32,000 bases of DNA from Candidatus Thorarchaeota archaeon (GTDB lineage Archaea; Asgardarchaeota; Thorarchaeia; Thorarchaeales; Thorarchaeaceae). Of the stretch, positions 1-32,000 are shown piece by piece. The stretch covers positions 150,001 to 182,000 of the forward strand of contig SHMX01000001.1 of assembly GCA_008080745.1 (NCBI GenBank). Reading direction: 5' to 3'. The notes under the pieces were generated by a model. The model was not told the origin of the DNA. It was given only the letters and a program-made list of their open reading frames with translations, and searched no databases. The translations under genes were made by a program, and so were the position numbers. Each line of letters begins with the position of its first letter. Positions within the stretch are counted from its first letter, which is position 1.

Positions 1-424
1 CTGGTGCAATTTCAGAAACTGTCAATTCAACTTGTTCACGTGGAATCGGGATCTTTTGACCTACTTGTACAATTAGGCCATCCAGATCATCCTTGAAATC
101 GTCCATGCGATTCCACAAATCTTCAGCAATTTTATGATGTGGAGTTCGAGAATCGGTTGATATTGCAGCTAATGAAAGAGTATGTGCCTTCGGAATAGGG
201 TCGTGTGGTTGCAGTGATACTTGTTGATTCTCGGTCAATCCAAGAAAAGACCACAATCGAGAGTCAATTACAATGACCCCTTCAGGCACTTTTTCAGAGT
301 GAAGAATCTCAGAGAGTACACTAAGATGAGAATACTGTATCTCTGCAAATCTTTGACTATTGACAGATTTTGATACAAAGGATATGCCGCGTTGATTTCG
401 ACCCTGGATTGCCTTCATATTCAT
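1..424 (-). CDS. Partial CDS (runs off the window start); N-terminus resembles the CDC48/p97/NSF N-domain, probable AAA ATPase
   Basis: Not in the ORF track. My manual translation from ATG at 424 is open to position 1: MNMKAIQGRNQRGISFVSKS...VPEGVIVIDSRLWSFLGLTENQQVSLQPHDPIPKAHTLSLAAIS...DDLDGLIVQVGQKIPIP. The 'VIVIDSRLWSFLGLTENQQV' stretch fits the double-psi barrel pattern (I.+D..+...LG+..G..V). The ATPase domain is not visible. Confidence 0.5.
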   Translation of the reverse strand, partial: MNMKAIQGRNQRGISFVSKSVNSQRFAEIQYSHLSVLSEILHSEKVPEGVIVIDSRLWSFLGLTENQQVSLQPHDPIPKAHTLSLAAISTDSRTPHHKIAEDLWNRMDDFKDDLDGLIVQVGQKIPIPREQVELTVSEIAP

Positions 425-439
425 CGTTAACACCAATAT

Positions 440-1567
440 CTAATGTAACCTAGTGGAATAGATTTGACTTATGATTGATTTTGACCCGTAAAGAACTTCT
501 ACTTTGATGCTAGCTTTTCCGGTTTCAAAGGACATTGGCACCAGTTTCAAATCAAGTTGTCTATCAACTCTGGGTCCAATTTCATGACGTTCATTTGTTA
601 CCTCTGATACTCCTTCGGACGTGATGAGAGATACAATTACGCGAATTCCAAGAGTTGTGGCACTAGGATTTTTGACACGTAGTGAATATTTGAAGGGTTT
701 ACCTCCAATTATTGCATCTGGAATTTCACCTAATTTTACATCTATTCCCATCTGAGAGGGAGATAATGGTCTGCCTTTTGGCCAACGTGGAATCCGTTCC
801 AGTTCCATTAACCTAGAGAGTGAAGTTTTGAGTTCTCTTAGTGTCATCTCCATACCAGATGCTGCTTCAGCTAGATCAAAACTTCCATCATGCGATTCAT
901 AATGTGCTAGAACTTTTCTATCAGAAGCTATTAGGTCCCCGACACCTTCAAGTATTTCCAGAATAGCAACGGGAAGTTCATCTGCTTCATGTAAAGAGAA
1001 GTATTTCCCATCTTCAACAGAATGCGCTATGGTACGGAATGATTCTTCAACTAGAGGATTACATCCAACTACAAATATGAAGACGGTAGTACCATACTCT
1101 TTTTTCAATTGCAGAACCTCATCACATGGATCATATCCATCAGGACAGCCACGCGAAAAATAATCATCACCCAAAGAGTTGTATCTAGAACCATGGGGAG
1201 GCGCATCACCCACCAACAATAGAACCTTGTAAGCCTCACTTCCCCAGCTTAGTTTGGTTCTTGCATCATGGATGCCATCAGCAACAGCTTCAGGGGTATC
1301 CCCACCCTCTGATGGTTTTAAACTTGATATCTTTTTGTGGACTTGTTTTATATCATCTGTAAAATCAAAGACTTTTGTTACATAGGTCCGATCTTGAGGG
1401 GGATGATCACGATATGAAACAATACCAAAGCGGAATTCTAAATCCCCAGTCTTACTAACAACCTTATCAACGATATCGAATAGACTATCTTTTACTGCTT
1501 TGATATCATCCTTCATTGAGCCAGTTGTATCTACGACGAAAGCCACATCTAATCGAGTTTTAACCAT
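440..1567 (-). CDS. vWA (MIDAS) domain protein with a central winged helix and a C-terminal Ig-like beta-sandwich
   Basis: DVAFVVDTTGSM (MIDAS DxTxS), GGDTPE and LLLVGDAPPH motifs. HTH-like DLAEAASGMEMTLRELKTSLSRLMELERI. Alternating beta-strand C-terminus (FKYSLRVKNPS). Start moved to ATG 1567 (GGAG upstream) because the 1699 start overlaps the divergent gene. Confidence 0.85.
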   Translation of the reverse strand: MVKTRLDVAFVVDTTGSMKDDIKAVKDSLFDIVDKVVSKTGDLEFRFGIVSYRDHPPQDRTYVTKVFDFTDDIKQVHKKISSLKPSEGGDTPEAVADGIHDARTKLSWGSEAYKVLLLVGDAPPHGSRYNSLGDDYFSRGCPDGYDPCDEVLQLKKEYGTTVFIFVVGCNPLVEESFRTIAHSVEDGKYFSLHEADELPVAILEILEGVGDLIASDRKVLAHYESHDGSFDLAEAASGMEMTLRELKTSLSRLMELERIPRWPKGRPLSPSQMGIDVKLGEIPDAIIGGKPFKYSLRVKNPSATTLGIRVIVSLITSEGVSEVTNERHEIGPRVDRQLDLKLVPMSFETGKASIKVEVLYGSKSIISQIYSTRLH

Positions 1568-1672
1568 CCCGGTCCACTCCATTTGAAGATTGAATACGAG
1601 TACAATTAAGCCTTTGCTGATAACTATGGGATAAGATTTTTGAGAGAAAAGAACGGTAACCTTGTGATAATC

Positions 1673-2053
1673 ATGAGCGAAAGCGATTTGAAACTTCAAT
1701 TCAACTTTGAGGATGGGCTAACGCTAGAGGGTACCTTAGATAGAGTTTTAGCACCACTAATTGTCGAAGAGATAAAAGTGCGTTTACCTATTGAGGGGCG
1801 AGCTGCTTTGATGAGAGGCGAACTCAAAATAATTTTAGACATATCTAAGGGAAATCTAAAACCTGTCAAGGAAGTCAGTAGAGGAGATATAGCATATATG
1901 CCTCTGGGAGATTCGCTTTGTATTTACTTGAAAGACATGAAGACATTTAGCCCTGTGAATATTTTAGGCCGTATTACATCAACAGATGAGGAGTTAGATC
2001 AGATCGAATCACTTAGAAGGGGAAGTAGAGTCGAAATTAAAAAAATTGGCTGA
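1673..2053 (+). CDS. Cyclophilin-like fold protein (DUF369/TM1367 type)
   Basis: EVSRGDIAYMPLGDSLCIYL and PVNILGRI motifs; about 126 aa from ATG 1673. Confidence 0.8.
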   Translation: MSESDLKLQFNFEDGLTLEGTLDRVLAPLIVEEIKVRLPIEGRAALMRGELKIILDISKGNLKPVKEVSRGDIAYMPLGDSLCIYLKDMKTFSPVNILGRITSTDEELDQIESLRRGSRVEIKKIG

Positions 2054-2060
2054 TTCCATA

Positions 2061-2648
2061 TCACATTCTTTGAAGACTTCGAAGAAGAGCCTCATGTTCA
2101 TCTTTTTCGCTAACTGTGGGGTCCACGACCATTCCAGGCTCATGAGTTTCAATAAATACCTCCATCCCAGAATCCTTCACGCTGGCAAATCCGCTTGCAG
2201 ATAAGGAACGGATTCGTAATTGTGTGGTATTGAATTCTGTTTTCTCAGAAACTTCAACGGAAGGAGTATCTCGACGAAGCTTGCTCTTTGTGATTCTGAT
2301 TTGTTCTTTTAATTCTGCAACTTGTACCTGTAAATCTTTCCGGGATTGACGTTCTTCTTCTAGTTGCGATTTAATATCTTCGTACTCAACGCGTTCAATC
2401 AAATCCTTCTTAGGATCAAGCCATGTGACAGTTGTACCATTAAATCTGCGATTTGTTTCAACCAGATTCAATGCACGAAGCACAGCTAGAACATCATATA
2501 CTCTACGTTTTGGAGTATCAAGCTGCTCAGCTAAGATATCACTTCTAATTCCTTCTTCTCCCTGTTCTTTCAAGACTTTGACTGCTTCTTCTGCTAAATC
2601 AACCAGCTTCACAATTGCACCCCGGATATGTGCAAGAGGTAAATCCAC
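2061..2648 (-). CDS. E2F/DP-like winged-helix transcription factor with coiled coil
   Basis: LAEQLDTPKRRVYDVLAVLRALNLVE...VTW matches the E2F/DP DNA-binding signature (RRxYD, residues 48-52, nt 2493-2507). Heptad coiled coil at about residues 85-125. GTG start preceded by GGAAAGGTG. Confidence 0.8.
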   Translation of the reverse strand: MDLPLAHIRGAIVKLVDLAEEAVKVLKEQGEEGIRSDILAEQLDTPKRRVYDVLAVLRALNLVETNRRFNGTTVTWLDPKKDLIERVEYEDIKSQLEEERQSRKDLQVQVAELKEQIRITKSKLRRDTPSVEVSEKTEFNTTQLRIRSLSASGFASVKDSGMEVFIETHEPGMVVDPTVSEKDEHEALLRSLQRM

Positions 2649-2881
2649 AATGCACCTTTCCAGTTAAACACTCAAAGGAGCTATTTTAGTGTTTGTATTG
2701 TGGTTCCAATTTTTCGAAAATTCTATAAAATAATCCAAACTAATATTATTCGAAATGCCGTTCTATTTTTCGTGATTTGAAAATAGAATTTCTTGAGGAA
2801 TTGCTAAATTGGCGTGACCGACAATTTCATAACACATGTACGGAGGGGCTCAATTAGACTTGTTCGATGGTGGCGCTAAGA

Positions 2882-4213
2882 ATGAGCAAAATAAAAGTAA
2901 TAATTATGGGTGCGGCCGGACGTGATTTCCATAACTTCAACGTCTTTTTCAGAGATAATGAAGATTACGAAGTTGTGGCGTTCACCGCAGAACAAATCCC
3001 TGGAATTGGAGATAGAATTTACCCCCCTGAATTATCTGGAGAATTATATCCAGAAGGGATTAAAATCTATCCAGAAGAACAACTCCCCGAATTAATTGAG
3101 AAATTCGATGTGGAACAATGCATTCTAGCGTATTCTGACCTGCCCTACGAATATGTAGGACACAAAATTGCATGGGTCAATTCGTTGGGTGCAGACATCC
3201 GACTCATGGGTACGAAGACTACAATGCTCAAGAGTAAGAAACCAGTTGTAGCAGTATGTGCAGTTAGAACGGGTTGTGGAAAAAGTCAGACCTCACGAAG
3301 AGTCAATCAGATTTTGGTAGATATGGGTCTTAAACCAGTTAACATCCGACATCCTATGCCCTACGATCCAGACCTTACAACGCAAATAGCCCAACGTTAT
3401 GAGAAACTCGAGGATATGGACAAATACAATTGTACCATTGAGGAGAGGGAAGAGTACGAGCCTATGATAAACATGGGCGTTATTCTCTATGCAGGAGTAG
3501 ATTATGGTAAAATCATTGAACAGGCTGAAGAAGAAGCTGAAATCATAACATGGGATGGGGGCAATAACGACTTTCCATTCTATAAACCAGACCTACTCAT
3601 TGTCCTTACAGATCCTCACAGACCAGGTCATGAAACATCATACTATCCTGGAGAAACCAACCTAAGAATGGCAGATGTCGTCATAATCAACAAAGTCGAA
3701 ACGGCTGATTATGAAGACATCGAGGAAGTAAGAGAGAGCATTATGGAGGTCAACCCTAATGCAACAATTATTGATGCTGCCTCTCCACTGGTTATTGAAG
3801 ATATGGAGAAGATTAAAGGTAAACGAGTCATTGTTGTTGAGGATGGCCCCACTGTCACTCATGGAGACATGCCCTATGGAGCAGGATATATTGCTGCAAG
3901 AAAATCTGGAGCAAGAATTGTTGACCCAAGACCTTACGCAGTGGGAAGTCTAGTGGAAACCTTCCAGAAGTACGACCATCTAGAAGATGTTCTACCAGCT
4001 ATGGGTTATGGAAAGGCACAGATGAAGGACTTGCAGGAAACGATCAATAAAGCAGAGGTTGATGCAGTAGTAATTGGCACACCTATTGACCTAGCAAGAC
4101 TCATCGACATCAAGAAGCCAAATGTGCGAGTGAAATACAACTTGCAAGAGATTGGTAAACCCGACCTCGAAGACGTACTAAGAGAGTTTGTTGAGAAGCA
4201 CAAGCTCAAATAA
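2882..4213 (+). CDS. P-loop NTPase of the cyclic 2,3-diphosphoglycerate synthetase-like family (COG2403 'predicted GTPase')
   Basis: N-terminal KVIIMGAAGRDFHNFN, P-loop RTGCGKSQT, RHPM, WDGGNND and VVEDGPT motifs. Start taken at ATG 2882. Substrate not assignable. Confidence 0.85.
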   Translation: MSKIKVIIMGAAGRDFHNFNVFFRDNEDYEVVAFTAEQIPGIGDRIYPPELSGELYPEGIKIYPEEQLPELIEKFDVEQCILAYSDLPYEYVGHKIAWVNSLGADIRLMGTKTTMLKSKKPVVAVCAVRTGCGKSQTSRRVNQILVDMGLKPVNIRHPMPYDPDLTTQIAQRYEKLEDMDKYNCTIEEREEYEPMINMGVILYAGVDYGKIIEQAEEEAEIITWDGGNNDFPFYKPDLLIVLTDPHRPGHETSYYPGETNLRMADVVIINKVETADYEDIEEVRESIMEVNPNATIIDAASPLVIEDMEKIKGKRVIVVEDGPTVTHGDMPYGAGYIAARKSGARIVDPRPYAVGSLVETFQKYDHLEDVLPAMGYGKAQMKDLQETINKAEVDAVVIGTPIDLARLIDIKKPNVRVKYNLQEIGKPDLEDVLREFVEKHKLK

Positions 4214-4219
4214 TTTGGA

Positions 4220-4246
4220 ATATCCTGAGAGAGCCTCTCAGGATAT
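4220..4246 (+). terminator. Perfect 12-bp hairpin followed by a T-rich tract, downstream of the NTPase gene
   Basis: ATATCCTGAGAG-agc-CTCTCAGGATAT then CTTTGTTTTT. Confidence 0.6.
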
Positions 4247-4271
4247 CTTTGTTTTTATAAAATAAAAAAGA

Positions 4272-4286
4272 AGGGGCGAAGCCCCT
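4272..4286 (-). terminator. GC hairpin with a minus-strand T-tract, downstream of the membrane protein gene
   Basis: AGGGGC-gaa-GCCCCT preceded on + by AATAAAAAAG (a U-tract on the minus-strand transcript). Confidence 0.6.
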
Positions 4287-4293
4287 CGTGAAA

Positions 4294-5262
4294 TCACCAC
4301 CAGTCTTGTGAAGCTCCTCCGGTTTCAACAATTTTCCGTCGAGCAAGAAGATCTTTGTAAATGACAGCTGCAAAGATATAGTCAAGCGATGTGAGAATGA
4401 TAGCTGACAAGAACAAGTAGCCTATTGCATAGAATAGACCGGGTAGGAATGACACAACTATATCAATCCCAAGACCGATAACCATACTAGCAATGGCGAG
4501 TCCAATTCGTGCTCCGAAAACATGAAGGAAATTGCCGCTAGTTAGTTCTATCGACCGGCTTATTGCTCCAAAGGCAGAAACATCCTCAGCCATAATTACC
4601 GCAATTGCTGGAGTTAGTCGAACTAGAAGATAAAATAGAATAATCACGCCAATCAATAACAGAAGTACTCCTATCAATGCCGCTTCAAGAACTGCCATGT
4701 CAATATTCGTTGGGTCTGTAATGGTTAGTAAGGGGGCAAAAGCAATGAAACCTGGTAACAACAACAAAACTGTAAGCAGAGTTACTAGTATTTGATAGAG
4801 AAACAGAGTAGGTGTGCGTCCAAAAGCTTTCGATAGCGAGGATACAAATTCTCCTCTTGATGGATCACCATAGTTTTCTAAAGCGACATTAGTAGCCGCA
4901 CCACCCAATATGGTATAATAGACAATTCCGATAATTGCTAATACTGCCATTATGAGTAATATTGGAGCTAATGCTGTACCAAAATTCTCCCACAACAAAG
5001 TGAGTATTGCCACCAAATCGCCCTGGGCGTTGATAATTTCTTGCAAATCCTGGGGGGGTAGTGGTGGAAGTACAAAGATTAAGACTAGTATAACAGATAG
5101 AGCGAAAATCGATGCGGCCAGACCAACTAGAGCATAGGTTCCGAATTTTCGGAAAAATAGACTTAGAGTTCTAGATACCGCTTCTATCGCACTTACTTTA
5201 TATTTCTCGTCAACAAATGGCTCATCCGGTGAAAAAGGATCAGGTCCTGAATCAATTTCCAT
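4294..5262 (-). CDS. Polytopic membrane protein (GDPD-membrane/DUF975-like), function unknown
   Basis: About 6 long hydrophobic segments; repeated 'A+.RS..L....F' units (SAIEAVSRTLSLF; SAFGAISRSIELTSGNF). Strong SD GAGGAGG. Confidence 0.75.
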   Translation of the reverse strand: MEIDSGPDPFSPDEPFVDEKYKVSAIEAVSRTLSLFFRKFGTYALVGLAASIFALSVILVLIFVLPPLPPQDLQEIINAQGDLVAILTLLWENFGTALAPILLIMAVLAIIGIVYYTILGGAATNVALENYGDPSRGEFVSSLSKAFGRTPTLFLYQILVTLLTVLLLLPGFIAFAPLLTITDPTNIDMAVLEAALIGVLLLLIGVIILFYLLVRLTPAIAVIMAEDVSAFGAISRSIELTSGNFLHVFGARIGLAIASMVIGLGIDIVVSFLPGLFYAIGYLFLSAIILTSLDYIFAAVIYKDLLARRKIVETGGASQDWW

Positions 5263-5335
5263 AGATATTCCTCCTCATGGAATAACCAAAAGGAGGATTG
5301 CTTATAACATCTATGAACAGCATATCTTTTAGTTT

Positions 5336-6928
5336 TTAAGCGGGTTTGGGCCGAACGTCACATATCTCCATGAATTTCATTCCACCTGCTTTCTCTAATA
5401 GCTCCTCAAATGCAATGATGAAGACATTTGGAGTCACCTCTGTGGAATTCTTCGTTATTCTCTTAATTTCAAGAATCAGAGAGTCATAATTTGCTGTGAT
5501 GGGGCCTTTTGGTGCAACGTAGAGGTTAAGCACATCCATGCTGTAAGGATCAGACATATCTTCCTTTGCTACTTCCACCTGGATTTCTTCGACTTCTCCA
5601 AGTGAGAGAAGGTCTTCACGTAGAGCAGTCAGGTTCACGGTTGCACCCTTGATTTTCTTCTCCCTTAGACCCATGATGTCGATTTGAGCTTCAGCGTCAT
5701 TCTGTCGGCCGATATCCCAGAAGAAGGGACCATCAATACCGCAGAGTGGGCATGGTCCGTTCTCATGTCTTGAAGCTACATCTCCAAGCAGAAATCCTTC
5801 AAAGATTGTACCTGCACCATCCAGATGGAACAGAGTGACATGTCCAGATTCATCCTCATCGACGAAGTCATAGGTGCCATCATCATTCATTGCGATAAAT
5901 TCGAATGAAAGCATGAGGGGTGATACATTGTGGTAGGGCCCTCTATGGTCACATTGGACAGCAAAGGAAATCTTGCTCTCAGAAGATGCATATCCACCAA
6001 TGATTCTTACCTCCTTCGCACCTTTATCTTGAAGAGTCTGGGTAATATCCTGTGCAACCGGATCGTATATCTTTTCACCAGCAAGTAATACGACTACCTT
6101 CTCTGGAGCAGTATAATCCGACTCTTTCATAGCTCGGAAGAAACGATTACGGAGATAACTGGGCATTCCTGCAAAGCCGTTGGCCTTGAATGACTTTGCA
6201 ATCTCCACAAGTTTCTCGCTTGGAATTGCTCCACCTGCACTGGTTGCAATATAGAATTTGGACATTTGTTTTAATCCGAGATTGACAGCATGCCATCCGA
6301 GGTGGGGAGCGTAGGGAAAGAGGTTCATGCTAGATAGTTCCCAACCCGAATCAATCCAAGGATCTACCGCCATCTGTCCCACTTTAACACAATTCTTGAA
6401 CAACATTTCGTTGTCATAGCGTGTTAGGAATACGGGCGAAGGAAGACCTGAAGCTCTTCCAGAACTTAACCAAAATTGAAGAGGGGCATATCGATGCGTA
6501 AGATGGTTCTGCAAATTTTCCTTAGCAGAGTCAGCACCAAGATGTAACTTCACTCGAGCTCCATTATTTCGGATGAATTTGTATTCATCTGATTTCCCAG
6601 ATTTCTTAGTATATGTCATTAAATCCGAAACAATCTTCGCTGGATCGCGGTCCTTGCCATCCACCTGTGAGGGGTTTAATACGAACTGTGCGAGATTATC
6701 TTTGTATTCATGTTTTTTGACCAGAGGAATCTTGTACTTTGCCCAATCCTCTATGCAGGTTATATTGAAAGGATCAATATCATTCTCTTTGAATAACCTC
6801 CTATAATAGGGATGGTTCGGCCAGACCTGATATCTGATAAATGCCCTAAATTTCTGATCCTGCATTCTTTTAATCTCACGGTGGTTAGTCCGCTTCAATT
6901 CCTTGAATGTGAAAGTAGTCTTAGTCAA
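5336..6928 (-). CDS. Divergent phenylacetate-CoA ligase (PaaK)-like adenylate-forming enzyme
   Basis: N-terminal HPYYRRLFKENDIDP..I..IED..K.P+ motif; SSGRASG.P loop, GYASSE, LLGDV, IGRQND and IKGATVN at the expected ANL motif positions. TTG start with GAGGT SD. Confidence 0.8.
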   Translation of the reverse strand: MTKTTFTFKELKRTNHREIKRMQDQKFRAFIRYQVWPNHPYYRRLFKENDIDPFNITCIEDWAKYKIPLVKKHEYKDNLAQFVLNPSQVDGKDRDPAKIVSDLMTYTKKSGKSDEYKFIRNNGARVKLHLGADSAKENLQNHLTHRYAPLQFWLSSGRASGLPSPVFLTRYDNEMLFKNCVKVGQMAVDPWIDSGWELSSMNLFPYAPHLGWHAVNLGLKQMSKFYIATSAGGAIPSEKLVEIAKSFKANGFAGMPSYLRNRFFRAMKESDYTAPEKVVVLLAGEKIYDPVAQDITQTLQDKGAKEVRIIGGYASSESKISFAVQCDHRGPYHNVSPLMLSFEFIAMNDDGTYDFVDEDESGHVTLFHLDGAGTIFEGFLLGDVASRHENGPCPLCGIDGPFFWDIGRQNDAEAQIDIMGLREKKIKGATVNLTALREDLLSLGEVEEIQVEVAKEDMSDPYSMDVLNLYVAPKGPITANYDSLILEIKRITKNSTEVTPNVFIIAFEELLEKAGGMKFMEICDVRPKPA

Positions 6929-7086
6929 TTGTACAACCTCAAAGTGAAGTGGTGGACAGGAGCAGCAAAATACTTACGTGTATAATAAACATTACTAGAG
7001 ACCAAATTTTCAAATACAATAGAGCAGAAAGCCATAATAGCAGGGAATCCGTTTCAAAATCGACTGATAATAATTCATATGCGAGA

Positions 7087-7530
7087 GTGATTAGGTTGTC
7101 CGAAAGCGATGAAAAACTACAGAAAGGCATTATGGAGCTAGAGAAAGGTAACAACAAAAAGGCGTTTTCACTGTTTAAAGAAGTCTTTGAAACTAGGCAA
7201 GAAAGACTTTTGAAAAAAGTACAGGACAATCCCAAATCACCTACACTCATGCTAGATGCGCTTTACATGATTCATGCCCTAGTATGGCTAAGGATTGCTG
7301 AGGCTGGCAAGGACAAGAAACATGGAGTAGAACTACTGGGGAAGGCGGTAGGGACTGTCGAGGCTGCCAGAACGGCTCTGGGTCCACTTGTAACGGGTTT
7401 GGCACAATGGGCTCAAGAGAAACAGATCAAAGTTGTGCAAAATAAGGCACTTGGGCTACTTGCTGCAACTAAAGACCTTGAGGACATGGCAAAAAAGGCT
7501 CTCGAACAACGAAGGAAGATGAAGGACTAA
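7087..7530 (+). CDS. Hypothetical all-alpha (TPR-like) protein
   Basis: Amphipathic helices (LQKGIMELEKGNNKKAFSLFKEV). The ORF-track start 6949 falls in the divergent promoter region; GTG 7087 or TTG 7096 is more plausible. Confidence 0.6.
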   Translation: MIRLSESDEKLQKGIMELEKGNNKKAFSLFKEVFETRQERLLKKVQDNPKSPTLMLDALYMIHALVWLRIAEAGKDKKHGVELLGKAVGTVEAARTALGPLVTGLAQWAQEKQIKVVQNKALGLLAATKDLEDMAKKALEQRRKMKD

Positions 7531-7851
7531 CCTACTCCTTCATCCCTCTTTTTCTCGTCATGTTAGCTAGAATTCAAGCTACTATTCGTTTTAATTTGAA
7601 ACGCTCCAAAACCAGATCATTACTCTCCGAGAAACGGTATTTGATTAAATCTTGCCATAGATTTTGTGTTTTCACAGTTAGACCATGTAAACAATGAATA
7701 CAGATTCTTATCAGATTATGACTAGAAAATGTATAACAATTATATTAACCAAAAAATTATGAATAATTTGTGATTGTGTAGCCGCTTTCAAAAAGGCAAT
7801 AAAGGAAATTTCAGCGGCTAATCTTGTTGCCCCATTAGAGGAGGAAATGAT

Positions 7852-8091
7852 TTGATAACTGCATTTGTCAGTATGTCTGTTGCACCTGGTGCAGATGAGG
7901 AAATTGTCAACGATTTGGCAAAAAATGAGATTGTCAATGAAGCTTGGTTGACGACTGGAGAATTCGATATTCTGCTCATTCTGAAAGGTGATGACCAAGA
8001 AGAAATTAATGACTATGTAAATAACACAGTTCGAGCTATGGAGGGAGTGATTCGAGCGGTGGTAACCTTTGCTATCGAATCCGTGAAATAA
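7852..8091 (+). CDS. Lrp/AsnC ligand-binding (RAM) domain-only protein
   Basis: ITAFVSMSV.PG...EAWLTTGEFDILLILK...IRAMEGV pattern; no HTH (in-frame TAA at 7819). SD GAGGAGG 7 nt before TTG. Confidence 0.9.
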   Translation: MITAFVSMSVAPGADEEIVNDLAKNEIVNEAWLTTGEFDILLILKGDDQEEINDYVNNTVRAMEGVIRAVVTFAIESVK

Positions 8092-8096
8092 TGTGC

Positions 8097-8435
8097 TCAA
8101 CGCTCATCCATATATTTAGCCCATTCTTCAGCAGGAAAACGCTCTTTCATCAATTCTAATTCAGAGAGAATACTTGATTCTAGATCCACCCCAAAGTGGT
8201 TAACGATTTGGAGGAACAGAAAGAAAACTTGGGCAAACTCACGAGATAATTCGGATTTATCAGGAGCTTTATGTCCGATTCCTTCCACTTTGTATCCCTC
8301 TTCAAAGCTGATATGTCGAGATATTTCTCCTAGCTCCTCGATTAGATGAACGAATATCTGAGAAGCAGGAAATTCATCCCATCTTCGTTCTTTTTCAAAC
8401 CGTTGTTTAATCTCTTGGATTTCTCTAATATGCAA
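8097..8435 (-). CDS. MazG-like nucleotide pyrophosphohydrolase
   Basis: HLIEELGEISRHI and ELSREFAQVFFLFLQIVNHFGVDLE pattern. The TTG start abuts the upstream stop. Confidence 0.8.
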   Translation of the reverse strand: MHIREIQEIKQRFEKERRWDEFPASQIFVHLIEELGEISRHISFEEGYKVEGIGHKAPDKSELSREFAQVFFLFLQIVNHFGVDLESSILSELELMKERFPAEEWAKYMDER

Positions 8436-9134
8436 TTATACCATCCTCTTTGTAATTTGTAGAACTTGAGCACGAGCTTGATCTAAAGCATGAGAGGGAG
8501 GTTCTACCAGAAGACCTAATGGAGTATCAAAATGAAGACGAGTATCACCAAGAAACATTGCTTCACTGACAACACCCATCATTTCCACAGGTGGAAGTAC
8601 TACACAGGCCAGTTTTGATCCGGATTCGATGTTTGGGATATTGGTCACTATGCGCCAAATACGTGTTCCATCAGTACATCTGCAAACAGTCAATTTTTCA
8701 GCAGTAGGTACACCCTGTATCTGGCTGACTTCCACTGCAAGAATATCCACGGCATACGCTGGATCTTCATCATAATCCAGAAGGCGTTGCTGAAAACCTT
8801 CTACAATTCTAAAACAATAATGAAGTTCAGCATGGACCAATTGATCTTTGGTTGTTGTAGGATTAAAGCCAGACGAAGCCATAGCACTCTTTACAATATT
8901 GGAGAAATTTCTAATCGATTCCACTAGACTCTTGGTTGCCTCGGAATCCGCTAAAGCCTGCGAATCAGTATAGGCATACTTGATCTCATATAATCTAGAA
9001 CCCGCAGTCTTCAGTTCGTTGTTGAGTTTGCTATATTCTATATGCAACTTTAGTTTACGGTTACCAACGATGTCATTGAGTCGTCGCAAAGCATCTTCTA
9101 ATACCAAAATTCTCGCGTCTTTTGCAGTATCCAT
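8436..9134 (-). CDS. Archaeal tRNA-binding protein with C-terminal EMAP/OB domain (COG2517 type)
   Basis: MDTAKD.R+LV N-terminus; C-terminal EKLTVCRC..G...IVTN...LPP.EMMGVVSEAMFLG. Start at ATG 9134 with GGTGG SD. Confidence 0.85.
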   Translation of the reverse strand: MDTAKDARILVLEDALRRLNDIVGNRKLKLHIEYSKLNNELKTAGSRLYEIKYAYTDSQALADSEATKSLVESIRNFSNIVKSAMASSGFNPTTTKDQLVHAELHYCFRIVEGFQQRLLDYDEDPAYAVDILAVEVSQIQGVPTAEKLTVCRCTDGTRIWRIVTNIPNIESGSKLACVVLPPVEMMGVVSEAMFLGDTRLHFDTPLGLLVEPPSHALDQARAQVLQITKRMV

Positions 9135-9326
9135 ACTTACCACCAATTTTAGCATGCGTAAATGTTTCCATAAATACTCTACCACAAGTCTGGACTGATT
9201 CATTTGTTCGTTTCTGTTAGAAAAAGTAAGAAGTTTCAGCAATATTATGTCCGAGAATAAATAGAGATAACTGATATAAAGCAAAAAGACTACTCTCTAA
9301 TAGGTCACCACAAGGAGAAATAACCC

Positions 9327-9941
9327 TTGATTCAAGCGGTCTACATCCTAATAGCAGAAAGCGGACTCTGTGTCGTCGATCGGAAATACGGAAAAGCCGA
9401 CATGGACCCTAATCTCATCGCCGGATTCTTAACAGCTCTTATTCAATTTGGAAGAGAATTGGCAGAAGGTAATCGTGTACATGTCATTGATTTTGGTGCC
9501 TTCGATATCTGTCTATCTCTGAAAGACAATGTCATCGTTGCCGCCACCGTTGACAAAGTAGACGATGGTAATGCTGCAATGGCAGTTCTTGCTGATGTAA
9601 ACAATGAGTTTGTGGATATGTATGAGGATTATCTAATAGACTGGGACGGAAATCTAGAACCCTTCGAGAAATTCGTTGAGAAAATCGATGAAATCACTAA
9701 ACATGGAAAGGCATCAGAACTAAGAACAATAGTGCCAATCCTTAAAGGGAAAGTTTCACCCATGCTGGTTCGTCTTGGTCAAATGACTCAGAAAGTTTAT
9801 GATGTTGCAAAAATGTGTGACGGAAAACTTACAACACGCTCAATTGCAGACCAACTTGGTATTGAAGTGAAAGATGTACAGCGAGCCCTGAATACTTTAG
9901 AAGACATGAAAATGCTAGAATGGAAAGAAATAGGAAACTAA
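9327..9941 (+). CDS. Longin-domain protein with C-terminal winged helix
   Basis: MIQAVYILIAESGLCVV...DPNLIAGFLTALIQFGRE...beta hairpin...LADVNNEFVDMY is a longin layout; C-terminal CDGKLTTRSIADQLGIEVKDVQRALNTLEDMKMLEW is a wHTH. SD AAGGAG. Confidence 0.85.
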   Translation: MIQAVYILIAESGLCVVDRKYGKADMDPNLIAGFLTALIQFGRELAEGNRVHVIDFGAFDICLSLKDNVIVAATVDKVDDGNAAMAVLADVNNEFVDMYEDYLIDWDGNLEPFEKFVEKIDEITKHGKASELRTIVPILKGKVSPMLVRLGQMTQKVYDVAKMCDGKLTTRSIADQLGIEVKDVQRALNTLEDMKMLEWKEIGN

Positions 9942-9972
9942 TATCCATTAATATTAAACATTCAAGAAACTT

Positions 9973-10001
9973 ATGGGCTCAGGCACAATGCCTGAGCTCA
10001 T
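9973..10001. terminator. 13-bp hairpin between convergent genes
   Basis: ATGGGCTCAGGCA-caa-TGCCTGAGCTCAT (one G.U pair). Confidence 0.5.
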
Positions 10002-10020
10002 GTACAATTTTAGTAGTCGA

Positions 10021-10743
10021 CTACTGAGCCTGTCCCCATTCGTTGCCAGTTGCAATTAGAATCAAACCAATCACAATTAGACCAGGAGCGAGTACTCCAG
10101 GAATCGTATACGTACCAAATATCACATCAGCTAAGTAATGTCTAGCAGCATGGATTACTCGGCCAGCAAACAAAACCATAAATCCTAATCCAAGAAGGAA
10201 ATTGGATTTTCGAAGAATTCCTCCAGATTGATATGCCAAATACCAGAACAACAGAGGTATGAATAAGGCATAGACTGCTCCTGCACCACCTGAGAGAAGA
10301 CCTCGTGTAAGTGGTTCAAGAGGAACAACAGCAAGGATGATACCAACGGCAATCGCAGGTACTGCAAAGGCAATTTCAGCCCATCGTTTGCCAAAAATCA
10401 TGAATCCAGCTGTTGCTGAAAGTGTTGCTAACGCCATCCATTGGAATAATGCACCTACTGCTAACCAGGGATTTGCATCAGGTAAGAATGGTGTCATTCC
10501 ATATACTGTTGTGAGGTCGTTATACAATGACGAGGGATCAGCATAAAAGTCGCCCACGAAGTAGAAACATCTACCTATTGCTAGTAAGAGAAAGAACAAT
10601 GCCATGGCCAGTTGAAAAGGATTTCTTGAGTTTCGCCACCTAAACATCAAAAGAAAGGTGAAGACATAGAAATAATATCCCACAACTAGGAACCAGAGCC
10701 CAATGTGTACCTCTCTAATGGCTAGATCGATTGGTTGTAGCAT
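10021..10743 (-). CDS. Standalone 7-transmembrane protein of unknown function
   Basis: Seven hydrophobic segments counted by eye; no soluble output domain; no Lys in the last helix. Confidence 0.75.
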   Translation of the reverse strand: MLQPIDLAIREVHIGLWFLVVGYYFYVFTFLLMFRWRNSRNPFQLAMALFFLLLAIGRCFYFVGDFYADPSSLYNDLTTVYGMTPFLPDANPWLAVGALFQWMALATLSATAGFMIFGKRWAEIAFAVPAIAVGIILAVVPLEPLTRGLLSGGAGAVYALFIPLLFWYLAYQSGGILRKSNFLLGLGFMVLFAGRVIHAARHYLADVIFGTYTIPGVLAPGLIVIGLILIATGNEWGQAQ

Positions 10744-10881
10744 AATCTTCGTACTCCATGAAGCTTTCGAAAGTACCTATGAAACAGTCAACGTCCTGCC
10801 AAATAAAGATATTCCGCGCACAAACACCATATAAGAAGCAGTACAACAAACATACTTCTATATTTGTTATAGTGCAGCAAA

Positions 10882-11301
10882 ATGATAGGTGTTGAATTGA
10901 GTTCGAATCGATCTTGGAAACTTAAGCTTGAAGATGGAACCATTGAGACCTTCACCGATATCAGACGAAAGGTTGGAAATCGGATAATTCGCGCATATCT
11001 ACTCAAACCAATAATGGAGCAGTCTAGAATTGAGAGAATAAAAGCAACACTACGAGGTCCAAAGGATGAATTCAAGGATTTTGACAAATTCTTCATTCTC
11101 AAAGGAAAGACCGATATAGGAGATTTCCGAATGCTTGTAGAATCGGGAGTATACGAGAACCTTAGAATTGTTGGCACAGATGAGGAATATATTGCATCGA
11201 AAACGCCCGATGAAGTCATACAAATTCTAACTGACTCGCTATCTAATCCAGTAGATTCACTCATAGTAGTTAGTACAGACACAAAGGTTCGTGCTGAATA
11301 A
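10882..11301 (+). CDS. Hypothetical protein
   Basis: 139-aa ORF with normal soluble composition, co-oriented with the next gene. The start may be the TTG at residue 6 (after GGTG). Confidence 0.6.
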   Translation: MIGVELSSNRSWKLKLEDGTIETFTDIRRKVGNRIIRAYLLKPIMEQSRIERIKATLRGPKDEFKDFDKFFILKGKTDIGDFRMLVESGVYENLRIVGTDEEYIASKTPDEVIQILTDSLSNPVDSLIVVSTDTKVRAE

Positions 11302-11353
11302 TTTAAAAACAGGTTGAGTACGGAACTATACCAAGCTCTTGAGGGAGATAATT

Positions 11354-11542
11354 ATGAAAAGGTACGCAAAATGCCCAGTCTGTGGAATAAGAACAGTACT
11401 TGATGTTCCACCACATATTGTTGAGGGCGCAAAGAGATTTCCCTATACCATTCGTGTTAAGCACAAAGATCACTATTTCTATATCAATTTAGATAGTAAT
11501 GCATGGATAACCGATATACTGCATCCAGAATTGGTAGAATAA
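11354..11542 (+). CDS. Small putative Zn-binding protein (CPVC...HKDH)
   Basis: MKRYAKCPVCG...FPYTIRVKHKDHYFYINLDSN; SD GAGGGAG before ATG 11354. Confidence 0.7.
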   Translation: MKRYAKCPVCGIRTVLDVPPHIVEGAKRFPYTIRVKHKDHYFYINLDSNAWITDILHPELVE

Positions 11543-11548
11543 CAGAAT

Positions 11549-12340
11549 TTAGCCGATATAACGATCGGGTGGGCTCTCATCACCCTCTTTTGGGGGAATT
11601 CGTTCGGATATCTCACTCTTTGCCCACTCTATGAACTCCATTACTTTCTGTACATCGTCGTCTATGATACTGAAATCCAATTGGATGTCCAATAGAATCA
11701 TCAATTTTTCCAACAATGTTTTGGAGGCACGATAGTCTCGTTTTATAACACCCATTGTTTCACCGAGAAGACAAGCACCCTCCATGTCATACATCGAGGA
11801 AACCCAGGCAGGAATGAATCCATTTGCCCCATTAATTACACCCTCCTTTGTTGGCACGGTGCCATCCAGTTGTGTTAGACTCTGTAACATTTTATCCGAT
11901 CCAGCTGAAACAAAAACTCGTGGAGGATTTGGATACGAATCGAAAAATGCCTCGTAACTTACTTCATAAGCTGCAAGGGCATAAACCGAAGACACATCCA
12001 GGGTAGCGAATTCTTGTGCAAGAAACTCAGCATACTCAAATATACCAGCACCAGAGGATGGTTGGTAATCTGCAGTTACGATTAGAATATCATGAGGTTC
12101 ATCCGGGGCTGCACGATATAGATAGAGTGAGGATTTGGGAAAATGAGTGATTCCATTTTTTACAATGATTCTAGGTGGAAAGTCCTCACTGAAGAAATCA
12201 AGCACTACTTTTGCGTCTAATATTTTTGTCAGAGCTCTGACTGCAATTGTACCCACATTTGCAATGCCAGGGAGACCTAGAACGACAACAGGATCTTTAA
12301 GAGATTCAGATGAGATATCTATGTAGCGCCTTGAATACAT
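11549..12340 (-). CDS. PAC2-family proteasome assembly chaperone
   Basis: VVVLGLPGIANVG, DILIVTADYQP, GVINGANG, GACLLGET and C-terminal RYIG typical of archaeal COG2047. Confidence 0.9.
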   Translation of the reverse strand: MYSRRYIDISSESLKDPVVVLGLPGIANVGTIAVRALTKILDAKVVLDFFSEDFPPRIIVKNGITHFPKSSLYLYRAAPDEPHDILIVTADYQPSSGAGIFEYAEFLAQEFATLDVSSVYALAAYEVSYEAFFDSYPNPPRVFVSAGSDKMLQSLTQLDGTVPTKEGVINGANGFIPAWVSSMYDMEGACLLGETMGVIKRDYRASKTLLEKLMILLDIQLDFSIIDDDVQKVMEFIEWAKSEISERIPPKEGDESPPDRYIG

Positions 12341-12392
12341 TTCATTTCAGTCCAAGTACTACTGCGGTAGTTTCCATTTAGGGGCATCGATT

Positions 12393-13145
12393 TCAGAGAT
12401 TATAGAAAGAAATTGAATTCTGCGTAGTAATTTCTCCAGCCTTTTCAACAGATATTCCTTTAATATCCGCAAGTGAGCGCGCACCGTAGATGATATTTGC
12501 TGGTTCGTTTCTGCCCTCAATTGGCGAAAGATAGGGACCATCCGATTCGAGTAGAATCTGATTGATGGATAAAATCTCTGCGGCTTTTACTCGATTTCGA
12601 TAGCTTCCAAAATTTGCAGGTAGAGTAACTACCCAACCATTTTCAGCAATTCGTTGAGTAACATCAGGAGGGCCATCATAGCAATGCATCAAAACTTTTG
12701 ACATACTATGAGTTTCAAGAATATCAGCTGCTCTTCCTTCTGCCTTTCTAGCATGAACAACAATAGGTAGATCAAGCTCTTTTGCAATGGAGATGAACAT
12801 CTCAAAAAGAGGTTCCTGAGCCTTTCTTTTTTTGGAATCTTTGACCCAGTGATAATCCAACCCAGCCTCACCAATAGCCACGATTTCATTGGGATATTTT
12901 TTGATAAGACTGATGATTTTTTCCGCTTCGTCTTGCTTCAGGAGTGAAGGTTGACAACCAGCGGTATGATACACATAACCTTCGTGTTTTTCGACTATTC
13001 CAAGTGTACGTCGAAAAGAGCCGGGATTTATCGATGACGAAACCATACCAACAAGTCCTGTATCTTTTGCTCGTTGAATGACCTGTTCTCGATCATTTTT
13101 GTAGTGTTTCATGTCGATGTGAGTATGTGCATCAAATAACTTCAA
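12393..13145 (-). CDS. tatD: TatD-family deoxyribonuclease
   Basis: DAHTH, AIGEAGLDY, PIVVHAR, MHCY and LLESDGPYL metal-binding motifs. Confidence 0.95.
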   Translation of the reverse strand: MKLFDAHTHIDMKHYKNDREQVIQRAKDTGLVGMVSSSINPGSFRRTLGIVEKHEGYVYHTAGCQPSLLKQDEAEKIISLIKKYPNEIVAIGEAGLDYHWVKDSKKRKAQEPLFEMFISIAKELDLPIVVHARKAEGRAADILETHSMSKVLMHCYDGPPDVTQRIAENGWVVTLPANFGSYRNRVKAAEILSINQILLESDGPYLSPIEGRNEPANIIYGARSLADIKGISVEKAGEITTQNSISFYNL

Positions 13146-13223
13146 GATGATAACCTCGTTGTATTGATTCCGAACTAGATTTCCTTTTAATCTTCGAGGA
13201 ATGAATATGTTGTGGGATTAGCA

Positions 13224-14123
13224 ATGAGTGACCTACAAGATAGACTTCGTGATAAGACCCTTCAGATTACCGCGCTTCAACAAAAAGTGGGTTCCTTGGA
13301 GGCACAGCTAAGTGGAGCTCATAGAAGAGCACACCAATTAAACGAAACAGTTCAATCACTGGAACGTACGATAGCTGAAAAAGATGGTGAAATACAAATG
13401 CTCCGTTCCGAACTTCAGAAGACTAAGGGAGCATTAGACACTGTGGGGGCAGAGATTCGTGGAATGAAAGCAGAACAAGTTGCAAGTATGTCAAAGCAAC
13501 GTCCTGGTGGTGCAGAATTCTCTACAAAAGAGAAACTAGAAACAGCTGAACGAAAACTAAGCGCTACCAAGGACGATATAAAATTACTAAGTGAAGCAGC
13601 AACAGATGTACTTAATCAAGAACCTGGGGCAATAGAAACACTTCGAGATGCAGTACTTGCTGTGGGAGACCCAAAATTCAAAATTCTGAACATAGTACTG
13701 AATAGTCGTTCGGTAAGGATTGACGAACTTGCTTCGACCTTGGTGATTGATGTGTCGGAAGCACTTCAAATTGTGGATGAACTCCAATCCGCTGGAGAGA
13801 TAGAACTTCGTGAGGGTACTACTGTGATACCAGGAAAGAAATATCGCGAAGTAAAAATACCAGCTGAGGAATGGAAGACTTGGGAGCCATCAGATATCTT
13901 TGACAATTTAGAAGATATTGTTGAAAAGGCCGAAGGAAAGGAAAATATCGTAAAAGCTCTTGAAACTGCGGTAGACATTCTAGAAACAAAAATGGCACGT
14001 GGTGGAGCACTAATATTTCAGATGAGAAGAACAGCAGGGGACTGGAAGAAGAAAGAAGGAGATCGAGAGGAGCTAAAATATACAATTCGTGAATGGAAAG
14101 GACGAGCAGAAGCGCTCGCTTAA
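13224..14123 (+). CDS. Long coiled-coil protein with winged helix and C-terminal helical bundle, function unknown
   Basis: Heptad-rich N-terminal ~125 aa; KILNIVLNSRSVRIDELASTLVIDVSEALQIVDELQSAGEIEL is wHTH-like; helical Trp-containing C-terminus. Confidence 0.7.
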   Translation: MSDLQDRLRDKTLQITALQQKVGSLEAQLSGAHRRAHQLNETVQSLERTIAEKDGEIQMLRSELQKTKGALDTVGAEIRGMKAEQVASMSKQRPGGAEFSTKEKLETAERKLSATKDDIKLLSEAATDVLNQEPGAIETLRDAVLAVGDPKFKILNIVLNSRSVRIDELASTLVIDVSEALQIVDELQSAGEIELREGTTVIPGKKYREVKIPAEEWKTWEPSDIFDNLEDIVEKAEGKENIVKALETAVDILETKMARGGALIFQMRRTAGDWKKKEGDREELKYTIREWKGRAEALA

Positions 14124-14130
14124 GATTTTG

Positions 14131-14523
14131 TTACTCTTCCCCTTTCTTTATTGCTTCTCTCACATAGGAACCAAAGTCTGATGTTTCTCCATCTCGATGG
14201 ACACGGATTTTGGGTCCTTCGCCCTTTATCTGTCGTTCAATGTACCGAATATCTAACTGCTTGATTGTTTGCCGAAATCCTCGATATACAATAAGATAAA
14301 GAAGAATCTCTTCTATCCGTTTAGCTACATCAGGTTCAGTCTTAGCAAGGCCCTCAAGATATTGAACTGCATCAGGAGCTGTGAAACGTTTGAGAAGCCG
14401 ATCGCGTTCATTCTGAACTTTTTCGGCGTGTTCTCGCTTCTCTTTAGCTTCTTTCTCTTTAGCCATCATTTTGGCCATTTTCTTTCTACGAATCAGAGCC
14501 AATTCTGAATCATCATCAGTCAA
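14131..14523 (-). CDS. PDCD5-like DNA-binding protein (COG2118)
   Basis: DDSELALIRRKKMAKM...LLKRFTAPDA...L....PDVAKRIEE.L..L pattern. TTG 14523 has a GAGGT SD. Confidence 0.8.
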   Translation of the reverse strand: MTDDDSELALIRRKKMAKMMAKEKEAKEKREHAEKVQNERDRLLKRFTAPDAVQYLEGLAKTEPDVAKRIEEILLYLIVYRGFRQTIKQLDIRYIERQIKGEGPKIRVHRDGETSDFGSYVREAIKKGEE

Positions 14524-14655
14524 GCTAGGAACCTCGTAATCAAACCCCTGCAAATACTTGTTAAGCTTACCGATACAGCGAGAATTGGTTTTTTAGGGCT
14601 TGGTGTTATTGAGTGAATAGATATACTGTTAGGTTATCTTCAAGGGGTTGAAAAA

Positions 14656-15585
14656 ATGTCGGAAGATTGTGAGTATCTTAGTGCTTCGTCAACGGGACTA
14701 TCCTGTAAACTTCGAAATCAGGTGATATCTCATGCTGAGGCGAAAGCGAAGTGTAAACGACCAGACCTATCAGTAATATGTGTGGATGCGTATACCTCTT
14801 TATCTAGAGGGCAAGAAGCAATAACACAGAAGAGCACAGATGCTTTTCCATGGTTGGTAGACTCTGCTACTCATTTCGAGAACCTGAAAGAAACAGATAA
14901 TGCGATTATGGCAATTTCAAAGGCAATTAGATATGCCACCAAAATGGGTTTACCAGACAAGGCCTATGAATTTTTTGTCTATGCGAGAATGATGTTAGAA
15001 AACGCACTTGAAGAAGGAGACCCAACAGTTTTACAACCAGGGCCAAAAATAACATTGATCGAAGCAGGAAATGGGCTGATTGAGGCAGTCAAGCAACAAC
15101 TTACCTCTGCTGCAGTATCAGAGGTTCAGGCGGAATTAAAAGCTAGCCTGCTAGAAGGGGTCAGTCTCAAAAAGGCCGAGGTGGATGATACCAAAGACTT
15201 GGTCATCTATCATGGTCGTGCGCTCTATGCAAAGAAATTGAAGGAATACAAAGAGGGCGCAGAGAACTATATCAAATCAGGAATTGTTCAGAATGCCGTG
15301 ACCTTTGCATGTATGGCTGCACTGGCAGAGCTTATGCTCGGCAGACCAAAAGAGGGGATAGCTTATCTTACAAAGACAGCAAACCAATCAGAACAAAAAG
15401 AGAAATGGCACAAAAGCAAGATGTTCAAGTGGACCAAACTGATCTTCAAAGCATTTGTAACACGAGAAGAAGAACCCATGAACGATGCTCAGAAATTATT
15501 CTTCCAACTAGCATGGGCTTTCAAAGATGACAAGCAATTCGCCCAGAGAGTGATGGATTCCGTTCAGCGTAGAGTTAGTCAGTAA
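14656..15585 (+). CDS. Helical-repeat (TPR/SNAP-like) protein with a four-Cys N-terminal segment
   Basis: C5, C17, C33 and C42; repeated helix pairs (SATHFENLKETDNAIMAISKA; GAENYIKSGIVQNAVTFACMAAL). Confidence 0.6.
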   Translation: MSEDCEYLSASSTGLSCKLRNQVISHAEAKAKCKRPDLSVICVDAYTSLSRGQEAITQKSTDAFPWLVDSATHFENLKETDNAIMAISKAIRYATKMGLPDKAYEFFVYARMMLENALEEGDPTVLQPGPKITLIEAGNGLIEAVKQQLTSAAVSEVQAELKASLLEGVSLKKAEVDDTKDLVIYHGRALYAKKLKEYKEGAENYIKSGIVQNAVTFACMAALAELMLGRPKEGIAYLTKTANQSEQKEKWHKSKMFKWTKLIFKAFVTREEEPMNDAQKLFFQLAWAFKDDKQFAQRVMDSVQRRVSQ

Positions 15586-16906
15586 TTCTCAGATGTGAGA
15601 TAAAGAAACCACTTGTGTTATGTATATGGGGGAAGTACCGCTGTATGTGATCCTTGCATTTGAAAGATGTATAGCCCATACTTCCAATATGCTGATGTTT
15701 GACTAATTCCAGAAATGAATATCGATCCATGACAGAATCAATCTGTGACTCCCCCTCATGAGGTAGAATGGAGCAGGTAGCATAAACAATCTCAGTGCCC
15801 GGACGATTTTGATAAGCTTCAATAATACTATCGAGAATTTTATTCTGAACTGCCATAAGAGCCATTAGAGAATTTTTGTTCAACTGCCATTTGAATGAGG
15901 GATAACTCCAAATTATGCCTGTAGAACTACATGGTGCATCTATGAGAATCTTATCTGCATTCTCAATAGGCACTGATGAAGCATCTGCAAGAAGCCACTT
16001 AACAGAGGAATAACCCAGTATATTTGCCCTTTTCTTTGCAATTTCAATTCTTTCAGGAGAGCTTTCACTTGCATATATTGTTCCAATCGAGTGGGTTAAC
16101 TCTGAGATTAATTGCGTTTTCATCCCTGGGGCAGCACAGGCATCCCAGATTATCTCTCCAGGTTTGGGATCTAGAGCAAGGACCGAAAGCATACTTGCTT
16201 TATCTTGAACAAGAACATTGCCTTCTGTGAATAGCTTTGAACGAACGAGATTATCAATGCCATTCTCGACCAAAAAAAGGTCTGAAACATCAGAATCACG
16301 AGTTAGATGGACATCTAGACTTCCAATCATTTCAATCATCGATTCCGTAGAGGAAACAAGCTTGTTTGGTCTAATGAAATAACTCCGTGGACCATTGTTA
16401 GCCCGCATCAATTGAATTACTTCCTCTTCGGGGAGATTATCTAGTAGAGTTTCTACGAGAAATGTGGGATGCGCGAATTTTATACTTAAACGATTCACAA
16501 TAGGCAGAGAGAGGATAGCTTTATCCAAATGGCTATCGAGAATTTTTCGTACTGTTGATACCATTTCAGGAATCTTATACAAGTAACTCTCTAACAATGT
16601 CCTTATTGAAGTCTTTAGCCACCTACCCTCGTATATTACAAGCCGTAACAGATTTCGCTCATAAACAGACATTTGTTTTGCAGATTTAGCCCCATAGCGC
16701 GAGATTAGCCAATCAATGGTATTGAGATACTTTATTGTTTCAAAAGTCAAAGATTCAACTAGCCCACGATATTGATGAAGTTCTTGATAAGAGTCATACT
16801 TCTCTCGCAACAAGGATTTTAGAGATTGTGATGATTTGTCATATTCGACTAGTATTCTTATCGCATGCTCTCGAGCAATCTGCTCGGAATCTTCCTTTTC
16901 TGCCAT
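15575..16906 (-). CDS. RsmB/NOP2-family RNA (cytosine-C5) methyltransferase with NusB-like N-terminus
   Basis: VLVQDKAS, IWDACAAPGMKT, LIDAPCSSTG and VYATCS motifs (both catalytic Cys present). Confidence 0.92.
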   Translation of the reverse strand: MAEKEDSEQIAREHAIRILVEYDKSSQSLKSLLREKYDSYQELHQYRGLVESLTFETIKYLNTIDWLISRYGAKSAKQMSVYERNLLRLVIYEGRWLKTSIRTLLESYLYKIPEMVSTVRKILDSHLDKAILSLPIVNRLSIKFAHPTFLVETLLDNLPEEEVIQLMRANNGPRSYFIRPNKLVSSTESMIEMIGSLDVHLTRDSDVSDLFLVENGIDNLVRSKLFTEGNVLVQDKASMLSVLALDPKPGEIIWDACAAPGMKTQLISELTHSIGTIYASESSPERIEIAKKRANILGYSSVKWLLADASSVPIENADKILIDAPCSSTGIIWSYPSFKWQLNKNSLMALMAVQNKILDSIIEAYQNRPGTEIVYATCSILPHEGESQIDSVMDRYSFLELVKHQHIGSMGYTSFKCKDHIQRYFPHIHNTSGFFISHLRITD

Positions 16907-16918
16907 TTTAGGTCACAA

Positions 16919-18586
16919 TCATGTGAAATCTACTTCTGGACCAATGTGAACGTACTTCATTCTGGTGAGCATCTCTGGGAAGTACTTACCACCAATTATT
17001 CCCGAGTCCTTATAGCCTCCAAGATGGGGCATATATGGGTCAAAATATAGATGATCTTGACCAAGAGTGACACCCGCTGCTTTTATTTTCTTAACCCACT
17101 TGTTTCGAATTTTTACATCGTCTGTAAAAATAGAGGAACGTAAGCCAAATCGAGATGCATTCGCTATCGAAATTGCTTCGTCAACACTGCTTACTTTCAT
17201 GACTGGTAGTGCAGGAGCGAAAACCTCCTCCTTCATTATTCGCATGTCCTGATTGACATTTGTTAGTACGGTAGGTTTGTAGAACATTCCTGCAGGGTCC
17301 TTTTCGTCAAGATAGTTACACCGAAATCCACCTGTTTCGATCTTTGCACCTTTCGCAACGGCATCTTCCATTTGATCGATTAAGATGTATAACGCAGTGA
17401 GTCCCACGGGAGGAAGACCCACCTTTGGATCAGAAGGACGACCCACTTGCAATTTCTCTGCTTCTTCAATAACTAAATCCAATAAATCATCATGGAGAGT
17501 ATCCTGAACAAGTAGCCGCTTAATTGCCATGCACGCCTGACCACTTCCCAGATATCTTCCCTTCACAATCATCTTTGCAGCAAATTCAAGGTCAACATCC
17601 GAACCCCAGACCAGACTAGCATCACTACCAGCGAGCTCTGGAGCCATCTGTATTCGTTTGCTGACAGCCTCAGACCATAACATCAATCCTGTATCACTAT
17701 CACCATACCAGACAATAGCACCAACTTGTGAATCGGACATGAACCGATTCATCATACGTTTTCCACCACCAGTGAGTAGTTGAAGCATTCCCGGTGGCAA
17801 ATCCATGTCCAAGAATTTCTTCATAAAGATGCGCCCAAGTAGAATGGTACTCAGGGGAACTTTACTAGGTGGCTTGAGAATGGTTGAATTCCCGGCAAGT
17901 ATCGAAGAAGTGATGCTTAGAATTCCAAGTGCCAAAGGAGAGTTGTATGGAGTGAATAGACATGATACTCCATAAGGTTCGCGGAACCGATAGTTCTTTC
18001 CTCCATCGCGTCCTGGGTCTTCATGGATATCCAGAGCAGTTCCCCATAGTTCAAAGGTTTCTCGTTCAAGATATTCGGTAAACATCTTCCAAGTCCATTC
18101 AAAGGTCTTGATAGGAACACCCTCTTTTACGGAGATTTCTCTAACTTTTTCAAATTCGTCTTTCACAGCCAAGCCAGCTTCATACAATGCATCAATGCGT
18201 TCATCTAAAGTCACACCCATATCGGGTCTTCTGAATGGGTTGAACAGAGCCTCGTGATCACGTGCTCCAGCTGCAATAGCCTCCGAAATATCAGACTCGC
18301 GAGAAAGAGCAACTTTTGCATAGATTATGTCATCCAGCTCATCATTACTATATTTAGGAATACCATGATGCTTACGATAATCCCGTAGATATCGCATCTC
18401 AGCTGTCTTCTTTGGAATTAGTCCTGGCGTACGTGAGAAAACGAAACGTTGACTTCTTGAAGCTGTACGCATCTGTAATGCAATTGCAAGACCAGGTTCC
18501 GTAATCACCTTGTCCATATCTGGAAAGAAGGTATACTTTCCAGTGTCTATTTCTTTTCCATCTACGAGTATAGGATGTGTATCCAT
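16919..18586 (-). CDS. Divergent aldehyde dehydrogenase family protein
   Basis: FTPYNSP, LKPPS, PELAGSD (catalytic Glu), GQACMA (catalytic Cys) and EEVFAP. Start at ATG 18586 or TTG 18658. Confidence 0.85.
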   Translation of the reverse strand: MDTHPILVDGKEIDTGKYTFFPDMDKVITEPGLAIALQMRTASRSQRFVFSRTPGLIPKKTAEMRYLRDYRKHHGIPKYSNDELDDIIYAKVALSRESDISEAIAAGARDHEALFNPFRRPDMGVTLDERIDALYEAGLAVKDEFEKVREISVKEGVPIKTFEWTWKMFTEYLERETFELWGTALDIHEDPGRDGGKNYRFREPYGVSCLFTPYNSPLALGILSITSSILAGNSTILKPPSKVPLSTILLGRIFMKKFLDMDLPPGMLQLLTGGGKRMMNRFMSDSQVGAIVWYGDSDTGLMLWSEAVSKRIQMAPELAGSDASLVWGSDVDLEFAAKMIVKGRYLGSGQACMAIKRLLVQDTLHDDLLDLVIEEAEKLQVGRPSDPKVGLPPVGLTALYILIDQMEDAVAKGAKIETGGFRCNYLDEKDPAGMFYKPTVLTNVNQDMRIMKEEVFAPALPVMKVSSVDEAISIANASRFGLRSSIFTDDVKIRNKWVKKIKAAGVTLGQDHLYFDPYMPHLGGYKDSGIIGGKYFPEMLTRMKYVHIGPEVDFT

Positions 18587-18678
18587 AGCAAAAGCCCCAT
18601 TCTGAGTGTGAAATTGTTGCCAATCGGCGTGTCTTATAGTTTTTCGGGAGAGTACCAAGTTAGGAGAAAAACGGGGAA

Positions 18679-19167
18679 CTAATCAAGAGGTCGCTCATAA
18701 CATTGAACCAACATACCCTTAGCCTGTTCAAAAGGCTCACCCCAGGGTCGGAAACCAAACTTCCTCATCAGACGCTCAACTGCTTTCTGTCCTACCAAAA
18801 CATTACAGTAGTTTCGTTTACATCCATGAGATTTTCCGTATTCGGCAAATTGTATGTACATTGCAGACGCTAGACCTGAGCGCCCACACTGAGGAGATAC
18901 AGTTTGATGTTCCCCATAGAGGCCCTTCTCAGTGATTTTTGCTTTGTATACTCCAACAATCTTTCCTTCTAAGCGAGCACCAAAGTAGTGAAATCCTTCA
19001 TGTATCTCTTCAATAATTTGCTCAGGAGAATACATACGATGTTTGCGCCATTCTTCAGGATAATCCGTGCACAATGGCCAGACCCGCTTAAACAATGCAG
19101 ATATTTCTTCTGCATCATCTTCGGTGAATTCAACGATGCGAATTTCTTCAGCTGGCATCTCGCTCAT
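18679..19167 (-). CDS. GNAT-family N-acetyltransferase
   Basis: VSPQCGRSGLASAM acetyl-CoA-binding motif A; RLMRKFGF motif B. Confidence 0.85.
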   Translation of the reverse strand: MSEMPAEEIRIVEFTEDDAEEISALFKRVWPLCTDYPEEWRKHRMYSPEQIIEEIHEGFHYFGARLEGKIVGVYKAKITEKGLYGEHQTVSPQCGRSGLASAMYIQFAEYGKSHGCKRNYCNVLVGQKAVERLMRKFGFRPWGEPFEQAKGMLVQCYERPLD

Positions 19168-19217
19168 TGTTATTCAGGTCTCTACTATCCATACAACTTC
19201 ATAAAGCTAGGTGTAGC

Positions 19218-20339
19218 TCACCGTCTGTATTTTGCAAGGTCGTAAGCCTCTTGGATAGGTGTACATCCACCACATCGATGACATCCTGCGGAGGTTTCTT
19301 TTGGATTCAAGCCCTTTTGAACCAGAAGTCTTCCAATTATCCTTACAAAATCAAGATACTTTTCCGATTCTTTGATATAAGAAGGGGTGAAATTAGCTAA
19401 CTGACTATTGGGAGCAGGCCGAATAGGAGCAACTACAGGTAAGATTCCTTTTGATATGATTTCTTCTAGCTTAGAAAGGGTCAGACTAAGATCTTCACCA
19501 AGTCCATACAATAGAAAGGTGCTTACATTTCCAGATCCGAAAAGATCCAATGCATATTCCCAAGATTCCATGTACATTTCAAACGAACCATAATCGGTCT
19601 TGCCTGGGCAGTATAATTCTCTTACATTTGGATCGACACTCTCAATGTGAATACCTACAGCATTCACTCCAGCATTATATACCTCGTAGATCTTTGCTGG
19701 ATCTACCGGAGGCTCAAATTGTACGCCAATTGGAATATCAGAAAAATCTCTAATTGTTTTCACAATCCTAACAAGTCTGTCAATTCCAACATCTTGTGAG
19801 TCAGGTGTTCCAGTTGTCAAAAGTACATCTTTCACCACACCCTCATCGAGACCTGCTTGCAGAACTTCTACAAATTGCTCAGGAGATTTCTCCAAGAGTG
19901 CGTCTTGTGTCTGATGAGAATGTGGAATGGTGCAGAATTTGCATTGTTGTCCGGTGAGCCAATATCTGCAATGTTGATACACCGTTGTTGCAAGAGTTTC
20001 CTTACCGTGTAGAAGGGCAATTTTTTGGTATGGAATACCATCCTCGGTCGTCAAATCATAGAATGCAGGTTTCGGAACAAGATCGAGTGGAATAGAATGG
20101 TCGTAAAGCCAAATCCCAGCTTCATCGGTTGGTCGCAAATCTGCAGAATGGAATCTTTCAGCCATTTCACCCTGTCGTATTGGTACACCTACAGGACGAT
20201 TATTGGGAAGTAAGAAGTATCTGCCACCTACTGGTCCAGCACCCCCTTTTCGACCCGGATATTCAGACTCGGGTATACGAGCACCTTCGGTGAGTAGTTT
20301 CACCTTTAGTCGGAATATCTCTTCTAGATTCATTCTCAT
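19218..20339 (-). CDS. Radical SAM protein, MSMEG_0568-like family
   Basis: KIALLHGKETLATTVYQHCRYWLTGQQCKFC (extended Cx8Cx2C), VLLTTGT, GIHIES and C-terminal AGCHRCGGC auxiliary cluster motif. Confidence 0.85.
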   Translation of the reverse strand: MRMNLEEIFRLKVKLLTEGARIPESEYPGRKGGAGPVGGRYFLLPNNRPVGVPIRQGEMAERFHSADLRPTDEAGIWLYDHSIPLDLVPKPAFYDLTTEDGIPYQKIALLHGKETLATTVYQHCRYWLTGQQCKFCTIPHSHQTQDALLEKSPEQFVEVLQAGLDEGVVKDVLLTTGTPDSQDVGIDRLVRIVKTIRDFSDIPIGVQFEPPVDPAKIYEVYNAGVNAVGIHIESVDPNVRELYCPGKTDYGSFEMYMESWEYALDLFGSGNVSTFLLYGLGEDLSLTLSKLEEIISKGILPVVAPIRPAPNSQLANFTPSYIKESEKYLDFVRIIGRLLVQKGLNPKETSAGCHRCGGCTPIQEAYDLAKYRR

Positions 20340-20373
20340 CGGTCCATTATTGCTCTTCCTAACTTAATTGCTT

Positions 20374-21480
20374 TCAGTTAACGTCTTTTGTATACTTATC
20401 AACAAATTCCACTAAATCAAGCACCTCAATTTCATCCCCTGCTTGTTGTTTTAGTAGATTTTTACAAAATGGACAGGTGCTAAGAAGTAATTTAGAGCCA
20501 GTCCGGAGTGCTTGTTCGATACGTTCTCGTCCAATCTTCTTTGATGCATCTGGATACATCAACCTTAGCCCAGCCCCATTTCCACAACACATCGCATTTT
20601 CTCGATTGCGTTCCATTTCACTAGGAGGAATTCCCGATATGGATTCAATCACTCTACGGGGTTCATCATAGACATTGCAATGACGGCCAAGATGACAAGG
20701 ATCATGATAGGTTACCTGAATTGATGGATCTGTTTCACCCAGACCATCCCGATGCATATCCAGAAATTGGCTAATATGGTAGATAGGTTTGGTAATTTCC
20801 AACCCGTGTTTTGGATAGTCTATGGTAAGAGCACGAAGACAGCCGGGACAGGAAACAACTATTTTCTCTGCCGAATGAGCATTAAGAATTTCGACATTAT
20901 GATTGGCTTGTTCTAAAGCAGCTTCTAGAGAGCCGGTTCTGAATAATGGCGAGGCACAACACCACTCATCTTCTAACAAAGCTACTTTGAAACCAAGCCG
21001 TGAGAGTACATTGATGGTTGAGTTAGCAATCTCCTCCTCCTGATAAGCAGAAGTACAACCAGTAAAGTAGACAATATCAGGATTTTTCGATGTGGGTAAT
21101 TCCAACTTTTCTAGTCTTTTTGAGTGGGGTTCATCGAATGGGTTGTGATTTGATCTCACAATGGATACCAAGTCTTTGATAGCGGTAGGCTGACGACCTT
21201 CCTCAGCAAGTTCGGTTCTTCTAGATTCTACAATAGAAGCTATGTCAATCTCTGGTTTGCACCAAGTTAGACAATGACTACATTCCAGACACTGATACAG
21301 AACCTGAATCGCCCGTTCGTCGAGCTCACGTACGCCTTTAATTTCCTGATGGAGTAGGAGTGCTCTTCCGTGGGGAGTTGGGGCATCAGATCGCCATGCA
21401 AAAAAGGTTGGACAAACATGTCTGCACATTTTAGGACATGCCGCACACATCCGCACATCAGAGGCCATTTCATCATTCAT
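20374..21480 (-). CDS. Fe-S oxidoreductase with two CCG domains (GlcF/GlpC/HdrD-like)
   Basis: CAACPKMCRHVCP and CLECSHCLTWC ferredoxin-like motifs; YFTGC...WCCAS...VSCPGC; YHDPCHLGR...CCGNG...STCPFC. Confidence 0.9.
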   Translation of the reverse strand: MNDEMASDVRMCAACPKMCRHVCPTFFAWRSDAPTPHGRALLLHQEIKGVRELDERAIQVLYQCLECSHCLTWCKPEIDIASIVESRRTELAEEGRQPTAIKDLVSIVRSNHNPFDEPHSKRLEKLELPTSKNPDIVYFTGCTSAYQEEEIANSTINVLSRLGFKVALLEDEWCCASPLFRTGSLEAALEQANHNVEILNAHSAEKIVVSCPGCLRALTIDYPKHGLEITKPIYHISQFLDMHRDGLGETDPSIQVTYHDPCHLGRHCNVYDEPRRVIESISGIPPSEMERNRENAMCCGNGAGLRLMYPDASKKIGRERIEQALRTGSKLLLSTCPFCKNLLKQQAGDEIEVLDLVEFVDKYTKDVN

Positions 21481-22907
21481 TATTTTCGCACCTCCAAACC
21501 TAATTTTCCAGGATTCATAATCCCATTGGGATCGAGTTTCTCCTTTATACTCTTTAAGACTGAAAACGCAGATTCCAGTTCGTCAACAACATATGTGCTT
21601 CTAGAAAGTCCGACTCCATGCTGATGGGACATTGTACCACCCTCTTTTAGACATGCAGCAACCCCATCATCCCAGATTTTTTTATAGGTTGCCCAGGCAC
21701 TTTCTGCATCGGGCTGAGCAGTAAAGAAAATCATGTATATACTCCCACCATTGGGATACATATGTGAGAAGTGGGATAGCACAACTGCTTCATGTGCTTC
21801 CATAGCAGATTTCATAGAATGATAGACATTCTCCAATTTGTCATATGTTGCAACCACATCAATGGTGTCACCAATGGCATATCCTGAAGTTGTGAAGGGA
21901 CTTGGATAGTACATATCAAATCGATGATTCCACCATCTCTCTGCAGGTCCTGCCCCAAAGTCATTTCCACCTTCTGCAATGCATATTTCCATAACGGTTG
22001 CCTCATCTAAATCATTTTTGGAAGTAGACCCATCAAAGGCTAACATAAGCATACAATCCCCCTCTGCTACATCAAAATGAGTACTAACACTAAAAGCTGT
22101 ATCTTCAGGATCATATAATCTAATAATTGAAGGACTAATTCCTGCACGGAATATCTTTCTAATAATTTCTAATCCCGTTGAAACATCTTTTACGCTGACA
22201 CTACGAAAACGTCTCTCTTCAGGCAGAGGAAAAATTCTGAGTGTTGCCTTTGTAATAACACCCAAAGTACCTTCAGAACCAATGAATAACTGACGTAAAT
22301 CAGGACCAACAGAATGACGGGGCACGGGTTTGCAGAATATCACTTCACCACTAGGTAAAACAAATTCCAATCCCAAGGTCAAATCCTCAATTTTTCCATA
22401 TAATGAGGACATAGATCCACCAGACCGAGTTGCGATAAATCCACCAATATTGGATGATCTGACTGAGGTGGGTGTATGACCAGATGTGTACCCATGACGA
22501 TTCAAATACTCCTCCAAATCTACCCCTACAACCCCAGCCTCTACATGGACCATCATAGAGGTCTCATCAATTTCGAGTATCTTGTCAAATCGTTTCATGT
22601 CTAGTTGAATTCCACCGTAAATAGCAAGGGTGCCACCACAGGTTCCAGCACCACCACCAACAGGGATAACCGGAATTAAGAACTTGTTAGCAATTTTAAG
22701 AATCTCAGATACCTCTCTGGTAGTTGATGGAAAGACAATAATATCAGCAAGAGGCAACAACTCCCCAGCTCGAATTTTTGCCTCACTGAGAGGCCAAGCA
22801 TCATGTGCATTGAGGACTTTATCGGTCTGTTGCACAGTGACATAATCAGATCCAAGTAGAGTATGTAATTTTTCTACTAACTCTCCAAACTTATCAGAAT
22901 CAATCAT
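21480..22907 (-). CDS. FAD-linked oxidase of the VAO/PCMH family, alkyl-DHAP synthase-like
   Basis: PVGGGAG, IGGFIATRSGGSMSSLYGKIEDL, FIGSEGTLGVIT, SHMYPNGGSIY, SHQHGVG and LDPNGIMNPGKL. Confidence 0.85.
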   Translation of the reverse strand: MIDSDKFGELVEKLHTLLGSDYVTVQQTDKVLNAHDAWPLSEAKIRAGELLPLADIIVFPSTTREVSEILKIANKFLIPVIPVGGGAGTCGGTLAIYGGIQLDMKRFDKILEIDETSMMVHVEAGVVGVDLEEYLNRHGYTSGHTPTSVRSSNIGGFIATRSGGSMSSLYGKIEDLTLGLEFVLPSGEVIFCKPVPRHSVGPDLRQLFIGSEGTLGVITKATLRIFPLPEERRFRSVSVKDVSTGLEIIRKIFRAGISPSIIRLYDPEDTAFSVSTHFDVAEGDCMLMLAFDGSTSKNDLDEATVMEICIAEGGNDFGAGPAERWWNHRFDMYYPSPFTTSGYAIGDTIDVVATYDKLENVYHSMKSAMEAHEAVVLSHFSHMYPNGGSIYMIFFTAQPDAESAWATYKKIWDDGVAACLKEGGTMSHQHGVGLSRSTYVVDELESAFSVLKSIKEKLDPNGIMNPGKLGLEVRK

Positions 22908-22913
22908 AACATT

Positions 22914-24143
22914 TCACTCCATAGAGAGATGGGTTGCGATAAACACGGTCAAATCATCAACATCGATAGGAATACCACTTCGATAGAGATTATCTTCTAA
23001 TGTTGCAGTACATAATGGACAGGGAGTCACAACTCGCGATGCAGATGTAGCATCTATTGCCGCAAGATTAATCCCAACAACTGATTTTGCAACACTTGGT
23101 GCATGATATGCAACCATTCCACCACCACCGCAACAAGAATCTCTAGCAGAAGAAGTAATAACTTCAACATTTGGAATAGCTTGCAGAATTTCCACGGCAT
23201 AATCCAATATCTGTCGAGAGGTGTGCTTGATAAGATGGCAGGGCTCATGAATAGTGATTTTTGTTGCGGATGTGTCTGATGCCATTTCTGCTTGGAGTCT
23301 GTCGATACCGATGTGTTCAATAAGATATTCAATCATATGATAGATAGGAATATCCCAGTTATCTCGTACTGCTATATCACTAATATTGGAAGTACAGCCA
23401 GCACAAGTTGTAACCAACATTTTTACTCCAAGAGATTTTATTTTCTCCTTCAGGGATGTATTCAACTCTCTAGCAGTCTTCTCATCACCAATTAAGCGAG
23501 CAGGCAGTCCACAACAGCTCAATTCATCAAGGACTGCAAAGTTCACATCAAATCGTTTTAGAATTACTTTTGCGGCTTCTTTAACTTCCTGAGCCATTTC
23601 TTCTGCTTGACAACCAGGATAAAATAAAACATCAGCACTTTCTTTGCTCTCAATATCAACTAGAGGTAGACCCAACCGTTCCAATCTCATATCACGGCTA
23701 TCAATCTTATCTTCAGGATCATCCCAAGGTGCAAATGCTTTCTCATGTGCATGAATGGTTTCTAGTACTTTGTGTAATTCTTTTGGAACAAGATCAGGAC
23801 GGTGTTCGAAAATTCTAGCTCGAATCATATTGACAATCTCAGGGATATTGACGGATTGCGGACAGACTTCTCTACAGGTTCCACAGCCCGTACAAAGATA
23901 GACCTTGTCACCAGTGGTCCAGAATTCAGGAGGGGAGCGGCTTAGCTCAACTGCAATGCTACGAGGACCACTAAATTGATCAACTCCTACTCCAGCCACA
24001 ACAGGACAGTGATTAATGCAAATCCCACAATTTATGCACTGTTCAATGGACTTGATTATTTCCAATTCATCCTCTTTGTAAGGAATGATTCTTTCTTCTT
24101 TCAGGGTTCCCTTAACAAATTCATAAGCTTCTTCTTCGCTCAT
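22914..24143 (-). CDS. glpC: Anaerobic glycerol-3-phosphate dehydrogenase subunit C-like Fe-S/CCG protein
   Basis: CINCGICINHCP and CTGCGTCREVCP 4Fe-4S motifs plus two CCG domains; directly follows glpAB. Confidence 0.75.
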   Translation of the reverse strand: MSEEEAYEFVKGTLKEERIIPYKEDELEIIKSIEQCINCGICINHCPVVAGVGVDQFSGPRSIAVELSRSPPEFWTTGDKVYLCTGCGTCREVCPQSVNIPEIVNMIRARIFEHRPDLVPKELHKVLETIHAHEKAFAPWDDPEDKIDSRDMRLERLGLPLVDIESKESADVLFYPGCQAEEMAQEVKEAAKVILKRFDVNFAVLDELSCCGLPARLIGDEKTARELNTSLKEKIKSLGVKMLVTTCAGCTSNISDIAVRDNWDIPIYHMIEYLIEHIGIDRLQAEMASDTSATKITIHEPCHLIKHTSRQILDYAVEILQAIPNVEVITSSARDSCCGGGGMVAYHAPSVAKSVVGINLAAIDATSASRVVTPCPLCTATLEDNLYRSGIPIDVDDLTVFIATHLSME

Positions 24144-25511
24144 TTAGAGTTCCTCCTTGATATATTTCATAGCGTTTAATCCGGTAGTATAACCTGTAGT
24201 GAGACCTACACCCAAACCACTCTTTTCAACGAGATAATTATATCCGGCTAGAACGGAACCCGCAGCAAAGACATTCTCATATACTACTTGAGAATCGTAA
24301 TTGATAGGCCTGAAGTATCTATCAACTGGAACACCCACACTGAAAACAGCGTGACCTTCGTATTGCACATTAACCCGATCGGTTAACTTCTGAGGTCTCA
24401 AATCATCCGTTGGATTATAGTTCAGATCTACAGTGTCTAGATTAAAAATAGATTCTTTGAAGCCACTCTCTGTTCCTTTAATTCCCCCACCTATGAATTT
24501 CCCAGTCGCAAGTATTGTTGAGGTAGCAGATATTTTCATCTTTCTATGGGGACTTTTCGCAATAATCCGACTCACTCTATCATCAGCTGAATCATATCCT
24601 ACAACCTCATGACCAACAATCATCTGTCCTCCAGATTCTAGATACATAGCATCCAGTGATTGTTGGAGTCGCATTCCAGGTACTGACGGTGGAAAAGAAA
24701 GAACCTCAAACGGATGTACGCCAAGTTCAGCTATTTCTTGTAAGACAGTATTGGCGGATTCAATGCCCATGACAGGAGGTAGAGCCACATGTGTTGCACC
24801 AGTATTTTCAATGTTCTTTCTCAGCTCAGAGAGGGCCTCCTTAGGTAGTCCTGAATGATCAAGATGACGGGCAACCTCAACAGATGAAATGTTGTAAGGT
24901 TTGCCAAACGGAGTTATTGTTATTGAACAGCTTGATACTCTCTTGACAGGTTTATCCGCGTACCTCTGAAATTCTGCATAAGTCCGTGCAGCAAGCCTAC
25001 CATTGAAATCAGGATGCCCCACTATGTCAACGAAGAGGAGATTGCTATCGTCATGATCCTTTACAAGATTCCCCATATCCATCGTCTTCTGGACAAAGCA
25101 TGTGGGTTTTGTTGTACCTAGAACCGTTATTGCCTCCATGGCTTGGTCCAAAGCCCCAGTAAACTCAGCACATAAACCATCCAGGTTCCTCTGTAACCAT
25201 TTCACAGAATCTTTGACCCTCTGAACAATTAATTCAGTGTGGACTTCTCGATTGTTCTCTGAAATACCCAAAATGACATAGGGATGGGTAGATCGAATCA
25301 CTCCAGTAGTAGACAAGGCATCAATAGGACTCAGAGGGAATTGACTCTCAACAAGATTTCCTAGAATATCAATAGCACCCGATGAGTAGGACGTTGCTCC
25401 TCGACCTTTCCTGATCAAGATAGTTTTTAGACCCGATTCAGAAGCGATAGTTCCTGCAACGAGACCAGCAATACCACCGCCAATAACAGCTAAATCATAT
25501 TCGTGTTCCAT
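24144..25511 (-). CDS. glpB: Anaerobic glycerol-3-phosphate dehydrogenase subunit B
   Basis: VIGGGIAG, SSGAIDILG, FPPSVPGMRL, LATGKFIGGGI, NVFAAGSVLAGY and SGLGVGLTTG. Confidence 0.9.
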   Translation of the reverse strand: MEHEYDLAVIGGGIAGLVAGTIASESGLKTILIRKGRGATSYSSGAIDILGNLVESQFPLSPIDALSTTGVIRSTHPYVILGISENNREVHTELIVQRVKDSVKWLQRNLDGLCAEFTGALDQAMEAITVLGTTKPTCFVQKTMDMGNLVKDHDDSNLLFVDIVGHPDFNGRLAARTYAEFQRYADKPVKRVSSCSITITPFGKPYNISSVEVARHLDHSGLPKEALSELRKNIENTGATHVALPPVMGIESANTVLQEIAELGVHPFEVLSFPPSVPGMRLQQSLDAMYLESGGQMIVGHEVVGYDSADDRVSRIIAKSPHRKMKISATSTILATGKFIGGGIKGTESGFKESIFNLDTVDLNYNPTDDLRPQKLTDRVNVQYEGHAVFSVGVPVDRYFRPINYDSQVVYENVFAAGSVLAGYNYLVEKSGLGVGLTTGYTTGLNAMKYIKEEL

Positions 25512-25512
25512 T

Positions 25513-27174
25513 CTACGACCAATCCTCCCATGGCTTACGAGTATAGACAGACCCGAGGGTCAGATCAAGATTTCCAACGCAGGCGTACATTCCCTGAGCG
25601 ACCTCTTCCTGAATGATCTGTTCCCGTCTGAAGGAGGGGCGTTTCCCTTTCCATCGCTCTGAAAGAAAATCAAGTATATCCAACTGGAAATCATGCCCAC
25701 TTAGCTCCCGTTCGTCTGCTAAGATAGCAGCAGCTTTATACGTGCAAAAAGTTGCTTGGCAAGGGCCAGTACCCAGTCTAACTCGACGACGTAAATCGTT
25801 GAGAGTCTGGGGAAACTCGTGTCTTATGCTGTATCGAATTTCAGCCTCTATCACAGGTTCACAGGTACAGATTGTTGTCTTCCAGTCGGGGTGATCTTTT
25901 GTCAGTTCCAAAATCATTCTTGTTTCAGTTCCGCGTCTAGCCCTCAAACGCTCTACAGCATGTTGTGATATATCGAACTCTTTAGCAAGAGCAAGAACAT
26001 CCACATCATCTTCGTTGCCTGGTAATGGTTCCAGATGAGTTTTGCATTCAGTTTCAACTCTCAACATTTCTGCGGCTAGATCAGTGGCTGCTTCAGCCAT
26101 ATGTCTGCACATTACCAGTTTTCCACCGGTGAAGCTGATAAGACCTTTAATATTCTGTGAAGAATGATCAATTATCTCGTAGCCACGGGTGACTTTTCCC
26201 TCAGGAATCTTCCAATCTGCAACGAGAGGCCGGACTCCTTCCATTGTCCGAATTATTCGAGCATCACGAATAGAGGGAATAACCCATTCCATACTCTGCA
26301 GCAAGTATTCTATCTCATCGTGACTTGCGGTAAGGGTGTCTGGGTCCTCCCAAGTATCAATAGCAGTTGTTCCAAGAAGAGTGGTATTTTCATGAGGAAA
26401 AAGATAGATCATCCGTCCGTCAACAGCTTTCGCAATGACGCCCACATTGACTACTCTTCGGTCTAAAATTACATGTGCACCCTTGTTCAGACGTAAATCA
26501 ACCTTGGCTTCAGCAAATTTAGCAACTTTTGATGCCCAGGGACCAGCTGCATTGATGACAATATGTGTTGAAACCCGTTTTTCTTCACGCGTAATCCTAT
26601 TGAAATAGACAACTCCAACAATCTTCCCGTCTTTAACATCAATATCTACCAGCTCACAATACGTTTTGACATCAGCACCATGATTCTTCGCATCTAGTGC
26701 TTGCAAGATACATAAACGAAAAGGATCTATGAAGTATTCTTCAAAATATAACGATGCAATAATTTCCGGATTTAGAGATGGTTCAATCTCACGAGAGTCT
26801 TCAGGAGTGAGAAACAACACAGGAGGAACATCTCGTGATTCCGCCCGTTTAGAATATTCCTCTGCAAAATTCCCTCCACTTGAGAGGTCACTCATCTCAA
26901 GCATAGGAGTCAGTATGGGGTTTTTCATAATGATATGGCGAGCAATCCGAAGAAAGTGGACTACCTCATCAGAACACATATCGACAATTTCAGGTTCATC
27001 CATGTATTTCAGACCGGAGGATATCATTCCCGCACAGGTGCCAACTGTTGCAGAAGCAATATCATCTCGTTCTAGAAGCAATGTACGAAGACCTCTCATT
27101 GCACAGTCACGGGCGACAGCTGTACCAGTGCTACCAGCACCAATGACTACAACATCATAATCAGCCATTTTCAC
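25513..27174 (-). CDS. glpA: Anaerobic glycerol-3-phosphate dehydrogenase subunit A
   Basis: VVIGAGSTG..ARDCAMRG, INAAGPWA, KGAH, GVRPL, GGKL; C-terminal BFD-like CTCE...RRRVRLGTGPCQATFC. Confidence 0.92.
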   Translation of the reverse strand: MKMADYDVVVIGAGSTGTAVARDCAMRGLRTLLLERDDIASATVGTCAGMISSGLKYMDEPEIVDMCSDEVVHFLRIARHIIMKNPILTPMLEMSDLSSGGNFAEEYSKRAESRDVPPVLFLTPEDSREIEPSLNPEIIASLYFEEYFIDPFRLCILQALDAKNHGADVKTYCELVDIDVKDGKIVGVVYFNRITREEKRVSTHIVINAAGPWASKVAKFAEAKVDLRLNKGAHVILDRRVVNVGVIAKAVDGRMIYLFPHENTTLLGTTAIDTWEDPDTLTASHDEIEYLLQSMEWVIPSIRDARIIRTMEGVRPLVADWKIPEGKVTRGYEIIDHSSQNIKGLISFTGGKLVMCRHMAEAATDLAAEMLRVETECKTHLEPLPGNEDDVDVLALAKEFDISQHAVERLRARRGTETRMILELTKDHPDWKTTICTCEPVIEAEIRYSIRHEFPQTLNDLRRRVRLGTGPCQATFCTYKAAAILADERELSGHDFQLDILDFLSERWKGKRPSFRREQIIQEEVAQGMYACVGNLDLTLGSVYTRKPWEDWS

Positions 27175-27380
27175 TAGGGCTCCCTTTGTATATTACACTT
27201 TGATTTAGGGGAATTATGGGATAAGACTTTGGAAATAATACAAGCTTTTCGTTTATTATATGAGGAAAGACTTTATTGGGATTAATTCTGCGAATCATGT
27301 AGGTATTCAGTCTATCTAGTATCCAAGCGAGCTATATAGATAAGGAGACTACCAAATTAATGAAAATATTGGTGAAATTA

Positions 27381-27626
27381 ATGCCAACATACAACTTAGG
27401 TACGCTAAATATTGTATCACACGATGCATCAAAACTAACCGAGGCTATTGGTATTCCTGAGCATCGGTTTGACGACTTGGTTCAACTTGCACGTGCAGCA
27501 TGGGACTATGAGGATACTATCTCAGAAAGTATTGAATATGTAGCCCAGCGAGTAACTGGTTCTGAAGCAGTACTTGCTCTTATTATTCTTGGTAGAATCT
27601 GGGAGCAGAATTCTGATAGTAAGTAA
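27381..27626 (+). CDS. Small hypothetical protein
   Basis: 81 aa from ATG 27381 with a GGTGA SD; helical, no recognised motif. Confidence 0.65.
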   Translation: MPTYNLGTLNIVSHDASKLTEAIGIPEHRFDDLVQLARAAWDYEDTISESIEYVAQRVTGSEAVLALIILGRIWEQNSDSK

Positions 27627-27637
27627 TATGCCACTTG

Positions 27638-27677
27638 TGACTCATGGTCCTCGGTAATCGAGGACCTTTCAGAGTCA
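27638..27677. terminator. Hairpin between convergent genes
   Basis: GGTCCTCG-gtaat-CGAGGACC (27646-27666), extended by TGACTC/GAGTCA. Confidence 0.5.
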
Positions 27678-27687
27678 GGTATTTTTT

Positions 27688-29142
27688 CTAGGAGGTTAGC
27701 TCGATGATATCGGCCATCTCTGCTAACATGAGTTTGTTAAATATCCCAAACTGTTTTTCATAAATCGCTACATTTTCTGGAATTGGTTCTCGGCGTTCCT
27801 CAATTCTGAGCATATTGGAAGCCGCTTCTTCATAAGACCCATAGACACCAGTACCGATAGTACCCAGAATAGCCGCGCCAATTACGGTTGAGTCTCGAGA
27901 TCTAGGTAGTAGGACGGTCTTATTGGTACAATCCGCCATGATTTGACGCCATAATGAAGAGTTGGCCCCACCACCGTCAATACGCATCTCGTTAAATTCT
28001 ATATCAAGAATACCCTCCATCATCTGTACATACATGTTGATACTGTAACCATTTGCTTCCATTATTGCTCTAGCAATATGGGCTCGAGTATGTTGGAAAC
28101 CAACATTATAGAAAATTCCCTTGTTATATGCCATAAAGGGAAAAATCACAAGGCCGTCACTTCCTGCTGGAACCTCTCTTGCAGAGCGTTCCATGAGGTC
28201 ATATGCAGCCGCATCACTTTGTGCTGCCATCATTTTTTCTGGTTCACAGTAGTTATCCCTATACCATCGGTAAGCTAATCCTGTACCTGGGGTAACGCCC
28301 TCTAAAATCCATTTTCCTGGAATTGCAGAGGGATTCGAGAACATTACATAGGGATCTTCGATGTGTTCCTCTGTATGTGTAATTACAAATGTACCAGTAC
28401 CAGTTGTGGCTTTCAAGACGCCTTTCTTAATCGTCCCAGTGCCCAGAGCAGAACACTGCTGGTCTCCACTGCCCATAATAACGAGCGTACCCTTTCGCAG
28501 AGATGTTCGTTTTGCGGCTTCAGCAGTAATACCTCCAATTGTAGTCCCGGGAGGTTTAATCTCTGCTAGATTATCGATGGGAATCCCAGTCTGTTCACAT
28601 AATTCTTCGGACCATTTGAGTGTTTCATGATCAATGGGTCCATAACGCGCATTGGACGGTTCACTTACCATTTCACCACACAATCGATAATTCAGATATG
28701 CATCAAGATGGATGAATTTGTATGCGCGGCTAAATAACTGTGGACGGTTTTCTTTGAACCACATTATTTTATTGACACTCTTCCGAGGGCCAATATCTTC
28801 AGCCATTTCTTTTGCAGTCTCAGTAGACCGGTTATCCACCCACGTTACAGTGGGGGCGAGAGGTTTTCCTTCTTTATCAACAGGGGTGACACAATCCCGA
28901 GTGGTTGCTAAAACGACACCCACAATGCCCTCAGCAGAACCAAATTCCGAAATGGCTCTCTGCATAGTATTGCATGCAGTACGCCAATAGGTTTCAGCAA
29001 GCTCTTCATGAATTTTTATATCGCGAGGTTTTTGGGGATATTCTTCATATGCTTTGGATAATTCCCGACCCTCTTCATCCACCACCACTGATCTAGTACC
29101 AGTGGTTCCAACATCAAATATTGCAAATAATCTCTGACTCAT
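27688..29142 (-). CDS. FGGY-family carbohydrate kinase (glycerol/xylulose kinase-like)
   Basis: DVGTTGTRS, TWVDNRS, GDQQCSALG, TGTGTF and DGGGANSSLWRQIMAD. Confidence 0.9.
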   Translation of the reverse strand: MSQRLFAIFDVGTTGTRSVVVDEEGRELSKAYEEYPQKPRDIKIHEELAETYWRTACNTMQRAISEFGSAEGIVGVVLATTRDCVTPVDKEGKPLAPTVTWVDNRSTETAKEMAEDIGPRKSVNKIMWFKENRPQLFSRAYKFIHLDAYLNYRLCGEMVSEPSNARYGPIDHETLKWSEELCEQTGIPIDNLAEIKPPGTTIGGITAEAAKRTSLRKGTLVIMGSGDQQCSALGTGTIKKGVLKATTGTGTFVITHTEEHIEDPYVMFSNPSAIPGKWILEGVTPGTGLAYRWYRDNYCEPEKMMAAQSDAAAYDLMERSAREVPAGSDGLVIFPFMAYNKGIFYNVGFQHTRAHIARAIMEANGYSINMYVQMMEGILDIEFNEMRIDGGGANSSLWRQIMADCTNKTVLLPRSRDSTVIGAAILGTIGTGVYGSYEEAASNMLRIEERREPIPENVAIYEKQFGIFNKLMLAEMADIIELTS

Positions 29143-29238
29143 TAATAGCACCAAATGTCATTATGGGAGTGTTTTTGATAGGATGTCCTAAGATATGAAT
29201 TGTGTGGAAAAACAAGTAGCTGAATATATGAGGTAACT

Positions 29239-30177
29239 ATGATGTCAGAATACCCAGTTTTCAAGAAAATTTCACCCCATGTATATCTAATAAGGGGTGA
29301 AAACAAATCTAGATTTCCAGAGGCCAATTCAGTTCTAATTGATGATGAAATTCTGACACTAGTTGATGCTGGCTCTAATTTATCACATATTGAGCAGACA
29401 CTCCGAAGCCTTCAGCATCAAATAGAAGATATAGAGCAGATTGTATTGACTCATTTCCATATTGATCACAAAGGTTATGCACAGCAGATTTTAGAACGAG
29501 CTGATTGTGAGGTCATGTGTCATCCTGCTGGAAAAGAGGCGGTCGAAACATTTGAAGGAATGATGCGATATTATGGTGTGGAAAACCATCAATATCGGTC
29601 ATACTGGGAAAATATTTTGGAAGAATGGCTTCCACATGTCAAGAGTAGTTACAAGATAACAGACTACTTGAAAGAGGGCAGGGAGATCGACTGTGGTGAA
29701 ACTAGTCTGGTGCCAATTCATACGCCTGGACACACTCCAGATCATACATGCATCGGTATCAATGGTACAGAAACAATTCTCTTAGTTGATATTGATCTCA
29801 CAAGATTCGGTCCTTGGTATGGAAATAAGGTTAGCGTCATAGATGAATTCAAAGAATCGGTGCGAAAAGTCATCAATCTACAACCCAAAATAGGTATTAG
29901 CAGCCATCTTCTGAATCCAGTTGAGGATGCTCTGCAGGAAAGACTAGAAGAATTCTACACTGTTTTCAATCAACGCGAAAAGAGAATTATCGAGAACATA
30001 AAGAACGGACTGGATACTGTAGGGAAACTATCCAAAGCTCCAACAATATACCCAAGAATACCTCTTGATCTTTTTTTGATTTTTGAAGAATTTATGGTGC
30101 GAAAACATGTAGATCAACTAAAATCTAAAGGTATAATCAGACAGGAAGAAGAAAAACTAATGATAGAAAGAAAATGA
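29239..30177 (+). CDS. Metallo-beta-lactamase-fold hydrolase
   Basis: LVDAG, THFHIDHKG (HxHxDH) and HTPGHTPDH; C-terminal helical/wHTH-like extension. Confidence 0.9.
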   Translation: MMSEYPVFKKISPHVYLIRGENKSRFPEANSVLIDDEILTLVDAGSNLSHIEQTLRSLQHQIEDIEQIVLTHFHIDHKGYAQQILERADCEVMCHPAGKEAVETFEGMMRYYGVENHQYRSYWENILEEWLPHVKSSYKITDYLKEGREIDCGETSLVPIHTPGHTPDHTCIGINGTETILLVDIDLTRFGPWYGNKVSVIDEFKESVRKVINLQPKIGISSHLLNPVEDALQERLEEFYTVFNQREKRIIENIKNGLDTVGKLSKAPTIYPRIPLDLFLIFEEFMVRKHVDQLKSKGIIRQEEEKLMIERK

Positions 30178-30195
30178 GAGGCCATGATGGCCTCT
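30177..30195. terminator. Hairpin between convergent genes
   Basis: AGAGGCCA-tga-TGGCCTCT followed by TTGT. Confidence 0.45.
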
Positions 30196-30203
30196 TTGTG
30201 CGT

Positions 30204-30989
30204 CTATTTGTGTTTGAAAGACGGTTCGCGTTTCGCTAAGAAAGCATCAACACCTTCTTGTTTGTCTTCAGTGTTAAAGACTGCTGAAAACTGTCTGACT
30301 TCGAATTCGAGATTCTTTTCCAAGGTCATTTCAAACGCATTATTGAGAGACTCTTTAGCAAGTCTAATAGCCACACCAGGTTTTGCTGCGAGATTGGTAG
30401 CGAGTTGTTTCGTTCCTTCCATTAGCTCTTCTACGGAAACAAACATTCTATTGATAAGCCCTATTCTAAGTGCTTCTTCAGCTTTGATTTGATCACCAGT
30501 ATAGACCAGCTCCTTTGCAATTCCCATTCCAACAATTCTTGGGAGTCTAACGGTTCCACCAAAACCAGGAATAATACCCAGATTTATCTCAGGTTGTCCA
30601 AAGCGCGCGTTAGTAGAGGCATACCGAATATCACAAGCCATTGCGATTTCACAGCCACCACCGAGAGCGAAACCATTCACTGCAGCTATAACGGGTTTAC
30701 TCATCGATTCAATGAACTTACAGAGATTTTGACCATTCTCCGCAAGTGGCAAAACAGTATTGCCATCCTTGTCCTGAAACTCCCCGATATCCGCACCTGC
30801 TGCAAATGCCTTCTCACCAGCACCTGTCAAGATTATAACACGTACATCTTGGTCATCTTCAGCTTTATTGAATGCCTCATGTAGTGATTTAACTACCTCA
30901 CTATTCAATGCATTGTACTTTTTTGGTCGGTTAATAGTTATTGTTGCTATACTACTATCGACACTATAGAGAACTACTTCTTCAGACAT
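30204..30989 (-). CDS. Enoyl-CoA hydratase / crotonase
   Basis: INRPKKYNALN, AFAAGADI, AVNGFALGGGCE, FGQPEINLGIIPGFGGT (both catalytic Glu). ATG 30989 follows a GGAG SD. Confidence 0.95.
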   Translation of the reverse strand: MSEEVVLYSVDSSIATITINRPKKYNALNSEVVKSLHEAFNKAEDDQDVRVIILTGAGEKAFAAGADIGEFQDKDGNTVLPLAENGQNLCKFIESMSKPVIAAVNGFALGGGCEIAMACDIRYASTNARFGQPEINLGIIPGFGGTVRLPRIVGMGIAKELVYTGDQIKAEEALRIGLINRMFVSVEELMEGTKQLATNLAAKPGVAIRLAKESLNNAFEMTLEKNLEFEVRQFSAVFNTEDKQEGVDAFLAKREPSFKHK

Positions 30990-31165
30990 GGTATACTCCA
31001 CTCCGGGATGATGCAAAAAATCGGGGGGAGCTTGGTAATAAGGCTTCGGAGGAAGGAAAAATCATATTTTAGAGATTGAAATCAGAACAACGAATCTTTA
31101 TCAATCAGATTCATACTAATTATACTAATTCGCTGAGGGACCGGCGAACGAACGGGGACCTAAAC

Positions 31166-31483
31166 TTGATAGAAGAGAAGGTTAGTTATGTATGTAAAGA
31201 GTCGCTTATTGCGATGAAAAGTTCACTGCAAAATTCCTATGCCTTTGACATGGCAATTTTTGATCAGAGAGAGTTTCTAAAAATTTGGACGTATCATTCT
31301 AACGATGGTAGAAGACGTCTGAAGGACATTATCGATGTTATTGATGTTGCTCTGCAAAAACTGAACTATTGCGACAGTAAAAAAGCCTCGAGAATTTACC
31401 TAGACACGCTAAAGGGTGTAGCTCTTGTGCAAAAATGGACAAGGATTCTGGAAAAAGCATCTCTTACCACTTCAAAGAATTAG
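31166..31483 (+). CDS. Hypothetical protein, tandem paralog 1
   Basis: Aligns by eye with the next ORF (KESLIAMKSSL / KDSLLAMKNSL). TTG 31166 chosen because it aligns with the paralog's start. Confidence 0.65.
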   Translation: MIEEKVSYVCKESLIAMKSSLQNSYAFDMAIFDQREFLKIWTYHSNDGRRRLKDIIDVIDVALQKLNYCDSKKASRIYLDTLKGVALVQKWTRILEKASLTTSKN

Positions 31484-31613
31484 AAAATATACCAAATAAC
31501 GAGATAATCAGTGGTTTGATGTCTGTTTTTGTACATCAACGTAGATATAGTGAGGATTTAAGTAGTAGAAATACTACGAACAAAATGTATTCGAACACAT
31601 TAGAGGGGTCAAA

Positions 31614-31991
31614 GTGGAACTAGCTGACAAACGCCATGTCTGGAAGGATTCACTCTTAGCAATGAAAAATTCCTTGATGACAACATACGAAATGATCACA
31701 TCGATAGAAGAGGAACGCTCCCTGATTCGTGCCCTCACTGGAAATGGATATGACTACATTAAATTTTCAGGATATCGAAGAAATGAAGGGTTCAGAAGAT
31801 ATACTGATGTTGCAGAGATTATTGATAATGCAATAATGGAAATTGAAGCAAGCACACTCCAACAAGCATCAATGATTTATCTTCGTACACTTCGCTCAGT
31901 GGCTCTACTTTCTAAATGGGCAAAAGTTCTAGAAGAGAGTTCAAATGGTTTTGATTTTCTACAAGCAGACTTTAGCACATATCAAAGATAA
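31614..31991 (+). CDS. Hypothetical protein, tandem paralog 2
   Basis: GTG start with GAGGGG SD; shares AS.IYL.TL..VAL..KW..+LE..S with the preceding ORF. Confidence 0.7.
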   Translation: MELADKRHVWKDSLLAMKNSLMTTYEMITSIEEERSLIRALTGNGYDYIKFSGYRRNEGFRRYTDVAEIIDNAIMEIEASTLQQASMIYLRTLRSVALLSKWAKVLEESSNGFDFLQADFSTYQR

Positions 31992-32000
31992 ACGAATTAA

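Follow-up and report, generated by a model that had tools for sequence, protein, structure and literature searches.

The E2F/DP transcription factors drive the G1/S switch in eukaryotes, and their relatives in Asgard archaea are one of the few leads to the origin of cell-cycle transcription. This lead has already been published. Asgard E2F/DP proteins were described by Eme et al. (2023, Nature 618:992, Suppl. 4.1.5; PMC10307638), a section which presents them as having a conserved DNA-binding domain, including the base-contact residues, and no dimerisation domain, and E2F homologs in Asgard genomes have also been mentioned in a review. The gene analysed here lies in a 32,000-nt stretch of DNA (the window; positions 150001-182000 of contig C1) from Candidatus Thorarchaeota archaeon (SHMX01000001.1, assembly GCA_008080745.1), the genome of which is 98% complete. 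It had been singled out from the sequence alone, in a prediction that could not tell whether such Asgard homologs were already catalogued. They are, and this exact protein is among them: its 195-aa sequence is identical to the entry [quoted passage not shown] in the ESP table of Eme et al. (2023). It is thus an already known protein, encoded by a single-copy gene and belonging to the published Asgard E2F/DP family (arCOG02749) as its Thorarchaeia member, and no new family is added. The novelty lies in a tail predicted to pair with itself and in a neighbouring gene kept adjacent across Asgard archaea, together with the probable start codon and a promoter block conserved in Thorarchaeia. Our overall explanation, to which we assign a probability of about 0.78, is that the gene encodes a small sequence-specific DNA-binding regulator, the Thorarchaeia member of the Asgard E2F/DP family.

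The open reading frame was confirmed on the minus strand, which had been left unstated, and runs from a GTG codon at window position 2648, the span 2061-2648 corresponding to contig positions 152061-152648. Every peptide quoted in the original prediction was recovered from its translation, namely IVKLVDLAEE...PKRRVYDVLAVLRALNLVE...VTWLD at residues 12-78, LEEERQSRKDLQVQVAELKEQI at residues 95-116 and EALLRSLQRM at the C-terminus, and the E2F4 and DP strings given there match the alignments to PDB sequences. The position of the start codon was then judged by conservation. A GTG, TTG or ATG codon stands at the “KLV” position (window 2612) in 19 of 21 orthologous loci, and in 20 of the 21 the start is preceded, at a distance of a few nucleotides (mostly 5-6), by GGGGTG or GAGGTG, the exception being locus L023 with just GGGGGA. 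Because of this conserved start codon and the Shine-Dalgarno-like box that accompanies it, the true start is probably the GTG at 2612, giving a protein of 183 aa, and the start used both in the gene model of Eme et al. (2023) and in the ORF call (GTG 2648) probably lies 12 codons too early (window 2612-2648). The features of the locus are collected in Table 1.

Table 1 Features of the E2F/DP-like locus in window coordinates, with residues numbered along the 195-aa ORF
Feature	Position	Strand	Remarks
Cyclophilin-like gene (PF04126)	1640..2053	+	tail-to-tail, stop codon 7 nt from that of the E2F-like gene
E2F/DP-like ORF as called	2061..2648	-	195 aa from GTG 2648
Probable true coding sequence	2061..2612	-	183 aa from GTG 2612; most orthologs begin at MKLV
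C-terminal helix	2067..2099	-	residues 184-194; AlphaFold2
Four-strand beta module	2115..2237	-	residues 138-178; kept in all Asgard relatives
Long helix, predicted parallel in-register coiled coil	2238..2393	-	residues 86-137; AlphaFold2 pLDDT >90 in the centre
E2F_TDP winged-helix DNA-binding domain	2421..2597	-	residues 18-76; Pfam PF02319, 36.1 bits (cut-off 25.7)
RRVYD recognition-helix motif	2493..2507	-	residues 48-52
Shine-Dalgarno-like GGGGTG	2618..2623	-	5 nt before GTG 2612
Conserved promoter block	2681..2720	-	TTTTCGAAAAATTGG at 2720-2706, then CAATACAAACACTAAAATAG at 2700-2681 (BRE/TATA-like)
P-loop gene, 448 aa	2867..4213	+	weak CobW/HypB-like matches

The Pfam profile E2F_TDP (PF02319) matched the protein with 36.1 bits, above its curated gathering cut-off of 25.7 (38 bits in a six-frame search of the genome), whereas the second-best family, TrmB, scored 18.4 bits against its own cut-off of 25.6; E2F_TDP was also matched by all 21 orthologs. 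A profile of 27 diverse Asgard relatives, searched against the PDB (177,635 sequences), retrieved E2F8 (1.1e-12), E2F4 (4.3e-9) and DP-2 (2.7e-3), the remaining matches being coiled coils only, and hhalign against 32 non-redundant eukaryotic E2Fs gave a probability of 98% with an E-value of 2.4e-13. The RRxYD motif and the closing tryptophan that had been pointed out originally proved to be invariant in the 21 orthologs (R48, R49, Y51, D52 and W76), and among 27 pan-Asgard relatives the second and third arginines of RRRxYD (equivalent to R48 and R49), the aspartate and the tryptophan are invariant and the tyrosine nearly so. AlphaFold2, run with the 21 orthologs in the alignment, placed a winged helix at residues 5-76 with a pLDDT of about 85. 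Taken by sequence, these comparisons establish that the N-terminal 65 residues form a genuine winged helix of the E2F type, in which the base-contacting RRxYD helix is intact, and the family assignment made at the outset was thus borne out. The accompanying suggestion that the protein is intermediate between E2F and DP was not supported. The Asgard profile covers the whole domain of E2F4 and E2F8 but just the recognition helix and wing of DP-2, and the choice of V or I within RRxYD varies among the orthologs, where both RRVYD and RRIYD occur; for these reasons the winged helix, judged by its alignments, is E2F-like rather than intermediate.

An E2F likeness arising by chance in a generic archaeal winged-helix regulator of the TrmB/MarR kind, an outcome that the original prediction had itself considered, would be in line with the sub-threshold TrmB match and with a Foldseek comparison of the whole model to the PDB, in which Z-alpha, ArsR/SmtB and MarR folds came first, none of them at E<=1e-3. 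This is scarcely conceivable given that E2F_TDP lies above its cut-off in every ortholog and TrmB below its own, and that the PDB profile search returned only E2F/DP proteins apart from coiled coils, alongside the 98% hhalign probability; as far as sequence evidence allows, the generic reading is refuted. We also weighed a DNA-handling role, in which a winged-helix and coiled-coil protein resembling the Hop2/Mnd1 recombination factors would not be a gene regulator at all. Hop2 homologs do appear among the whole-chain fold matches (E about 2e-3), but they match no better than many other winged-helix proteins, the sequence profiles indicate E2F/DP only and the base-reading RRxYD is invariant, so that we consider such a role very unlikely.

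The E2F/DP family, to which we assign the regulator, is present in most Asgard lineages. E2F_TDP was found above its cut-off in 88 of 201 Asgard genomes and in 38 of the 43 genomes of the family to which the window belongs, usually in a single copy; 14 control genomes had none. When 1.84 billion representatives were searched exhaustively with the profile, just 51 matches were obtained, about 40 of which were small archaeal proteins and the others eukaryote-type E2Fs; the named relatives come from metagenome-assembled genomes of Hel-, Baldr-, Odin-, Borr-, Hod-, Sif- and Heimdallarchaeota. A search for longer family members (437-2000 aa) returned none, which is weak evidence. In keeping with the original prediction, the gene stands by itself: the 98% complete genome holds one E2F_TDP gene, and within it RB_A and E2F_CC-MB were unmatched and the best DP-domain score, 12 bits, was no match. 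Two unusual relatives were seen. In P0124 (257 aa) the winged helix is preceded by about 90 extra N-terminal residues that include two hydrophobic, membrane-like stretches; the protein is either a membrane-tethered form or the product of a mis-called start. P0169 is a complete 180-aa ORF on a 694-bp metagenome contig (L002) with both E2F_TDP and E2F_CC-MB above the Pfam cut-offs; it is small like the archaeal proteins and eukaryote-like in sequence.

Beyond the winged helix, AlphaFold2 predicted the long helix of Table 1, strands at residues 143-148, 154-159, 164-168 and 173-178, and a last helix at residues 184-194. The region 138-176 was of low confidence in the monomer model; when the tail alone was modelled with 41 diverse relatives, four strands and the final helix were obtained at a mean pLDDT of 84.6. 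All archaeal relatives have in common a module some 45 residues long that follows the pattern F..t.L+I+...i.+V..sG.EV.IE...pG..V.P, while the C-terminal helix is present in the Thor-type clade and missing from many distant relatives. The length of the helix that links the winged helix to the beta module is variable, and about one quarter of the cluster representatives lack this helix. A set of short members (P0136, P0142, P0143, P0145, P0147 and P0159-P0161; 87-133 aa) have a winged helix that nearly abuts the beta module, without any coiled coil, and the constant part of the tail is therefore the beta module and not the coiled coil.

The original prediction had also proposed that the coiled coil and the beta-rich region that follows it serve homodimerisation, and this found support in a predicted homodimer. 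The ESMFold2 model reached an ipSAE of 0.46, compared with 0.01 for the best control, a pass to which the model's memory of solved E2F-DP complexes may in part have contributed. The same ipSAE value was attained by 20 of 30 proteins with a one-chain pair as their solved structure and by 1 of 23 with a single-chain structure (counts that hold only roughly here, as our own alignment was used). Three runs agreed in at least 86% of the contacts, with a partner pLDDT of at least 77. Contacts between equivalent residues of the two copies (96:96, 110:110, 113:113 and 117:117) describe a parallel coiled coil in register, and residues 138-149 of one copy contact residues 161-178 of the other, so that the strands are interlocked. 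Two copies are accordingly predicted by the model to pair through a parallel coiled coil and an interlocked beta module. On this modelling, Asgard E2F-like proteins probably do dimerise, against the statement of Eme et al. (2023).

Whether the tail is also related to the marked box of eukaryotic E2F/DP proteins is a separate matter. No match to Pfam E2F_CC-MB (PF16421) or to the DP domain was found at E<=1 in the 21 orthologs, which does not favour the marked box originally proposed, and neither domain was above its cut-off in any of 400 Asgard genomes, nor matched in the host's own. With the winged helix removed, hhalign of the tail (coiled coil and beta part) against 32 eukaryotic CC-MB regions gave a probability of 2.6% (E 0.018), and the beta part alone gave E-values of 0.2-0.3. 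Fold searches with a single-chain model of the tail matched no solved or predicted fold. Two apparent signals were discarded. Weak E2F_CC-MB matches in Asgard genomes (18-20 bits) belonged to unrelated proteins, such as a GrpE-like ORF. A language-model match of residues 134-195 to E2F_CC-MB clusters (0.78 and 0.76, within the whole protein) was ascribed to context leakage, because the same 62 residues given alone yield no usable match.

With every sequence and fold test on the tail alone negative, it is on balance probable that the tail is an Asgard-specific module for dimerisation or partner binding, unrelated to the marked box, and that eukaryotes inherited the winged helix only and gained the CC-MB domain later. 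Inheritance of the winged helix only is also the view given in the supplementary text of Eme et al. (2023; PMC10307638). Such an origin would nevertheless make the same domain order in both lineages a coincidence, and the absence of a dimerisation domain reported in the literature is at odds with the conserved tail and the predicted dimer.

The alternative is that the tail is a homolog of the E2F/DP CC-MB dimerisation domain and that the protein represents the homodimeric state before the duplication that gave E2F and DP. The order and spacing of its parts (winged helix, short linker, parallel coiled coil, beta module) are those of typical E2Fs, the beta module is compact just between two chains, and the gene is single-copy in a genome where no DP is present. 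Moreover, the full-length hhalign alignment continues across the coiled coil and on to the first strands, spanning 135 columns in one constant register in every run (“lrIRa” with “tvIAVKAP” and “EVvIE..pG” with “t.LEVpDP”), and the best AlphaFold DB Swiss-Prot matches of the whole-chain model are typical E2Fs (E2F2, E2f1, E2FB, E2F3 and E2F6), with the DNA-binding domain and CC-MB both aligned at E of about 1e-3. This continuation and these whole-chain matches speak weakly for homology of the tail to CC-MB. Against it stand the results for the tail alone, the missing E2F_CC-MB and DP matches, the language-model match that vanishes with the 62-residue piece, the size of the module, which at about 45 residues and four strands is shorter than the eukaryotic marked box, and the quarter of the cluster representatives that have no coiled coil. 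We regard the “marked box” and “pre-duplication ancestor” readings as possible and marked-box homology of the tail as doubtful. If the CC-MB reading were true, the whole DNA-binding-plus-dimerisation core of E2F/DP would predate eukaryotes.

The surroundings of the gene gave a further lead. The E2F-like gene is monocistronic, divergent from the P-loop gene and convergent with the cyclophilin-like gene (Table 1). In most of the Asgard lineages sampled (loci L003-L059) the cyclophilin-like gene is its neighbour. It adjoins the E2F-like gene tail-to-tail in each of the 20 Thor-family loci, the distance between the stop codons ranging from -4 to 102 nt, and is adjacent in 14 of 19 distant Asgard loci, while, as an internal control, the other Thor neighbours recur in 0-1 of the 19. 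Adjacency judged by coordinates was seen in GTDB families f2, f6, f8, f15, f16, f19 and f21, all convergent, and in f26 on the same strand with 0-13 nt between the genes; it was not seen in families f3, f12 and f25. In genomes with two PF04126 copies, it is the divergent copy that is adjacent; the second copies, which make up a clade of their own, are never adjacent. The solved members of PF04126 are TM1367 and structural-genomics entries. The linked gene is mostly convergent and not co-transcribed. The broadest form of the homology account, in which the coiled coil and interlocking beta module are the ancestral homodimeric CC-MB of E2F/DP, the core predates eukaryotes and the cyclophilin-like neighbour is a partner or regulator, seems to us unlikely. 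The P-loop protein is encoded by the divergent neighbour at every one of the 20 Thor-family loci; with 78-87% identity, its conservation far exceeds that of the E2F-like gene.

Upstream of the gene, the Thor orthologs share a word TCGAAAAATCG, often in several copies, followed by AAYACAAACAYYTAAATA, about 70-110 nt before the start. At this locus, TTTTCGAAAAATTGG is a word of the TCGAAAAATCG type placed just before the BRE/TATA-like ACAAACAyyTAAATA, and weaker copies lie upstream at 2745-2773 (minus strand). CGAAAAA occurs in 18 of the 21 orthologous upstream regions, compared with 5.9% of 593 control regions. The promoter block is unique in its own genome, the BRE/TATA-like block being found nowhere else, and it is therefore not a general promoter element. 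There, the intergenic regions show no enrichment of the promoter word (13 of 80 matches), nor does the word cluster at other genes. The block might act as an operator for either the E2F-like protein or the divergent P-loop gene, and it may serve the latter instead because the intergenic region is shared with that highly conserved gene.

The words bound by eukaryotic-type E2Fs were also sought. TTTSSCGC words are not enriched between genes of the host genome (19 of 142 intergenic, where 10% of the genome is intergenic). Neither the E2F words nor the Thor word occur before the two orc1/cdc6 or the two ftsZ genes, except for one E2F word 297 nt before ftsZ2, and no E2F-type regulon was found in this genome. 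GGCGCC, TTGGCGCC or TTTGGCGC lies within 200 nt upstream of the gene at five loci (L010, L013, L014, L016 and L020), which belong to Baldr/Odin-type, Asgardarchaeum and one Thor-order lineage; these words are absent in the window.

Overall, we propose that the predicted homodimer would place two identical winged helices on DNA, where the protein may read CG-containing half-sites. The gene-specific conserved promoter is suggestive of tight, perhaps auto-, regulation, and the cyclophilin-like gene, its neighbour since early Asgard evolution, may work with the protein or be acted on by it. The question of where cell-cycle transcription came from becomes more testable in three ways: the predicted dimerisation runs contrary to the published statement, the conserved gene-specific promoter block of Thorarchaeia offers a first DNA probe, and the cyclophilin-like gene linked across Asgard classes is a candidate partner or target.

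Set beside the Asgard E2F/DP proteins of Eme et al. (2023), of which it is a member, the protein differs in having a conserved coiled coil and beta module predicted to pair, where the published section presents no dimerisation domain, and in the cyclophilin-like neighbour, which is absent from the text of Suppl. 4.1.5. With DP1/DP2 it shares the RRVYD spelling and the wing tryptophan, but just the recognition helix and wing align (30 profile positions to DP-2, 21 bits), the long insert that precedes the motif in DP is missing, and the DP domain (PF08781) has no match in the protein. The likeness to the typical E2F1-6 (1CF7, E2F4-DP2-DNA) is broader, extending over the winged helix, RRxYD, the closing tryptophan and the order of domains, and these E2Fs are the best whole-chain AlphaFold DB matches. 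They are nevertheless larger (roughly 280-470 aa, compared with about 183 aa), and their CC-MB sequence has no detectable similarity in the archaeal protein. They have a DP partner and a transactivation and Rb-binding tail, neither of which was found here, the protein ending 17 residues after the beta module, and they act as heterodimers, whereas a homodimer is predicted for the archaeal protein. Among solved structures the best match is to E2F7/E2F8 (4YO2), which set two E2F-type winged helices on DNA without DP, as is predicted here; in E2F7/E2F8 the two winged helices belong to one chain, while in the Asgard protein they would be contributed by two chains joined by the coiled coil.

Follow-up and report, generated by a model that had tools for sequence, protein, structure and literature searches.

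The clustering of glpABC genes with a gene for a flavoprotein resembling alkyldihydroxyacetonephosphate synthase (ADPS) in a Thorarchaeota genome raises the question of whether these enzymes build ether lipids, degrade them or act on something else. An earlier, sequence-only reading of the window (the whole stretch of 32,000 nucleotides analysed here) had favoured the scavenging of 1-O-alkyl lipids based on sn-glycerol-3-phosphate (G3P). The gene run that it described was reproduced: five minus-strand genes, separated by 1, 0, 6 and -1 nt when re-measured, encode a GlpA-like FAD dehydrogenase with a BFD [2Fe-2S] domain (25513..27174), a GlpB subunit (24144..25511; TIGR03378, 220 bits, cut-off 174), a GlpC-like subunit with two [4Fe-4S] sites and CCG domains (22914..24143; Pfam Fer4_8 and CCG, motifs intact), a compact ADPS/AGPS-family flavoprotein of 475 aa that is probably the catalytic subunit of a dehydrogenase (21480..22907) and a Fer4 and CCG iron-sulfur protein, probably its dedicated electron-transfer subunit (20374..21480). 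The ORFs and strands agreed, as did the gene families (GlpA-like, GlpB, two Fer4 plus CCG, FAD_binding_4 plus FAD-oxidase_C, FGGY, MBL and ECH). Downstream of the CCG gene, the run continues with a radical SAM-like protein (19218..20339, minus strand; MSMEG_0568-like, CX8CX2C, linked in Thorarchaeia only), a GNAT protein and a co-oriented aldehyde dehydrogenase whose linkage is not specific (ALDH; 16919..18658, minus strand; Pfam Aldedh), with spacings of 34, 50 and 20 nt. Upstream, a variant FGGY kinase (27688..29154, likely start 29142; Pfam FGGY_N/C) lies on the same strand as described, but co-transcription with glpA is not evident here, since 513 nt separate the two genes and this gap holds a conserved opposite-strand ORF of about 90-100 aa (27324..27626, plus strand, outside the core). 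Copies of this small ORF, 52-93% identical, occur at many Thorarchaeia loci and are absent at several, and an NCBIfam search with it returned no match; in six relatives that lack it, the kinase gene ends 100 nt or less from the glpA ORF. Beyond the kinase stand an MBL-fold hydrolase (29239..30177, plus strand) and an enoyl-CoA hydratase (ECH; 30204..30989, minus strand), both neighbours in Thorarchaeia only, the latter at the border of a beta-oxidation block (thiolase/DUF35, 3HCDH) that reaches past the window.

The flavoprotein, which was detected in 86 of the 151 Asgard genomes sampled and also occurs in many bacteria, belongs to the ADPS family and not to GlcD/Dld, as had been suspected; profile, fold and tree agreed. 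ADPS/AGPS (EC 2.5.1.26; PDB 2uuu, 4bby), which shares its VAO/PCMH fold, provided the best PDB matches by sequence, profile and fold (433 bits versus 281 to D-LDH; TM 0.90 versus 0.85). In a phylogeny with E. coli GlcD, YgcU and a Streptomyces homologue as markers and nine divergent or partial rows omitted, a branch with SH-aLRT 100 split it from the EHG enzymes, and the EHG paralogues of Asgard archaea formed a separate clade. Deep branches within the ADPS-like clade were unresolved, so that no origin or transfer is claimed; a plasmalogen preprint likewise obtained too little phylogenetic signal from AGPS. With the Streptomyces homologue as query, only actinobacterial relatives were present among the matches listed. 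The SHMYPNGGSIY and SHQHGVG motifs were confirmed (from residues 381 and 427), and the alignment placed H144, R263, Y391, H428 and H430 at ADPS positions H300, R419, Y578, H615 and H617, two of which are marked by the PDB mutants Arg419His and Tyr578Phe. The full HHH loop (His615-617) is interrupted by Q429 at the His616 position; HQH was present in 120 out of 120 close homologues of the window protein, while most other Asgard orthologues carry HHH. Compared with ADPS/AGPS (584-658 aa), the cap insertion is about 22 residues shorter (13 versus 36 in guinea pig, 8 versus 30 in Dictyostelium) and Ser336 takes the place of Arg515 in a helix that contains prolines. We take the cap insertion and the Arg515 helix of ADPS to lie around the lipid site, and assume a role for His616 likewise.

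Several lines of evidence suggest a role that the earlier reading had missed: the CCG protein probably serves as the redox partner dedicated to the flavoprotein. Its gene directly follows the flavoprotein gene at 37 out of 37 Asgard loci, and the two are fused in a Bacillota protein (P0143/P0284); ETF genes next to the E. coli and Ilyobacter homologues point the same way. A model of the complex scored 0.93 while the best of three controls scored 0.00, with runs sharing at least 96% of contacts and a partner pLDDT of at least 91; the mark applied to such models is reached by 58 of 80 solved pairs and 2 of 110 mismatched pairs. With a Fer4/CCG partner that is adjacent, fused and in modelled contact, the flavoprotein is most likely a dehydrogenase rather than a synthase. 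Of the earlier proposal that it cleaves or exchanges an ether bond, exchange is thus disfavoured and cleavage may still apply. Taken together, these findings suggest that the ADPS family contains a large, uncharacterised branch of dehydrogenases, whose partner and substrates are both testable. The score of the modelled complex may reflect a resemblance to GlcD/GlcF-type pairs.

The kinase and GlpABC indicate what kind of substrate could enter the pathway. Where GlpK carries the signature residues Arg83, Glu84, Tyr135, Asp245 and Phe270 (PMC3245297), the cluster kinase reads R-D-(loop deleted)-D-F instead of R-E-Y-D-F: a 13-residue deletion precedes the Tyr135 position and both Glu84 and Tyr135 are lost. 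It scored under every NCBIfam cut-off (TIGR01311, 161 bits versus 590), and a fold search, in which LsrK ranked best followed by GntK, XylB and GlpK, indicated no substrate. A paralogue with the canonical R-E-Y-D-F signature is encoded elsewhere in the same genome. Kinase and flavoprotein co-occurred (30 with both, 10 with neither and one kinase alone at a contig end, relatives not being independent). The deletion in the kinase is as compatible with a long chain as with a small group. GlpABC matches the canonical set in gene order and domains (DAO plus BFD, GlpB, Fer4 plus CCG), its subunits being 33, 26 and 24% identical to those of E. coli, but GlpA scored 410 bits against TIGR03377, below the cut-off of 553, with Arg59 replaced by Lys and the conserved His55 of the LLHSGARY motif by Ser. 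The His-to-Ser change was present in 12 out of 12 Asgard cluster copies examined, and, by its alignment column, the site would correspond to His51 of M. pneumoniae GlpO (PMC10726252). Two Asgard genomes (G030 and G040) carry a second, canonical glpK-glpABC operon apart from the cluster. Since kinase and GlpA depart from glycerol-type signatures, a canonical kinase paralogue exists and canonical operons stand separately, the substrate is probably a modified rather than a free glycerol. This upheld the suggestion that both enzymes are specialised for something else, and most likely the enzyme set phosphorylates and oxidises a modified glycerol.

The surroundings of homologues narrow the substrate further. 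Flavoprotein homologues adjoin three kinds of G3P dehydrogenase (GlpABC, GlpD and DAO-BFD/PyrRedox/DUF1667), others an SDR or glycerol dehydrogenase plus a kinase, which argues for a DHAP-type substrate. Compact bacterial relatives often stand beside sugar-type ABC/MFS transporters and LacI regulators, which, together with the compactness of the enzyme, argues for a small one. One compact homologue adjoins a DAG kinase, fitting a lipid. In the surrounding DNA examined, the close homologue P0271 had neither kinase nor G3P dehydrogenase; GlpB was not found with this query in four out of seven first-examined non-Thorarchaeia Asgard genomes that have kinase, flavoprotein and CCG protein, and plasmid and atlas searches indicated no substrate for the cluster.

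The explanation that we consider somewhat more probable than an even chance is that the core oxidises C1 of a small substituted DHAP. The core would be a catabolic redox module of three steps that acts on a small glycerol derivative, probably soluble in water, carrying an extra group (X) at C1. The variant kinase would place phosphate on the free primary hydroxyl, the variant GlpABC (or another type of G3P dehydrogenase in other lineages) would oxidise C2, yielding a substituted glycerone phosphate (X-DHAP), and the flavoprotein, holding the DHAP part as ADPS does, would take the C1 proton and be left with its FAD reduced, to be re-oxidised by the bound Fer4/CCG subunit. If X is O-linked, X-OH and an oxidised C3 phosphate would be freed by oxidative ether cleavage, a variant to which we assign about half of this explanation's weight; if it is C-linked, as in a tetritol- or pentitol-type compound, plain alpha-ketol oxidation would result. 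Families, gene order, residues and co-occurrence were observed and the flavoprotein-CCG contact was modelled; the direction, step order, substrate class and all of the chemistry we infer.

Anaerobic scavenging of long-chain 1-O-alkylglycerols, in which kinase and GlpABC would yield alkyl-DHAP, the ADPS-like/CCG enzyme would liberate a fatty alcohol and beta-oxidation would consume the chain, is a less probable account, with a minor chance of being correct. ADPS itself binds long-chain acyl/alkyl-DHAP (PMC7827237), the kinase retains the GlpK C2/C3 residues with a pocket opened at Glu84/Tyr135, some bacterial homologues have a DAG kinase and GlpD or GlpAB as neighbours, phospholipase C is regulated jointly with the P. 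aeruginosa operon, and a non-hydrolysable bond would account for so elaborate a route. The beta-oxidation block adjoining the cluster had been read in the same sense, but the role given to ALDH and beta-oxidation in handling the alkyl chain did not survive a control: the housekeeping neighbours NOL1, PDCD5, TatD and PAC2 keep their place beside the cluster to much the same degree as ALDH and ECH, the first three also matching MBL, and the ALDH, ECH, MBL and other beta-oxidation neighbours are absent at 17 out of 17 non-Thorarchaeia Asgard loci, ALDH also at three Thorarchaeia loci. This adjacency is ordinary Thorarchaeia gene-order conservation, and a lipid reading drawn from neighbouring genes was dropped. 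The shortened cap, the Ser at Arg515 and the prolines also speak against a long chain, tblastn recovered no DAGK orthologue (a single weak Pfam match lies elsewhere), and FGGY kinases of known function use C3-C7 sugars and polyols. Of the scavenging proposal, the ADPS-like enzyme and the kinase and GlpA that look specialised for something other than free glycerol thus stand while the chain-handling neighbours do not; a membrane ether lipid as substrate is possible but not supported. Cleavage of the ether bond in monoalkylglycerol lipids was previously known only through the O2-dependent AGMO (PMC7911779). It is unlikely, but would be of consequence, that the ADPS-like/CCG pair works without oxygen as a glyceryl-ether lyase-dehydrogenase for such lipids in anoxic sediments. 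If so, Asgard archaea and many anaerobic bacteria would, with the kinase and GlpABC, break monoalkylglycerol ether bonds, a gap in the degradation of ether compounds in sediments would be filled, and eukaryotic ADPS would seem to have catabolic, redox-active relatives.

A plain glycerol route, with GlpABC converting G3P to DHAP and the flavoprotein/CCG pair oxidising unmodified DHAP at C1, appears quite improbable. The cluster GlpAB is the sole G3P dehydrogenase found in this genome and may therefore also accept plain G3P; a Microbacterium homologue is linked to genes annotated glpK and glpD, and several homologues have D-2-hydroxyacid dehydrogenase genes in their vicinity. Against this, the linked kinase is not of GlpK type and a canonical-signature paralogue is present, two operons exist in parallel in G030 and G040, and DHAP already enters glycolysis.

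We regard as very improbable a true alkyl-DHAP synthase building G3P-type ether lipids, despite the retained ADPS residues and the JGI annotation of many orthologues as alkyldihydroxyacetonephosphate synthase. PF01553 (PlsB/C), PlsY (PF02660), PlsX (PF02504) and GpsA were not found in this 98% complete genome (G000), which extends genome-wide the earlier doubt about synthesis, and G1PDH-like and GGGPS genes are present, as expected for G1P-based host lipids. The ADPS exchange is redox-neutral (PMC13019191) and requires no Fe-S partner, His616 is consistently Gln in close homologues, and an acyltransferase-linked Streptomyces homologue with no annotated Fe-S neighbour scored 387 bits to ADPS versus 204 for the window flavoprotein. 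The synthase was rejected on the failure to find acyltransferases, the Fe-S partner and the Gln; the synthase name that automatic annotation often gives is probably mistaken and might misdirect discussion of bacterial-type lipids in Asgard archaea. Least probable of all is an ordinary GlcD/GlcF-type 2-hydroxyacid dehydrogenase next to a glycerol operon, which shares the fold and, with LctD-type systems, the flavoprotein plus CCG electron-transfer layout, and to which the top NCBIfam match belongs (GlcD TIGR00387, 209 bits, below the cut-off of 568), but which was rejected on the missing EHG and GHxGDGN metal-binding motifs and the tree position.

The cluster can also be set against bacterial counterparts, which bear out the expectation that the linkage is not new: it is already known from P. 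aeruginosa PA3026-PA3023 and E. coli ygc, its function unsolved. No publication on the archaeal cluster or on YgcU came up in literature searches; the enzyme set is widespread yet unstudied, and a Thorarchaeota genome provides the archaeal example here. PA3026-PA3023 (GliR regulon), compared by description with PA3026 unaligned, likewise combines a putative alkyl-DHAP-forming oxidoreductase with a G3P dehydrogenase and a carbohydrate kinase, but has a GlpD-type dehydrogenase, a DAG kinase and no CCG subunit described; its deletion gave no phenotype, its function is unresolved and its authors proposed synthesis (PMC8151288). The uncharacterised ygc cluster (YgcU, YgcE, YgcW, YgcQR, YgcNO and YgcP) has an FGGY kinase in which a loop is deleted in a similar way, flavoprotein carriers nearby and, in YgcU, a protein 32% identical to the cluster flavoprotein with an HHH loop. 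It differs in an SDR for GlpABC, MFS transporters and ETF/Fix-type carriers for the CCG protein, and ETF genes also adjoin the flavoprotein homologue of Ilyobacter.

The source genome, 3.16 Mb in size and 98% complete, carries the cluster on its contig C1. An FGGY kinase (27688-29154, minus strand) is followed on the same strand by the GlpA-like gene glpA (25513-27174), glpB, glpC, an FAD-linked oxidase of 475 aa (21480-22907, hereafter the flavoprotein) and a Fer4+CCG protein of 368 aa (20374-21480). The successive gaps from glpA onwards, 1, 0, 6 and -1 nt, confirmed the near-abutting five-gene run described in the sequence-only reading, and both motifs it had pointed out, SHQHGVG and SHMYPNGGSIY, were found in the flavoprotein. 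A gap of 513 nt separates the kinase from glpA and holds a small opposite-strand ORF (27324-27626, plus) that is conserved in many but not all Thorarchaeia and matched no family. As had been suspected, the linkage is already known from bacteria: it occurs in P. aeruginosa (PA3026-PA3023; PMC8151288) and in the E. coli ygc cluster, and one Bacillota genome carries the same five genes. Our literature search found no paper on the archaeal cluster. Of 151 Asgard genomes sampled, 86 had the flavoprotein, and the cluster is a real, widespread variant of a known enzyme family.

The flavoprotein belongs to the family of alkyl-DHAP synthase (ADPS, or AGPS; EC 2.5.1.26). Its top PDB sequence matches were the Dictyostelium and guinea-pig ADPS (204 and 200 bits), with LctD behind them (158), a profile from 126 sequences scored 433 bits to ADPS versus 281 to D-lactate dehydrogenase, and the predicted structure (pLDDT 95) gave a TM of 0.90 to AGPS versus 0.85 to LDHD. 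Residues H144, R263, Y391, H428 and H430 aligned with ADPS H300, R419, Y578, H615 and H617. In contrast, ADPS His616 was replaced by Gln in 120 out of 120 close homologues, and Arg515 by Ser in a stretch interrupted by prolines. The flavoprotein also falls about 22 residues short of ADPS in the insertion that follows R263; in ADPS, the Arg515 stretch and the equivalent insertion after R419 shape the lipid site and membrane face. Many top relatives (proteins P0121, P0242 and similar matches of 750-1000 aa) carry two FAD-binding domains per chain; at locus L123 this arrangement is split over two genes with a CCG gene next, like GlcD-GlcE-GlcF.

In each of the 37 Asgard loci with a visible neighbour, the gene directly after the flavoprotein encoded a Fer4+CCG protein, the two were fused in one Bacillota protein, and ETF-type genes adjoined homologues in E. 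coli and Ilyobacter. The modelled flavoprotein-CCG complex scored 0.93 versus 0.00 for the best control, the mark being reached by 58 of 80 solved pairs versus 2 of 110 mismatched ones. Runs agreed in at least 96% of contacts, partner pLDDT was at least 91, and the partner's ferredoxin-like domain packed against the FAD domain. The model supports binding, and its score may echo GlcD/GlcF-type pairs. The ADPS exchange leaves the redox state of its substrate unchanged (PMC13019191), yet an Fe-S/CCG partner is present here, so the flavoprotein is probably a dehydrogenase. Homologues adjoin GlpABC, GlpD or a DAO-BFD/PyrRedox/DUF1667 type, or else an SDR or glycerol dehydrogenase plus a kinase, and these neighbours point to a DHAP-like substrate; one homologue is fused to a PfkB kinase. 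Either order of steps would lead to a ketone phosphate. We lean, by a little, towards a route whose chemistry is inferred: the kinase would phosphorylate the substrate, a G3PDH-type oxidation would follow, and the flavoprotein would oxidise C1 of a substituted DHAP and pass its electrons out via the CCG subunit, any O-linked substituent leaving as alcohol.

Scavenging of long-chain ether lipids is unlikely, although it survived best among the alternatives. Thorarchaeia showed a highly conserved order, kinase-glpABC-flavoprotein-CCG-rSAM-GNAT-ALDH preceded upstream by MBL and ECH, and a beta-oxidation block lies just past the window end. The proposal that ALDH and beta-oxidation handle an alkyl chain was not supported, since NOL1, PDCD5 and TatD beside the cluster were conserved about as well, and ALDH, ECH and MBL were not found in 17 loci of other Asgard lineages. 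Thiolase, ACAD, DAG kinase and acyltransferase were not found in the 10 of those 17 loci queried. Compact bacterial homologues often adjoin sugar-type ABC/MFS transporters and LacI regulators. DAG-kinase contexts of one long-insert and one compact homologue make a lipid branch of the family plausible, and the opened kinase pocket would fit an O-linked group and a longer carbon chain alike; the argument for a lipid substrate is weak. In Thorarchaeia the CCG gene is invariably and directly followed by that of the radical SAM-like protein (19218-20339, minus), which has a non-canonical CX8CX2C and a C-terminal CxxCxxC and resembles MSMEG_0568, slightly under the cut-off.

A plain glycerol/DHAP route is improbable. 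Of the GlpK signature (R83, E84, Y135, D245, F270; PMC3245297), the cluster kinase retains R, D and F, and it also keeps W103 and Q246. E84, however, is replaced by Asp, Ala or Gly, and most orthologues lack 13 residues in the Y135 loop. A paralogue on contig C5 has the complete signature, although by NCBIfam it is over the XylB and under the GlpK cut-off; this kinase (L117:8138-10938) and a LarA N-terminal-domain protein are encoded tail to tail, a pair also seen in genome G025. In two other Asgard genomes (G030, G040) the paralogue heads its own operon apart from the cluster, together with a GlpA that shares about 40% identity with the E. coli protein. The conserved active-site motif His of GlpA, retained in bacterial clusters, was Ser in 12 of 12 Asgard cluster GlpAs examined. 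The proposed base of GlpO-type enzymes is His51 (PMC10726252), to which this position appears equivalent by sequence; the replacement may signal that base, substrate or stereochemistry differs. The kinase changes, the separate operons and the GlpA substitution suggest that the substrate is probably not plain glycerol. Kinase and flavoprotein occurred together in 30 of 41 genomes and were both missing from 10, the kinase standing alone once, at a contig end. GlpABC may additionally serve G3P, as no further G3PDH was found in the source genome.

It is highly improbable that the flavoprotein acts as a synthase. A Streptomyces homologue whose neighbours are an acyltransferase and an SDR resembles ADPS far more strongly (387 bits) and, unlike the flavoprotein, has no annotated Fe-S neighbour. 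PF01553, PlsY, PlsX and GpsA were not found in the source genome, which carries G1PDH-like and GGGPS genes; ether-lipid synthesis by the cluster is unlikely, in line with the earlier preference for degradation. Least probable of all is a 2-hydroxyacid dehydrogenase: in a tree without eukaryotic ADPS and with unresolved deeper branches, a branch with SH-aLRT 100 parted HxH-type proteins, including the flavoprotein, from EHG-type GlcD enzymes, which together with the PDB matches, profile and fold bore out its ADPS-like assignment.

Elsewhere in the window, two neighbouring, similar small ORFs (31076-31483 and 31614-31991, both plus) had no NCBIfam match; relatives apparently have a single copy, which suggests local duplication. 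In ORF 2061-2648 (minus), judged by eye, the N-terminal half resembles an E2F/DP-type winged helix and a coiled coil comes next. A 530-aa protein (5336-6928, minus) shows weak similarity, far under cut-offs, to acyl-CoA ligases of the PaaK/FlxY type. The small contigs C14, C15, C17, C18 and C19, with a GC of 62-65% versus about 41% elsewhere, are probably bin contamination.
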